DNA of 64,000 bases, from positions 20,900 through 84,899 of the forward strand of contig JANYDU010000046.1 in NCBI GenBank assembly GCA_025359805.1. Reading direction: 5' to 3'. The notes under the pieces were generated by a model. It was not told the DNA's origin. It ran no database searches and worked only from the letters and a program-made list of their open reading frames with translations. Every line of letters begins with the position of its first letter. Within the stretch, counting starts at the first letter, position 1. Below, in pieces: positions 1 through 64,000 of the stretch. This DNA is from Bacteroidota bacterium (GTDB lineage: Bacteria; Bacteroidota; Bacteroidia; UKL13-3). Both the position numbers and the translations under genes were made by a program.

Positions 1-431
1 GATTTTATACTTGTATCGGCATATTTATAAAACATCATTTGAGAGTAAATACCACCCTTATGCCTAAATGTTAATGAAGGGTTATAGCACCATCCGTTTA
101 AACTGCTTTGCCTTCCTTGAGAAATATTTTTATTCGCAAAATAATTATCATACTCAAAATGAGATGAGTTATTAATCTTGTTTAATATGTAGTTAATTCT
201 ATCATGTTCTAAGTCATCCAAAGAGTCAAGAATATCATTTAACACTTGTAATGAATCAGCATTTTTGTCAAGATATTTTCTAATGAGCTTAATTCTTTTT
301 ATGTGTTGGTGTTCGTCATGATGATAATCTGGCAGATAAAGTCTATCCTCCGATTGAGCGTTAACAAAATTAATGGTTCCGAGAAATAAAATAATAATAA
401 GAGTTAGCAATATTTGTTTGAAAGAAATCAT
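1..431 (-). CDS. Hypothetical exported/outer-membrane protein, 3' end runs off the window
   Basis: Manually translated open frame from ATG at 431 to the edge: MISFKQILLTLIIILFLGTINFVNAQ (signal peptide)...FEYDNYFANKNISQGRQ...YNPSLTFRHKGGIY. TACTTTTG -7 box on the minus strand at 461-468. Absent from the ORF track because there is no stop in the window. Confidence 0.7.
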   Translation of the reverse strand, partial: MISFKQILLTLIIILFLGTINFVNAQSEDRLYLPDYHHDEHQHIKRIKLIRKYLDKNADSLQVLNDILDSLDDLEHDRINYILNKINNSSHFEYDNYFANKNISQGRQSSLNGWCYNPSLTFRHKGGIYSQMMFYKYADTSIK

Positions 432-583
432 TCTATAATTTATGTTTATCTTTTAGAAACCAAAAGTATATTTAAATAATTAGTTTATTAACCAACACAA
501 CCCTTTATTAAAAAAACATGTTATTAATACTGAGTTAATATTTACTCCAAATTGTTAATTAAATTTGGATTTCAACAGTTGAA

Positions 584-1786
584 TTGCCAATCAAAAAATT
601 TATATCCATTTGTATAGGAAATATTTTCCTTAGTTGTGCATTTGCTCAATCAGATTCATCTCATGAGGTGAAACAAATTGATGTGTTTGATTGGGCTGCA
701 AAATTTTCAAAACATTTAGATTTTGAAAACTATGATACTGCTCTAAAACAAACAGAAAGAAATCATTTTTCTATATTGCCTGTTATTAGTTATTCTCTTC
801 AAACAGGCATGGTTGTGGGCGTTACGGGTAATCTTGCATTATATACTACAGAGGGCGCTCAAGCAAATATTTCAAATATTATTTCAACACTTGCATACAC
901 TCAACAAAACCAAACTATACTCATTATTCAACCAAATATTTGGAGCAAAGGAAATAAATACAATTTGGTGGGCGATATTATATATTTAAAATATCCTCAA
1001 GAAACTTATGGACTTGGAGGTTATACAAAACTTAGTGATGCAAGTAAAATTGACTATTCATTTATCCGAATTTATCAAACAGTATTAAAACAAATTGTAC
1101 CCGATTTTTTTATTGGAATGGGATATAATTTAGATGCACATTGGAATATAAAAGAAACACCAAATTCCAATCAACAACAAACCGATTTTAGTAAATATGG
1201 TTTAAAAGAGCAGAGCACATCATCAGGTATCTCACTAAACATTTTGTTTGATAACAGACGAAATTCTATAAACCCTCAAAAAGGAATTTACGGCAATTTG
1301 GTATATCGAAACAACAACACATATTTAGGAAGTGATAACAATTGGCAATCGTTAATTATTGATTTTAGAAAATATATGAAGTTTCCTTTTTCTTCAAAAA
1401 ATATTCTTGCGTTTTGGAGTTATAACTGGCTTACAATAAATGGAAATCCTCCATATTTAGACTTGCCAAGCACGGGTTGGGACAATTATGGAAATACCGG
1501 AAGAGGTTATATTCAAGGGCGTTTTAGAGATAAAAATATGATTTATTTAGAATCAGAATATCGGTTTGGAATTACTAAAAATGGTTTATTGGGAGGAGTG
1601 CTTTTTATAAATACACAAAGTTTTTCGAATTGGCCAAGCAACATAATTAATAATTTACAACCAGGTTATGGATTTGGCTTACGTCTAAAAGTAAATAAAT
1701 ATTCTAATACAAATGCAGCCTTTGATTACGGATTTGGAACTGGTGGATCAAGAGGGTTATTTTTAAATTTATGCGAGATGTTTTAA
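584..1786 (+). CDS. BamA/TamA (Omp85)-family outer-membrane beta-barrel without POTRA domains
   Basis: Signal peptide; FDNRRNSINPQKG; L6-loop-like GRGYIQGRFRD; GYGFGLR; C-terminal Phe. TAAATTTG box at 560-567. Confidence 0.75.
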   Translation: MPIKKFISICIGNIFLSCAFAQSDSSHEVKQIDVFDWAAKFSKHLDFENYDTALKQTERNHFSILPVISYSLQTGMVVGVTGNLALYTTEGAQANISNIISTLAYTQQNQTILIIQPNIWSKGNKYNLVGDIIYLKYPQETYGLGGYTKLSDASKIDYSFIRIYQTVLKQIVPDFFIGMGYNLDAHWNIKETPNSNQQQTDFSKYGLKEQSTSSGISLNILFDNRRNSINPQKGIYGNLVYRNNNTYLGSDNNWQSLIIDFRKYMKFPFSSKNILAFWSYNWLTINGNPPYLDLPSTGWDNYGNTGRGYIQGRFRDKNMIYLESEYRFGITKNGLLGGVLFINTQSFSNWPSNIINNLQPGYGFGLRLKVNKYSNTNAAFDYGFGTGGSRGLFLNLCEMF

Positions 1787-1824
1787 ACACTAAAATTTAG
1801 AGCCCTTAACTAATTAACAACCAA

Positions 1825-2199
1825 CTAAACATATTTCAACTTCTTATAACAATCAAATCCATCTTTCACAGTTTTTTCAATATCCTTTTTCATTTGTGCA
1901 TCCCATTTTTTAATATGAAAACATGATTTCCCTTTCAAACATTTTTTTAAGTTTTCCGGAATTTTTTCAATCAATTCAGTATGCATATAAATTGTCATCA
2001 TATAAAATCCTACATAATTTTTTTGAATGATGGCAGCACCAAAATAGAGTTCTTTAAATTTTCGTCCTGCAATTTCAACTTCCTTTTTTGAAACCAATTC
2101 ATAACGAGAGTCAAATTTAGATACAACTGTTAGCGGTGGAGTATATTTAGAAAATATACGGGTTATTTCATCAAAAATTTGTTTGCGATTATCTTCCAT
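1825..2199 (-). CDS. DUF1801 (YdhG-like) domain protein
   Basis: QKNYVGFY...LKGKSCFHIK motif. ATG at 2199 preferred over the upstream TTG at 2205. Confidence 0.65.
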   Translation of the reverse strand: MEDNRKQIFDEITRIFSKYTPPLTVVSKFDSRYELVSKKEVEIAGRKFKELYFGAAIIQKNYVGFYMMTIYMHTELIEKIPENLKKCLKGKSCFHIKKWDAQMKKDIEKTVKDGFDCYKKLKYV

Positions 2200-2217
2200 C
2201 AACAACTTTATGATTAT

Positions 2218-3372
2218 CTATTTAATACTTATTTTCGACTGTAATACTCCGTCATTTGTAGTAAGATGAATAAAATAAATACCTGTAGAAAAAGATTCAT
2301 TCAACTTCATTTTTATAAGTCCGTTTGAAGTTTTTGTCCATTCAACAACACTGCTTTGCCCAATATTATTTATGACTGAAATTTGGCTAACCTCAGCAGT
2401 GGTTTCTATAAAAATATTTCCTTCCGAAGGATTAGGATAAACAGATATTTTAAGAGGAAACGAAGCAATTTCATCAACACCAACACCCGCATATCTTTTG
2501 GTATTATAAAACGATAAAACCGGATAATGATCCGATGTATTATCACTTAAGTAACCCGAAATATAAGTTGGTAATTCATTCACAACTCTACATGAATTAT
2601 TTACATAAAACTTTTGTAAAGATTTGGAAAGCATTTGCTCATCCAACATTTTTCCACCTGTTATGTAAGAACTTTTTCCTTGATCGCACAAGACTTTTGT
2701 TGGGAAGAAAAAATGTGTGCTATCATTCACAAAATTTGCAAAAGGTGAAGTTAAATTATTATACGTTGATGAGTTCAAATCATCATTCCAATCCCCTAAA
2801 ACAATTACTTTTTTATCCGCTCTATTTGTTTCTAAAAAAGTTTTCAGATACCCCGAAGCATTTTGTCGCCTTCCATAAGATGTTTGATCTCCGTAGGCTT
2901 TAAGATGCAATACATAAAAATAAATGGTATCAACAACTGAATTTATTTTAGTTTTTAAAATAACTTCAAGTGGAGGTCTACCAGCAAAATCATTGTAATA
3001 TGTTTGGTCTGTTAGTACACTTTGACTGGATATAAAATCGAAGATATTTTTATTCCAAATTAATCCTGTTTTTTGAGTTTGAGAATACGTGGTAATTGTA
3101 TTTCCATAATCGGGCATTGCGGCTGTTAAATTTACCCAAGCTGTAGCATCCGAAATTTCTTCTAAAGCCCATACATCAATATCAGCATTTTGTAAAACAC
3201 TTTTCACATTATTAAATTGAAGGGTTTCATTGATAGGCCCATTTGTGGCATCTCCAAACCATTCAATATTCCAACAAGCAATATCAATTAAGGTATCGTT
3301 ACCCATTTTAGGAACTTGTGCATTAACTATAAACGATGAATAAATCATCAAGAATAAAAACATTTTTTTCAT
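2218..3372 (-). CDS. T9SS-secreted endonuclease/exonuclease/phosphatase (EEP) family protein
   Basis: WNIEWF, LEE, HLKA, GDWND and SDHYPV catalytic motifs; signal peptide; type A CTD (VYPNPS...GIYF...KISIK). Confidence 0.85.
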   Translation of the reverse strand: MKKMFLFLMIYSSFIVNAQVPKMGNDTLIDIACWNIEWFGDATNGPINETLQFNNVKSVLQNADIDVWALEEISDATAWVNLTAAMPDYGNTITTYSQTQKTGLIWNKNIFDFISSQSVLTDQTYYNDFAGRPPLEVILKTKINSVVDTIYFYVLHLKAYGDQTSYGRRQNASGYLKTFLETNRADKKVIVLGDWNDDLNSSTYNNLTSPFANFVNDSTHFFFPTKVLCDQGKSSYITGGKMLDEQMLSKSLQKFYVNNSCRVVNELPTYISGYLSDNTSDHYPVLSFYNTKRYAGVGVDEIASFPLKISVYPNPSEGNIFIETTAEVSQISVINNIGQSSVVEWTKTSNGLIKMKLNESFSTGIYFIHLTTNDGVLQSKISIK

Positions 3373-4358
3373 GTTTCAAATTTGTACTTTTTAAATTGTA
3401 ATAAAAACCAAATAAAACAAATTGTGCCTGTAAAAAAAGTAAACACAGCCTGAGCTCCATGAATAATAATTGCCAAAGCATTTCCGGTTAATAAACTGAC
3501 GCCTAATAATACAAATGCTTGGCTCACTAAAAAATGATAGGCGCCCATTCCCCCGCCCTGTATGGGAATAGATCTACCTATACTTCCAATTACCAATACA
3601 AAAAATGCGGCATTCATTCCTAAATTTTCACTTTCAAAAAAGGTAAATAACCATAAGTAAGTCATCAAAAAATAACAAACCCAAATAGCACAAGTTAGTA
3701 ACAAAAATTTAACTCGATGCTTCATCATCAACATACTTTTTATGGAATGAATAAATTCCAAATAAAAACGGTATATTTTTCTGTTTTTGAGTTTGTATTT
3801 AATTATCCAACCTAAAACAAATAGTAAAAAAATGCCTGATAAAATAATCCACAATAAAGTTGAAAAACTGATTCTTTGCTGAATGGGATATAGAATATTT
3901 TGTTTGATAAAAACAGCAATATTGGAACTATTAAAAACAAATGCGATAACCAATAATATGAGTAAAGTAATGGTATCAATTGTTCTTTCCACAACTATAG
4001 TAATTAATGATTTATTAAAAGGAATATTATCTGATTTTTTCAACATTAAACAACGTGTAATTTCTCCTAACCTTGGCACTGCAAAGCTCACTAAATACCC
4101 AACACACAAGGAAATAAACAGCATGCTTTTTCGCGGCTTTTCATCCATTGATATATAGAATAATTTCCACCTCAAAATTCTAAAATAATATCCACTAATT
4201 GAAACCAAATAAACTGGAAATGCAACCCAATAATTTCCTGTTTTAATAGTGATTAAAATATCATGAATATTTAATTTATTGAATGATAAAAAAACAAGAG
4301 CCACTCCAATTAAAAATAGGATAAAAAATTGGATGGTTTTAAATGTATTTTTAGTCAT
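3369..4358 (-). CDS. Lysylphosphatidylglycerol synthase TM / UPF0104 flippase-like membrane protein
   Basis: RILRW, PRLGEITR, ERTID and GGMGAYH motifs; multiple TM helices; ATGA overlap with the downstream gene. Confidence 0.8.
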   Translation of the reverse strand: MTKNTFKTIQFFILFLIGVALVFLSFNKLNIHDILITIKTGNYWVAFPVYLVSISGYYFRILRWKLFYISMDEKPRKSMLFISLCVGYLVSFAVPRLGEITRCLMLKKSDNIPFNKSLITIVVERTIDTITLLILLVIAFVFNSSNIAVFIKQNILYPIQQRISFSTLLWIILSGIFLLFVLGWIIKYKLKNRKIYRFYLEFIHSIKSMLMMKHRVKFLLLTCAIWVCYFLMTYLWLFTFFESENLGMNAAFFVLVIGSIGRSIPIQGGGMGAYHFLVSQAFVLLGVSLLTGNALAIIIHGAQAVFTFFTGTICFIWFLLQFKKYKFET

Positions 4359-4442
4359 AATTTTTGTTTCTAATCAATTTGCATCTATTTTTTATAAAAA
4401 TTCGTACTTTCGATACGGTAAAAATACACAAACAATATACAC

Positions 4443-7139
4443 ATGAAAAAACTATACATTTTTATTTTTTTCGTATTTTCAATTAATCGTTTTTATGCAC
4501 AATCAATTCCTCAACCTTGGATTCCATTTGGTGCTGATACTTCTTATCCACGTTCTATTATTCATACGGATGAAATTTCGGGAGTGAAAATTTCTTTAGC
4601 TGCCGGAACAAACATTGATTTATATACTGAAGTTTATAACAATGCCATTTCAATTCCTCCAACAGGAAATGATGTATTGGATGATAAAAGAAACCGAGCA
4701 TACATTGCAAAAAATGCTGCATTTTGTTTCCTACTTGGCGTAAAACCATCAGGAAACACAATAACTTCACTGAGTACTTCCGAAAAAGATTATTTAAGAA
4801 TCACCTCACGCACACTTCTTGAACAAATTAATACTTACGTAAATGTTTTATCAAGCGATAGTCCTACTAATTTTGATAATTGGCAATGGACATCAAAACA
4901 AATTATTGATTTTGTAACTGCCTATGATTTATTAAGAGGAGCAGGTGTTAGTGAAACAGAATTAACCCTGGCCAAAAACGCTGTGAAAGTGTTTACTGGT
5001 AATTTATACTTCGAAGCCACCAAAACAAATTTAGGAACAAACTTTTTTCAAGGCGCAAAAAATAATCACTCATTGATGACCGCAGGAGCAATAGGAATGG
5101 CAGCCGTAATTTTAAGTGATATAAAAGACACATTGGATCAAAACAAACCCTATAACTGGATAAATGCAGCCATGTGGAATATTCATAATGTTATGTGGTG
5201 GGATATAAAACGTCAATCAACTGTTGGGAAATATACCGGATATGCGGAAGGAACTTATTACTATAAATATGCATTTTGCAACTTGCTGCCATTTTTTAGA
5301 GCCATGGGATTTTATTTAAAAGATACTACACTATCTTATCAATTTAGCGACATCAATAGAAAAATAAGAAACCCTTGGTATGATACAAACTATGTAAAAA
5401 TTTATGATTGGTTTGAAGCCATTAGAATGCCAGATGGACGAATGCCTGCAATTGAAGATTCCTATAATTACAGATGTTTTCCCGAATTAGCCATTCTTAG
5501 AAAACCAAAATATGTTTGGCCACTTACCTTAAGTCAATTAGATAATGTACAAGATAATTCATTAAGTCGTCAACTACAATCAGTATATGATTTACGTGCT
5601 AATTATATTGCAGCAAATACCCCCGTAAATTTATTTAATGATAGTTTATTTAAAGTATTACCCGATGCTGGAATTGCCATATTTCGATCAGGTTGGGATT
5701 CAGCTGCAACCTATTTTGCACTAACAGGAAAAAATGGAATTGCATTGTCATCTTCTGATGCACATAACCATGCTGATGATGGCAGTTTTTTGATGATGAT
5801 AAACGGACAAACGATGGCATTAGACCCAGGATATTTAAGTTATGAATGGAGAGATTCCATCGCATCAGCATCTTCACACAATATGCTTTTAGTAAATGGT
5901 GCAGGAACACTACAAGGTCAACCCGGAAAATCAAATGGCGCAGATTGTTTTATCGAAAAAACATTTACTTCCGATGTTCAAAATTATGCGGAATTAAGAA
6001 CTCATTATTTAAATACTGATGTAAATAGAAAAGTAATGTTTATTAGAAAAAAATATTTTTTAATGATTGATCACTTATCAAGTAATAATCCCCAACAATA
6101 TTCCTATTTATTACATGGATATGGACTTGAAAATGGGAACTTAAGTAATACCGGAGTTTTTATCGATATGATGGCAAACCACCGTGCAGCATGGAAAAGA
6201 AGAAACTCTGGATTATATTCAATCGTAAATAGTGATGTAAATATCACATTTAATAAAGTTACAGGAATACATGAATATAGCTATCAAAATATACAAAATC
6301 ATACATACATAGATGTGAAAACTTCTCCATCAAATTCTGCATCTTACTTAACCTGTTTACAACCTTTTAAAAACATTTCTACAGATACTTTTCCAATTCA
6401 AACTTTATCGATTCCAGCAGCTGTTTCGTATAAAATTAATGATGGAAACTATACTGATATTGCTATTTCAAAATCAACTAATACAATACTTTCTATTCCA
6501 AAATCAACTACAGGTTTAAGTAATGATTATATTACCGATGCACATTTTTTTTGGGCATCAGAACAAAGTGGAAATCTAATAGATTTATTTATGCAAAAAG
6601 GAACAGTACTTATCAAAGATGCCGATACATTAATTTCATGCAATTATCCAATTAACTTAGAATACATAAAAACCGGTGCAAAAACGTATAAAGGATTTTG
6701 TGGCGATACAGGTTGGATTGATTTTCATACAGGCGAATACCCAATTATGTTTAGCAGTGATGGAGTATGGTTTGTAAAATATAATACATCCACAAAAATT
6801 GCTTCCGTTTATTTTGCTAAAGCTGCAAATTTTAATATCGTTTTAGATGATACTAGAATCGGTATCAACGAACTTTTTAAAGATAAAAATTATTTAACCG
6901 CTTACCCAAATCCCACTCATTCAATACTTCATTTTTCGTTAAGGGCTTCATCAAATCAAGATTTACAATTATCTCTTTTTGATTTAACAGGGCGAGAGAT
7001 TATTTCCGAAAAAATACCTGCTTTTAGCAATGAAAAATCTATTGATACTTCAGAATTAAATAATGGAATGTATTATGCTGCACTTACGGATAGATACGGA
7101 AATAAAAGTTCAACTATTAAAATATGTATTGTAAAATAG
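4443..7139 (+). CDS. T9SS-secreted heparinase II/III-family polysaccharide lyase
   Basis: NNH and YAEGTYY in an alpha-helical N-domain; HNHADDGSF, DPGY and HNMLLVNG Hepar_II_III motifs; type A CTD (AYPNPT...GMYY...KICIVK). Confidence 0.8.
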   Translation: MKKLYIFIFFVFSINRFYAQSIPQPWIPFGADTSYPRSIIHTDEISGVKISLAAGTNIDLYTEVYNNAISIPPTGNDVLDDKRNRAYIAKNAAFCFLLGVKPSGNTITSLSTSEKDYLRITSRTLLEQINTYVNVLSSDSPTNFDNWQWTSKQIIDFVTAYDLLRGAGVSETELTLAKNAVKVFTGNLYFEATKTNLGTNFFQGAKNNHSLMTAGAIGMAAVILSDIKDTLDQNKPYNWINAAMWNIHNVMWWDIKRQSTVGKYTGYAEGTYYYKYAFCNLLPFFRAMGFYLKDTTLSYQFSDINRKIRNPWYDTNYVKIYDWFEAIRMPDGRMPAIEDSYNYRCFPELAILRKPKYVWPLTLSQLDNVQDNSLSRQLQSVYDLRANYIAANTPVNLFNDSLFKVLPDAGIAIFRSGWDSAATYFALTGKNGIALSSSDAHNHADDGSFLMMINGQTMALDPGYLSYEWRDSIASASSHNMLLVNGAGTLQGQPGKSNGADCFIEKTFTSDVQNYAELRTHYLNTDVNRKVMFIRKKYFLMIDHLSSNNPQQYSYLLHGYGLENGNLSNTGVFIDMMANHRAAWKRRNSGLYSIVNSDVNITFNKVTGIHEYSYQNIQNHTYIDVKTSPSNSASYLTCLQPFKNISTDTFPIQTLSIPAAVSYKINDGNYTDIAISKSTNTILSIPKSTTGLSNDYITDAHFFWASEQSGNLIDLFMQKGTVLIKDADTLISCNYPINLEYIKTGAKTYKGFCGDTGWIDFHTGEYPIMFSSDGVWFVKYNTSTKIASVYFAKAANFNIVLDDTRIGINELFKDKNYLTAYPNPTHSILHFSLRASSNQDLQLSLFDLTGREIISEKIPAFSNEKSIDTSELNNGMYYAALTDRYGNKSSTIKICIVK

Positions 7140-7299
7140 AAAATCAAAGAAACTATTTTGTCTTTTCCATCATCATTATAACTAATGTCAAAAAAATATT
7201 TTTAGTAAAAAAAATCGAAATCAAGAATATCATTTTTCCGAAAAAACATCCTTTCATCAGTCCATATTTGAATATTTCTTCAAAAGTTTTTCCAAATCC

Positions 7300-7336
7300 T
7301 TGCTTGTTAAATAATCAATCCTATATTTGCCACCCC
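7300..7336 (+). promoter_or_regulatory. Bacteroidota sigma-A promoter P1 of the str operon
   Basis: TTG (7300-7302), 19-nt spacer, TATATTTG (7322-7329), then CCACCCC. Confidence 0.65.
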
Positions 7337-7439
7337 AATTTCAGAACAATATTAGGTTCTATTGGCAAAGACTGATGGTTAAATTATCGCTTAGATTAAC
7401 CCGCTCAGCAGTTAAATATTAAATATTTTTCTTCTGCGC

Positions 7440-7477
7440 TTGCTAAGCTAAATTATTCCCTCTACATTTGCCACCCC
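7440..7477 (+). promoter_or_regulatory. Bacteroidota sigma-A promoter P2 of the str operon
   Basis: TTG (7440-7442), 20-nt spacer, TACATTTG (7463-7470), then CCACCCC. Confidence 0.7.
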
Positions 7478-7508
7478 TAAAAAAACATTGGGTGTTTAAA
7501 GTATTGAT

Positions 7509-7925
7509 ATGCCAACCATACAACAACTAGTAAGAAAAGGTCGCACTGACAAAGCAAGCAAGAGTAAATCTCCTGCTTTAGATTCGTGCCCCCAACGCAG
7601 AGGTGTGTGTACTCGTGTTTACACAACCACACCTAAAAAACCTAACTCAGCTATGCGTAAAGTGGCTCGTGTTAGATTAACTAACGGAAACGAAGTAAAT
7701 GCCTACATACCTGGTGAAGGACATAATTTGCAAGAACACTCTATCGTATTAATTCGTGGAGGAAGGGTAAAAGATTTACCTGGAGTTCGTTACCACATTG
7801 TACGTGGAGCACTGGATACATCAGGTGTTGAAGGACGTAACCAACGTAGATCAAAATACGGTACTAAAAAACCTAAAGCTGGAGCAGTTGCTGCTGATGC
7901 AAAAGGTAAACCTAAAAAGAAGTAA
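7509..7925 (+). CDS. rpsL: 30S ribosomal protein S12
   Basis: [29 protein letters not shown]. Confidence 0.99.
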
Positions 7926-7933
7926 CATAAGGT

Positions 7934-8404
7934 ATGAGAAAATCGAAACCTAAAAAAAGAATATTAGTTCCAGATCCAAAGTTTAATGATACTTTGGTTA
8001 CACGTTTTGTAAACAACATGATGTGGAGCGGGAAAAAAAGTATCGCTTACGGAATTTTCTATGACGCTTTAGATAAAGTAGAAGCAAAAACTCAAGAGCG
8101 TGGATTAGATGTTTGGAAAAAAGCATTGAACAATATCATGCCTTCAGTAGAAGTAAAAGCAAGACGTGTTGGAGGTTCTACCTTTCAAATTCCAATTGAA
8201 GTACCTGCTGATAGAAAAGTTGCAGTTGGTATGAAATGGATGATTGATTATTCAAGAAAAAGAACAGAAAAAACAATGTCTGATAAACTTGCCGGAGAAA
8301 TTCTGTCAGCTTCAAAAAATGAAGGTGCTGCGGTAAAAAAACGTGAAGACACACATAAAATGGCAGAAGCGAATAAAGCTTTCTCTCACTTTAAATTAAG
8401 CTAA
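7934..8404 (+). CDS. rpsG: 30S ribosomal protein S7
   Basis: RRVGGSTFQIP, HKMAEANKAF; follows rpsL. Confidence 0.99.
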   Translation: MRKSKPKKRILVPDPKFNDTLVTRFVNNMMWSGKKSIAYGIFYDALDKVEAKTQERGLDVWKKALNNIMPSVEVKARRVGGSTFQIPIEVPADRKVAVGMKWMIDYSRKRTEKTMSDKLAGEILSASKNEGAAVKKREDTHKMAEANKAFSHFKLS

Positions 8405-8431
8405 TAAATTAACACGAGGAACAATTAACAA

Positions 8432-10537
8432 ATGTCACGCGACTTAAAATATACAAGAAATATAGGTATTGCTGCTCACATTGATGCGGGTAAAACCACT
8501 ACAACTGAGCGTATTCTTTATTATGCTGGTGTAAACCACAAAATTGGAGAAGTTCATGATGGTGCGGCAACAATGGATTGGATGGTTCAAGAGCAAGAAC
8601 GTGGAATAACAATCACTTCTGCTGCTACAACTGTTTTCTGGAAATACCGCAATAACAATTATCATATTAATATTATTGATACTCCTGGTCACGTTGATTT
8701 TACTGTAGAAGTAAATCGCTCACTTCGTGTATTAGATGGTCTTGTATTTTTGTTTAGTGCTGTTGATGGTGTTGAACCCCAATCAGAAACTAACTGGCGC
8801 TTAGCTAACAATTATAATGTTGCCCGTATCGGTTTCGTGAATAAAATGGATCGCTCTGGTGCCGACTTCTTAAATGTGGTTAAGCAAGTTCGTAGCATGT
8901 TAGGTAGTAATGCTATTCCACTTCAATTACCAATTGGTGCTGAAGATAATTTTGTTGGTGTGGTTGATTTAATCAACTTCCGCGGAATGGTTTGGAATGA
9001 GGATGATAAAGGAATGACATATAAAGATGTGCCGATTCCTGCTGATATGGTTGAAGAAGCTACTGAGTGGAGAGAGAAGTTGTTGGAAGCTGTTTCTGAA
9101 TATGATGACAAATTGATGGAAAAATTCTTTGAAGATCCTACATCAATTTCTGAACGCGAAATTTTAGATGCTTTGCGCAAAGCGACTATTGATATGAAAA
9201 TTGTACCAATGTTATGTGGTTCTTCTTTCAAAAACAAAGGTGTACAAACCATGCTTGATTTGGTAATGGAAATTTTACCAAGCCCACTCGACAAACAACA
9301 CATAACAGGAATAAATCCTGATACCGAACAAGAAGTTACTCGTAAACCTGACTACAATGAACCTTTTGCTGCTTTAGCATTTAAAATTGCAACCGATCCA
9401 TTTGTTGGTCGTTTAGCATTTATGCGTGCATATTCGGGTAAGCTTGATGCAGGTTCTTATGTACTAAATACCCGTAGTGGAAATAAAGAACGTATTTCAC
9501 GTATATTCCAAATGCACGCTAATAAACAAAACCCTATCGATAGTTTAGGTGCTGGTGATATTGGTGCAGCTGTAGGGTTTAAAGATATCAAAACAGGTGA
9601 TACTCTCTGTGATGAAAAGCACCCAATTGTGCTTGAAGCAATGGATTTCCCTGAGCCCGTTATTGGATTAGCTGTTGAGCCTAAAACTCAAGCTGATTCA
9701 GATAGATTAGGAATGTCTCTTGCTAAATTAGCTGAAGAAGATCCTACTTTCCGCGTAAAAACAGATGAAGAAACAGGACAAACAGTAATCTCAGGAATGG
9801 GCGAACTTCATCTTGAAATTATCGTTGATCGTTTAAGACGTGAATTTAAAGTTGAATGTAACCAAGGAGCACCTCAAGTAGCTTATAAAGAAACAATCAA
9901 AAATTCTATTAATCACAGAGAACTCTACAAAAAGCAATCAGGTGGTAGAGGAAAATTTGCTGATATGACTTTTGAACTTTCTCCTGTTGATGAAGGAAAA
10001 GAAGGTCTTCAGTTTATAAATGAAATTGTTGGTGGATCAATTCCTCGTGAATTTATTCCTTCAATCGAAAAAGGCTTTAAACAGGCTATGAGCAATGGTG
10101 TATTAGCAGGATATCCAGTTGATAGTTTGAAAGTTAGACTATATGATGGTTCATACCATGCAGTAGATTCGGATGCGATGTCTTTTGAAATTGCAGCTAA
10201 AGTTGCATTCAAAGAAGCTTGTCGCAAAGCAAGTCCTGTATTACTTGAACCTATAATGAAAATTGAAGTGTTAACTCCAGAAGATTATATGGGTGACGTG
10301 ATTGGAGATTTGAACAAAAGAAGAGGGCAATTAGAGGGAATGGATAGCAGAGCTGGTTCTCAGGTAATCAAAGCCAAAGTTCCACTATCTGAAATGTTTG
10401 GTTATGTAACTCAGTTACGTACTTTATCTTCAGGTCGTGCTTCAAGTACAATGGAATTTGATCACTATGCTGAGGCTCCAAAAAATGTAGCTGATGAAGT
10501 ATTAGCAAAAGTAAACGGTAAAGCAGTAAAAGCTTAA
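8432..10537 (+). CDS. fusA: Elongation factor G
   Basis: [23 protein letters not shown]; 701 aa. Confidence 0.99.
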
Positions 10538-10542
10538 ATAAA

Positions 10543-10851
10543 ATGGTTAATCAAAAAATCAGAATTAAATTAAAATCGTTCGATTACAATCTGGTTGATA
10601 AATCAGCTGAGAAGATTGTAAGAACTGTAAAATCAACAGGTGCAGTTGTGAGTGGACCAATTCCATTGCCCACACACAAGCGTATCTACACGGTTTTGCG
10701 TTCACCGCACGTAAACAAAAAAGCAAGAGAGCAATTCCAACTCTGCTCTTATAAGAGAATTCTCGACATCTACAGTTCAACCGCAAAAACTGTTGATGCA
10801 CTAATGAAATTAGAGTTGCCTAGCGGAGTTGATGTTGAAATTAAAGTTTGA
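10543..10851 (+). CDS. rpsJ: 30S ribosomal protein S10
   Basis: [20 protein letters not shown]. Confidence 0.99.
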
Positions 10852-10860
10852 TAAAGAACT

Positions 10861-11478
10861 ATGTCAGGACTGATCGGAAAAAAAGTAGGTATGACCAGCA
10901 TATTTGGTAAAGACGGTAAGCAATTAGCTTGTACGGTTATCGAAGCAGGACCTTGTGTTGTAACACAGGTTAAAACATCTGAAAAAGATGGATACAAAGC
11001 TGTTCAAATCGCGTACGGAGAACGTAAGGAAAAAAATTCCCCCGCTGCGCTAAATGGTATTTATAAAAAGGCTAACACAACGCCTAAATCTAAAATGGTT
11101 GAGTTCCAAGGATTCGAACAAGAACTTACTATTGGACAATCACTTACTGTTGACTTATTTGCCGAAGGTGAATTTGTTGATGTGGTTGGTACATCCAAAG
11201 GTAAAGGATTCCAAGGAGTTGTTAAACGTCATGGGTTTGGTGGCGTGGGAGGACAAACTCACGGACAACACAATCGTTTAAGAGCCCCAGGATCTTTAGG
11301 TGCATCTTCAGACCCTTCAAGAGTTATGAAAGGGATGAGAATGGCTGGTAGAATGGGTGGTGTTAGAGTGAAAAAAACTAACCTTGAAATACTAAAAGTA
11401 ATGAAAGACGAGAACCTGATAGTTATTAAAGGCAGCGTTCCTGGTCACAATGGTTCATTCGTTTATATTGAAAAATAA
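10861..11478 (+). CDS. rplC: 50S ribosomal protein L3
   Basis: [21 protein letters not shown]. Confidence 0.99.
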
Positions 11479-11480
11479 TC

Positions 11481-12116
11481 ATGGAATTAGCAATAATAAA
11501 TACAAGCGGATCAGCAACTGGTAAAAAAGTGAATTTGAATGATGCCATTTATGGTATCGAACCAAATGATCACGCAATATACCTTGATGTAAAGCAATTT
11601 TTGGCTAACCAACGCCAAGGAACTCATAGTTCACTCGAAAAAAGTACTATTAGTGGTTCTACAAAAAAACTTCACCGCCAAAAAGGTACTGGTGGTTCAC
11701 GTAAAGGAAGTATCAAATCTGGTACTTTTGTGGGAGGTGCTCGAATACATGGTCCACATCCTCGTGATTACAGTTTTAAGTTGAACAAAAAATTAAAACA
11801 ATTGGCTCGTAAGTCTGCTCTTGCATACAAAGCAAAAGATAACAGCATTACTATTTTGGAAAATTTCAATATGGATGAGCCAAAAACAAAAAATTATATT
11901 GACATGATGAATAACTTAAAATTTAGTAATGAAAAAACATTACTGGTAATAAGTGATTATAATGATAATATTTATAAATCAAGCAGAAATCTAGCTAAGG
12001 CCAAAGTAATGACAGCAAAAGATCTCAATACATATGCGATTCTTAATGCCAGCAAACTTATCCTTACAGAAGGTTCTGTAGAAGTAATTGAAGAAATTTT
12101 AAATTCTGAAAAATGA
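11481..12116 (+). CDS. rplD: 50S ribosomal protein L4
   Basis: RQGTH, QKGTGG; operon position. Confidence 0.98.
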   Translation: MELAIINTSGSATGKKVNLNDAIYGIEPNDHAIYLDVKQFLANQRQGTHSSLEKSTISGSTKKLHRQKGTGGSRKGSIKSGTFVGGARIHGPHPRDYSFKLNKKLKQLARKSALAYKAKDNSITILENFNMDEPKTKNYIDMMNNLKFSNEKTLLVISDYNDNIYKSSRNLAKAKVMTAKDLNTYAILNASKLILTEGSVEVIEEILNSEK

Positions 12117-12403
12117 GTATTTTAAAGAAACCTTTAATAACTGAAAAGTCTACAGCTTCAGGAGAAAAGCTTGGTCAGATTGGATTTGTAGTTGATAATG
12201 AAGCTACAAAACCAGAGATCAAAAAAGCTATTGAAGATATGTATAAAGTAAGCGTGACCGGCATCAGCACAATGAATTATGCTGGTAAAGCAAAATCACG
12301 TTCTACTAAAAAAGGACTTTTCTACGGCAGAAAACCTGCTTTCAAAAAAGCATTTGTAACACTAAAAGAAGGTCAAACAATCGACTTCTTCCAAAACGTA
12401 TAA
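12113..12403 (+). CDS. rplW: 50S ribosomal protein L23
   Basis: PLITEKS, KKAFVTL. Confidence 0.98.
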   Translation: MSILKKPLITEKSTASGEKLGQIGFVVDNEATKPEIKKAIEDMYKVSVTGISTMNYAGKAKSRSTKKGLFYGRKPAFKKAFVTLKEGQTIDFFQNV

Positions 12404-12409
12404 CGAGAA

Positions 12410-13231
12410 ATGGGAATTAAGAAATTTAGACCAACCACCCCAGGCACAAGATTTAAATTGGCCAACACCTTCGAGGAGATTACAAAATCTACCCCAGAAA
12501 AGTCGTTGCTATTGCCTAAAACGCGTTCGGGTGGACGTAACGATACTGGTAAAATGACCATGAGATACATAGGTGGTGGTCACAAACAAATGTATCGTAT
12601 AATCGATTTTAAACGTGATAAACATGTTCCTGCAACGGTTCACTCAATTGAGTATGATCCAAACAGAACTGCACGTATTGCTTTACTTCACTACGTTGAT
12701 GGTGAAAAAAGGTATATTATTGCTCCAGCAGGATTACAAGCTGGTCAAAAAGTAATGTCAGGTTCTGGTGCTGCTCCAGAAATTGGGAATGCTTTACCAA
12801 TGACTGAAATTCCTTTAGGTACAGTTATTCACAATATTGAAATGCAGCCTGGACAAGGAGCCAAATTAGTTAGAAGTGCGGGTTCGTTTGCTCAATTGCT
12901 TAACCGTGATGGCAAATACGCTACTATCAAATTAGCATCTGGAGAGACTAGAATGATATTAAATACAGGTCTTGCAACTATTGGTTCGGTTTCAAATCCT
13001 GACCATAACTTGGAGCGGAAAGGTAAAGCTGGTGCAAACCGTTGGAGAGGTCGCAGACCTAGAACACGTGCTGTAGCAATGAATCCTGTTGATCACCCAA
13101 TGGGTGGTGGTGAAGGTAGAGCCTCTGGAGGTCATCCACGTTCACGCAAAGGACTAAAAGCTAAAGGTTACAAAACACGTACACCTAAAAAGCATTCAAA
13201 TAATTTCATCATTGAAAGACGTAAGAAGTAA
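12410..13231 (+). CDS. rplB: 50S ribosomal protein L2
   Basis: [27 protein letters not shown]. Confidence 0.99.
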
Positions 13232-13240
13232 TAAATAGAT

Positions 13241-13510
13241 ATGGCTCGTTCGCTCAAAAAAGGACCGTTCATCGACATTAAACTTGAGAAAAAAGTAAAT
13301 GTTCTGAACGAATCTAAAAAGAAATCAGTGATCAAAACTTGGTCACGTAGATCAATGATAACACCTGATTTCGTTGGTCATACATTTGGTGTGCACAATG
13401 GAAACAAGTTTATCCCTGTGTATGTAACCGAAAATATGGTTGGTCACAAGTTGGGAGAATTTTCTCCAACCAGAACATTTAGAAATCACCCTGTTAAAAA
13501 AGATGCATAA
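13241..13510 (+). CDS. rpsS: 30S ribosomal protein S19
   Basis: [19 protein letters not shown]. Confidence 0.99.
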
Positions 13511-13896
13511 TGGAAGCAGTAGCGAAATTAAATAATTGCCCTACATCGCCTCGTAAGATGCGACTGATAGTTGATTTAATCAGAGGGAAAAAAGTGGAAG
13601 AAGCATTAAATACTTTGCGATTTAATAATCAAAAAGAAAGTGCACCAAGAGTTGAAAAACTACTCCTATCTGCAATTGCAAATTGGGGACAAAAAAACGA
13701 AGGTGCTCGTGTTGAAGATAGTAACTTGTATATAAAAACTATTTTTGTTGGAGGCGGTCCAATGTTAAAAAGAATTATACCCGCCCCACAAGGAAGAGCT
13801 CATCGTGTGAGAAAACGCTCAAATCATGTTACTTTGATTATTGACAGCAAAGTTGCAAACGCTGAAGTTGAAACTGTAAATTCTAATAACGAATAA
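13510..13896 (+). CDS. rplV: 50S ribosomal protein L22
   Basis: SPRKMRL, PAPQGRA. Confidence 0.98.
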
Positions 13897-13900
13897 TAGA

Positions 13901-14722
13901 ATGGGACAAAAAGTTAACCCGATAGCATTACGTTTAGGTATCATCAGAGGATGGGAATCTAATTGGTATGGAGGAAAAAATTTCTCTGAAAAACTCATCG
14001 AAGATGAAAAAATCAGAAAATATTTAAACGCCCGTATCACAAAAGGTGGAATAGCTAAGATTGTTATTGAAAGAACTATCAAACGCATTATCATCACTGT
14101 TCATACCTCACGCCCAGGTATCGTAATTGGTAAAGCTGGTTCTGAAGTTGATAAGATTAAAGAAGAAATTAAAAAGCTAACAAAAAAGGATGTTCAAATC
14201 AATATTTTTGAAATTAAACGTCCTGAGTTAGATGCTCAGTTAGTAGGGCAAAATGTTGCGGGACAAATTGAAGCTCGTGTTTCATACAAACGCGCACTAA
14301 AAACTTCTATTGCCTCTACAATGAGAATGGGTGCTGAAGGAATTAAGATTATGATTTCTGGAAGATTAGGTGGCGCTGAAATGGCTCGTTCCGAATCCTA
14401 CAAAGAAGGAAGAACTCCTTTGCATACTCTTCGTGCTGACATTGATTATGCAATAGTTGAAGCATTGACCGTATATGGTAAAATTGGAATTAAGGTGTGG
14501 ATTTGTAAGGGTGAGATTTATGGAAAACGTGATCTTTCTCCTAATGTAGGGATGACAAGCCAAGATAAACCAGGAGTTGGACAAAGACCAAATGATGGAA
14601 GAGCTGATAGAGGAGATAGAAGACCAAGAGGAGGAAATGATAGAAGAGGCGGTAGTGGAGACAGAAAACCAGCAGGAGGATTAGGTGCAGGAGGAGATAA
14701 AAGACCAAGAAATAAAAAGTAA
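13901..14722 (+). CDS. rpsC: 30S ribosomal protein S3
   Basis: [28 protein letters not shown]; Gly/Arg/Asp-rich C-terminal tail. Confidence 0.99.
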
Positions 14723-14750
14723 CGAATCACTAATTATAAAACTGTAAGAA

Positions 14751-15170
14751 ATGTTACAGCCAAAAAGAACTAAATATAGAAAAACACAAAAAGGGAGAGT
14801 TAAAGGTAACGCTACCCGTGGAGCTAACATTGCTTTCGGTTCATTTGGACTGAAATCAGTTGACGAAAGTTTCCTTACATCAAAACAGCTTGAAGCTGCT
14901 CGTGTTGCATTAAACCGCTTCATGAAACGCGAAGGTCAAGTATGGATTCGTGTATTTCCTGATAAACCAATGACGAAAAAACCAGCAGAGGTTCGTATGG
15001 GAAAAGGTAAAGGAGCTCCTGAATATTGGGTAGCAGTTTGCAAACCCGGAACTATCATTTTTGAAGCTGATGGTGTACCAATGAATGTTGCTAAAGAAGC
15101 AATGAGATTAGCTTCTCAAAAACTTCCTGTAATTACAAGATTTGTTGTTAAACCTGATTACACTGAATAA
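14751..15170 (+). CDS. rplP: 50S ribosomal protein L16
   Basis: [18 protein letters not shown]. Confidence 0.99.
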
Positions 15171-15172
15171 TC

Positions 15173-15376
15173 ATGAAAAACCCAGAAATTTTAGAGCTTT
15201 CAGATAAAGAATTGAACGCTCGTATTAAAGAAGAACGTACGATGTTGACCAAATTAATATTTGGTCATGCTGTATCACCAATCGAAAATCCTAATAAGAT
15301 TAAGATGAGCAAAAAACTTATCGCTCGTTTGCTCACTGAGCATAAAAAAAGAGTACTAGCAAACGTTCATAATTAA
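15173..15376 (+). CDS. rpmC: 50S ribosomal protein L29
   Basis: ENPNKIK..KKLIARLLT; between rplP and rpsQ. Confidence 0.95.
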   Translation: MKNPEILELSDKELNARIKEERTMLTKLIFGHAVSPIENPNKIKMSKKLIARLLTEHKKRVLANVHN

Positions 15377-15382
15377 AGAAAA

Positions 15383-15652
15383 ATGGAAGCAGTAACAATA
15401 GAAAGAAATTCGCGCAAAGTCATTATCGGTAAAGTAGTAAGCAATAAAATGCAAAAAACTATCGTGGTGTCTGTTGAACGTAAAGTGATGCACCCTAAAT
15501 ATGGTAAGTTCATCAAAATGACTTCAAAGTTTAAGGCTCATGACGAGAAAAATGAATGTAACATTGACGATATCGTCAAAGTTATGGAGACTCGCCCTTT
15601 GAGTAAAGACAAAAGATGGAGATTAGTTGAAATAGTTGAAAAAGCTAAATAA
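15383..15652 (+). CDS. rpsQ: 30S ribosomal protein S17
   Basis: [18 protein letters not shown]. Confidence 0.98.
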
Positions 15653-15654
15653 CA

Positions 15655-16023
15655 ATGATACAACAAGAAAGTAGATTAAAAGTAGCTGATAACAGCGGAG
15701 CAAAAGAAGTACTTTGTATTAGAGTGCTTGGCGGAACAGCAAGACGTTATGCTTCAGTTGGAGATAAAATAGTTGTTACTGTAAAGTCAGCTATACCTTC
15801 TGGTGGTGTAAAAAAAGGGGCAGTTTCTAAAGCTGTTGTTGTTCGTACAAAAAAAGAAATTAGAAGAGCAGATGGCTCATACATTCGCTTTGATGATAAC
15901 TCTTGTGTTTTATTAAATGCACAAGATGAGCCAAGAGCAACACGTATATTTGGTCCGGTTGCACGTGAACTTAGAGAAAAACAATTTATGAAAATTGTAT
16001 CATTAGCACCTGAAGTATTATAA
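15655..16023 (+). CDS. rplN: 50S ribosomal protein L14
   Basis: [19 protein letters not shown]. Confidence 0.99.
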
Positions 16024-16026
16024 ATC

Positions 16027-16365
16027 ATGGAAAGAAAATATAACAAACAGGCAAAGCTCCATATCAAAAAGGGAGATATGGTTCAGATAATTGCCGGTGA
16101 TGATAAGGGTAAAAAAGGACGCGTTATAGAAGTTAAAAATACTGAAAAACGTGCCTTAGTGGAGGGCATTAACATTGTTAGCCGTCATACTAAACCTAAT
16201 GCTCAAAACCAAAACGGAGGCATTATCAAAAAAGAAGCACCTGTTCATATCTCAAACTTAATGTTATTAGATAAAGCAGGTAATCCTACAAAAGTAGGTC
16301 GTAAAATAAATGAAGCAGGTAAACTGGTTCGTTTTGCTAAAAAATCGGGCGAATTAATTGATTAA
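16027..16365 (+). CDS. rplX: 50S ribosomal protein L24
   Basis: KOW motif [16 protein letters not shown]; EAPVHISN. Confidence 0.98.
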
Positions 16366-16372
16366 TGAATAT

Positions 16373-16924
16373 ATGTACACTCCAAGACTAAAAGAACAGT
16401 ATAAATCAGCGGTGGTTCCTGCCTTAAAAGAGAAGTTTCAGTACGCTAACGTAATGGAAATTCCTAAATTGGTAAAAATATGCCTTAACCAAGGTGTTGG
16501 TGCAGCAGTTGCTGATAAAAAAATAGCAGACGTTGCAGTTGCCGAAATGACCATTATTGCTGGACAAAAAGCCGTTACTACAAAATCTAAGAAAGATATT
16601 TCTAATTTTAAATTAAGACAAAACCTTCCTATTGGTTCACGCGTTACGCTTCGCAGCGATAGAATGTATGAATTTTTAGATCGTTTGGTATCTATTTCTT
16701 TGCCGCGTGTGCGTGACTTTGCAGGTTTAAATGAAAAAGGATTTGATGGTCGTGGTAACTACACAATGGGAGTTACTGAACAAATTATTTTCCCTGAAAT
16801 AAATATTGATAAAGTTAGCAGAATTAATGGAATGGACATTACGTTTGTAACAACTGCTACAACAGATGAAGAGTGTTTAGCTCTTTTGAAAGAATTTGGT
16901 TTACCATTTAAAAATCAGAAATAA
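16373..16924 (+). CDS. rplE: 50S ribosomal protein L5
   Basis: LPRVRDF, FDGRGNY, QIIFPEI. ATG at 16373 preferred over the overlapping TTG at 16358. Confidence 0.98.
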
Positions 16925-17193
16925 TGGCTAAAGAATCAGTAAAAGCTCGCCAGCTTAAAAGAGAAAAAACCGTAGCGCATTATGCTGTTAAAAGAGCAGC
17001 ATTAAAAGCAGCAGGTGATTACGATGCATTACAAAAATTACCAAGAAATGCTTCTCCAGTTCGTTTAAAAAACCGTTGTAAACTAACAGGTCGTCCTAAA
17101 GGATACATGAGAGATTTTGGTATTTGCCGTAATCAATTTCGTGAACTTGCCTCTATGGGAAAAATCCCAGGTGTGACTAAATCTAGTTGGTAA
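16924..17193 (+). CDS. rpsN: 30S ribosomal protein S14 (89-aa form without a complete Zn ribbon)
   Basis: [17 protein letters not shown]. Confidence 0.98.
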
Positions 17194-17205
17194 GAAAAAA
17201 ATAAA

Positions 17206-17242
17206 TTGCTATGGGATGTGATTATTCATATATTCGCAGCCC
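17206..17242 (+). promoter_or_regulatory. Internal promoter upstream of rpsH
   Basis: TTG (17206-17208), 20-nt spacer, TATATTCG (17229-17236), then CAGCCC. Confidence 0.55.
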
Positions 17243-17265
17243 TAAAAAAAATCAAGATTAATAAC

Positions 17266-17304
17266 CTTAGTTGGAAAGAGTGCCTTTGGCTTACTACCAA
17301 CAAG
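17266..17304 (+). promoter_or_regulatory. Leader stem-loop before rpsH, candidate S8-binding autoregulatory element
   Basis: CTT-A-GTTGG...CCAAC-AAG stem enclosing an AAG / TACT core; ends 14 nt before the ATG. Confidence 0.4.
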
Positions 17305-17318
17305 TAATAAAATAAACA

Positions 17319-17717
17319 ATGACAGATCCAATATCAGATTATTTGACCCGTCTACGTAATGCGATCAAGGCAAATCATCGCATTGTAGAGATTCCTTCTT
17401 CAAATTTGAAGAAAGAGATTACCCGTGTACTTTTCGAAAAAGGGTATATCCTTAATTATAAATTCGAAGATGTAGTAAATCATCAGGGAGTTATCAAAAT
17501 TGCACTAAAATATCATCCAGTAACTAAAACTCCAGCTATCAAAAAGTTGGATCGTGTTAGTAGCCCAGGTTTAAGAAAATACTCTGGAGTTACTGATATG
17601 CCAAGAGTTATTAACGGTTTGGGAATTGCTGTATTAACCACTTCAAAAGGTGTAATGACCGATAAAGAAGCCCGCAAACAAAATGTTGGTGGTGAGGTAT
17701 TGTGTTACATTTATTAA
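17319..17717 (+). CDS. rpsH: 30S ribosomal protein S8
   Basis: TDPISDYLTRLRNA, SSPGLRKY, GGEVLCY. Confidence 0.99.
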   Translation: MTDPISDYLTRLRNAIKANHRIVEIPSSNLKKEITRVLFEKGYILNYKFEDVVNHQGVIKIALKYHPVTKTPAIKKLDRVSSPGLRKYSGVTDMPRVINGLGIAVLTTSKGVMTDKEARKQNVGGEVLCYIY

Positions 17718-17735
17718 AATTAGGAGGAAAAGGTT

Positions 17736-18290
17736 ATGTCACGTATAGGAAAAGCGCCAATAAACTTGCCTTCAGGAGTTGAAGTAAAAGTTTTAAATAA
17801 TAATATTGTTTCAGTAAAAGGTCCTAAGGGAGAATTGCATCAGCAACTAGACCAAGATATTTCTGTAGCAATAGAAAACGGAGTAATTCAAGTTAATCGC
17901 CCAACAGATCAAAAACGCCATAAAGCAATGCATGGTTTGTATAGATCATTACTAAACAATATGGTTGAAGGAGTTACTAATGGTTACAAAGTTCGTCAAG
18001 AGCTTGTAGGTGTTGGTTACAAAGCTACTAATGAAGGAAACGTTCTTGATCTTACACTTGGTTATTCTCATCATATTTATTTTGAAATTCCAAAAGAATT
18101 AAAAGTAAAAACTGAACAAGAAAAGGGTAAGAACCCAATCATAACTCTAGAAGGTTGTGATAAACAATTAATCGGACAAGTAGCTGCTAAAATCCGTAGT
18201 CTTCGTAAACCTGAGCCATACAAAGGAAAAGGTATCAAATTTGAAGGCGAACAACTTAGAAGAAAAGCAGGTAAAACAGCATCTAAATAA
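17736..18290 (+). CDS. rplF: 50S ribosomal protein L6
   Basis: MSRIGK, PEPYKGKG; AGGAGG 8 nt upstream. Confidence 0.99.
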   Translation: MSRIGKAPINLPSGVEVKVLNNNIVSVKGPKGELHQQLDQDISVAIENGVIQVNRPTDQKRHKAMHGLYRSLLNNMVEGVTNGYKVRQELVGVGYKATNEGNVLDLTLGYSHHIYFEIPKELKVKTEQEKGKNPIITLEGCDKQLIGQVAAKIRSLRKPEPYKGKGIKFEGEQLRRKAGKTASK

Positions 18291-18302
18291 AATCATTGAA
18301 CT

Positions 18303-18650
18303 ATGTTGGCTAATAAAACTGAAAAAAGACATAAAATCAAAGCTCGTATTCGTGGTAGAGTATTTGGTACACCTGAAAAGCCGAGATTATCGGTATTCAG
18401 AAGCAATAAGCAAATTTATGCTCAATTGATTGATGATGTTCATGGTAACACCATTGCTACAGCATCTTCATCAAGCATAGCGGATAAACTTAATAAAATT
18501 GAGAAAGCTACCCTTGTTGGAAAAGCTTTAGCCGAAAAAGCTACACAAGTTGGTGTTTCAACAATAGTATTTGATCGTAATGGATATCTTTATCATGGCC
18601 GAGTAAAAAGCTTAGCTGATGGTGCAAGAGAAGGAGGATTAAAATTCTAG
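18303..18650 (+). CDS. rplR: 50S ribosomal protein L18
   Basis: [21 protein letters not shown]. Confidence 0.99.
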
Positions 18651-18708
18651 AATGTTTGTATGCTTGCTGCTAAAAACATCAAGCTCAAACTTTAAATGAA
18701 AAATATAT

Positions 18709-19227
18709 ATGTCAACAGCAAACGTAAAAAGAGTTAAAACAAGCGACATCGAACTTAAAGAAAAAGTTGTTTCCATCAACCGTGTTGCCAAAGTAACAAA
18801 AGGTGGTAGAACATTTAGTTTCTCTGCCCTTGTGGTAGTTGGCGATAGTAATGGCATTGTTGGTTATGGTTTAGGAAAAGCCAATGAAGTAACTGATGCT
18901 ATTACCAAAGGCATTGATGACGCAAAGAAGAATTTAGTGAAAGTACCTGTTCTCAAAGGAACTGTTCCTCACGAACAATTAGGTAAATATGGAGGTGGTA
19001 GAGTTTTCTTAAAACCTGCAGCTCATGGAACTGGCGTAATTGCTGGTGGTGCAATGCGTGCTGTATTAGAAAGTGCAGGTATAACTGATGTGTTAGGTAA
19101 ATCAAAAGGATCTTCTAACCCACACAATGTGGTAAAAGCTACTATCGATGCATTATTAAATATGCGTGATGCTTATACCATTGCGAATACAAGAAACATT
19201 AATTTAAAGCAAGTTTTTAACGGATAA
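18709..19227 (+). CDS. rpsE: 30S ribosomal protein S5
   Basis: [18 protein letters not shown]. Confidence 0.99.
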
Positions 19228-19231
19228 TACG

Positions 19232-19411
19232 ATGGCAAAAGTAAAAATTACACAGGTGAAGAGTACCATCGACAGACCTGAAAACCAAAAAAGAACTGTT
19301 AGAGCATTAGGTTTTACCAAAATGCACCAAGTAATTGAAGTTGAAGGTACACCTCAAGTTTTGGGGATGATAAAAAAAGTTGAACATTTATTAAAAGTTG
19401 AAACCGCTTAA
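19232..19411 (+). CDS. rpmD: 50S ribosomal protein L30
   Basis: Manual translation, 59 aa (below the ORF-track cutoff): MAKVKITQVKSTIDRPENQKRTVRALGFTKMHQVIEVEGTPQVLGMIKKVEHLLKVETA; between rpsE and rplO. Confidence 0.97.
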   Translation: MAKVKITQVKSTIDRPENQKRTVRALGFTKMHQVIEVEGTPQVLGMIKKVEHLLKVETA

Positions 19412-19416
19412 GTAAA

Positions 19417-19866
19417 ATGAAACTACACACATTAAAACCTGCAGAAGGTTCAATAAAAAGAGAAGGTAAGAGAATTGGTAGAGGTGAAGGATCCGGTAAG
19501 GGTGGAACAGCTACTAAAGGTCACAAAGGTGGTCAGTCGCGTTCTGGTCATAAAACTAAAAGAGGTTTTGAAGGTGGTCAGATGCCATTATACAGACGTG
19601 TTCCTAAGTTTGGTTTTACTAACTTAAACCGTGTTGAATTCACTCCTATTAACTTAGATAGAGTTCAAACTTTGGTTGAAGAAAAAGGATTAAAATCAAT
19701 TGATGTAGAAACATTTGTGAATAATGGATTAGCATCTAAAAAAGATTTAATAAAAGTATTAGGACGTGGTGAAATAAAAGCCGCAGTAGAAATAAAAGCG
19801 CACGCATTTTCAGCTTCTGCAATAAAAGCTATTGAAGCAGTTGGTGGTACAGCCGTTAAAATCTAA
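19417..19866 (+). CDS. rplO: 50S ribosomal protein L15
   Basis: RIGRGEGSG, GFEGGQMPL. Confidence 0.99.
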   Translation: MKLHTLKPAEGSIKREGKRIGRGEGSGKGGTATKGHKGGQSRSGHKTKRGFEGGQMPLYRRVPKFGFTNLNRVEFTPINLDRVQTLVEEKGLKSIDVETFVNNGLASKKDLIKVLGRGEIKAAVEIKAHAFSASAIKAIEAVGGTAVKI

Positions 19867-19869
19867 CGC

Positions 19870-21231
19870 ATGAAGAAAATTCTTGAAACGATAAAAAACA
19901 TTTACCGAATAGAAGACCTCAGGTACAAGCTTGCTATCACCTTTTGGATGCTCTTCATTTACCGTTTCGGTACCTATGTTACCTTACCAGGTGTAGATCC
20001 AAACGCACTTGAGGGTTCTGCAAGACAAGCAGCAACTGGTATTTTCGGACTAATCAATATGTTTGCTGGAGGAGCCTTTGGTAGAGGTTCAATTTTTGCT
20101 TTAGGAATAATGCCATATATTTCAGCATCTATCGTTGTTCAGTTATTAACTATGGCTGTTCCAACCTTCCAAAAAATGCAAAAAGAAGGTGAAGATGGAA
20201 GAAGAAAAATCAATCAAATTACACGTTATTTAACTATAATCATTACTGCTGTTCAATCCGTTGGTTTCTTAATCAATTTAAAAGCAGAAAATCCTGGAGC
20301 TATTATTTCGATAACTCATCCTGAAATCATGTCGAACTTCATGTTTATGGCAATGTCGGTTATTGTGCTTACATCAAGTACTATGTTTGTAATGTGGTTA
20401 GGAGAAAGAATTACAGATAAAGGAATTGGTAATGGTATCTCTTTAATTATCATGATTGGTATTATTGCTCGTTTACCATTTGCTTTGAAAGAAGAATTCA
20501 ATTTTAAACTTTCTGAATCAGGAGGAGGTTTAGTAATATTCCTAATAGAACTTGCAGCTTTGTTTGCCGTAATTATGGGAGTTATTATGTTAGTTCAAGG
20601 AACTCGTAGAATTCCGGTTCAATATGCAAAAAGAATTGTCGGAAATCGCCAATATGGAGGTGTTCGTCAATATATCCCATTAAAGGTAAATGCTGCTGGT
20701 GTTATGCCAATCATTTTTGCTCAAGCATTAATGTTTATACCATCAACCGTAGCTCAATTTTTCCCTAACTATGAATCAATGCAAGGGGTAATTTCTACAT
20801 TCATCAACCCAGGATCTTTTGGATACAGCATTACTTTTGCTATACTTATTATCATCTTTACTTATTTTTATACCGCAATTTCAGTTAACCCAACTCAAAT
20901 AGCTGATGATATGAAACGGAATAGCGGTTTTATACCAGGAGTTAAGCCCGGTAAAGCAACAGCCAGTTTTATTGATAATGTGATGTCAAGAATTACTTTA
21001 CCTGGAGCTATTTTTTTAGCAATTGTAGCTATCCTTCCTTCATTGGCAGGAGTGCTTAATATTAACAGTCAGTTTGCACAGTTTTATGGGGGAACTTCAT
21101 TACTAATTTTAGTTGGAGTTGTTTTAGACACGTTACAACAAATTGAAAGTCACTTATTGATGCGTCATTATGATGGTTTAATGAAATCGGGACGCATTAA
21201 AGGACGTACTAATGCTGTAGGGGCGGCATAA
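19870..21231 (+). CDS. secY: Preprotein translocase SecY
   Basis: SIFALGIMPYISASI, GIGNGISL, FIPGVKPG, GGTSLLI. Confidence 0.99.
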   Translation: MKKILETIKNIYRIEDLRYKLAITFWMLFIYRFGTYVTLPGVDPNALEGSARQAATGIFGLINMFAGGAFGRGSIFALGIMPYISASIVVQLLTMAVPTFQKMQKEGEDGRRKINQITRYLTIIITAVQSVGFLINLKAENPGAIISITHPEIMSNFMFMAMSVIVLTSSTMFVMWLGERITDKGIGNGISLIIMIGIIARLPFALKEEFNFKLSESGGGLVIFLIELAALFAVIMGVIMLVQGTRRIPVQYAKRIVGNRQYGGVRQYIPLKVNAAGVMPIIFAQALMFIPSTVAQFFPNYESMQGVISTFINPGSFGYSITFAILIIIFTYFYTAISVNPTQIADDMKRNSGFIPGVKPGKATASFIDNVMSRITLPGAIFLAIVAILPSLAGVLNINSQFAQFYGGTSLLILVGVVLDTLQQIESHLLMRHYDGLMKSGRIKGRTNAVGAA

Positions 21232-21239
21232 AATAAATG

Positions 21240-21276
21240 TTGGTGAATAATATAATTAACAGTATTTTCGCAGCCC
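21240..21276 (+). promoter_or_regulatory. Internal promoter for infA-rpmJ-alpha operon
   Basis: TTG (21240-21242), 20-nt spacer, TATTTTCG (21263-21270), then CAGCCC. Confidence 0.55.
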
Positions 21277-21290
21277 TTTTATAGAAAAAT

Positions 21291-21509
21291 ATGTCTAAAC
21301 AGTCGCTTATAAAACAAGATGGAGTTATCATAGAAGCATTGTCAAATGCAATGTTTAGAGTACAACTTGAAAATGGGCACGAGATTATAGCGCACATTTC
21401 GGGCAAGATGAGAATGAATTACATTAAAATCTTACCTGGAGACAAAATTTCTGTAGAAATGTCGCCATATGATTTAACAAAAGGAAGAATAATATATAGA
21501 TATAAATAA
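21291..21509 (+). CDS. infA: Translation initiation factor IF-1
   Basis: [18 protein letters not shown]. Confidence 0.99.
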
Positions 21510-21510
21510 G

Positions 21511-21627
21511 ATGAAAGTTAGAGCATCTGTAAAAAAACGCAGTGAAGACTGTGTACTTGTTAAACGTAAAGGGAGAATTTACGTTGTAAACAAAAAGAAT
21601 CCAAAATTTAAACAACGTCAAGGATAA
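21511..21627 (+). CDS. rpmJ: 50S ribosomal protein L36
   Basis: Manual translation, 38 aa: [38 protein letters not shown]. Confidence 0.98.
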
Positions 21628-21636
21628 TTAAGAACT

Positions 21637-22014
21637 ATGGCTCGTATATCAGGTATTGATTTACCAAAAAATAAAAGAGGCGTTATTGGCCTAACCTATA
21701 TTTTTGGTATAGGACGTTCAACCGCTGAGAAAATTCTCACCGATAGTGGAATAGATCCTAACAAAAAAGTAAGTGATTGGAATGATGACGAACTGAATAA
21801 AATCAGAAAGTTCATTACTGATGGAATTACAGTTGAAGGTGAACTTCGTTCAGAAAAACAACTAAACATTAAGCGTTTGCTTGATATTGGTTGCTATCGC
21901 GGTTTACGTCACAGAAAAGGACTTCCTGTTCGTGGACAAAGAACCAGAACTAACTCACGTACTCGTAAAGGTAAACGTAAGACAGTTGCAGGTAAGAAAA
22001 AAGTAACTAAGTAA
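21637..22014 (+). CDS. rpsM: 30S ribosomal protein S13
   Basis: [15 protein letters not shown]. Confidence 0.99.
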
Positions 22015-22035
22015 TAATAGCATAACAGTATAACA

Positions 22036-22437
22036 ATGGCTACAAATTCACCAGGTGCAAAAAAAACTAACAAGAAAAAAACCGTTGCAATTGATGCAAT
22101 CGGAGAAGTGCACATAAAAGCTAGTTTTAATAATATCATTATTTCAATTACTAACTCAACAGGACAAGTTATATCTTGGGCTTCTGCCGGTAAAATGGGT
22201 TTCAGAGGATCAAAGAAAAATACACCTTATGCTGCGCAACTAGCGGCATCAGATTGTGCTAAAGTTGCAGTTGATTTAGGATTGAAAAAAGTGGACGTGT
22301 TTGTTAAAGGTCCAGGATCAGGAAGAGATTCTTGTATCAGAACTTTAGCAGCAGCAGGTTTAGATGTTATGTCTATTAAGGATATTACACCAATGCCTCA
22401 TAATGGCTGTCGTCCTCCTAAAAAGAGAAGAGTTTAA
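22036..22437 (+). CDS. rpsK: 30S ribosomal protein S11
   Basis: [24 protein letters not shown]. Confidence 0.99.
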
Positions 22438-22467
22438 TTTTTTATTTACGCATTACCATACAATACA

Positions 22468-23076
22468 ATGGCTAGATATATAGGACCCAAAACCAAAATT
22501 GCTCGTAAATTTAGAGAGGCTATTTTTGGTGCTGACAAAGCTTTCGAGAAAAGAAGTTATCCTCCTGGACAACACGGACAAGCTCGCAAAAGAAGCAAAC
22601 CGACTGAGTATGCTATTCAGTTATTTGAAAAACAAAAAGCTAAATATACTTATGGTATTTTAGAGCGTCAGTTTTATAAAACATTTGAAGAAGCAGCTCG
22701 TAAAAGAGGTATTACTGGTGAAAATTTGCTTAAGTTTTTAGAAGCTCGATTGGATAATACTGTTTTTCGTATGGGAATTGCTCCTACTCGTAGTGCAGCT
22801 CGTCAGGTTGTTTCACATTGCCACATTACTGTTAATGGTAAAATTGTGAACATTGCTTCATATACTTTAAAACCAGGAGATATTGTTGCAGTAAGAGAAA
22901 AAGCAAAAACTCTTGAAATGATAAATGATTCATTAGCTCATTCAAATGCTAAAAGATATAATTGGATTAGCTGGGATGATAAAGCCATGAGTGGAACATT
23001 TTTGGCCATGCCAGAAAGAGATCAAATTCCTGAAAACATTAAGGAACAATTGATCGTTGAGTTATATTCTAAATAA
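22468..23076 (+). CDS. rpsD: 30S ribosomal protein S4
   Basis: MARYIGP, PPGQHG, LEARLDN, IVELYSK. Confidence 0.99.
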
Positions 23077-23106
23077 TAATAATTAATTAATTTTTAAAAG
23101 CATACT

Positions 23107-24099
23107 ATGTCAATACTCGCTTTTCAGAAACCGGATAAAGTTATCATGCATAAAGATACTGACTTCTATGGTCAGTTTGAATTCCGTCCTCTTGAAAAAG
23201 GATACGGTGTTACAATCGGAAATGCATTAAGAAGAATCCTCCTTTCATCATTGGAAGGTTATGCAATTACATCAATCAAAATTTCTGGGGTTGAACATGA
23301 GTTCTCCACCATTAAAGGAGTTATTGAAGATGTAACTGAAATCGTTCTTAACCTAAAACAAGTTCGCTTTAAGCGAGTAATGGATGGCGTTGATAATGAA
23401 AAAATCTTCATCAATGTAAAAGGACAAGAGCAATTTACTGCAGGTGAAATTGGTAAGCATACTAATGCTTTCAAAATTTTGAATCCTGATTTGGTAATTT
23501 GTAACATGGATCCAAAAGTTCAGTTAGAAATTGAATTAACTGTTGATAAAGGAAGAGGATATGTTCCTGCTGAAGAAAATAAACCTAAAGATGCAGTTGT
23601 TGGAGTTATTGCAATTGATGCAATTTACACACCCATCAAAAATGTAAAATTTAGCGTTGAAGATTACCGTGTTGAACAAAAAACTGATTATGAAAAATTG
23701 GTTATTGAAATTTCAACTGATGGATCTATTCACCCTGAAGATGCGTTGAAAGAAGCAGCTAAAATTCTTATCCAACATTTTATGTTATTCTCTGATGAGT
23801 TAATTACACTTGATACTCAAGTAAAAGAAGCTCCGCAAGAAGTAGATGAGAATTTATTACATATCCGCAAAATATTAAAAACGCCATTATCAGATCTTGA
23901 TCTTTCAGTACGTGCATACAATTGCTTAAAAGCGGCTGATATTAAATCATTATCGGAATTAGTAAGTTATGATATTGCTGATTTATTGAAGTTCCGTAAT
24001 TTTGGTAAAAAATCACTTTCGGAATTGGAAGAATTAGTGAGAGATAAAGGACTTACTTTTGGAATGGAAGTATCAAAATATAAATTGAACGAAGAATAA
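23107..24099 (+). CDS. rpoA: RNA polymerase alpha subunit
   Basis: [37 protein letters not shown]. Confidence 0.99.
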
Positions 24100-24182
24100 T
24101 AACAGTGCAAAGTTATTTAGTGCTCAGTGCTTAGATTAATCAAGGTACTAAGTGTTAATACCAAAGCATTAATAAGAATAAA

Positions 24183-24665
24183 ATGAGACACGGGAAAAAA
24201 TTTAATCATTTAAGTAGAACAGCTGCTCACAGAAGTTCGATGTTGGCGAACATGGCGTCATCACTTATTTTGCATAAAAGAATTACAACTACTTTGGCTA
24301 AAGCTAAGGCTTTAAGAATGTATGTTGAGCCTATTCTTACTAAAGGGAAAGCCGATAATACAAATTCGCGCAGAGTAGTTTTTAGTTATCTTCAAAACAA
24401 AGAATCTATTAAAGAACTTTTTGGTCCAATAGCTCAAAAAATTGCAGATAGACCAGGTGGATATACTAGAATTTTAAAATTGTCAAACCGTAAAGGTGAT
24501 AATGCAGAAATGGCAATTATGGAATTGGTTGATTACAACGAAAACTTGTTAAAAGATACTTCAAGCAAAACTGCTAAGAAAACAACAAGAAGAGGACGCA
24601 AGCCAGCTGTACCAAAAGCAGAAGCTCCTGCATCAAATCCTGTTGCTGAAGAGACAGCAGAATAA
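24183..24665 (+). CDS. rplQ: 50S ribosomal protein L17
   Basis: [13 protein letters not shown]. Confidence 0.99.
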
Positions 24666-24684
24666 TTTCTAAAAAATCATTTTT

Positions 24685-24723
24685 AAAAACGGCTATTTCA
24701 AATTGAAGTAGCCGTTTTTGTTT
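24685..24723 (+). terminator. Intrinsic terminator of the ribosomal supercluster
   Basis: AAAAACGGCTATTTCAA-A-TTGAAGTAGCCGTTTTT hairpin with a T-tract directly after rplQ. Confidence 0.85.
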
Positions 24724-24749
24724 GTAATACATTTTACTAATTTGGCAAT

Positions 24750-25322
24750 ATGATTATTCATCAAAACACATTAATTTCACAAGACATTCTTGAAAAGAAT
24801 TTTATCTGTAACCTCAATAAATGTAAAGGTGCTTGTTGTGTAGAAGGTGAGTTTGGTGCTCCAATTACAAAAGATGAAATCAACATACTTGAACAGGAAA
24901 TTAAACATATCAAACCCTTTTTAAGTGAAAAAGGAATTACCGTAATTGAAGAAAAAGGTGTTTGGGAAAAAGATACTGATGGTGATTTGGTTACGACCTG
25001 TTTACCAAGTGGTGAGTGTAACTTTAGTATCTATGAAAATGGCATTTTAGGATGTGGAATTGAAAAGGCTTGGAAAGAAGGAAAAACGTATTTTAGAAAA
25101 CCCATTTCATGTCACCTCTATCCTATTCGAATTTCTAAAGTTGGAGATTATGAGGCGCTCAATTATAATAAATGGAATATATGCAAGCCTGCATGTACGT
25201 TAGGAAATAAACAGCAAGTTCCTATTTATAAATTTTTAAAAGAAGCACTTATTAGAAATTATGGCGAAGACTGGTACACTGAGTTAGATGAAATTGCTAA
25301 TGCGTATTTAAAGGAATTATAA
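24750..25322 (+). CDS. DUF3109 family Cys-rich protein
   Basis: FICNLNKCKGACCVEG, KPISCHLYPIR. Confidence 0.85.
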   Translation: MIIHQNTLISQDILEKNFICNLNKCKGACCVEGEFGAPITKDEINILEQEIKHIKPFLSEKGITVIEEKGVWEKDTDGDLVTTCLPSGECNFSIYENGILGCGIEKAWKEGKTYFRKPISCHLYPIRISKVGDYEALNYNKWNICKPACTLGNKQQVPIYKFLKEALIRNYGEDWYTELDEIANAYLKEL

Positions 25323-25333
25323 AAAAAATTAAA

Positions 25334-25936
25334 TCAAATTTCTAAACTAAGTTGGTCATTTAATAAGGTAAAACTCATACGGTGATAAATTGTGGCACCA
25401 AACTTTCTTATTCCATCGCGATGATCTAATGTTGGATATCCTTTGTTTTTATTCCAATGATATTGCGGGAATTCTTCATCCAATTTCATCATATATTCAT
25501 CTCGATAAGTTTTAGCTAAAATAGAAGCAGCCGCAATACTTTGATATTTTGAATCGCCTTTTATAATGCACTCATGCTTAATTTTTTTGTAAGGAATAAA
25601 TCTATTTCCGTCTATTAATAGCAACTCAGGTTGGCTTCCTAATTTTTCAATAGCAGCGTGCATGGCCATAAATGAAGCTTTTAAAATATTGTGCTTGTCA
25701 ATTTCCAGATTGCTTAACATGGCCACTCCAAAACTCAATGCTCTTTCTTCAATTTCAATTCTCAATGCGCTACGTTTTTTTTCACTTAGTTTTTTTGAAT
25801 CATCTAAGCCCGAAATTGGATTTTTTATATCTAAAATTACTGCTGCAGCAAAAACTGGTCCTGCTAAACATCCTCTTCCAGCTTCATCACAACCAGCCTC
25901 AATAATTCCTTTTTTATAATAGCGTTTAAGTCCCAT
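25334..25936 (-). CDS. rnhB: Ribonuclease HII
   Basis: GCDEAGRG, DDSKKL, IAAASILAK, NKGYPT. Confidence 0.97.
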   Translation of the reverse strand: MGLKRYYKKGIIEAGCDEAGRGCLAGPVFAAAVILDIKNPISGLDDSKKLSEKKRSALRIEIEERALSFGVAMLSNLEIDKHNILKASFMAMHAAIEKLGSQPELLLIDGNRFIPYKKIKHECIIKGDSKYQSIAAASILAKTYRDEYMMKLDEEFPQYHWNKNKGYPTLDHRDGIRKFGATIYHRMSFTLLNDQLSLEI

Positions 25937-25937
25937 C

Positions 25938-26981
25938 TCAAATATTTGTGTTCGATGAAATTAGTAATTCAATTTTATTAATTACCTCATTCAATTGAAT
26001 TCTATTTATACAAGGATTTTCGGAATGCACACAATGAATTTGATCACAAGGATTGCATTCCAAAACATGGTGTAAATAAGATGAATTTTTACTCCATGGA
26101 TAAAATACAAATGGCTCTCCTGGCCCATATAATCCTAATGTTGATGCTCCGGAAACTGCTGCAATATGTAATGGACCACTTTCATTTCCAACATAAATAG
26201 TTGCCTTTGAAACCAATGCTGCAAACTCAGCAAGATTAAATTTACCTGCAACATTATAAGTGTTAAATAAAAGTTTTTGTTGGATAGTTTCAATTTCTTC
26301 AATATCATTTTTATCGCCAATAAAAATTACTTTCATATTTTTTTGTTGATGAAGATATGTTGCCAACAAATCATATTTATCCCATTTACGAAGTTCCTTT
26401 CTTGCACCTACATGTATGATTGAAAATGAAAGAATTTGATTAGTTTGAATAAAGGAGTCAGCTTTATTTAATTCATCAAAACCAAAATAAATTTCAGGTT
26501 GAGTACTTTGATTTTCTTTACTGATAATGGGCTCAACAATTTGTAAATTGGTAATTACTTCATGCGGATGGTTGCCTTTATTTTTCCATCTTACAGTTCC
26601 TCTATCAAGTCTTGCTTTAGGCCAAAATTTTAAAGCGAAAAATATAGATTTCCAACTACCACGTAGATCAACAATTAAATCATAGCTACATTTAACATCT
26701 TTCCAATTACTTGTTGTTACATTTATATTAGGATCATCTTGTGTGAGTGATAAAGCAAATGGATTACAAAGCAAAGTAATATGACTATTAGGATATTGTT
26801 TTTTGAGCATTTTAAATACATGCAATGAATAACACAAATCTCCAATCTCATCTAACTTGATACAAAGAATATTGGCAAATTCTATATTACGCAAATCTTT
26901 TTTACCATTGATTAGATGACTTAAAAGAGATGAAAAAAAATATACCAATTTTTCAGGCAGTGTTTGAATAAATTTTCGCAT
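25938..26981 (-). CDS. Glycosyltransferase family 9 (LPS core heptosyltransferase-like)
   Basis: LDEIGD, NESGPLHIAA, CNPC...C motifs. Confidence 0.85.
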   Translation of the reverse strand: MRKFIQTLPEKLVYFFSSLLSHLINGKKDLRNIEFANILCIKLDEIGDLCYSLHVFKMLKKQYPNSHITLLCNPFALSLTQDDPNINVTTSNWKDVKCSYDLIVDLRGSWKSIFFALKFWPKARLDRGTVRWKNKGNHPHEVITNLQIVEPIISKENQSTQPEIYFGFDELNKADSFIQTNQILSFSIIHVGARKELRKWDKYDLLATYLHQQKNMKVIFIGDKNDIEEIETIQQKLLFNTYNVAGKFNLAEFAALVSKATIYVGNESGPLHIAAVSGASTLGLYGPGEPFVFYPWSKNSSYLHHVLECNPCDQIHCVHSENPCINRIQLNEVINKIELLISSNTNI

Positions 26982-27039
26982 GTGATGTGCAATGATACGA
27001 AGTTGAATTTAATGTTTATTTTTATCGCAGAAAAAACTC

Positions 27040-28485
27040 ATGCAAAAAAAATTTTTAGTCAATATTTTTATTCTACTTGCTGTTAATATTCTAATTAAAC
27101 CTTTTTGGATTTTAGGGATTGATAGATTAATTCAAAACACAGTAGGAAATGAACAATATGGAGTTTATGCTAATCTATTTGCATTTTCTCTCTTATTTGT
27201 GATGCTATTAGATTTTGGAATCAATAATTTTAGTAGCACCTCTGTAGCCAAAAACCATAGCATTATTAGCAAACAATTTTCTTCATTAGTTCCGTTAAAA
27301 ATTTTATTTTCATTCGCATATCTAATTGTTACAACATGTGTTGGAATGATTTATGGATTTTCATCACATCAACTTTGGTTACTATTTATGATGTCGTTTA
27401 ATCAAATACTTTCATTTTTTATTTTGTATTTTAGGAGTAATATAAGCGGATTACAATTGTTTAAAACAGATTCATTGCTATCAGTAGTTGATAGAACCTT
27501 GATGATTATTTTTTGCGGTTTAATGATATGGGCAGCCTTTGCAGAAGTAAATATTGAACATTTTATTTATGCTCAAACATTAGGTTATATAATGGCTATG
27601 CTTATCAGTTTTTATGTGCTTAAACCATATCTCGAAACTATCAAATTTACTATTGATACAAAAGTGTTTATTGCGTTGATAAAGCAGGCCTATCCATTTG
27701 CCGTAATTGCATTATTGATGACGTTATATACCCGTGTAGATATTATTCTTATAAAAAAAATATTTATTACTGGAGATATTGAAAATGGCATTTACGCAAA
27801 AGCAAATAGATTATTAGAAGCCAGTAATATGATGGCGGTAATGGTAAGTGGAATGTTGCTACCCATGTTTGCAAAAATGTTAAACCAAAAAGAGGAATTG
27901 CAACAACTTGTTAAAATGAGTATGGCTATTTTGATAGCTCCTGCTATTATGCTTTCTGTATTTTGTAGCATCTATAAAACAGAAATTATGGAACTATTAT
28001 ACCATCAAAACAATCCGTATGCTTCGGATGTGTTTGGTATTGTAATATTCACTTTTATCCCAATATGTGTTACGTATATTTTTGGAACATTGCTTACGGC
28101 AAATTCAAATCTAAAAATTGTAAGTTTAATTGCTCTTGTAGCGGTGGTTGTAAATATGGCAATCAATCTATTTATTATCCCAAGTAAAGGAGCTTTTGGA
28201 GCCGCAATTGCAGCATTAATAACTCAATCATTTGCAGCCATTTTATTTTTTGTTTTCGCACAAAAAAAACTCAAGCTTCAATTAACATATTTTAATGTGT
28301 TACAATTTGTATTGTTTGCAATTATTTTTGTAACATCAATATTGTTTATGCATCAATCAAAAATAAATTTATTTATCTCAATTATTATTAGTGGATTATC
28401 AGGAGTAACTTTATTATTTGTTTTCAGAATACTAAAATATAGTTCATTGGTAAAATTAGCTTCCAATAATTTGAAGGGAGCATAA
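27040..28485 (+). CDS. Wzx-like oligosaccharide flippase
   Basis: LLDFG, YTRVD, GAFGAAIA; many TM helices. Confidence 0.85.
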   Translation: MQKKFLVNIFILLAVNILIKPFWILGIDRLIQNTVGNEQYGVYANLFAFSLLFVMLLDFGINNFSSTSVAKNHSIISKQFSSLVPLKILFSFAYLIVTTCVGMIYGFSSHQLWLLFMMSFNQILSFFILYFRSNISGLQLFKTDSLLSVVDRTLMIIFCGLMIWAAFAEVNIEHFIYAQTLGYIMAMLISFYVLKPYLETIKFTIDTKVFIALIKQAYPFAVIALLMTLYTRVDIILIKKIFITGDIENGIYAKANRLLEASNMMAVMVSGMLLPMFAKMLNQKEELQQLVKMSMAILIAPAIMLSVFCSIYKTEIMELLYHQNNPYASDVFGIVIFTFIPICVTYIFGTLLTANSNLKIVSLIALVAVVVNMAINLFIIPSKGAFGAAIAALITQSFAAILFFVFAQKKLKLQLTYFNVLQFVLFAIIFVTSILFMHQSKINLFISIIISGLSGVTLLFVFRILKYSSLVKLASNNLKGA

Positions 28486-28528
28486 GTTTGATAGCGTGTA
28501 TTTTTTCCTATTTTTGCCCAAAATAAGT

Positions 28529-29524
28529 ATGATGAATAAGAAAAAGAAACATTACAATTTTGAATTTATGGAGGTGATTGCCTTTTTGTTAAAATGGAAA
28601 AATCATCTATTCATTATCACTATTTTGGCAGCAGTTATAGCCGCAATCATTTCAAGTCCAATTTTCATTACTCCTAAATTTAAATCAAAGGCTTTATTTT
28701 ATCCAAGCACAACTAATTCTATTTCATCGGAATTGTTTTATGGCAATAAGGATAAAGCTAAAGATCCATTAATGTTTGGTGATGAAGAAATTGACGAGCA
28801 ATACATGCAGTTGCTTGAATCAGGTAATTTAAAATCCAAAATAATGGCTCAATTTAATTTAATGGAACATTATAAAATTGATCAAAATCGTTTAGATAAA
28901 TATGCTGCCTTAGGCAATAAATATGCGAGTAATATAAAAACCAGACGTACCAATTATAACTCCATTGAAATTGAAGTATTAGATGAAGACCCAAAAATGG
29001 CTGCAGATATTGCAAACGGAATCATGTCTAATGTTGATACTGTTAAAAATGAAATTCAAGGACGATTAGCTAAGCAAGTTTTTACAATTGTGGAAGAACA
29101 ATATAATAACAAATTAGCATATGTTGATTCTTTAAAATTAAGAATGAAAATACTTGGTGTAAGAGGTGTATATATTGGCATAAAAGGAATTTATGGTTCG
29201 CCTCAATCAAAAGTTGAAGCTGGTCAAAGCAATAGTAATATATCAGAAAACGGAGCTGAATATGTTGCATTAGAAGAAGAATTGAAATATGAAGTAGAAC
29301 ACCTTACTGATTTACGTTTAAAATATGAACAAGCAAAAGTTGACATGGATACAAAACTTAGTCATGTATTCGTTATCGAATACGCGTCACCTGCCGAAGG
29401 GAAAGCGTATCCAATAAGGTCAATTATTATTATCATATCTTGCTTAATTTCATTTGTAATGGCTTGTATTGTTCTTATTGCTATCGAAAAATATAATCAA
29501 TATAAAAATAATTTAACCGTTTAA
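28529..29524 (+). CDS. Wzz-like polysaccharide chain-length determinant
   Basis: Two terminal TM segments, coiled-coil periplasmic region, A-SP-AEGKAYPIR. A TATTTTTG box at 28509-28516 favours ATG 28529 over GTG 28496. Confidence 0.8.
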   Translation: MMNKKKKHYNFEFMEVIAFLLKWKNHLFIITILAAVIAAIISSPIFITPKFKSKALFYPSTTNSISSELFYGNKDKAKDPLMFGDEEIDEQYMQLLESGNLKSKIMAQFNLMEHYKIDQNRLDKYAALGNKYASNIKTRRTNYNSIEIEVLDEDPKMAADIANGIMSNVDTVKNEIQGRLAKQVFTIVEEQYNNKLAYVDSLKLRMKILGVRGVYIGIKGIYGSPQSKVEAGQSNSNISENGAEYVALEEELKYEVEHLTDLRLKYEQAKVDMDTKLSHVFVIEYASPAEGKAYPIRSIIIIISCLISFVMACIVLIAIEKYNQYKNNLTV

Positions 29525-29528
29525 TATC

Positions 29529-30962
29529 TTGTCCGAAGCGATTAAAGTACGTTGGTTTTATTTTATCTCTATTGCTTTTGTCTTAACCAATTCAATTGCA
29601 ATCATATTTGATTTTCCTTGGTTTGGATTATTGCCATTTATTCTCATTCTAGTTTTAGTACTTATTTTTAAGCTTGATACAATACTTCTACTTTTAGTAT
29701 TTTTAGTCCCTTTATCAATCAATATTGATGATGTAGGATTTGGATTGGGAATTAGTCTTCCTGATGAACCATTTATTATTGGGATTATGTGTTTGGCAAT
29801 TTTTAAATATTGCATAGATTCAGAATATGATTACAAAGTATTTAAACATCCTATCACAATAGCACTTCTTATCAATTTATTATGGCTACTTATTACAACC
29901 ATTACAAGTGAATACCCTTTGGTTTCTATAAAATATTTTTTATCAAGATTTTGGTATGAAGTGGTTTTTTATTTTTTAGGAATAATGCTTTTTAGACGTT
30001 TCAAAAATATTACAAAATATTACTGGCTTTATATGACTTCATTATTTGGTGTAGTCATATTTACCCTCATCAAACATAGTAAATATAATTTTTCACTCGG
30101 CAGATCATATACTGTAATTGAACCCTTTTTTAGAGATCATGGCGTTTATGCTGCTACGTTAAGTTTATTAATTCCTTTATTAGTTTGCTATATCTTATTT
30201 TACAGAAAAATGGGATTGAATTTATTAGGATTAGGACTTTCAGTTTTATTATTAGTAGTATTTTTATTTGGCATCTATTATTCTTATACACGTGCAGCAT
30301 GGATTGGGGTAATGGCAGCAGCATGTTTTACTATCCCATTATTACTTCGGATTAAATTTAATACATTAATCATTATTGCATTTTCATTTGCATCTTTTGT
30401 GTTTGTGTTTCAAAATCAGATTGTGTATTTGTTATCAAAAAATCAGCAAAAATCAGCCGATGGGTTTACTAACCATTTTCAATCCATTTCTAATATAAAA
30501 ACAGATCCATCCAATACAGAAAGAATCAATCGTTGGGTTTCGGCTATTAATATGTTTGAGAAAAAACCAATTTTAGGATTTGGTCCCGGTACCTATTCTT
30601 TTTGTTACGCTCCATTTCAAAAATCTCAATACCTAACAGAAATAAGCACAAATTTTGGTGATGGAGGAAATGCACATAGTGAATATTTGAATCCATTGGC
30701 CGAAACAGGAGTATTTGGTTTACTCACTTATCTAATACTTATTTACTTTGTTTTTAGTACCGGTTTTAGGCTTTATTACACTGCTCCCAAATTTAAAGTT
30801 CAAATCATTAGCATTAGCATCCTCTTAGGATTTGCGACTTATTTTGTTCACGGATTTTTAAACAATTATATAGAATCGGATAAAATAGCTGCTCTATTTT
30901 GGGGAGGATTTGGTGTATTAACCGCACTCGATATTTATCATAATAAACAACCCATTGAATGA
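29529..30962 (+). CDS. O-antigen ligase/polymerase (Wzy_C / WaaL family) protein
   Basis: SYTRAAW, SNTERINRW, GFGPG, AHSEYL motifs. Confidence 0.85.
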   Translation: MSEAIKVRWFYFISIAFVLTNSIAIIFDFPWFGLLPFILILVLVLIFKLDTILLLLVFLVPLSINIDDVGFGLGISLPDEPFIIGIMCLAIFKYCIDSEYDYKVFKHPITIALLINLLWLLITTITSEYPLVSIKYFLSRFWYEVVFYFLGIMLFRRFKNITKYYWLYMTSLFGVVIFTLIKHSKYNFSLGRSYTVIEPFFRDHGVYAATLSLLIPLLVCYILFYRKMGLNLLGLGLSVLLLVVFLFGIYYSYTRAAWIGVMAAACFTIPLLLRIKFNTLIIIAFSFASFVFVFQNQIVYLLSKNQQKSADGFTNHFQSISNIKTDPSNTERINRWVSAINMFEKKPILGFGPGTYSFCYAPFQKSQYLTEISTNFGDGGNAHSEYLNPLAETGVFGLLTYLILIYFVFSTGFRLYYTAPKFKVQIISISILLGFATYFVHGFLNNYIESDKIAALFWGGFGVLTALDIYHNKQPIE

Positions 30963-30963
30963 A

Positions 30964-32190
30964 TTAAGCATGAGCTGCAATCAATAAATCAATATCTTTA
31001 TGGTAAATATTTAGCCTTTTGCCAATATGTTTGTTAGTAAGATTGCCTTTATAAATATATACCCCATTTCTTACCGGTTGATTTTCCCAAATAAAGTTAC
31101 CTATAGTTCCAGCCTCAGCAATATCAAGTAAAAGCGGAGTAAGAATATTACTCAAGGCATAACTAGCAGTTCTACAAACACGTGATGTAATATTAGGAAC
31201 ACAATAATGAACAACATCATGTTTTGTAAAAGTAGGTTTGTTATGACCCGTTAATTCACTCGTTTCAAAACACCCACCTTGGTCAATACAAATATCAACA
31301 ATGATAGAAAGAGGCTTCATTTTAGTAACCATTTCCTCAGAAACAACCGTTGGACTTCTCCCGTCTTCACTCCATAAACAGCCAATAGCTACATCTGCCG
31401 TTTGCAAAGCTTTTTGTAATATTTTAGGGTGAAGTAAAGAAGTAAATATTTTTACCCCTAAATTATTTTGAAGCCTACGTAATTTTTCTAACGAATTATC
31501 AAATATTTTAACACTTGCCCCCACACCTAAAGCTGCTCTAGCAGCATACTCACCAACAGTTCCGGCTCCAATAATAACAATTTCTGTAGGAGGAATTCCT
31601 GTAACTCCTCCAAGCATTTCACCCTTTCCTCCACGTGTAGAACACAAATATTCAGAAGCAACCGAAATAGCCGAAGTACCTGCAATTTCACTCATGCTGC
31701 GCACAATCGGATATATTCCATCTGTTGATTTTAAAAACTCAAAAGCAATGGCTGTAATTTTTTTATCCATTAACGAGCGGATATATTTATCAGATTTGCT
31801 ATTTAGTTGTATGGCAGAGATAAGTAACTGTTTGGCCTGCAAATAATTAATCTCTTCTTCACTCGGTGGTTCCACTTTAACAATAATATCCGCTTTGTAA
31901 ACTTCCTCTTTACTATAACAAATTCGGGCGCCTGCTTCACTATAATCCTTATCAGAAAACTTAGCTTCTTTACCAGCTCCTGTTTCAATCCAAACTTCGT
32001 TGCCATTATTTACAAGCAAATTTACCGATGAAGGGGTGATAGCCACTCGATGTTCTTGTAGCGTGGTTTCTTTCGGAACACCTATGTATAAAGTTTGCTT
32101 AGGCTTTTTAGTATCTAATAAAGCCTCTTTGGGTTGTAATGTTGCCTGACGAGCAAGTTCTGTAAATCCAGATTTGGAAATTTCTTCCAT
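30964..32190 (-). CDS. ald: Alanine dehydrogenase (AlaDh/PNT family)
   Basis: GVPKE..EHRV, MSEIAG, IGAGTVG, DQGGCFETS, HYCVPNI. TAACTTTG box on the minus strand at 32212-32219. Confidence 0.88.
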   Translation of the reverse strand: MEEISKSGFTELARQATLQPKEALLDTKKPKQTLYIGVPKETTLQEHRVAITPSSVNLLVNNGNEVWIETGAGKEAKFSDKDYSEAGARICYSKEEVYKADIIVKVEPPSEEEINYLQAKQLLISAIQLNSKSDKYIRSLMDKKITAIAFEFLKSTDGIYPIVRSMSEIAGTSAISVASEYLCSTRGGKGEMLGGVTGIPPTEIVIIGAGTVGEYAARAALGVGASVKIFDNSLEKLRRLQNNLGVKIFTSLLHPKILQKALQTADVAIGCLWSEDGRSPTVVSEEMVTKMKPLSIIVDICIDQGGCFETSELTGHNKPTFTKHDVVHYCVPNITSRVCRTASYALSNILTPLLLDIAEAGTIGNFIWENQPVRNGVYIYKGNLTNKHIGKRLNIYHKDIDLLIAAHA

Positions 32191-32387
32191 CTAAAGTAGT
32201 TTTTGTTTCACCAAAGTTATTCAACTGAAACCATTAATCAAAAAGAGAGTTCTTCACATTTTATATTTAGAGTTTTATTAAGCTGACATTGAATTTTGAA
32301 AGATTATGAAATAAAAATTAACGTAATTAATTGCGACTTAAAAATTTTTCAGATAATCGTTTATCTTTGCCAGCTTTGAGTAAGGAT

Positions 32388-32912
32388 TTGAAATCAAAAG
32401 ATTATATCATAGAATTTACTAAGCTCGTAAAAGGAGCCAATGAATTCACATTTGTGATTGATGATAAATTTCTTACCCAATTTGAAGGTGAACATCCTTT
32501 GCATGCTGATGTAAAAGTTAATATGCAGTTGGTAAAAACCGAAATGATGCACAATCTTCATTTTGATTTTACTGGATATGCAACCTTGGAGTGTGATGTT
32601 TGTTTAAATGAATTTTTAATGCCCATCAAAAATCATTTTCATTTGATAATGAGAATTAGTGAGATGGAAAATTATAGTGATGATGAAATTATATACATCA
32701 CACCGAAGTTGTTGGAGTTTGACTTAACCCAGTATTTGTTTGATAGCTTCATGTTATCATTACCCATAAAAAAAACATGTAACTTGGGTAATAAAGATTG
32801 TAATGCTGAAGTATTGAGAAAACTCGAAGAGATGAGAGCTATTGATAATACTGAGAAAGAAGAAAACATTGATCCCCGTTGGGATAAACTAAAAGGAATA
32901 TTTAATAATTAA
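32388..32912 (+). CDS. yceD: YceD/DUF177 family protein
   Basis: CDVC, DPRWDKL; directly upstream of rpmF. A TATCTTTG box at 32362-32369 implies a TTG start at 32376 or 32388 rather than 32331. Confidence 0.88.
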   Translation: MKSKDYIIEFTKLVKGANEFTFVIDDKFLTQFEGEHPLHADVKVNMQLVKTEMMHNLHFDFTGYATLECDVCLNEFLMPIKNHFHLIMRISEMENYSDDEIIYITPKLLEFDLTQYLFDSFMLSLPIKKTCNLGNKDCNAEVLRKLEEMRAIDNTEKEENIDPRWDKLKGIFNN

Positions 32913-32937
32913 TAAAACGTTTAAATAATTTAATACT

Positions 32938-33120
32938 ATGCCACACCCTAAACGAAAAATGTCAAACTCAAGACGTGACAAAAGAAGAACTCACTACAAA
33001 GGTGCAACACCTACCTTGTCTGTTGATCCAACTTCGGGCGAAACCCACATGCGTCACCGTGTAACTGCTGATGGTTTTTATCGCGGTAAACATGCATTTC
33101 CAGATATGAAGCGTGACTAA
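32938..33120 (+). CDS. rpmF: 50S ribosomal protein L32 (Cys-free form)
   Basis: [21 protein letters not shown]. Confidence 0.97.
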
Positions 33121-33235
33121 TCGCATCTTGCGATTTAAAATAATAGAGAAAAGTTATTCTCATCTGATCTTTAAAAACAAAATATAGTTTCAGATGAAAA
33201 AACTCGTATTATTGTTTTACGCTAACATATCTTAA

Positions 33236-34195
33236 ATGAAAATAGGTTTCGATATAATGGGAGGCGATTATGCCCCCAAAGAAGCAATTAATGGTGCTAT
33301 TCAAGCTCATCGTGAAATGAAAAACGGTGAAAAAATTGTTTTAATTGGCGATAAGCAACAAGCACTTGCGCTTGTTACTGAGTTTGGAGCTGCTATTGAT
33401 GATTTTGAATACATTCATACTACCGAAATTATTGGAATGGGTGAACACCCTACCAGAGCCATTTCACAAAAGAAAGACTCCAGTATTTCCGTAGGTTTTA
33501 AATTATTAGCCACCAAACAAATTGATGCTTTTGTAAGTGCTGGTAACACTGGTGCCATGCTTGTTGGTGCTATGTTTTCAGTAAAGCCAATTGAAGGCGT
33601 TATTAGACCCAGCATTACGGCTATTATACCAAAACCTAATGGAAAATTTGGCTTGTTGTTAGATGCAGGAGCAAATGCCGATTGTAAGCCTGATGTACTT
33701 TGTCAGTTTGGTGTACTCGGCTCCTTAATGATGAAATATGTTATGGGTGTTGAAAATCCAAGAGTTGGATTATTAAGTATAGGTGAAGAAAAGGAAAAAG
33801 GAAATCTAGTTACGGTATCTGCCCATCACATTATGGAAGAATCAGGCGATTTTAATTTTATAGGAAACGTTGAAGGTCGTGATTTTTTGAGTGATAAATG
33901 TGACGTAATTGTTTGTGAAGGATTTACTGGAAATGTAGTTCTTAAAGCCTTTGAATCCGTTTATTATGTAATGAAAAAACGGGGAATAAATGATGAATAT
34001 TTTGATAGTATGAATTACGAAAACTATGGTGGCACTCCAATTCTAGGATTAAATGCGCCCGTAATTATTGGGCATGGTATTTCAAATGCCACAGCTTTTA
34101 AAAACATGATTTTCTCAGCTCGTGAGGTTATCAACTCAAAATTATGCGAAATCATTCGCGAGTCATTTAAAAATATTGTTCCCCCAACACAATAA
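33236..34195 (+). CDS. plsX: Phosphate acyltransferase PlsX
   Basis: DIMGGDYAP, SAGNTGA, DAGAN, GNVEGRD, HG.S. Confidence 0.97.
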   Translation: MKIGFDIMGGDYAPKEAINGAIQAHREMKNGEKIVLIGDKQQALALVTEFGAAIDDFEYIHTTEIIGMGEHPTRAISQKKDSSISVGFKLLATKQIDAFVSAGNTGAMLVGAMFSVKPIEGVIRPSITAIIPKPNGKFGLLLDAGANADCKPDVLCQFGVLGSLMMKYVMGVENPRVGLLSIGEEKEKGNLVTVSAHHIMEESGDFNFIGNVEGRDFLSDKCDVIVCEGFTGNVVLKAFESVYYVMKKRGINDEYFDSMNYENYGGTPILGLNAPVIIGHGISNATAFKNMIFSAREVINSKLCEIIRESFKNIVPPTQ

Positions 34196-35196
34196 TGAAT
34201 AAAATTACCGCTGCAATTACTTGTGTTAATGGTTACGTACCTGAACACAAACTCACCAATCAAGATCTCGAAAAGATGGTTGATACCAATGATGAGTGGA
34301 TTATGTCCCGTACCGGAATTAAGGAAAGACGCATACAAAACACTCCTGGATTAGCCACTTCTGATATGGCTGTTGAGGCAGTAAATGGATTACTAAAAAA
34401 ACGTGGCATCACAGCAAATGATATTGATTTAATTATTTTTAGTACCGTAACTGGAGATATGATTTTCCCTTCCACAGCTTGTGTTCTTGCTGATAAAATT
34501 GGAGCGAAAAACGCATTTGGATTTGACCTATCGGCTGCATGTTCAGGTTTTTTGTTTGGGTTAGAAACTGGAGCAAAATTTATTGAATCGGGTAAGTATA
34601 AAAAAGTATTAGTTGTTGGTGGTGATAAAATGTCGTCAATTATTGATTACACAGATAGAAATACCTGCATCATTTTTGGTGATGGCTTAGGCTGTGTATT
34701 GCTTGAACCCAATGAAGATGGTTACGGAATTGTGGATTCTATTTTAAAGATAGATGGCTCGGGAAGGCAATTTTTATTTCAAAAAGCAGGCGGTTCTCTT
34801 AACCCTCCAACTCATCAAACTATAGATGCTCGCGAGCATTACGTTTATCAAGATGGGAAAACAGTTTTCAAATTTGCGGTTACCAATATGGCTCAAGTTT
34901 CTGCTGATATTATGGAACGTAATCATTTAACGGCTGATGATGTTGCTTGGTTAGTTCCGCATCAAGCAAATTTAAGAATTATTGATGCAACGGCCGAACG
35001 AATGGGGGTTGGTAGAGATAAAGTGATGATTAATATTGATCATTTTGGAAATACCACAAACGGAACATTACCCCTTTGTTTATGGGAATGGGAAACCAAA
35101 TTGAAAAAAGGAGACAATATAATTTTAGCCGCATTTGGTGGTGGATTTACTTGGGGTGCCATATATATTAAATGGGCATACAACACTCCAGCATAA
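34195..35196 (+). CDS. fabH: 3-oxoacyl-ACP synthase III
   Basis: AACSGF, PHQAN, GNT, FGGGFTW. Confidence 0.97.
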   Translation: MNKITAAITCVNGYVPEHKLTNQDLEKMVDTNDEWIMSRTGIKERRIQNTPGLATSDMAVEAVNGLLKKRGITANDIDLIIFSTVTGDMIFPSTACVLADKIGAKNAFGFDLSAACSGFLFGLETGAKFIESGKYKKVLVVGGDKMSSIIDYTDRNTCIIFGDGLGCVLLEPNEDGYGIVDSILKIDGSGRQFLFQKAGGSLNPPTHQTIDAREHYVYQDGKTVFKFAVTNMAQVSADIMERNHLTADDVAWLVPHQANLRIIDATAERMGVGRDKVMINIDHFGNTTNGTLPLCLWEWETKLKKGDNIILAAFGGGFTWGAIYIKWAYNTPA

Positions 35197-35278
35197 TTTT
35201 TATTACTGGAATTTACTTTTACTAAAACTTTTTTAGATTTTAAATTTTTATACATTTGATATATTAAACCTAACCATT

Positions 35279-35749
35279 ATGGAATTAAAAGAGATCAAAG
35301 AACTCATAAAGCTTGTTTCAGAATCGGGCGTTTCGGAGGTTGAAGTAGAAAAAGGAGACTTCAAAGTATCTATTAAAAAAATCGAGGACAAAACAACAAT
35401 AGTTCATGCAGAGCCTAGTATGCATACTGCGCCTATTGCTGTATCTGTAGCCCCAGCTCAAGTTACAGCAAAAATGGAAGCTCTTGTTTCCATTCCGGCT
35501 GCAAGCAATCTTATTACCATCAAATCACCAATGATTGGCACGTTTTATAAAACGTCCTCTCCAGAAAAACCTGCATTTATAAATATTGGTGATGAGATAA
35601 AACCTGGTAAAGTTTTGTGCATTATTGAAGCAATGAAATTATTTAACGAAATTGAATCTGAAGTATCAGGTAAGATTGTTAAGATATTAGTTGAAAATGC
35701 ATCTCCAGTTGAATACGACCAACCTCTTTTTCTTGTAGAACCCATGTAA
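35279..35749 (+). CDS. accB: Acetyl-CoA carboxylase biotin carboxyl carrier protein
   Basis: EAMK biotinylation motif; [16 protein letters not shown] box at 35251-35258. Confidence 0.97.
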
Positions 35750-35767
35750 TTTTTTGATATGCCAATA

Positions 35768-35834
35768 AGCAGATGTGCTCGTGAGAAACTTTATTTCCAT
35801 CTGCTCATTTTCAAATCTTCACATTCTTCACATT
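35768..35834. repeat. Intergenic hairpin plus degenerate 8-9-mer repeats
   Basis: AGCAGATG...CATCTGCT inverted repeat followed by CATTTTCAAATCTTCACATTCTTCACATT. Confidence 0.4.
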
Positions 35835-35842
35835 TATAAAAT

Positions 35843-37189
35843 ATGTTCAAAAAAATATTAATTGCCAATAGAGGAGAAATTGCACTTCGTGTAATTCGTA
35901 CTGCTAAAGAAATGGGCATAAAAACAGTAGCCGTTTATTCTACTGCCGATAAAGAAAGTCTTCATGTTCGATTTGCTGATGAAGCCGTTTGTATTGGACC
36001 TCCGCCATCTCCACAATCTTATTTAAACATGGCAAATATTATTGCAGCAGCAGAAATTACTAATGCTGATGCAATACATCCTGGTTATGGTTTTCTATCT
36101 GAAAACGCAAAATTTTCAGAAATATGCCGTTCTCATGGAATAAAATTTATTGGAGCATCGCCAGAAATGATTAATGCTATGGGCGATAAATCAAACGCAA
36201 AAACTACTATGAAAAAATCTGGAGTTCCTGTAATTCCTGGTTCTGAGGGTTTACTTGCAAGTGCAGATGAAGGAAGAGAATTGGCTAAAGGAATTGGATA
36301 CCCAGTAATTATTAAAGCTACAGCAGGTGGCGGTGGACGTGGAATGAGAATTATTTGGGAAGATGCTGAGTTTGAAAAAAATTGGGATAGTGCTCGTCAG
36401 GAATCAAAAGCAGCGTTTGGAAATGATGGCATGTATATGGAAAAATATGTGGAGGAACCTCGACATATCGAAATTCAATTAGCGGGCGATCAATACGGAA
36501 ATGTTTGTCATTTGAGTGAGCGTGATTGTTCTATTCAACGTAGGCATCAAAAACTTTTAGAAGAGGCTCCTTCACCTTTTGTTACTCCCGAATTACGTGA
36601 AAAAATGGGAGCAGCAGCTATTGCTGGCGCAAAATCAATTAACTACGAAGGTTTAGGTACAATAGAGTTTTTGGTTGATAAGCATCGTAATTTTTATTTC
36701 ATGGAAATGAATACACGTATTCAGGTTGAGCATCCGGTAACTGAAGAAGTAATTAATTATGATTTAGTAAAAGAGCAAATTTTAATTGCTGCTGGAGTTC
36801 CAATTAGTGGTAAAAATTATTATCCAACTAAACATGCTATTGAATGTCGAATAAATGCTGAAGATCCTTATAATAATTTTCGCCCAACTCCCGGTAAAAT
36901 AGAGTATTTGCATAAACCGGGTGGACATGGAGTGCGTGTTGATACACATATTTATGCAGGTTATACCATACCATCAAATTATGATTCGATGATTGCTAAA
37001 ATGATTGTGTGTGCACAAACTCGTGAAGAAGCGATTATAAAAATGGAGCGTGCTTTAGGAGAATTTATTATTGAGGGGCCGGGTTTAAAAACAACTATTC
37101 CACTTCATATTAAATTGATGCAAAATGAAGATTTCAAAAAAGGAAATTTCACTACTGCATTTATGAATACATTTGATATCAATAAATAA
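35843..37189 (+). CDS. accC: Acetyl-CoA carboxylase biotin carboxylase
   Basis: [32 protein letters not shown]. Confidence 0.98.
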
Positions 37190-37195
37190 TTTTGA

Positions 37196-37927
37196 TTAGC
37201 TTTTTGCTACAATAATCATATTGGGAGTAAACACTACTTTTTTATCTGTTCGGGCAGATGCAAATAATTCCAATTTGTATCTAAACAATATACATTTCCA
37301 TAGCACTTTACGAATTATTTCTTTTACGAAACCATTCACTTTAAGAAATGATGGAAGCACTTTAACATTTTTAAAACCCATTGCCATCATCAATTGAGTA
37401 GCGCTATTTTTGTTCATGTAATTTTCATGCGTAAAATCTCCATTGGCATACATGTTTCCAAATGCTGCATCTAAATTTGGTGTTCTAAAAATTACCATTC
37501 CATTTGGCTTCAGTGCTTTTTTTATTGTTTCGATTAACGCAAGCAATTCGTCTTTTGTAAAATGCTCAATAATATCCATTCCGGTAATCACATCATAAGC
37601 TGCATTTTTATCTTTTAAATACTCGTTCAAGTCACCAAGTTTTGCTTCTGATACACCAAACTCATTAGCAATTTTTATCATCTCTTCACTCAAATCAATT
37701 CCTTCCACATTTTGGTAACCAACAAGTTTACATGCAGCCAAAAAGCCACCAATACCACAACCAATATCAAGCATACGAATAGATTTATCATTGGGTAAAT
37801 ATTTTAAAATTTCCTTACCAAAATGATAACAATCTTGCTCAAATTTTTCTTTTTGATGAGCTGTATATTCTCGCCCAGCTTGGTTTGTAAAATAGTTTGT
37901 GTATAAGGTTTTTCTATAGTTTGTCAT
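37196..37927 (-). CDS. Class I SAM-dependent methyltransferase
   Basis: LDIGCGIG, IEH, LKPNG..TPN. Start at MTNYRK (37927) likely; ORF track gives 37954. Confidence 0.85.
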   Translation of the reverse strand: MTNYRKTLYTNYFTNQAGREYTAHQKEKFEQDCYHFGKEILKYLPNDKSIRMLDIGCGIGGFLAACKLVGYQNVEGIDLSEEMIKIANEFGVSEAKLGDLNEYLKDKNAAYDVITGMDIIEHFTKDELLALIETIKKALKPNGMVIFRTPNLDAAFGNMYANGDFTHENYMNKNSATQLMMAMGFKNVKVLPSFLKVNGFVKEIIRKVLWKCILFRYKLELFASARTDKKVVFTPNMIIVAKS

Positions 37928-37983
37928 GTTAATTTTATTGATGATATGAAACAATGTTAATACTATGCAATCAGGTTTTTAAT

Positions 37984-38997
37984 TTAATTTATCTTCAATA
38001 CAATTTTTCCAAACTGTTCTCCCCTACTCATTTTTTCTACTGCGTATTGAGCTTGCTCCATGGGAAATATTTCATCAACAATTGGAATAATTTTATGCTC
38101 GTTTACAAATGAAATCATTTCAGAAAACTCTTCATCATTTCCCATTGTTGAGCCGAGAATATCAATTTGTTTCCAAAATATTTTAGCAGGCACACCACTG
38201 TTAAAAGCTCCAAGTGTTGCACCATACATGGCAATTCGTCCGGCTGGTTTACACATATCAACAAGTTTTGAAAACGTATCACCTCCACTGCTATCAACAA
38301 TTGCATCAAAACCTCCGCTTATATTTTTTAGCTCTTTATCCCAACCTTCATTTTTATAATTAGCACCACCTTTTGCTCCCCACGAAATAGCTTTTGCAAT
38401 TTTATCATCGCTACCACTAGTTACATATACATTGCAACCTAAGGCAATTGCAAACTGAACTGCTTGCAATGCAACGCCACCACCAATGCCCGTTATTAAA
38501 ATGTTTTCTAATGGTTTTGCACGAGCTCTTTTTAATAATGCTCTAAAACTTGTAAGCCCAGCCAGTGGCAATGCCGCAGCTTGTTCAAAAGATAAGTGAT
38601 TGGGTTTATGATGCAATAATCTAGCATCAATTTTTACATATTCAGCAAAAGTTCCGTTATCTGGAGTGCCTAAAATTACATAATCTTTTGCTTGCACTTT
38701 TGGATTATTTCCCCAATTTAAACTTGGGTTGATGATTACTTCTTTTCCAATCCAATCACTTGAAATAGTTGCACCCACTTTTTCAACTACACCACTTCCA
38801 TCTGCACCTAAAATTATAGGAAAACGAATACCTGCATATTGCCCTTTTTGAATCCACAAATCGCGATGATTAAATGCAGCAGCATAAAGTTTTACCAGCA
38901 CTTCATGCGCTTCAATTTCTGGAATTAGTGTTTCATTAACTGTTAATTTTTGATTTAGTTCAGTGAGTATAATTGCTTTCATTGTATCTGCCATCAT
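37984..38997 (-). CDS. MDR-family (quinone oxidoreductase / zinc-binding ADH-like) oxidoreductase
   Basis: NHRD, GADGSG, GIGGGVA, GSTMG, GKIVL. Confidence 0.88.
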   Translation of the reverse strand: MMADTMKAIILTELNQKLTVNETLIPEIEAHEVLVKLYAAAFNHRDLWIQKGQYAGIRFPIILGADGSGVVEKVGATISSDWIGKEVIINPSLNWGNNPKVQAKDYVILGTPDNGTFAEYVKIDARLLHHKPNHLSFEQAAALPLAGLTSFRALLKRARAKPLENILITGIGGGVALQAVQFAIALGCNVYVTSGSDDKIAKAISWGAKGGANYKNEGWDKELKNISGGFDAIVDSSGGDTFSKLVDMCKPAGRIAMYGATLGAFNSGVPAKIFWKQIDILGSTMGNDEEFSEMISFVNEHKIIPIVDEIFPMEQAQYAVEKMSRGEQFGKIVLKIN

Positions 38998-39004
38998 TCA
39001 ATAA

Positions 39005-39277
39005 TTATCTTGTGTTATGAGCTATTAATCCTTCTTTAGTGGCCAAGTAATGATAAGCTTTCATATCATCTGTATCATAAATAAAACTGCGGATATATTC
39101 TGTTTTTTCATCATCCCAACGCATTGGAACAATATATTTTTTATGAATTAATTGTTTAATTACATCCGCTACAATTGCGGGTTTCTCTTTGCATTCTTCC
39201 AAAATATGTTCAAACGATTCAACAAAATATATGGAGTTTAAAATATTGTATTCTATATCTGTTAACGGTTCATTCAT
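39005..39277 (-). CDS. Conserved hypothetical protein (small, possibly winged helix)
   Basis: Clean ATG ORF within the operon; YFVESF...YLATKEGL.AHN. Confidence 0.65.
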   Translation of the reverse strand: MNEPLTDIEYNILNSIYFVESFEHILEECKEKPAIVADVIKQLIHKKYIVPMRWDDEKTEYIRSFIYDTDDMKAYHYLATKEGLIAHNTR

Positions 39278-39297
39278 GATTTATTTTTTTATAAAAA

Positions 39298-40422
39298 TTA
39301 TTTTACGCTTCTGCCTTTCCAATTATATGTTCCCATATTTGCCCAAACGCCAATAATGATTACATATAAGATGTGAAAAATTTCGGCAACGGGCAAAAAT
39401 AAGAGATAACGGGTTCGTTTAAAAAATTTCAACACCATAAATAAAAACAAAAATTCAATGATTGTTTTAATGAGTAGTTGCCATAATCCCCATTTAGTAT
39501 TCATAAATAAATTAATGATGATGGACGCATTAAAAAAATAAGCACCAACCAAAATGGCTGTAATATATCGGTTTTCATATTTGGTACTTTTAGAAACCCA
39601 TCGCCTACGTTGATCCGCCAATTCTTTTACTGATGTATTTGCTGATGTGCGCACAATTGCCTTTTCATTTTTCAAAAATCTTACATCATTTGGGTACAAT
39701 TTAAACACTTTGTGCATCAAAAATTCATCATCACCACTTGCAATTCCATCATAGCCTTTATAACCTTCTACTTCATCAAATACTTTTTTTTCAAACAATA
39801 AATTTGCAGCGCTACACATGTTTGGATTTTTAAGTTGAATAGCAGCAGCACCAATACCAACTAAGCCTGCAAACTCCATCGATTGAATTTTTTCAAACAA
39901 ATTTTTTGCTTTAAATTCAACCGGAGCATATACCATTTTTGCTTTTGTATTGGCTATAAAATGATTCAACGTACTTAGCCATTCTGTTTCTCTTTCGCAA
40001 TCAGCATCTGTTAAAATGATGTACTTATTTTTGGCTTGATTGATTCCAAAACTAATTGCTGCTTTTTTTAGTTTACGTTTCTCAGCATCGTTGTGCATGT
40101 GCACAAGATGAACTTTTATTCCCTCATGCTCTTTATTAAATAATTCAATTACTTTAGAAGTATCGTCAGTTGAATAATCATTGATTACAATCACTTCAAC
40201 TAAATGATGCGGATAATTTTGTTTAACAATATCCTCCAAACATTTTTGGATAACATGTGCTTCGTTACGTGCAGGAATTAAAATTGAAAATGTATTAAAA
40301 TCTGAAACTTGATTTGTAGAAATATTGAAATACTTAATTTTAATCCAGCCATAAAAATAGCATAAAATTAAAAGCACATACAGCACAGTTAGCAATATTG
40401 ATATGTAAAATAATACCATCAT
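39298..40422 (-). CDS. Membrane glycosyltransferase family 2
   Basis: IPARNE, NDYSTD, TDAD, GDD, QRRRW. ATGA overlap at 40419-40422 fixes the start. Confidence 0.9.
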   Translation of the reverse strand: MMVLFYISILLTVLYVLLILCYFYGWIKIKYFNISTNQVSDFNTFSILIPARNEAHVIQKCLEDIVKQNYPHHLVEVIVINDYSTDDTSKVIELFNKEHEGIKVHLVHMHNDAEKRKLKKAAISFGINQAKNKYIILTDADCERETEWLSTLNHFIANTKAKMVYAPVEFKAKNLFEKIQSMEFAGLVGIGAAAIQLKNPNMCSAANLLFEKKVFDEVEGYKGYDGIASGDDEFLMHKVFKLYPNDVRFLKNEKAIVRTSANTSVKELADQRRRWVSKSTKYENRYITAILVGAYFFNASIIINLFMNTKWGLWQLLIKTIIEFLFLFMVLKFFKRTRYLLFLPVAEIFHILYVIIIGVWANMGTYNWKGRSVK

Positions 40423-41327
40423 TTTGCAAATCGTAATTTTAAAATCACCCACAAACCAAACAAAGCTGGAAGCATTAAATTAATCATCCATAATGAATAT
40501 GCTGAGAGTAAAACTCCCGCAGCATTATCTGTAAATATCGTAAAAAAGAATAATGCACTTGCTCCTCTCATTCCAATTTCAACCAATAAAAAAGAAGGGA
40601 TAAAAGATTGAGCACATAATGTGGTGATAATGCAACAAACACTTTGCGTAATAGAAAGTTCTATCCCAAAAAAGTGAAGCAATAAAACATATTGAACAAT
40701 AAAAATTAGGTATCTTAAAAATGATAAAATCAACACTTGCAGCAATTCATTTCGGGTGTAAAATGAAAACACATTTAAGTATGGAGTGAGCTTTGAATGC
40801 TTGGCAATTTTGCTAACAAGATGAATATTCAAAAATGCAATAATGCTGAATACAATTAAAATAAATGAGATGATATTTAATGTAGAAGCAAACTCATTGC
40901 TGATTTTATTTTGCGAATGAAAAAACCAAATAAATGCAAATAAACCAAAAGCCAATGTCATTATAACTTGTGCGGTATGCCCAATAACCGTTACTAAAGA
41001 GCCTTTTAGTTTATCAAATTTTTTTAAGTGAAGAACCCTTCCTGCAAAATCGCCAATTTGATTTGGAGTGATAATGCTTAATGCTATTCCCGATACAACA
41101 GCTTTAAGAGATTGCACAAAACTTATTGCTTCATTTTTATTGATTAGTAACCTCCACTTTGTGGCTTCCAACATCCAATTAAAAAACATCAATACAAATA
41201 CAAAACATAGCATTAAAATTTTGTTGAAATTCCACTCAAAATTAAATTCATGAATAAGCGTGTTGATGTGATAGGCAAAAAATAATTTATAAAAAATAAA
41301 ACCAAACGTGAGCAACAACAACAGCAC
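40419..41327 (-). CDS. Lysylphosphatidylglycerol synthase TM / flippase-like membrane protein
   Basis: NWMLEATKW, TPNQIGDFAGR, EIGMRG. The frame stays open upstream (possible CTG start at 41375). Confidence 0.8.
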   Translation of the reverse strand: MLLLLLTFGFIFYKLFFAYHINTLIHEFNFEWNFNKILMLCFVFVLMFFNWMLEATKWRLLINKNEAISFVQSLKAVVSGIALSIITPNQIGDFAGRVLHLKKFDKLKGSLVTVIGHTAQVIMTLAFGLFAFIWFFHSQNKISNEFASTLNIISFILIVFSIIAFLNIHLVSKIAKHSKLTPYLNVFSFYTRNELLQVLILSFLRYLIFIVQYVLLLHFFGIELSITQSVCCIITTLCAQSFIPSFLLVEIGMRGASALFFFTIFTDNAAGVLLSAYSLWMINLMLPALFGLWVILKLRFAK

Positions 41328-41435
41328 TTTAATAATGTTGAGAACTTTGGGTTGATATAGCTGTGCGAGTTTCAGTATGTTTATTTAATTTGTAATGTGT
41401 TGCGAAAATATTGCATTACATCAATAAATCAGCAT

Positions 41436-42014
41436 TTGAACGAACTACAACAGATAAAAGATTTTGAACGTATTATTTTGGGCATTGATCCCGGAACGGT
41501 TGTGATGGGTTATGGATTAATTGGTATAACCAAAAAAGACCCAAAGCTCATCAGCCTTGGTGTAATAAAATTAGGAAAAATTGATGACCATACGCTAAAA
41601 CTAAAAAAAATTTTTGAGCGCACCGTTTCATTAATTGAACAATATAAACCAGATGAACTAGCCATTGAAGCTCCCTTTTTTGGTAAAAATGTTCAATCGA
41701 TGTTGAAACTTGGAAGAGCACAAGGAGTGGCAATTGCAGCGGCACTTAGCCGAGAATTAATTGTGAACGAATACTCTCCAAAAAAAATAAAACAATCCAT
41801 TACAGGAAATGGAAATGCAACTAAAGAACAAGTTGCTGCTATGCTTCAACGGTTATTAAAATTTAAAGAAACTCCAGAATTTTTAGATGCTACCGATGGA
41901 CTTGGAGCTGCTTATTGCCACTTCCTTCAACACACACAAACAAAAACCGATGGCAAATCTTTTGGAAGTTGGAAAGCATTTGTTGGTGCTAACCCAAGTA
42001 AGGTGAAAAAGTGA
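41436..42014 (+). CDS. ruvC: Holliday junction resolvase RuvC
   Basis: ILGIDPG, AIEAPF, LGRAQG, GNATKEQV, DATD. Exact start uncertain (41397 or 41436). Confidence 0.96.
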   Translation: MNELQQIKDFERIILGIDPGTVVMGYGLIGITKKDPKLISLGVIKLGKIDDHTLKLKKIFERTVSLIEQYKPDELAIEAPFFGKNVQSMLKLGRAQGVAIAAALSRELIVNEYSPKKIKQSITGNGNATKEQVAAMLQRLLKFKETPEFLDATDGLGAAYCHFLQHTQTKTDGKSFGSWKAFVGANPSKVKK

Positions 42015-42039
42015 AATAATTAAAACCTAATTTTCATAA

Positions 42040-44715
42040 CTACTCAATCACAATTTTTTTATTAACGATGCCATTTGAAGTAATCATTCGTAAAAAATAA
42101 ATTCCACTTTTAAACACAGAAACATCTATTTGAGTTTGGTTATTATTGATGATTTGAAAATTTATTGAACTGGCGTTTCCTAAAATATCAATAATACTTA
42201 TTTCTTGTATTTGGTTTGATTGAATCATCAATTTATTTGAAGATGGATTTGGATAAATTTCTATATCCGCTTTTGTATTACTTAAATTTACGGCCTTTAT
42301 TTCGCTATATATATATTCTCCATCAAAGTCGATTTGTTTTAAGCGATAGTAAAATACTCCTGTTATGTTTAGCAGAGTAAAGGTATCTATAAACTGATAG
42401 CTGCTAATTGAATTTGTTGTTCCATTTCCTTTCACTCTTCCAACAGTTAGCCATTGGCTATTGGCTGTTGGCTGCAACGAACGCTGTAATTCAAATCTAT
42501 CATTATTTAGTTCACTTGCTGTTTGCCATGTACAAAGCACGTTGTTTTTATTTTGCAATTTTGCATCAAAAGCAATTAAATGAACCGGCAATACACCCGT
42601 ATTGCTAAAGGCTGTTATAAATGCATCATCACCTCCTGTACTTCCTATTGTATATTGGTATGCTCCACTATGAGATATACCTGATGATGAACCTGTTATT
42701 CCTGTAATAAATATATTGCTACTCATATCTAAAGCTATTCCATATCCCCAATCAATACCACTTCCCCCATAATAAGTTCCCCATGTACGTGCTCCGGTAG
42801 AACTGAAGTTTGCAACAAAGGCATCTGTTGTACCTCCCCCATAAGTGTTTTGATAAGCTCCTGCACTAGCCATAATAGATAAAGTAGATGCAGTGTTGGT
42901 ATTCCCTGTTATACAAATACTACTTCCACTCGCATCTGTGGCAATAGCATTTCCCGCTTCATTGCCGCTACCTCCATAATAGGTACTCCATAGTCTTACA
43001 CCATTTGGGGTAAATTTTATAATAAAAGCATCACCCGTTCCACTTGAAGTTCCTCCTCCATATATTGTTTGATAAGCACCAGATGATGCCATACCTGTAC
43101 CTGAAGCAGTTGATCCTGTTGCAACTATATTGCAATTAGTATCGGTAGTTATTCCATACCCCCAATCTTTACCATCAATACCATAGTAGGTTCCCCATAA
43201 TCTTGTTGTACCTGTGGAGTCAAACTTTACTACAAAGGCATCACCATTGCCTCCTCCATAAACGGTTTGAAAAGCTCCGGTTGAAGCAATGCCAGTGGTG
43301 GCGTATGCATATCCAGTTACAATCACATTATTTAATTTATCTGTTGTTATGGCATTTCCCTGAGATCCATTATAATATGTTGCCCATAATATACTACCTG
43401 ATGGAGCAAACTTTGCAATAAAAGTAGCAACTCCGAAACTATTAATAGTATCATAAGCACCAGATGTAGCTATGCCTGAAGCAGAGTAAGTATTTCCTGT
43501 TATTAATATATTTCCACTCGCATCTGTAGCTATTCCATATCCCCAATCTTGGCCACTTCCACCATAATAAGTCCCCCATTTACGCACTCCTGTTGAATCA
43601 AATTTTACTACAAAAACATCAAAACTTGCAGTAAGAGTTGTTTGATAAGCACCAGTTGTGGCGATACCCGAATTTGAATATGTTTTTCCCGTTACAACCA
43701 CATTATTGTTCCTATCAGCTGAAATACCATGCCCCTCATCCTGCCCTGTACCTCCATAATAAGTAGCCCACAATAATGCCCCCATCGAAGTAAATTTAGC
43801 AACAAATATATCCGAAGTACCTGCATAACTGGTTTGAAATGCTCCACTTGTTGCTACATAAATCGAAGAAGTTGTTTTTCCCGTTACTAATTCATTTCCA
43901 CTTATATCAAGTGCTATAGCATACCCCCCCTCATCTCCACTACCCCCAAAATAAGTAGCCCAAGGAATTGGGTCTATAATTAAGGTAGCTGTTTTATTAT
44001 ACCTTGGTATAGAAAAGGAGTATTCATTTAAATTAAATGAAACATAATTTACATTTATATTTTGCTGCGTTTCTTCAATAAAACTTTTGGGTATTTGCTC
44101 TTCAATATTTCCTTGTTCCAATTGTAAAATAATTTTATCATTTTGTATTGCCGTGCTTAATGCTCCCTTATATCTCCACCTTATTTGTGTTGCATCCGCA
44201 CCAGGGTGTATGATGAAGTTGTATTTAAGCTGTTCCTCTTCTTTATAAAAGTTAAGAGGAATAATAAATTCTAAGTCAATCCCATTATACAAATTAATAT
44301 AAATTACTTTCTGATAGGTTCTCACATTTAATGCCCCACTTTGGGAAGTGCCTGTTGTGTAAAAATTTTTATATTCTGATGAGGGTTGTTGGGCAATAAT
44401 TTGAGGGTTTGTATTTGCATTTATAAATTCAATATCTATCCGGTGAAAATAAATGCTATCAATCCCCTCTTGAGAAGAATTAGAGAGGCTCTCCTGCATA
44501 TAGGTATCGTAACTAAATCCATTGCTAAGTAATTGCACATTTAGGCCATTGGATGTAAACAAGTATTTTACCGCTGTATTTGGAATATTATTTTGGTTTA
44601 TAATTTGTCCTTTGTTTTCTATAAAACCAAACTGAGATTTATAATTTATTGTATAGGCATCAATAAAACTCACAATTAATAAAAATAGTACACCGTTTTT
44701 TTTTAAGGATAGCAT
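42040..44715 (-). CDS. T9SS-secreted SBBP (seven-bladed beta-propeller) repeat protein
   Basis: FIENKGQ N-domain; seven repeats of about 64 aa starting W(A/G/S)TY(Y/F); LPV..F Ig-like domain; type A CTD IYPNPS...KIVIE. Minus-strand promoter TTG-N19-TATCTTTG at 44737-44766. Confidence 0.88.
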   Translation of the reverse strand: MLSLKKNGVLFLLIVSFIDAYTINYKSQFGFIENKGQIINQNNIPNTAVKYLFTSNGLNVQLLSNGFSYDTYMQESLSNSSQEGIDSIYFHRIDIEFINANTNPQIIAQQPSSEYKNFYTTGTSQSGALNVRTYQKVIYINLYNGIDLEFIIPLNFYKEEEQLKYNFIIHPGADATQIRWRYKGALSTAIQNDKIILQLEQGNIEEQIPKSFIEETQQNINVNYVSFNLNEYSFSIPRYNKTATLIIDPIPWATYFGGSGDEGGYAIALDISGNELVTGKTTSSIYVATSGAFQTSYAGTSDIFVAKFTSMGALLWATYYGGTGQDEGHGISADRNNNVVVTGKTYSNSGIATTGAYQTTLTASFDVFVVKFDSTGVRKWGTYYGGSGQDWGYGIATDASGNILITGNTYSASGIATSGAYDTINSFGVATFIAKFAPSGSILWATYYNGSQGNAITTDKLNNVIVTGYAYATTGIASTGAFQTVYGGGNGDAFVVKFDSTGTTRLWGTYYGIDGKDWGYGITTDTNCNIVATGSTASGTGMASSGAYQTIYGGGTSSGTGDAFIIKFTPNGVRLWSTYYGGSGNEAGNAIATDASGSSICITGNTNTASTLSIMASAGAYQNTYGGGTTDAFVANFSSTGARTWGTYYGGSGIDWGYGIALDMSSNIFITGITGSSSGISHSGAYQYTIGSTGGDDAFITAFSNTGVLPVHLIAFDAKLQNKNNVLCTWQTASELNNDRFELQRSLQPTANSQWLTVGRVKGNGTTNSISSYQFIDTFTLLNITGVFYYRLKQIDFDGEYIYSEIKAVNLSNTKADIEIYPNPSSNKLMIQSNQIQEISIIDILGNASSINFQIINNNQTQIDVSVFKSGIYFLRMITSNGIVNKKIVIE

Positions 44716-44808
44716 GGCTTGTTAGTATTTGATAACCAAAGATAATTTAAAAACCCCAAAAAGCAATTCTCACAAACCGCTTCGTTACATTATTTTATTT
44801 CAATTTAA

Positions 44809-45204
44809 TTAGTCAAAAGATATATCACCAGAACCCGACATAGAAATCTGATTATATGTGGGGCACGTAGCGCACCATCCACAAACTTGATATGGAGGAT
44901 TATTAAAATGTGCATCAATGCCTATACCACTCAACAAACTATAATAATTAATTGAACCAAATATGAGACTATTTGCACCACAGTATGTCTGACAAAAAAA
45001 AACAATATCTTCTGTCGTACTTGCAGCAACAGTTAATGTGCCAGCATTATGTGAAGTGTTTGTGTTGTCAAAAAAATAAACTTCAATATCAACCGAACAT
45101 GGCGTATTATTAACTGCGGAAGCACTTACTTGTGCATAGGAATTTTTAACTCCAATAACAGTTTTATTAAATCGATAATTATTAATTTTTAACCAAAATC
45201 TACT
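44809..45204 (-). pseudogene. Start-less ORF for a small Cys-rich secreted-type protein (5'-truncated or non-canonical start)
   Basis: 131 open codons: ...KTVIGVKNSYAQVSASAVNNTPCSVDIEVYFF...FFCQTYCG...VCGWCATCPTY...ISFD*. SYA|Q looks like a cleavage site, but there is no ATG/GTG/TTG or h-region after the in-frame TAA at 45205-45207. Confidence 0.5.
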
Positions 45205-45236
45205 TTACACTTTCCTCTAATAACAAATGCCATCAT

Positions 45237-46328
45237 TCATATCTTTTGTACTACAATCGTATTTGATTTTTTAGGAGTATAAACTATTTCTCCGTTAGAA
45301 TTAAAAAAAGGAAACCGGTATAAATCTTCAGGTATAATATCAGGTATATTTTTTTCACCCATTAATTTTAGTGTTGCAGTTTCATATTCATCGATATAAA
45401 ATAGTTTATCCTTACGAACAATAACTTTTAATGTAGTTGATGAATAATAAAAATCGCAAACAGTAAATCTAATATTAAATATATCTCCTTTTTTCACTCC
45501 ATTGAAAGAAGTTTCAGGAAGGTCATTTGTGTAAAGCTTATTGACACTATTTTCAGTTGTGTTATATAAATACGGACAAGAATAAAACATCAATCTGTTT
45601 TCTTTATATATAAAGTTTAATAGCCCATAACCAATATGTTGCTCTTTGTTAAAATCAGGAAGCTCAACATCAACATAGTCTTTAAATCTCAATTTACCAG
45701 AAATATTCGTCCATTTTCCTATGAAATAATTGTTACTTTCTGATATTTTTTCTTTTGAAATTGTGAAATAAAAATTACTCCCTTCTTTATAAAAATCTCC
45801 ATCTTCTAATAAGTAATATCCTGGTTCAATATACATATCTTGAATAGCATAACTTTCAATAATTTTTCCATTTCTAATTCTTACTAAGACAAAAAAAGGT
45901 TGCATTATTATATTGCTCAAAGAATTCCCTTCTTGAATTGGCTTGGCTTCAAATCCACGTACCTTTATATATATTTCATTATCTCTATCAACATAGATTT
46001 TAATTTTACATAAACTTTGATTCATGTTATTATTATCATAATAAAATTTTGCTTTATTATATGATATTCCATTATCATTAAAATACTTATTGTAAATATC
46101 CATTTCAAAATCACTACCAAATACTACGTGATTTAATATTTTATTCGAATCCAATTGAAATTGCCATATCTCCTTATTTGTATTGCTTTTAACAGTAGCA
46201 ATATTATTTTTAATGGACAATATGCTTACATCAGTCGGGGTAATTCCAATCGGATATTTAAATGTTTTTTTTGCATACAGGCAGTTAAAAAGTAAAAAAA
46301 AACATATTAGATAAAAATATTTTTTCAT
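45237..46328 (-). CDS. Hypothetical secreted protein (beta-rich, possibly propeller-like)
   Basis: MKKYFYLICFFLLFNCLYA signal peptide; Tyr/Asn/Ile-rich; no family recognised. Confidence 0.7.
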   Translation of the reverse strand: MKKYFYLICFFLLFNCLYAKKTFKYPIGITPTDVSILSIKNNIATVKSNTNKEIWQFQLDSNKILNHVVFGSDFEMDIYNKYFNDNGISYNKAKFYYDNNNMNQSLCKIKIYVDRDNEIYIKVRGFEAKPIQEGNSLSNIIMQPFFVLVRIRNGKIIESYAIQDMYIEPGYYLLEDGDFYKEGSNFYFTISKEKISESNNYFIGKWTNISGKLRFKDYVDVELPDFNKEQHIGYGLLNFIYKENRLMFYSCPYLYNTTENSVNKLYTNDLPETSFNGVKKGDIFNIRFTVCDFYYSSTTLKVIVRKDKLFYIDEYETATLKLMGEKNIPDIIPEDLYRFPFFNSNGEIVYTPKKSNTIVVQKI

Positions 46329-46482
46329 AATAAATTGGTTAAATTAAAGGAGATGTATTAATCACTATAATTCATACATTTCGGCTTATCCTTGCTTCAT
46401 CAAAAATAAATGTGCACACCATTTAAAATAATAAAGCATTACAAATATTACCCAACATAATTTACCATCAAACAAAAAAAGG

Positions 46483-46517
46483 TGGCATGGTTTACCACTC
46501 TTTGGTAAATGATGCCA
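46483..46517. promoter_or_regulatory. Palindromic operator candidate between divergent genes
   Basis: TTTACCA-CTCTT-TGGTAAA (46491-46509) flanked by TGGCAT/ATGCCA; extra half-site TTTACCA at 46461-46467. Confidence 0.45.
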
Positions 46518-46916
46518 GTTGTTTTTTTATATTGCAATATACTTACAGAAACAAAAAACAACTCAACCTCAATTACAGATAACCAGCGCATAGGCAGAGC
46601 CATGAAGCAAATTAGGTTATCCAATAATTTAAAACCTTTTTATGTTGCCACTCATATTGGTTACACTGATGATAGTACCTATTACCGATTAGAACGAGGG
46701 GAAACAGAACATATTGATGAATCAAAAATTAGAACCTTCTGTAAATTGATGGATTGTAATATTGTTCACCTATATAAATTAGCAGGCATTGAAGTATTTG
46801 AAACTAAAATAAAAACTTGGGATGAGTTTTACAGTTTGATACCAAAGCTAAATGATGAAGAGGCAAAACATATCATCGAACTATATAAAAAATATCTCCC
46901 CCTAAAAAATCAATAG
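46509..46916 (+). CDS. XRE-family helix-turn-helix transcriptional regulator
   Basis: IGRAMKQIR...VATHIGY...STYYRLERGE HTH_3 pattern. True start may lie downstream (e.g. ATG 46602). Confidence 0.8.
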   Translation: MMPVVFLYCNILTETKNNSTSITDNQRIGRAMKQIRLSNNLKPFYVATHIGYTDDSTYYRLERGETEHIDESKIRTFCKLMDCNIVHLYKLAGIEVFETKIKTWDEFYSLIPKLNDEEAKHIIELYKKYLPLKNQ

Positions 46917-46977
46917 CCTTGGGCAGGCTGCATAAAAATACTGTAACTTAAAATGATTAATTTGAAAGTTTAAACCC

Positions 46978-47370
46978 TTATAAAAATTGCCTAATACTTT
47001 CAGCAATTTTTTTGTATTCATCAGGTGTAAATTGTTTGCGTTCGTTTTCAAAATTTAAATCGCCAATGATATTCATTGGCACTAAATGAATATGTACATG
47101 AGGAACTTCTAAACCAATAACGGCAATACCAATTCGTTTGCAAGCAATTGCTTTTTTTACAGCAGTAGCAATAATTTTTGAGAATAAATGTAAGCCTGCA
47201 AATTGCTCATCATCCAAATCAAAAATATAATCTGTTTCTTTTTTGGGTATTACTAAAGTATGTCCGGCAGCAAGTGGGCGTACATCTAAGAATGCTAAAA
47301 AATCTGTTGTTTCGGCAATTTTATAACAAGGAATTTCTCCGTTTACAATTTTTGTAAAGATGGTTGCCAT
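46978..47370 (-). CDS. HIT family nucleotide hydrolase
   Basis: IFTKIVNGEIP, GHTLVIPK, HVHIH triad. Confidence 0.95.
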   Translation of the reverse strand: MATIFTKIVNGEIPCYKIAETTDFLAFLDVRPLAAGHTLVIPKKETDYIFDLDDEQFAGLHLFSKIIATAVKKAIACKRIGIAVIGLEVPHVHIHLVPMNIIGDLNFENERKQFTPDEYKKIAESIRQFL

Positions 47371-47372
47371 AA

Positions 47373-47846
47373 TTATAATTTAATTTCTATAATCTCAAAT
47401 TGTACCACTCCTGCAGGTGCTTTTATTTCTACAATTTCGCCTAATTTTTTTCCCATTAACCCTGCACCAATTGGCGATTTTAAAGAAATTTTTCCTGTTT
47501 TAAAATCAGCTTCGCTTTCCGATACCATCATATAAATCATTTCTTGTTTTGATTTAAGATTGCGCACTTTCACTTTACTCATCATCATTACTTTGCTGGT
47601 ATCTAATTTACTCTCATCAATAACACGTGATTTACTAACGATATCATCAAGCTTAGCAATTTTTGCTTCCAATAATCCTTGATCTTCTTTAGCTGCATGG
47701 TATTCGGCATTTTCACTTAAATCACCTTTATCACGTGCATCAGCAATTTGCCTAGAAATAAAAGGACGTTGAACATGTTTCATGTCATACAATTCCTTTT
47801 GCATTTTTTCTAATCCTTCTTTCGAAACGTAATTAATATCTGCCAT
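47373..47846 (-). CDS. greA: Transcription elongation factor GreA
   Basis: GDLSENAEYHAAK, ISLKSPIG, AP.G. ATG at 47846. Confidence 0.97.
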   Translation of the reverse strand: MADINYVSKEGLEKMQKELYDMKHVQRPFISRQIADARDKGDLSENAEYHAAKEDQGLLEAKIAKLDDIVSKSRVIDESKLDTSKVMMMSKVKVRNLKSKQEMIYMMVSESEADFKTGKISLKSPIGAGLMGKKLGEIVEIKAPAGVVQFEIIEIKL

Positions 47847-47867
47847 AATCTCTTTCTTCAATTAAAT

Positions 47868-47932
47868 ATAAAAACAAAAGAAACGCTCCCTTTTTCAGAG
47901 AACGTTTCTTTTTAAAACTCTATTCAAATATA
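47868..47932 (-). terminator. Intrinsic terminator/attenuator between the porV-like gene and greA, downstream of a -7 box
   Basis: Minus strand: TATATTTG (47932-47925), then AAAAGAAACG-TTCTCTGAAAAAGGGAG-CGTTTCTTTT-GTTTTT. Confidence 0.7.
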
Positions 47933-49027
47933 TTAACTTTTTTTGCTTCCTATTAATAATCTAATACCTACATTATAAATTCCGTTAAAAACTCTTGTTG
48001 GAGCCCAAGCAAAATCAACTCCAATTGTGGTTCCATTTTTACTAATTGGAACCTGAATGGTACCACCGGCAGTAAAGCCATAATATTGGGTTCTATAAGC
48101 ATCATTAGTTGTAATACCTGATTGCCATCCATATCCACTTCTCACCATAAATGATTCTTTAAACGAATACTCAAGTCCACCTGTTAAAATATTAGAAGCA
48201 AAGGCATTGTAATTAAAATTTCCGGATGCCGTTAAACGATGAAAATAAGTATCTGCATTTTTATCTAAACGCATATCATAAGATGCACCAATATTTACTA
48301 ATGCAGGAAGGTTGTATGATTGTGACCCCATCAACGTTGTTCTTTGTGCGTTGGTAGTTTGGTTAACAATAGTTTTTAGGGATAATCCATTTCCATTAGC
48401 CGTCATATTTGGACCAATATTTCTCACACCAATTCCAAAACGAAAATCTTGTTTTTTGATTTTATTTTTGGGGTTAAGTGCTGTTTGGTATTGTACACCA
48501 GCATCAAGACCTACTCCTTGTGCACTTACACTTGTTATCCCTTCAGAAATAAACCTAAGCACCAATCCTCCCGTAATACTGTTTGAGAATGTTTTAGAAT
48601 AAGCAGCTCCAATATTTATTATTTGGGGCGAATAATTGCCAAGTGTTCCATCAGGTTGCGCTTCTGAAGTAACAGGTATATTTCCTAAATCCCATGAAGA
48701 TACGGTTAACCCCAAAACACCACCTGACGACCCTAAAGATTGTGCTAAAGAAAGTGTATTGATATTAATATTTGTGCCTTGTAAATAATTTACTCTTGCA
48801 AAAACAATTTCTGTATTTTCTGTATAAGCAAGCCCGGCAATATTATATTGAAAAGCTTCAACACCTCTAACAGAAGCTGTATTAGCGCCTCCTAATCCTG
48901 CACTTCTAGAATATGGATTAATTAGTAATTGTGTAGCTCCAGCACCTCCGGCACGATCTGGATCACCTGCATATACTGTTGAATAAAACATCAAGCCAGT
49001 AACAATTTGTAAAAAATATTTTTTCAT
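47933..49027 (-). CDS. PorV/PorQ-family outer-membrane beta-barrel
   Basis: QLLINPYSRSAGLGGA...YNIAGLA N-terminal motif of PorV-like barrels; amphipathic strands such as LDAGVQY, VRNIG, GLEY. Confidence 0.8.
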   Translation of the reverse strand: MKKYFLQIVTGLMFYSTVYAGDPDRAGGAGATQLLINPYSRSAGLGGANTASVRGVEAFQYNIAGLAYTENTEIVFARVNYLQGTNININTLSLAQSLGSSGGVLGLTVSSWDLGNIPVTSEAQPDGTLGNYSPQIINIGAAYSKTFSNSITGGLVLRFISEGITSVSAQGVGLDAGVQYQTALNPKNKIKKQDFRFGIGVRNIGPNMTANGNGLSLKTIVNQTTNAQRTTLMGSQSYNLPALVNIGASYDMRLDKNADTYFHRLTASGNFNYNAFASNILTGGLEYSFKESFMVRSGYGWQSGITTNDAYRTQYYGFTAGGTIQVPISKNGTTIGVDFAWAPTRVFNGIYNVGIRLLIGSKKS

Positions 49028-49052
49028 ATATTTATTTTTCTAATAAGTAGGA

Positions 49053-49072
49053 GCATTGGAAAAATCCAATGC
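49053..49072. other. Intergenic stem-loop inside the TBDR operon
   Basis: GCATTGGA-AAAA-TCCAATGC perfect 8-bp stem with no long U-tract on the minus strand. Confidence 0.45.
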
Positions 49073-49089
49073 CCATATTTTTTTTATTT

Positions 49090-52000
49090 TTAGAATGAAT
49101 CGTAATCGGCAGGCCTCATTACACCATACCATTTTAACATTCTTTCTTCTCCCAAATCTGTTGCATAAATATGAATGAGATAAATGCCACTCACAATTGG
49201 AACTTTAGCATCATTTTTTAAATCCCATTCTTCGTATGTTTTTGTACCATCATCACGTTTAATAGAACGTACTAAAACACCATCTATAGAATAGATATTT
49301 ATTGTACATCTTTTAGGCAGATTGGTAATTTTTATTCTGGTATCAAGCGCATTTCCCGGATCTTCATAAGTTGAGAAAGCGTAATAAGGATTTGGAACTA
49401 TATTTACAATATCAAGTGCTTTTTTGGCAAATTGCTCATTGGTTTGAGCAGCAAAACCTTTGGTACTAAATGTGTAATATGGTAATCCATGGTTTGTAGC
49501 AGTATCTGGTGGAGTTAATTGTCCAGATAAATCTTTGTAACCTCCTAATTGATAAGAAGCGTAAGGTCTTTTAACATTAATTGAAATAGTAACATCAGAA
49601 GGTATTATACCATCATACACTGATTTAAGTACTGTACTGTTTGATACTGTTGGGATGCTTGTGTACAATGCTTGCGAGTAAAATACTCTTTTACGAGTGA
49701 TGTACGCAAGTGGTGCTGATAAATTACCATTGGCATCACTTTGGTTTAATAAATCTCCCATTAACGCACTATAATTTTTACACGCATCATAACGAGTTGG
49801 AGTATATTTTATACTTCCGTTTGAAAGCGAAAACTTTTTAACTCCCATCACATATATAAAATGTTTTCCTCCAAATATAGGCGACCCTCCACGGTTATAA
49901 CTTGCAACATTTTCAGTTGGATTCCAAAGCATATCCTGTCCATTTTCTGATGGTAATGATGAATCTTCTCCAAATAAAATATTAAGTCTTTCGCCAGTTT
50001 CAACATTAATAGCATAACCAGGAAACCATCCCATCCCTGTGGGTGATATATAATCGGCAGCATCTACGTTAGTAGCCCCTGAAAGCCCACCATTATCAGT
50101 TGTTCTTCCATTTTTATCAACAGATTTAGCAAGCCTAACATCCATTTTATCTGCACCACCAACATTTATATTTTTATCTTCTCCCGTTTCTAAAACAATA
50201 CACCTCGACCATTTAGATTTATCTGAAGTAAGAACAACCTGAACACTTTGAAGATCAGATATTGGATTATCTGTTGTACCTCCCGGTTGTTGTGACCAAC
50301 CCGGACCATTACTACCCAAACTACCTGCAACTTGTTGGAACCTTGCAGCAAGTGCATAAGGAGACCAAGTGGCATTAATCATTTTACCATAATTTTTTCG
50401 AGGATCAAGTGCTCCACTTGTAGTTCCAAAATCACTTGTTTGAGCATTACTAAAAGGAGGACTAAGATCTTTTCCTGCCAACCCTGCCCTTATCCAATTT
50501 AATTGGTTAGTAATATTATAGGGTGCATAATTTGCATCTTCATCAGAAACACCTATAAGCCATGGCTTTGATTTATCATCGGCAAAAACCATACTTGATG
50601 AAATGTATCCATTGCTTAAATCTACTAATGAATTTGCATCTCCCGGAGAGATTGATTGATTAATATTAATAGATAAACCCCATTGAGGGAACAACTGCTC
50701 ATATTGATTATCAATGGTTCTTTCCGCAGCTTTGGTTTCTCCTGTGGTAAGATTACGTAAATACCAAGTTGTTTGGCTTGCTGTAAGTGCTGAATCTTTT
50801 TTAACTGATTTCGAAGAATCTTTCATAAACAAAACAAAATCGGCAGCACGCACACTTAGTGGATCTATAACTTTTACATAAACTGGTGAAGATCCTTGTA
50901 AATATGTTCTTGGATTAGATTTGTAAAGAGAATTAGAAGATAACGCTTGGTTAATACTTTGTTGTGAAAGTTGAATAGAATAACCCCCATTACCTACACC
51001 CTCATATTGAGTAACCGGAATACCATCGCCAAAATTAGAATTTATTTGTGTTCCATTGCCTCTTGGTGCAGGATCGTGTGGAGTAACTGTGTAGATATGT
51101 ATGGCATCCTCGTTAATTGTTTTACTACTTTCTAAATATTGTAGTGGATCATTTATACATGTTGTGGCTACCGAATAGGCCAATATAAAATAATTATAAT
51201 TTTGAAAATTAATTAACCCCTGATTACTTCCAGATTGGAAAAAATCCTTATTAATTAAAAATGAATGTTGGATACCTGTATTGGCACCGCTAACCATTCT
51301 TTTTGATACGTACACACCTAAATCAGGATCAAAATATTTGTTAACTACTTTTGATACGCTATCGTTTATATCAAACTGCGCTATCAATTGCGCTTGAGAT
51401 GGATCATATACATCACCCGGAATATTTGGTAATTTTACCTGAAAAACTTGATAGCCTTGAAATCTATAAGTAGTACGTGTTTCACATACCCCTTGCCCTG
51501 CAAAAGAAGTAACAAAATTTTCAACTGTTGTATCAGGAATAATAGTAAATAGCAATTGATTGTTTAATTCAACTATCGACATTTTTGGTGCAGGAGGCCC
51601 AGTAATCAATGCAAAATTATTTTTAAACAACGCATACGCTTTGTCACTTGCTTGTTTAAGTAAATTAAAAGAACCTGTTGCTCCACCTGTAGTTGCCCGA
51701 GCCCAAACCACACCAATAGTGATGGTATTAACCGCACCGGGTAATAGGCTAAACGGACCGGCTGTTTGTAAAAAACGTCTATCGCCAGGAGTATTTCCAG
51801 CAATTCTTTCTGTCCATTCAGCACGTTTTGGTATAGCAGGATCGGTTGTACCTGGAAACATAAAACTTGCCGTATCAGAACCTCCATGTCCATTTCCTCC
51901 ATAAGTAATTGGAGTGGCATCTTTCCATCTTCCATTTAAGTATCCCCAATAATGTTCTGGTCGTTGAGGATTTCCTTGCTGACTAAAATCATTATTATAG

Positions 52001-53073
52001 TATACAAATTTGGTAAGTCCTATTTCTTTTCCTTTTGAATCTTTTGGTCCTTGAAAAAAATTTACCCCAATACTTGGAGGGTTTAATCCATATCCTAAAA
52101 TACCTGGATCATTATCTTCTCCATTATAACAAATTCCCAAATTTCTTGTTACATCACACTCAACATAATCATCAGAATAATTTCCCAAATCAGGATCTAC
52201 CCATTGACCAAAAATACAGCTATCAATTTTTTCGGTACTTCTGTTAATTACTTTGGTACGATAAAAAGTCATATTGTTTATTTCATTGTTTGTTGAAAAT
52301 GCAAAGCATTGAGTTTGCAATTCAAGTCCAATAGGAACCCCTTGTGTTTCGGAGTGAATATTTCCCTTATCGTTATAAATCATAAACATCATTTGATCAG
52401 GAATATTTACTGTTACATTTTGTTCAAAAGATGGGTACTCTCCAAGATAGGGTTCATATTTTTTATTATTATTAAAATCTACAAAAGGAGCTAAAAGAGG
52501 AGCTTGTCCTTGGGTAACATCTCCCTCGCAAGGCCAAGTTGCAATATCATCACTTGGGTTACTGAAGTTGTTTGAGTTGTTTCTAAAGTTATCCAAATCC
52601 GTTAGTTTTATACTCCAAATTTTATCATATTTTTTACATGCATCAGCATTAATGGATGCTGTTGCATTTGTTAATGGGCCGGGGTAATAATCGTTACCAT
52701 TTTGTCTGTAAGTTTGAGCTGCAATTCGAATATTATTATTAGTAACTCCTCCAATCCATAAAGCTCCAGAGAATAATGAGTTTTTAGAAACCTGCCCCGG
52801 AAGCACTTTAGGAATTTCGTATTTTGCGTTACTTAAATTCCACCACATATCACCTCCATTTAAAATAGTGGTACGAACATTATTTACATCTAGTGCTCGT
52901 TGTGCAGTTGCTGATGCACAACCCGAACCCATTTTCATTAATATTAATTGAGGATTGTTAGCTGGTTTAATTCCAATGTTTTCTTTTGCTTCAACAATTA
53001 AAGAAGTAAATAACAATGCTGTGGCAATGCACAGTATTTTGAAAATTTGTAATGAAGAATTCAAGCGTTTCAT
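49090..53073 (-). CDS. Large secreted protein with FN3-like region and atypical T9SS-like C-terminal domain
   Basis: Signal peptide; DFNNNKKY Ca-loop-like motif; PPAP...FQGYQVF...YNYFILAY FN3-like segment; CTD IVPNPY...TNLP..CTINIY..DG.LVR...WDL.N...SGIY. Confidence 0.75.
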   Translation of the reverse strand: MKRLNSSLQIFKILCIATALLFTSLIVEAKENIGIKPANNPQLILMKMGSGCASATAQRALDVNNVRTTILNGGDMWWNLSNAKYEIPKVLPGQVSKNSLFSGALWIGGVTNNNIRIAAQTYRQNGNDYYPGPLTNATASINADACKKYDKIWSIKLTDLDNFRNNSNNFSNPSDDIATWPCEGDVTQGQAPLLAPFVDFNNNKKYEPYLGEYPSFEQNVTVNIPDQMMFMIYNDKGNIHSETQGVPIGLELQTQCFAFSTNNEINNMTFYRTKVINRSTEKIDSCIFGQWVDPDLGNYSDDYVECDVTRNLGICYNGEDNDPGILGYGLNPPSIGVNFFQGPKDSKGKEIGLTKFVYYNNDFSQQGNPQRPEHYWGYLNGRWKDATPITYGGNGHGGSDTASFMFPGTTDPAIPKRAEWTERIAGNTPGDRRFLQTAGPFSLLPGAVNTITIGVVWARATTGGATGSFNLLKQASDKAYALFKNNFALITGPPAPKMSIVELNNQLLFTIIPDTTVENFVTSFAGQGVCETRTTYRFQGYQVFQVKLPNIPGDVYDPSQAQLIAQFDINDSVSKVVNKYFDPDLGVYVSKRMVSGANTGIQHSFLINKDFFQSGSNQGLINFQNYNYFILAYSVATTCINDPLQYLESSKTINEDAIHIYTVTPHDPAPRGNGTQINSNFGDGIPVTQYEGVGNGGYSIQLSQQSINQALSSNSLYKSNPRTYLQGSSPVYVKVIDPLSVRAADFVLFMKDSSKSVKKDSALTASQTTWYLRNLTTGETKAAERTIDNQYEQLFPQWGLSININQSISPGDANSLVDLSNGYISSSMVFADDKSKPWLIGVSDEDANYAPYNITNQLNWIRAGLAGKDLSPPFSNAQTSDFGTTSGALDPRKNYGKMINATWSPYALAARFQQVAGSLGSNGPGWSQQPGGTTDNPISDLQSVQVVLTSDKSKWSRCIVLETGEDKNINVGGADKMDVRLAKSVDKNGRTTDNGGLSGATNVDAADYISPTGMGWFPGYAINVETGERLNILFGEDSSLPSENGQDMLWNPTENVASYNRGGSPIFGGKHFIYVMGVKKFSLSNGSIKYTPTRYDACKNYSALMGDLLNQSDANGNLSAPLAYITRKRVFYSQALYTSIPTVSNSTVLKSVYDGIIPSDVTISINVKRPYASYQLGGYKDLSGQLTPPDTATNHGLPYYTFSTKGFAAQTNEQFAKKALDIVNIVPNPYYAFSTYEDPGNALDTRIKITNLPKRCTINIYSIDGVLVRSIKRDDGTKTYEEWDLKNDAKVPIVSGIYLIHIYATDLGEERMLKWYGVMRPADYDSF

Positions 53074-53104
53074 TTGTTATGTGTTTATTCTTGTTATGAA
53101 AAAA

Positions 53105-56100
53105 TTAAAATGTTACTGATATACCTAAACGTGTAAGCCTTGGTAAGGCAAAATTGGTAGGATTTACAACCTTCACATTATACAAGTCAGCAAACGACTG
53201 CGCACTGGTTGCACTCTTAATTGCTGCGTTTGCTTGTGGCGAACTTAAATATCCATCACTATACGCAGAGCCTGTGTATTGGTAAACACTTAGCACATTA
53301 TCTGCATTAAAAATATTTTGAATTTCAAGGTATATACGTAATCTATAAAATGTTGTTTTACCTTCAAGACTTTCACTTTTTATGGTAAAGTATTTATCAA
53401 TATTTATATCTGTATAAAATTGTGATGGCAGATTTGCTCCGTTAATTGTTCCTTTAACTTGGCTACGTGAGGCAACTCCATCTTGTGCAGTTGTAATAGG
53501 TTGAATAATTTGTGTATATGGTCTACCCGATGACGAATTGAAAATTAAGTTAAAGCCTGCATTTTCAAATATTTTCTTTCCACCAACAATAGGTCCATCA
53601 TAAAACTTTCCTTCTTTGTAATGATAATCAAATACGCCTTTTAAAATATGGCGGGTATCAAAATTTGAAGGAAAAATATTTCTTTGTTGCGATAATCCAG
53701 ACTGAATTAATGATGCACTTGAACTGATATTTGAACCCGTTGCTTCGGCAAATTGTAAAGTATAATTTGCTGTTAAATTTACATTTCCCAGCTCTCTTAA
53801 CGTGTATTCAAGTCTAACACTTTTTACTGTTGAAAAATCAATATTTCCATAGGTAGTATAATCATAAGGCCAAGCTTGAGTGTATCTGTATTGTTGAAGT
53901 AAATTACGGAACTCACGATATGAACCAATGATTCCCAAACTCGCATCATCACCAATTTGTTGGCGGAAACCAATTTCAAAATCTGTTACTTGAGTCATTT
54001 TCAAATCAGGATTTCCAATAACAGCACCTTGCCTATTACTCATATAATAATAATCATCAAACTGTGCAATATTAGCTCCTTGTGTTGGGCGTTGCGCCAA
54101 TACATCATAAGTACCAAAAAATTGAGCCGTTGTGGATATAGGAAAAGAGAACCAAATACGTGGTAAAAATTTTACATCTGGAGTATAATTTTTAAATGAA
54201 GCTGCATCTGGATTTTTTTGCCCTGCATTAACAAGATAAGGGGTATTACGAGAAATTTGAGAACCATTTGCTACTGAGTTTTTGAAAAGTGTTTGAGGAT
54301 CTGTTACTGGATTTCCATTTGCATCAAACCAATCATTTCCATTTCTAAATCCCGAAATATGAGTTTGTCCTTGAGTTTGCTTTTCGTTATCAATATAAAC
54401 AGCATAACCATCGCCAATATTAGAAGGAATACTTGATGCAAGATTCAATGCATCGTTTCTTTTTACATCACCAACAGAATAAATTGGAGCCAATGAATAT
54501 GGATCTTTTAATACTTGTTGATTAGCATCATAACGCTCCATACGCATACCTAAACGAACAATCAAATCTTTAAATACAAATTTATCTTGCACCCAAGCTG
54601 CCATATAAATTGGTTGAAACGCTCCAAGCGGGCGAAGTTGTTTATCCTGTAAAAATTTATCAATGCTTTGTTTGCCATCCACTCTATTGCCTAAATAATC
54701 ATACCCATAATAATTAACATATGAGTTTCCATTATTTAATAACTCATCGGCATTAAACATCTTTAATGAATACGTGCTTGGATTGTATAAGTTCACATCC
54801 AATTTTGTTTCATTGGTAATTGGATTCCCATAAACATCTGTAGCACCTTGAGCCATTAATTGTGTACGTAAATTTTTATCAAAATTACTTTGATTGGCTT
54901 CTACAATATAAGGATGAAATTTTACTGTATCTTGAAAAACGCCATTGGCATTAAAATTTAAAATAGCTTTATCTGGTGATAAACTATCTGTAAATTGTTG
55001 GTTTGTTAATTGTCTCATCAACAACCATAATGTATTCGCATTTAAAGAATAACCTCTTTGAAATTGTTGCTCATAAGTAAATCCAAATTGTAAATCGTGA
55101 CGGGCTTTTGGATTGGTACCAACACTTGCTTCACTCATTACATATAACGAGTATGTTTCGTTCATTTGTTTACTATAATTGGCTTGCAATGCTCCAGCAT
55201 TATTCCACATATATGAATACACACCAGTTGGTTCATATCCATTAAGCAAACCACCTTGTTGAGTAATTTCACTCAAACTTCTAATTGGTAAATTATTTTT
55301 ATTGTAATAATCAAATATGGTTCGGGTATAATTTCCTTTTACAGTATTAATATCTGCTTGTTGAAAAGTGGTAAGCGTATCTGTTTGTGTTGATCTTTGT
55401 TTCCAATAATTTGTTAAATATACATAAGCCGAATCTCCGTTTTTAGTTTTGTAACCATATCTATCAGCAGGTTCACCAGTAGTAGTAAAACTCTTTTGTA
55501 TTCTATCATAAGTTGAAGTAGAGTATGTACTAAACTTACCAATATAGCCATAGTTAAAAAAATCCTCACCGTAATCAGCACTTTTTGATTCTTGATAATA
55601 TCTCTCATAAGAAAGCCTTACAGTATAAAACGCATTGGATATGAATGCCTTTTTCGCTTCTTCATCAGTTTTTTTAGTAAAGGTTTGTGTAAACTGAACG
55701 TAAGGTCTAACGGTTACAAAAGTACTTAGCGCATTGTTTGATGAGTTAAGTAATGAGTTGGAATAATTTGCTGCATTAAATGCACCACGCCCGCTTTGAT
55801 AATTAGCTTGGTAACCAAACTTTACATTGATATTGTTTGCAGGTGAATAAGTAAAACTTCCTGATAAATTATAGTTTTGTTGAGCAACATTTTGTCTGTA
55901 AGGTATTTTTTGTAAATCATTTTGAGTGAGATATTCGGCAGAGTTTACAAATCCTCCAGTTGCACTTTTTGTTAACGGTTGATATTCTATTTGACGCAAT
56001 ACTTCCGGTTTTACTTGATATAAATCTGTTACTGATAAACGTGGATCACGAGTATATGTACCAGTTCCAGCAATAGAAAATCCAAATAATACCCTTTCTG

Positions 56101-56917
56101 TATTTTGTTTTCCTTTGTTTATAATTTTAATTGGTCCTGCAATAAATGCTTGTAATTCGTTAGACTGTGAATTGTCTAAATAACCGTAAAACGGACTTGA
56201 AGTTCTGTATTCAAAAAAACGTTGAAAGATTTTTGAAGGTGATTTTGTAGAAATAGCAATCGCTCCACCAATAAAATCTCCATATTGAGCTGGTGTTCCA
56301 CCAGTAATAATAGTTACCTGATCAATAGCTCCTTGAGGAATTCCACTTTGACCATTTACTCGCACACCATCCACATAATAAGCGGTACCATCAGAGCGAG
56401 CTCCTCTAAAATTTGGTGTTCCTCCAGCTCTTGCATCCACTCCAGCAAATGTATTGGCAATCATATTTGGATTACGTTGTGGCAAACGCATTACTTCTTT
56501 TGCTGTAACCGTACCCCCTCCTTTTCCTTCTGGATCCACTAATGGCTTTTTACGAATCACTGTCACTTCAATTAAATTAGTCCCATTTTCATTGGATTCC
56601 AAATTGATATTTTGAAATGTGGTTACATCACTCACAATATCCACATCAGTAATCACAGAATTTCTATACCCAACAGATGTAACCTTAATTTCATATTCAC
56701 CGGGCTGAAGTGTTTTTATAACATAATTTCCATCGTCATCTGTAATGGCTGTTGCTTTTAATATTCCGTTAAGGAATAAACTAACACTAACAAAATCCAT
56801 GGGCTTTTTTGTTTTAGCATCAATTACTTTACCACGTAATTCTCCTAACTGAGATTGTGCATTAGCTAATAAACAAAAACCTAAAAATGCGAATAGTAAA
56901 CTGTATATTTTTTTCAT
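53105..56917 (-). CDS. TonB-dependent transporter with carboxypeptidase-regulatory-like N-domain
   Basis: GKVIDAKT...TDDDGNY domain; TonB-box-like IEVTV; plug RGAR..GTAYYVDG...ITGGTPAQYGD..GG; GNPDL; C-terminal PRLTRLGISVTF. Confidence 0.88.
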   Translation of the reverse strand: MKKIYSLLFAFLGFCLLANAQSQLGELRGKVIDAKTKKPMDFVSVSLFLNGILKATAITDDDGNYVIKTLQPGEYEIKVTSVGYRNSVITDVDIVSDVTTFQNINLESNENGTNLIEVTVIRKKPLVDPEGKGGGTVTAKEVMRLPQRNPNMIANTFAGVDARAGGTPNFRGARSDGTAYYVDGVRVNGQSGIPQGAIDQVTIITGGTPAQYGDFIGGAIAISTKSPSKIFQRFFEYRTSSPFYGYLDNSQSNELQAFIAGPIKIINKGKQNTERVLFGFSIAGTGTYTRDPRLSVTDLYQVKPEVLRQIEYQPLTKSATGGFVNSAEYLTQNDLQKIPYRQNVAQQNYNLSGSFTYSPANNINVKFGYQANYQSGRGAFNAANYSNSLLNSSNNALSTFVTVRPYVQFTQTFTKKTDEEAKKAFISNAFYTVRLSYERYYQESKSADYGEDFFNYGYIGKFSTYSTSTYDRIQKSFTTTGEPADRYGYKTKNGDSAYVYLTNYWKQRSTQTDTLTTFQQADINTVKGNYTRTIFDYYNKNNLPIRSLSEITQQGGLLNGYEPTGVYSYMWNNAGALQANYSKQMNETYSLYVMSEASVGTNPKARHDLQFGFTYEQQFQRGYSLNANTLWLLMRQLTNQQFTDSLSPDKAILNFNANGVFQDTVKFHPYIVEANQSNFDKNLRTQLMAQGATDVYGNPITNETKLDVNLYNPSTYSLKMFNADELLNNGNSYVNYYGYDYLGNRVDGKQSIDKFLQDKQLRPLGAFQPIYMAAWVQDKFVFKDLIVRLGMRMERYDANQQVLKDPYSLAPIYSVGDVKRNDALNLASSIPSNIGDGYAVYIDNEKQTQGQTHISGFRNGNDWFDANGNPVTDPQTLFKNSVANGSQISRNTPYLVNAGQKNPDAASFKNYTPDVKFLPRIWFSFPISTTAQFFGTYDVLAQRPTQGANIAQFDDYYYMSNRQGAVIGNPDLKMTQVTDFEIGFRQQIGDDASLGIIGSYREFRNLLQQYRYTQAWPYDYTTYGNIDFSTVKSVRLEYTLRELGNVNLTANYTLQFAEATGSNISSSASLIQSGLSQQRNIFPSNFDTRHILKGVFDYHYKEGKFYDGPIVGGKKIFENAGFNLIFNSSSGRPYTQIIQPITTAQDGVASRSQVKGTINGANLPSQFYTDINIDKYFTIKSESLEGKTTFYRLRIYLEIQNIFNADNVLSVYQYTGSAYSDGYLSSPQANAAIKSATSAQSFADLYNVKVVNPTNFALPRLTRLGISVTF

Positions 56918-57027
56918 TAAACTATGATTTACGAATTGGCGTATTAAAATTATGAATTGGTAAATTAAATTAAATTAGATTAATTAATCAAAATTTAACG
57001 TGTAATAAAATTTCCCCAATCCATTTG

Positions 57028-57960
57028 TTATTCATTTAACTCTTTTATTTTTTGTAATAAAACGGTAGATATTTTTTTGTAGGACTCTGATGTCCAACCT
57101 CCAACATGTGGTGTTAACACCGTTTGTGATGAGGTTTTAAAATATTCAAAAATATTTTTTTCTGCTTCGTTCATGGTGCTTAATTTTTCGTTTTCGAGAA
57201 CATCCAATGCCGAAGCAAGTATTTTTCCACTTTTCATTGCCTCCATTAAATCCTCCAACTTTACAATTTTCCCTCTCGATAAATTCAGTAAAAAAATATT
57301 TTTCCTGAACTTATTTAAGAACTCTTTATTCGCTAAAAATTTAGTTTCATTTGTTAAAGGAATATGAAAAGATATAACATCAGCGTGTTCAAAAATTTCA
57401 TCCATCGTTACTTCCGAAACAAATTCATCAGCAAAATTTTTTAAATATTTATCATACGCTAAAACTTTCACATCAAACCCAGATAATTTTTTTGCAACTG
57501 ATTTCCCTGTATTTCCGTAGCCAATAATTCCAATTGTTTTTCCATTTAATTCCACTCCCCTATTTCCTTCTCTATCCCAAATTAGTTTTCTTACTTCATC
57601 ATCTGCTTTAATAATATTGGCAAATAAACACAACATCATTCCTATCGTTTGTTCGCCCACTGCATCAGCATTTGCTTCACCTGCGTTAAAATATTTTATT
57701 CCATTTTCGTCACAATAATCAGTATCAATATTATCAACTCCAGAACCGGCACGTGCTATAAATTTAAGGTTGATTGCTTTACAAAGAACATCTTTATCAA
57801 TTTGAGTTTTAGTGCGCACCACTAAACCTTCGTACTTATCTATTTCTGTTAACAAATCGGCTCTTGCTGCATTGGGTTTATAATTTATTTCATAACCAAG
57901 TTTAAGCAATCCATTTGTTAAAATTTCATGCACATCATCAATAATAAAAATTCTTTTCAT
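57028..57960 (-). CDS. D-isomer-specific 2-hydroxyacid dehydrogenase (SerA-like)
   Basis: RAGSGVDNID, GIIGYGNTG, NLSRG, LDVLENE, TPHVGG. ATG at 57960. Confidence 0.9.
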   Translation of the reverse strand: MKRIFIIDDVHEILTNGLLKLGYEINYKPNAARADLLTEIDKYEGLVVRTKTQIDKDVLCKAINLKFIARAGSGVDNIDTDYCDENGIKYFNAGEANADAVGEQTIGMMLCLFANIIKADDEVRKLIWDREGNRGVELNGKTIGIIGYGNTGKSVAKKLSGFDVKVLAYDKYLKNFADEFVSEVTMDEIFEHADVISFHIPLTNETKFLANKEFLNKFRKNIFLLNLSRGKIVKLEDLMEAMKSGKILASALDVLENEKLSTMNEAEKNIFEYFKTSSQTVLTPHVGGWTSESYKKISTVLLQKIKELNE

Positions 57961-58043
57961 CAAACCGTTTATGTAAAAAATTTGGTGCACGAGTTTAATA
58001 CAATAGTTCAATAAAAAATAAAATTGGTTGCACCAACAAGAAT

Positions 58044-58071
58044 TAGTGAGCAGTGAGGAGTGAGAAGTGAG
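58044..58071. repeat. Tandem heptamer repeat (NAGTGAG)x4
   Basis: TAGTGAG CAGTGAG GAGTGAG AAGTGAG in the mgtE-dehydrogenase spacer. Confidence 0.7.
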
Positions 58072-58106
58072 TTTTAAACTATGTACCCTGAACTAAAAAC
58101 TATCAA

Positions 58107-59459
58107 CTAATAAAGCATTCGCCCAACGCTAAAGTAAATAGCTAATCCTAATAAATCATTTGTGGTGGTGATAAAAGGGCCGGTGGCAATAGCAGGATCT
58201 ATTTTCATTTTATTTAAAACCAAGGGTATAAATGTGCCGAGTACTGATGCAAAAACTATCACTGTAATTAATGCAACACTCACCGTAATTGCCAAATCAA
58301 ATGAATCAGAAAAAAACATGTTGTACGCAAAAATAAGTGCCGAACAAATAATTCCGTTTAACATTCCTACACGTAATTCTTTTAAAATTTTAGGCATAAT
58401 ATTTTTTGTACCCAATGTATTATTTGCTAAACCTTGAACCACAATTGCAGATGATTGCACTCCGGCATTTCCTCCCATAGCGGCAATGAGCGGAATAAAA
58501 AAAGCCATCTCGGGATGTATTTGAATTTGATCTTCATATACCGCAATAAAACGCGATGAAGCAATTCCTCCCAATAAACCAATTAGCAGCCAAGGCAACC
58601 GTGCACGCGAAAGCACCCAAACTTTATCTGTTGAATCTACATCTTCAGTAATACCACTCATCAACTGGTAATCTTCGTTGGCTTCTTCTTCAATTACTTC
58701 CACCACATCATCCACAGTAATTCTTCCCACCAATTGCCCAAGTGCATTTACAACAGGCAGCACTACCATATCATACTTCTTAAATAGGTTTGCAATTTCT
58801 TGTGAGTCGGTTGAAGTGGAAACAGAAATAACTTGCTTGTTAAATACTTCTTCAATTTTTAATTCGGGTTTGGAGAGGATTAAATTTTTTAGTGTGATGA
58901 TGCCAACCAAACGTTCAAATTCATCAACAACATAAACTACATAAATCGTTTCTACGTTTTCCGCCTGCCGTCTTATTTCTTCAATACATTGTGCAACCGT
59001 CCAACTGATATTTGCTTTCACTAATTCAACAGCCATCAAACTTCCTGCTGTATATTCCTCATAATTTAATAAAGAAAGTAAGCTTGATGCAAACTCAATA
59101 TCTGTTAAATTACCAATCACATCTTCTTGTTCTTTGGTATGAAGATGTCCGAGTACATAAGCCGCATCATCAGAATCCATATTCTGAATAAACTGATCGG
59201 CAATTTCTTTTGTAGAGTATGCCGAAAGAAAATGTGCTCTAACACTTTCTTCCATTTCAACCAATACTTTTACTATTTGTTCTTTAGGCACATTGCTCAT
59301 TACATAACGAGCTTCTTCATTATCTAATTTATCAAGCAGTTCGGCAATATCCTGAGGGTAGATAGTTTGCAAAAGCTCACCAAGCGCTGTTGAATTTTGT
59401 TCACCAACGAGTTGTTTTACATTTTTTACAAAAGCAATATCAACCGATATGTTCTCCAT
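58107..59459 (-). CDS. mgtE: Magnesium transporter MgtE
   Basis: N-domain, CBS pair, RLPWL, MGGNAGVQ, DPAIATGPFITTTND. Confidence 0.97.
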   Translation of the reverse strand: MENISVDIAFVKNVKQLVGEQNSTALGELLQTIYPQDIAELLDKLDNEEARYVMSNVPKEQIVKVLVEMEESVRAHFLSAYSTKEIADQFIQNMDSDDAAYVLGHLHTKEQEDVIGNLTDIEFASSLLSLLNYEEYTAGSLMAVELVKANISWTVAQCIEEIRRQAENVETIYVVYVVDEFERLVGIITLKNLILSKPELKIEEVFNKQVISVSTSTDSQEIANLFKKYDMVVLPVVNALGQLVGRITVDDVVEVIEEEANEDYQLMSGITEDVDSTDKVWVLSRARLPWLLIGLLGGIASSRFIAVYEDQIQIHPEMAFFIPLIAAMGGNAGVQSSAIVVQGLANNTLGTKNIMPKILKELRVGMLNGIICSALIFAYNMFFSDSFDLAITVSVALITVIVFASVLGTFIPLVLNKMKIDPAIATGPFITTTNDLLGLAIYFSVGRMLY

Positions 59460-60273
59460 GTTGCATAACCAAATGAGTGAGCGTTACAAAATTTTCTACC
59501 GATAATTCTTCGGCACGTTTATCCGAAAAGCCACTGGCCTGCAATATTTCATCTTTAATATGAAATTGTTGTAAAGCATTTCGTAATTTTTTTCTACGTT
59601 GATTAAATCCAGCCTTCACCACTTTAAATAACATTTTTTCGGGCACATCAAAATCAGTTGTTCTGCGCTTCAACCTAATTACTCCAGATTTTACTTTTGG
59701 TGGCGGATCAAAAACAGTTTCACTTACTGTAAATAAATATTCTACATCATAATAAGCCTGAGTAAGCACACTTAAAATTCCATACTCTTTGCTCCGTGGA
59801 TTGGCACTAAAACGTTCTCCTACTTCTTTTTGAAACATACCAACCATTAATGGAATTTGATTTTTATTTTCGATGATTTTAAAAACTATTTGGGATGAAA
59901 TATTGTAAGGGAAATTTCCAATTAACGAAAAAGGCTCTTTAAACAAATCCGCTAAATTCAAATGCAAAAAATCGCCTTCAATTAATTTATTTTCTAATGC
60001 GGGAAAATGTTCCTTAAGCCATACTATAGATTCTTTATCAATATCAATAGCATGCGTTTCAAAAGTTTTTTGTTCTAATAAATATTTGGTAAGCACACCC
60101 ATTCCTGGTCCAATTTCCAATACCACATTTGTTTTACATTCATCCGTAAAAGCCTTAACTATATTATAAGCAATGCCTTCGTCTTTTAAAAAATGCTGAC
60201 CCAAATGTTTTTTAGCACGCACTTTATCCCTTTTTTCGGGCTTCACATTTTCTGTTTGAAACAAGTTTTTCAT
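59440..60273 (-). CDS. rsmA: 16S rRNA m6(2)A dimethyltransferase KsgA
   Basis: KKHLGQHFL, EIGPGMG, GNFPYNIS, PPPKVKS, QRRK. Confidence 0.97.
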   Translation of the reverse strand: MKNLFQTENVKPEKRDKVRAKKHLGQHFLKDEGIAYNIVKAFTDECKTNVVLEIGPGMGVLTKYLLEQKTFETHAIDIDKESIVWLKEHFPALENKLIEGDFLHLNLADLFKEPFSLIGNFPYNISSQIVFKIIENKNQIPLMVGMFQKEVGERFSANPRSKEYGILSVLTQAYYDVEYLFTVSETVFDPPPKVKSGVIRLKRRTTDFDVPEKMLFKVVKAGFNQRRKKLRNALQQFHIKDEILQASGFSDKRAEELSVENFVTLTHLVMQHGEHIG

Positions 60274-60371
60274 TACCCTGCAAATAGAATGAATTTTTTG
60301 GATTAATAAGACTTCCTTTGATTAGCACATGAATCAAAATTTCATAGATTTGCGAGCACAAAAAAAACACA

Positions 60372-61814
60372 ATGACGATACAAGTAAAATTATCAACCAA
60401 AACAGACCATACTATTTCAACCCTGTTTTTAGCTAATAAAAAAACAAAATGGGATTCACTCGGCTTAGATAAAAAAGAGATTGATTATATAGATAAAAAA
60501 ATAAAAGCTGATGAAAAATTTATCACCATCAATCAATTTACACGAATAGTTTTTATTCAGTTGATGGAAGAGTTTGATAAAAAAGAAAACCATCAAAAAT
60601 TAGAAGGTTTACGTGGCGTTGGACATAAAACTTGCACAACTCTTAATGCTCATAAATATGCAACTATTCAACTTACTTCTGTAAATGATTTGAAAGACGA
60701 ATTGCTTGCTGTTGCTGAAGGTTGCGCACTTAGCAATTACCAATTTTTAAAATATAGAACAGACAAAAAAGAGACCAATACAGTAAAAGAAATTCAACTC
60801 ATTAGTAAAAATATTACTAAGCGTGACGTTGAATTATTGAACATCACAATTGAAGCCGTTTGTAAAGCTCGTGATTTAGTTAATGAACCTCAATCTTATT
60901 TGGATGCAGTAACTTTTGCCAACGAAATGAAAGGCATGGGAAAACTTGCTGGCTTTAAAGTAGAAGTACTTAATAAAAAACAAATTGAAGCCTTAAAAAT
61001 GGGCGGACTACTTTCGGTAAATTTAGGAAGTAAAACACCTCCAACTTTTACCATTATGGAATGGAAACCAACAAAAGCAAAAAATAAAAAGCCATTGGTT
61101 TTAGTTGGTAAAGGTGTGGTGTATGATACGGGTGGATTAAGTTTAAAACCAACTCCAAACAGCATGGATACTATGAAGTGTGATATGGCTGGAGGAGCTG
61201 CTGTGGCTGCAAGTATGTATGCTATTGCCAAATCAAATTTACCGTATCATGTTATTGCATTAGTGCCCGCAACGGATAATCGTCCGGGCGAAAATGCTTA
61301 TACACCAGGCGATGTTATTACCATGTATGATGGAAAAACCGTGGAGGTTTTGAACACCGATGCCGAAGGACGAATGTTATTGGCTGATGCATTATCATAC
61401 GCAAAAAAATATAATCCTGAATTGGTGTTGGACTTTGCTACATTAACTGGAGCTGCTGCTGCTGCCATTGGTCAATATGGAATTGTGTGCATGGGAACAG
61501 CAACCGAAAAACAAAAATCAACATTAAAAGAAAGTGGTAATAATGTGTATGAACGTTTGGTTGAATTCCCTTTTTGGGATGAATATGCAAAACTTATTAA
61601 AAGTGATATTGCCGATATGAAAAATATTGGAGGTCCGGTTGCAGGAGCAATTACTGCTGGAAAATTTTTAGAAAAATATACCAATTATAATTGGATGCAC
61701 TTTGATATTGCAGGTCCAGCTTTTATTAACAATAACGATTCGTACCGAGGAAAAAATGCAACAGGAGTTGCTGTAAGATTGATATTTGATTACGTTAAAA
61801 ATTTAGCGAAATAA
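60372..61814 (+). CDS. pepA: Leucyl aminopeptidase (M17)
   Basis: GKGVVYDTGG, MKCDMAG, NTDAEGR, ATLTGA, HFDIAG. Confidence 0.93.
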   Translation: MTIQVKLSTKTDHTISTLFLANKKTKWDSLGLDKKEIDYIDKKIKADEKFITINQFTRIVFIQLMEEFDKKENHQKLEGLRGVGHKTCTTLNAHKYATIQLTSVNDLKDELLAVAEGCALSNYQFLKYRTDKKETNTVKEIQLISKNITKRDVELLNITIEAVCKARDLVNEPQSYLDAVTFANEMKGMGKLAGFKVEVLNKKQIEALKMGGLLSVNLGSKTPPTFTIMEWKPTKAKNKKPLVLVGKGVVYDTGGLSLKPTPNSMDTMKCDMAGGAAVAASMYAIAKSNLPYHVIALVPATDNRPGENAYTPGDVITMYDGKTVEVLNTDAEGRMLLADALSYAKKYNPELVLDFATLTGAAAAAIGQYGIVCMGTATEKQKSTLKESGNNVYERLVEFPFWDEYAKLIKSDIADMKNIGGPVAGAITAGKFLEKYTNYNWMHFDIAGPAFINNNDSYRGKNATGVAVRLIFDYVKNLAK

Positions 61815-61859
61815 CGCAATTACATAATTTCGTATTTATAAAATTACGATATAAAAAAC

Positions 61860-62927
61860 ATGAGTAAACTACCAATTATAGGCATCACACTAGGTGATGT
61901 AAACGGAATAAGCGTTGAAGTAATTATAAAAACGTTAATGGATAATAGAGTGGCTGATTATTGCACACCTGTTGTGTATGGCAACCCAAAAATTATTTCT
62001 TATTGGAAAAAATTAATGGGGCATAATGATTACAATATGCACATTATAAAAAGCATTGATCAAGTACATACAAAAAAAGCAAACATCTTAGTTTGTTGGG
62101 ATGACGAAGTAGAAATTCGTCCAGGAGAAAGCACCGAAGCCGGAGGTAAGTACGCTTTCAAATCATTAGAACTTGCCACAAAAGATGTGAAGGATGGAAA
62201 GATTCATGCTATCGTTACAGGACCATTAAACAAGCACAATGTAAACAATCAACTGCTGCCATTTAAAGGACATACTGAATATTTAGCACAACAAGCCGGC
62301 ACCAATGATTATATTATGATGTTGGTTAGCGAGGATTTAAAAGTTGGTTTGGTAACAGGGCATGTTCCCTTAAAAGATGTTTCTTCAAAACTCACAACTG
62401 ATATTATTTTAAGAAAATTAAAGTTGATGAATAAAAGTTTGAAGGAAGATTTCTCTATTCAAAAACCAAAAATTGCAGTGCTTGGATTAAACCCTCACGC
62501 AGGCGATAACGGATTACTTGGCAACGAAGAAAAAGATATTATTATTCCTGCTGTAACTGCTGCACAAGCTGAAGGAATGGTTGTTTATGGCCCCTACCCT
62601 GCTGATGGATTTTTTGGTTCTCGCCAGCATGAAAAATTTGATGCGGTGCTTGCCATGTATCACGATCAAGGATTAATTCCTTTTAAATATTTAGCCTTTG
62701 AAGATGGAGTAAATTATACTGCTGGATTACCTTTTGTGCGCACCTCACCTGATCACGGAACTGCTTATAATATTGCAGGAAAAAATAGTGCTAATGAAGG
62801 TTCATTTCGAAATGCTTTATACATGGCAATTGATATTGTTAGGCAACGTAACAGCAACTTTAAACTCAACGAAAACTCGCTTCCATTTTCCCTTGCACGC
62901 AAAGAAAGATTTAGAATTGATTTTTAA
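61860..62927 (+). CDS. pdxA: 4-hydroxythreonine-4-phosphate dehydrogenase PdxA family
   Basis: GHTEY, LNPHAG, MYHDQGL, RTSPDHGTA. Confidence 0.93.
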   Translation: MSKLPIIGITLGDVNGISVEVIIKTLMDNRVADYCTPVVYGNPKIISYWKKLMGHNDYNMHIIKSIDQVHTKKANILVCWDDEVEIRPGESTEAGGKYAFKSLELATKDVKDGKIHAIVTGPLNKHNVNNQLLPFKGHTEYLAQQAGTNDYIMMLVSEDLKVGLVTGHVPLKDVSSKLTTDIILRKLKLMNKSLKEDFSIQKPKIAVLGLNPHAGDNGLLGNEEKDIIIPAVTAAQAEGMVVYGPYPADGFFGSRQHEKFDAVLAMYHDQGLIPFKYLAFEDGVNYTAGLPFVRTSPDHGTAYNIAGKNSANEGSFRNALYMAIDIVRQRNSNFKLNENSLPFSLARKERFRIDF

Positions 62928-62933
62928 AAACCT

Positions 62934-63320
62934 ATGAAAAAAATAATACTATCAGTATCCATTTTATTTTTCTGTTTAGCATCACAAGCACAATCACAAC
63001 TTCACGAAAGTTTTAATAAAGAAAAGGAATTAAAAGAGGCATTTGTAAAATTTGATATGTCGAGTTTCTTCTCTGAAAAAACAAATTTTATTTGCGATAC
63101 CATCGAAAAAGAAGTGAACGTAAACGAATTAAATTTGTTGATGAAAACACATATTCCAATGCCCAAAAATACGCAAATTAGAAAAGCATCTGAAACCAAC
63201 AATGGCTACATACAAACATTTGGAATTTATAAAGGAGATGATGCCTTATATTATATCCGATTTACGCTTAGCCCATTAAACAGTAAGCTGGAAGAAGTGA
63301 GCGTTGAAAAAAATAATTAA
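62934..63320 (+). CDS. Small secreted hypothetical protein (possibly DUF4783-like)
   Basis: Signal peptide ending ASQA-Q; short alpha+beta body. Family assignment tentative. Confidence 0.6.
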   Translation: MKKIILSVSILFFCLASQAQSQLHESFNKEKELKEAFVKFDMSSFFSEKTNFICDTIEKEVNVNELNLLMKTHIPMPKNTQIRKASETNNGYIQTFGIYKGDDALYYIRFTLSPLNSKLEEVSVEKNN

Positions 63321-63383
63321 AACATGATATTATGTTATTGGGTATAAACACAATTTATTGTGTTGTTTAAAAAACTATATGAA

Positions 63384-63980
63384 TTAAAACTTTGCGTAGT
63401 TCAAATAAAACTCCATAATATAGAGGCGCTTGTTTCTGATATTATATTTTGAGCATACTCTATTAATCATGTTTTCTACTGCTTTTTTGGGCTCTGTATT
63501 TTTTAACTTTAAAGCTGCACCAATTTCTTCATTGGTCATTTTGTGTTTAACAATCATTTCAATTAAATCCAAATCATTAAAGCAAAATGGTAAATGGTTG
63601 TATCCATTTTTTCTGTTTATTAAACCCAATCCCACACTTAACTCTTCACTTAAATTAGCAATAATATGTTTTTGAATATATGCCTTTGCACCGCAATCAA
63701 ATGCCTTTGAATAATCGCTTCTGTTATTTGATGAAGTGAGTACTATAAATGGAATATGCGGACATTCTATTGATAATCTTCTCATCACTTGAAAACCATT
63801 TTCACCCGGTAGTGAAATATCAACAATAATGGCATCAATATTAAGGGCTTTGTGATTTTTGAAAAAGTGGTTTCCCATACCACAATTAAGTACAATGTTA
63901 AATTTATTATCCTGTTGTAAATAATGCTTAATAACGAGTCTCCAATGTTTACAGTCTTCAATTATTGCTAAGTTGGTCAT
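63384..63980 (-). CDS. Response regulator (receiver plus divergent LuxR/NarL-type HTH)
   Basis: IIED, VDISLPGENG phospho-Asp, LTS, YIQK; C-terminal MTNEEIGAAL...AVENMINRV. Confidence 0.85.
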   Translation of the reverse strand: MTNLAIIEDCKHWRLVIKHYLQQDNKFNIVLNCGMGNHFFKNHKALNIDAIIVDISLPGENGFQVMRRLSIECPHIPFIVLTSSNNRSDYSKAFDCGAKAYIQKHIIANLSEELSVGLGLINRKNGYNHLPFCFNDLDLIEMIVKHKMTNEEIGAALKLKNTEPKKAVENMINRVCSKYNIRNKRLYIMEFYLNYAKF

Positions 63981-64000
63981 TTGTAGTACGAGATTAGTTT

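Follow-up and report, generated by a model that had tools for sequence, protein, structure and literature searches.

Three adjacent genes of a Bacteroidota bacterium, found in the 64,000-nucleotide stretch of DNA that we analysed (the window), form an ancient cassette that is linked phylum-wide. We favour the reading, to which we assign a probability of roughly 0.55, that their products make up one outer-membrane module in which a secreted protein, P0002, is held on the cell surface and works with a TonB-dependent transporter, P0001, as its capture or lid subunit. The third product, P0003, is a private PorV-family barrel that is predicted to bind the C-terminal domain (CTD) of P0002. The cassette has apparently not been described so far: the original prediction knew of no functional characterization of it, and our full-text searches of the main text of papers, among them PMC12578637, PMC10202324, PMC12611786, and PMC10994853, found no published description of the trio.

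The genes are co-oriented on the minus strand, with intergenic gaps of 31 and 62 nucleotides in the ORF listing, and a terminator-like hairpin lies directly 3' of the P0003 gene, the last of the three (Table 1). A hairpin scan of positions 46800-58200 found 12 terminator-like sites, compared with 6.3 +/- 2.9 in shuffled sequences. The upstream side of the unit carries a phosphoglycerate-dehydrogenase-like gene, mgtE, and ksgA, and the downstream side carries greA and a HIT gene. The best NCBIfam match of the dehydrogenase-like product is PGDH, at 251 bits, which is under the equivalog cutoff. Pfam searches of the neighbouring genes revealed no SusD, glycosidase, peptidase, or regulator gene adjoining the trio, and no neighbour hints at the substrate. 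The original prediction had described this arrangement of genes, gaps, and closing hairpin, with no SusD, glycosidase, or regulator adjacent, and had read the products as a 1270-aa TonB-dependent transporter with long inserts, a 1327-aa signal-peptide protein, and a 364-aa PorV-like barrel; the ORF coordinates, the 16-pair stem with its T run, the Pfam identities of the neighbours, the signal peptide call, and the domain and fold matches given below all agree with it.

Table 1. Features of the three-gene unit and its flanks, by position in the window
Feature	Position	Strand	Basis or remark
Terminator-like hairpin closing the three-gene unit	47876..47912	-	16-pair stem then T run
P0003, PorV/PorQ-family outer-membrane barrel, 364 aa	47933..49027	-	ORF; NF033709
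Short GC-containing hairpin in the 62-nt P0002/P0003 gap	49051..49074	-	Lacks a proper T run
P0002, secreted protein of a large unnamed family, 1327 aa	49090..53073	-	ORF; signal peptide
P0002 CTD, residues 1200-1327, T9SS-CTD-like	49093..49476	-	Predicted docking element for P0003
Acidic loop DPDLGNYSDDY, P0002 residues 293-303	52165..52197	-	Invariant columns, alignments A1, A4, A6
P0001, TonB-dependent transporter, 1270 aa	53105..56917	-	ORF; CarboxypepD_reg + Plug; AF2/Foldseek
Plug domain of P0001, residues 136-218	56264..56512	-	PF07715, 32.5 bits, cutoff 23.9
TonB-box-like motif LIEVTVI of P0001, residues 115-121, between N-terminal domain and plug	56555..56575	-	Read from translation
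CarboxypepD_reg-type N-terminal domain of P0001, residues 27-106	56600..56839	-	PF13620, E 4.5e-14, 53 bits
Short-form phosphoglycerate-dehydrogenase-like gene (2-Hacid_dh)	57028..58011	-	Pfam; ~110 nt upstream of transporter

Judging from its structure model, P0001 is a TonB-dependent transporter with a barrel that encloses a plug and bears about 450 extra residues in its loops; the barrel is of the 22-strand type, an assignment made by fold alignment to solved transporters and not by a strand-by-strand count. The protein has a signal peptide, and a profile of 10 P0001 homologues matched the same N-terminal fold in PDB chains (E 3e-6) that Pfam recognizes. The L..V.V pattern of the TonB-box-like motif is kept in the family consensus. 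The AF2 model of residues 110-1270 (pLDDT 84.8, pTM 0.81) aligns in Foldseek with solved TonB-dependent transporters across their full length (E down to 3e-23), and PfeA, PirA, PhuR, FhuA, BtuB, and XusA are among the matches, with target-normalised TM scores of 0.54-0.74 for the listed transporters. These are 576-891 residues long, compared with 1161 residues in the P0001 model, which yields the estimate of extra residues. The barrel was identified by this fold search because the transporter family profile, when compared with PDB sequences, matched the N-terminal domain and, weakly, the plug, and gave no barrel. No barrel family is among the six Pfam hits of P0001 at E<=0.1, and the SusC/RagA model TIGR04056 gave no P0001 match at E<=0.1.

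An N-terminal carboxypeptidase-regulatory-like domain is also carried by Oar-type proteins, and Oar of Myxococcus is a TonB-dependent protein proposed to act in protease secretion. By analogy, P0001 might not import at all and might export, assemble, or anchor P0002, or the trio might be an envelope-maintenance machine. We regard these possibilities as very improbable. They do draw some support from the N-terminal domain and from the setting of the cassette: it is single-copy here, no catabolic genes are near it, housekeeping genes surround it, and the dehydrogenase gene beside it is conserved. No second full-length transporter of the P0001 type was found in the genome, and its other unassigned PorV-family gene (contig C37) has no co-oriented ORF within 1 kb upstream. 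However, the Oar-like barrel family is absent from the six Pfam hits at E<=0.1, and conservation of the plug and of the TonB-box-like motif matches what is seen in importers. Moreover, passage of a multi-domain beta protein of 1300 residues through a 22-strand barrel that holds a plug seems unlikely.

P0002 has a signal peptide, matches no Pfam family, and has at least 4177 relatives, counted as clusters. Its layout comprises a conserved N-terminal module (residues ~50-700), a variable middle (~700-1200), and a conserved CTD, and its AF2 model (pLDDT 84.3) is nearly all beta, mostly beta-sandwich. Pfam, PDB profile, and fold searches found no recognizable binding or catalytic domain in P0002. 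The family profile had 0 matches in the PDB at E<=1, the ESM Atlas returned solely unnamed clusters or clusters carrying a CTD, and a Pfam search of 20 distant homologues found no body domain. The fold search gave weak, partial matches to GH94, GH116, and heparinase II proteins (E ~4e-5, query-normalised TM 0.10-0.17), which we read as a shared beta-sandwich and not as a sign of function. Within the acidic loop, D293, D295, G297, D301, and D302 do not vary between classes, and the loop is, on this pattern of residues, a candidate Ca-binding site. The original prediction had noted Ca-loop-like and FN3-like segments in P0002. The first of these has a counterpart in the acidic loop, which is kept across the phylum and for which metal binding is putative; the second fits loosely with the mostly beta-sandwich model and with a weak fn3 match in 1 of the 20 distant homologues. 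The same genome also carries a partial P0002 paralogue on contig C47, with no PorV-family match nearby.

P0003 belongs to the PorV family (NF033709, 124.4 bits, cutoff 90), and a profile of its homologues matched the F. johnsoniae PorV chain 6h3i_F at E 6.3e-13. It falls under the cutoffs of the equivalog models for PorV (NF033710, 65.6 bits, cutoff 250) and PorQ (NF033711, 58.5 bits, cutoff 220), and gave no match at E<=0.1 to PorV2 (NF052325) or, in the NCBIfam scan, to the PorP/SprF family. True PorV (494.8 bits) and PorQ (330.9 bits) proteins are encoded elsewhere in the same genome. A tree of 65 PorV-family proteins places the 34 that are encoded beside a P0002 homologue, P0003 included, in one clade with an SH-aLRT value of 99, and the PorV (99), PorQ (98), and PorV2 (100) clades all stand apart from it. 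By this phylogeny P0003 is a private paralogue, as had been proposed, and is neither PorV nor PorQ nor PorV2.

The CTD of P0002 carries PNPY at residues 1227-1230, an SG.Y motif, and a conserved tail ending in Phe; in an alignment of 77 CTD sequences (A7), the PNP and G.Y motifs are invariant. Its description as atypical in the original prediction holds, since the type A CTD model TIGR04183 gives P0002 15.8 bits (cutoff 23), PF18962, also a type A CTD family, gives no match, and the NCBIfam scan at E<=0.1 gave no type B CTD match. When hhalign was used to compare it with one of the canonical type A CTDs in the same window, the probability was 0.9% and the PNP motif alone was aligned. Among the 20 distant homologues, weak matches occur to FlgD_ig in 5 and to Por_Secre_tail in 2. 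The CTD is the best conserved region of P0002 across classes, at 33% identity compared with 8-10% in the middle region, a peak consistent with a domain that is retained and has a function.

Modelling supports binding of the CTD by P0003. A predicted complex of P0003 with residues 1200-1327 scored 0.84, compared with 0.00 for the best of three controls, a level that 58 of 80 solved complexes and 2 of 110 mismatched pairs attained; these counts apply only roughly here because custom alignments were used. The runs share at least 91% of contacts, with a partner pLDDT of at least 78, and the predicted interface joins the invariant PNP motif of the CTD to R25, G27, G30, I117, and P125 of P0003. The pairing of barrel and cargo CTD that the original prediction envisaged is therefore reproduced in the model. 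PorV-CTD complexes have been solved already, and chain 6h3i_F belongs to such entries, so the score may mirror likeness to these complexes rather than binding by this particular pair.

P0003 shares ancestry with PorV, which acts as a shuttle, and the CTD has the usual type A motifs PNP and G.Y. These features would suit a P0003 that acts as a specialized shuttle like PorV, with the CTD cleaved and P0002 released or lipid-anchored, so that no stable complex forms. This course of events seems improbable to us, given that the CTD with its extra tail is the top-conserved part of P0002 across classes, and that a barrel gene is kept one-to-one beside each cargo gene. In addition, the CTD is retained in the known cognate pairs PorZ-PorQ and PorU-PorV, whose PorV-family barrels are thought to hold the uncleaved domain, according to an excerpt of PMC10202324.

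The gene order of the trio is conserved far beyond this genome. We assembled a set of 80 related loci and restricted counts to loci with room on the side concerned. A transporter gene lies upstream of the P0002 homologue in 75 of 76 such loci and a barrel gene downstream in 76 of 77; all three genes are full-length in 56 of the 80, with gaps mostly of -43 to 85 nucleotides. The sole exception, L052, is an extra orphan P0002 paralogue in a genome (G401) that has a full cassette elsewhere. In other classes, the same order is found in 20 of 20 loci, from 20 genomes and 17 families, at 25-35% identity. Linkage of the transporter at this frequency and divergence is far above ordinary gene-order conservation, and the co-occurrence of the three genes in other genomes, on which the original prediction depended, thus extends across the phylum. 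Cultured carriers of the cassette include Portibacter lacus and Portibacter marinus.

One complete genome of another class (G036) has 14 further PorV-family loci, 10 of which lie behind a transporter gene, and 9 of these 10 have a large unannotated gene between transporter and barrel. A Pfam search of the 9 middle proteins found no body domain. This multi-copy pattern resembles that of PULs, by analogy of arrangement.

These loci bear on a rather unlikely alternative, in which P0002 and P0003 serve surface display on their own (P0002 being an adhesin, enzyme, or surface-layer-like protein that its barrel holds) and the transporter is a neighbour through shared regulation or old gene order. The predicted binding concerns the CTD-barrel pair, and P0002 relatives do occur apart from the complete cassette: one genome (G363) has a second P0002 copy after the barrel gene, with no transporter of its own, L052 is an orphan, and the partial paralogue on contig C47 is away from PorV-family matches. 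The housekeeping dehydrogenase neighbour is conserved as well: of the Bacteroidia loci with room, 51 of 54 have it directly upstream in the same orientation, as do 4 of the 20 loci from other classes, so gene order here need not mean shared function; its linkage to the trio is real, and a functional tie is putative. Against a display pair, the transporter gene is directly upstream, with short gaps or overlaps, throughout the related and other-class loci counted above, and the paralogous cassettes of G036 keep their transporter despite having unrelated middle proteins.

[quoted passage not shown] In a sample of 401 genomes, 195 contain the family, and those among them that lack a PorV match (threshold E<=1e-40) are G010, G015, and at most one more. 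One sampled family lacks PorV in all of its genomes (0/87) and likewise lacks the P0002 family (0/87). The T9SS part of the original prediction accords with this distribution, and the absence of P0002 from the PorV-less family, which fits T9SS export, is a further point against export by P0001.

SusD-lidded TonB-dependent uptake is regarded as a hallmark of nutrient acquisition in Bacteroidota. In this genome assembly, which is 84.5% complete, the SusD models PF07980 and PF14322 have 0 matches, and the SusC/RagA model TIGR04056 has none over its cutoff genome-wide and none listed at the trio locus. Among 101 sampled Bacteroidia, the P0002 family is present in 5 of 7 SusD-less genomes, compared with 12 of 94 SusD-bearing ones (Fisher p 0.0013, for genomes that are related and not independent, and that represent few lineages). 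In the family f2, SusD is missing from 2 of 21 genomes, and exactly these 2 carry the cassette. Tables on how SusC, SusD, and SprA are spread over FCB phyla (Supplementary Table 1 and Extended Data Table 2 of PMC12611786) may be relevant to this comparison. SusD is also present in 12 of the 17 Bacteroidia carriers and in most sampled carriers outside Bacteroidia, and the cassette is therefore not simply a SusD replacement.

The cassette resembles SusC/SusD (RagA/RagB) in having a large TonB-dependent barrel with an N-terminal carboxypeptidase-regulatory-like domain and a presumed surface partner encoded next door, in being multi-copy in some genomes, and in complementing the distribution of SusD in the sampled Bacteroidia. 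Unlike that system, it has no SusD, lipoprotein, or SusC/RagA match, and the partner, which would contact the transporter, is a 1327-aa protein of the Sec/T9SS type with its own barrel. In Proteobacteria, TbpA-TbpB-Slam systems combine a TonB-dependent transporter, a surface capture protein, and a small barrel that places the capture protein on the surface. The cassette would share this three-part logic, and TbpA-TbpB complexes are among the fold matches of P0001, but its barrel is of the PorV/FadL type and not Slam, its cargo has a T9SS CTD in place of a lipid anchor, and it belongs to a different phylum.

To our knowledge, T9SS cargo with a cognate PorV-like barrel has so far been known only for the attachment complex and for gliding adhesins. 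Like the PorZ-PorQ and PorU-PorV pairs of the Porphyromonas gingivalis T9SS attachment complex, P0002 and P0003 are predicted to pair a CTD protein with a cognate PorV-family barrel; however, P0003 is in another clade, P0002 matches no PorU or PorZ family, and a TonB-dependent transporter gene always precedes the pair. In SprB-SprF of Flavobacterium johnsoniae, and for other type B cargo with PorP/SprF-like barrels, the gene of a dedicated PorV-like barrel comes after that of the cargo (PMC10202324, in excerpt). The order of cargo gene and dedicated barrel gene is the same in the cassette, which differs in having a transporter, no type B CTD or PorP/SprF match, and no evident link to motility. 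The BtuB-BtuG (BtuBG is cited in PMC12578637) and XusA-XusB systems of Bacteroides illustrate that Bacteroidota transporters have varied, non-SusD surface partners, and the XusA-XusB complex 9gbc is among the fold matches of P0001, but the lids in these systems are lipoproteins that follow the lipoprotein route and need no accessory barrel. We set aside BamG/BamH of the Bacteroidota BAM complex, which, as described in PMC12578637, has a barrel of a different family (FadL-like), a lipoprotein partner, and no transporter.

We propose that the trio works as follows. P0002 would cross the inner membrane via Sec and be exported by the T9SS through its divergent type-A-like CTD. P0003, dedicated to P0002 alone, would then capture the CTD, as the complex model predicts, and the captured protein of ~1300 residues would stay on the cell surface, by analogy with the way PorQ holds PorZ and PorV holds PorU. 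P0001 would be a genuine TonB-dependent importer with very large extracellular loops, for whose substrate P0002 would most likely be the capture or lid subunit. The steps that we infer are that the CTD stays on P0003, that P0002 touches the transporter, and that a substrate is imported. The module could thus be a T9SS-built counterpart of SusC/SusD and of pairs of a transporter and a surface lipoprotein.

A broader and more tentative possibility, which we consider to be less than an even chance, is that FCB bacteria have a second, ancient design of TonB uptake complex, in which a non-lipoprotein lid is delivered by the T9SS and held by its own PorV-like barrel. Such a cassette would be spread across Bacteroidota sensu lato, multi-copy in some classes, and the sole system of this kind in Bacteroidia lineages that lack SusC/SusD. 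The existence of cultured Portibacter carriers makes the idea testable. If it is true, the T9SS would be part of outer-membrane transporter biogenesis, besides its roles in secretion and motility, and would provide transporters with structural partners. We would then understand how transporters are equipped in members of the phylum without SusD, among them abundant uncultured freshwater lineages such as this one, and a very large 'dark' family of at least 4177 clusters that has no Pfam domain would gain a role.

[quoted passage not shown] ORF and hairpin scans agree with the original prediction on this layout and its terminal hairpin, and annotation of the flanking ORFs in the window bears out its statement that no SusD, glycosidase or regulator gene adjoins the trio. 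The flanks are housekeeping genes: a phosphoglycerate-dehydrogenase-like gene, mgtE and ksgA upstream, and greA and a HIT-family gene downstream. The hairpin in the 62-nt gap may act as an attenuator or mark a site of RNA processing. An ordinary T9SS type A cargo, an 891-aa protein that combines DUF7948 and SBBP beta-propeller repeats with a canonical Por_Secre_tail, is encoded a few kb away. No Pfam family was found for two further window ORFs of 363 and 135 aa.

Features of the cassette, its surroundings and related loci
Feature	Location	Strand	Basis
P0001 ORF, 1270 aa	53105-56917	-	ORF call in window
P0002 ORF, 1327 aa	49090-53073	-	ORF call in window
P0003 ORF, 364 aa	47933-49027	-	ORF call in window
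Hairpin after P0003, 16 pairs and T run	47912-47876	-	sequence scan
Hairpin in P0002/P0003 gap, 10 pairs	49051-49074	either	sequence scan
Phosphoglycerate-dehydrogenase-like gene, directly upstream of P0001	57028-58011	-	
Type A cargo, 891 aa	42040-44715	-	
ORF, 363 aa	45237-46328	-	
ORF, 135 aa	46509-46916	+	
Partial P0002 relative	G000:C47:60192-61403		
Tandem transporter genes and cassette (L164/L165/L162)	G401:C1:1153176-1168839		
~730-aa protein gene after trio	L093 13163-15328		
~730-aa protein gene after trio	L097 3492-5726		
~730-aa protein gene after trio	L098 12468-14657		

The arrangement is conserved across the phylum. P0002 relatives occur in 549 stretches of species genomes. Among the best 80 of these, 75 of the 76 loci with enough upstream sequence carry the transporter gene, and 76 of the 77 with enough downstream sequence carry the barrel gene; all three genes are full-length in 56, with short gaps or overlaps. 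The lone exception (L052) is an extra copy, and its genome has a complete cassette at another site, where the transporter gene is present as a tandem pair. For classes other than Bacteroidia, the top locus was taken from 20 genomes in 17 families, one per genome; all 20 have the genes for transporter, P0002-like protein and PorV-like barrel in that order on a single strand, with 25-35% identity. Set beside this co-occurrence, it appears unlikely that P0002 and P0003 are a display pair without a link to transport. Named cultured carriers are found in Saprospiraceae.

The cassette is single-copy in G000, the genome carrying the window. A second, partial P0002 relative there, an 892-aa ORF, matches only family-profile positions 50-456 and is not beside any PorV-family match. 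In one complete genome from another class, a transporter gene also precedes 10 of the 14 further PorV-family loci, and thus the architecture is modular and multi-copy there. Nine of these 10 have a gene for a 615-1285-aa protein in between, and the nine products have no Pfam domain beyond one weak FlgD_ig tail match. Genome G401 has two tandem transporter genes before its cassette and an orphan P0002 paralogue (L052) 2 Mb away, and G363 has a second P0002 copy after the barrel gene (L169, G363:C15). Three other-class trios are followed by a gene for a ~730-aa protein with multihaem-cytochrome-like and TPR regions. Where Bacteroidia loci have room, 51 of 54 place the dehydrogenase gene immediately 5' of the transporter gene and co-oriented with it; 4 of the 20 other-class loci (L092, L093, L094, L108) do so with a long form that has an ACT domain. 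Such linkage of a housekeeping gene to an outer-membrane cassette runs unusually deep.

P0001 has a signal peptide and CarboxypepD_reg and Plug domains (Pfam), and a TonB-box-like motif (LIEVTVI, residues 115-121) precedes the plug. Neither the Pfam barrel family nor the NCBIfam SusC/RagA model matched, and a homologue profile searched against PDB sequences matched only the N-terminal domain and, weakly, the plug. An AF2 model of residues 110-1270 (50 homologues; pLDDT 84.8, pTM 0.81) aligns in fold searches with PfeA, PirA, PhuR, FhuA, BtuB, XusA and TbpA (E down to 3e-23), with target-normalised TM-scores of 0.54-0.74 to solved TonB-dependent transporters. P0001 is thus a true transporter of the plug-and-barrel type, with some 450 additional residues. 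It seems highly doubtful that this barrel-like transporter works instead in export or in the envelope.

P0002 carries a signal peptide, and a Pfam scan of the full protein matched no family. An AF2 model (residues 29-1227, 71 sequences; pLDDT 84.3) predicts an almost wholly beta fold. Sequence-profile searches gave no convincing PDB relative, nor did a fold search (best E 3.8e-5, query-normalised TM 0.10-0.17). The family comprises at least 4177 clusters at E<=0.001 among 8000 candidates scored, whose source names read hypothetical or, now and then, "T9SS type A sorting domain-containing". In comparisons between classes, identity is 23-33% for the conserved N-terminal module (residues 50-700) and CTD but falls to 8-10% over the unconserved 500 residues between them. 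The CTD is atypical, as originally proposed: the sole sorting-domain signal is TIGR04183 at 15.8 bits versus a cutoff of 23 (residues 1244-1304), both type A models remain below threshold, the type B model is unmatched, and comparing its profile with that of the 891-aa cargo's canonical type A CTD gave a probability of 0.9%. PNPY, G, W and SG.Y motifs are retained across 77 sequences in the last 128 residues of the protein, and Phe closes the tail.

At 124.4 bits, P0003 clears the PorV/PorQ family cutoff of 90 without reaching the PorV or PorQ equivalog cutoffs or matching the PorV2 model. Other contigs of G000 encode a true PorV, scoring 494.8 bits, and a PorQ at 330.9 bits; the genome also has two additional members of the family. 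In a tree of 65 proteins from G000, five other genomes and related loci (quick method; near-duplicates L090 and L091 omitted), the 34 barrels encoded beside a P0002 homologue form one clade (SH-aLRT 99), apart from the PorV (99), PorQ (98) and PorV2 (100) clades. P0003 is accordingly a private paralogue, as had been suggested. The clade's sister group, with joint support of 88, is made up of other PorV-like barrels; several of these, too, are encoded behind transporter genes. PorV2 members (NCBIfam NF052325, "putative type IX sorting system protein PorV2") include L136 (G363:C11), L140 and L141; the single mention of PorV2 in PMC10994853 is a citation superscript and does not name a protein.

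The predicted complex of P0003 with the P0002 CTD scores 0.84, versus 0.00 for the best of three controls. Of 80 solved complexes 58 attain this mark, as do 2 of 110 mismatched pairs; these counts apply only roughly here because our own alignments were used. Contact agreement between runs is at least 91% and partner pLDDT at least 78, and the predicted interface joins the invariant PNP motif to the barrel's conserved N-terminal segment and loop residues. The model supports the envisaged binding, although PorV-substrate complexes have already been solved, and resemblance to them may account for the pass. In the portion of a review available (PMC10202324), PorQ holds PorZ, which we propose as a parallel to P0003 holding the P0002 CTD; next to it, a P0003 that is a mere shuttle, with the CTD cleaved, seems rather improbable.

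In an even sample of 401 genomes of the phylum, the P0002 family is matched in 195, PorV in 308 and SusD in 217. The family occurs without a PorV match at E<=1e-40 in two genomes seen and at most one more. One taxonomic family lacks both PorV and P0002 (0/87 each), a pattern that would fit a statement in the accessible text of a Nature paper on the Flavobacterium BAM complex (PMC12611786) that Chlorobiota lack SusCD and SprA. G000, a Bacteroidia genome of 2.47 Mb (84.5% complete), yielded no SusD (PF07980, PF14322) and no SusC/RagA above cutoff in a whole-genome search; it does carry 15 or more genes for TonB-dependent receptors whose N-termini are carboxypeptidase-regulatory-like. Among 101 Bacteroidia, the P0002 family occurs in 5 of 7 SusD-less versus 12 of 94 SusD-bearing genomes (Fisher p 0.0013, with kin genomes non-independent), and in family f2 its two carriers are exactly the two SusD-less genomes. 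Many genomes have both cassette and SusD, and the enrichment is a lead, not proof.

Full-text literature searches, covering main texts as available, returned no description of this trio. Its parts are all of known kinds, and their combination is an undescribed variant. We slightly favour (probability roughly 0.55) a reading in which P0002 would be exported to the surface by the T9SS, be held through its CTD by a dedicated PorV-like barrel, and act as capture or lid subunit for the importer encoded with it; here we infer the P0002-transporter contact, the retention of the CTD and the substrate.
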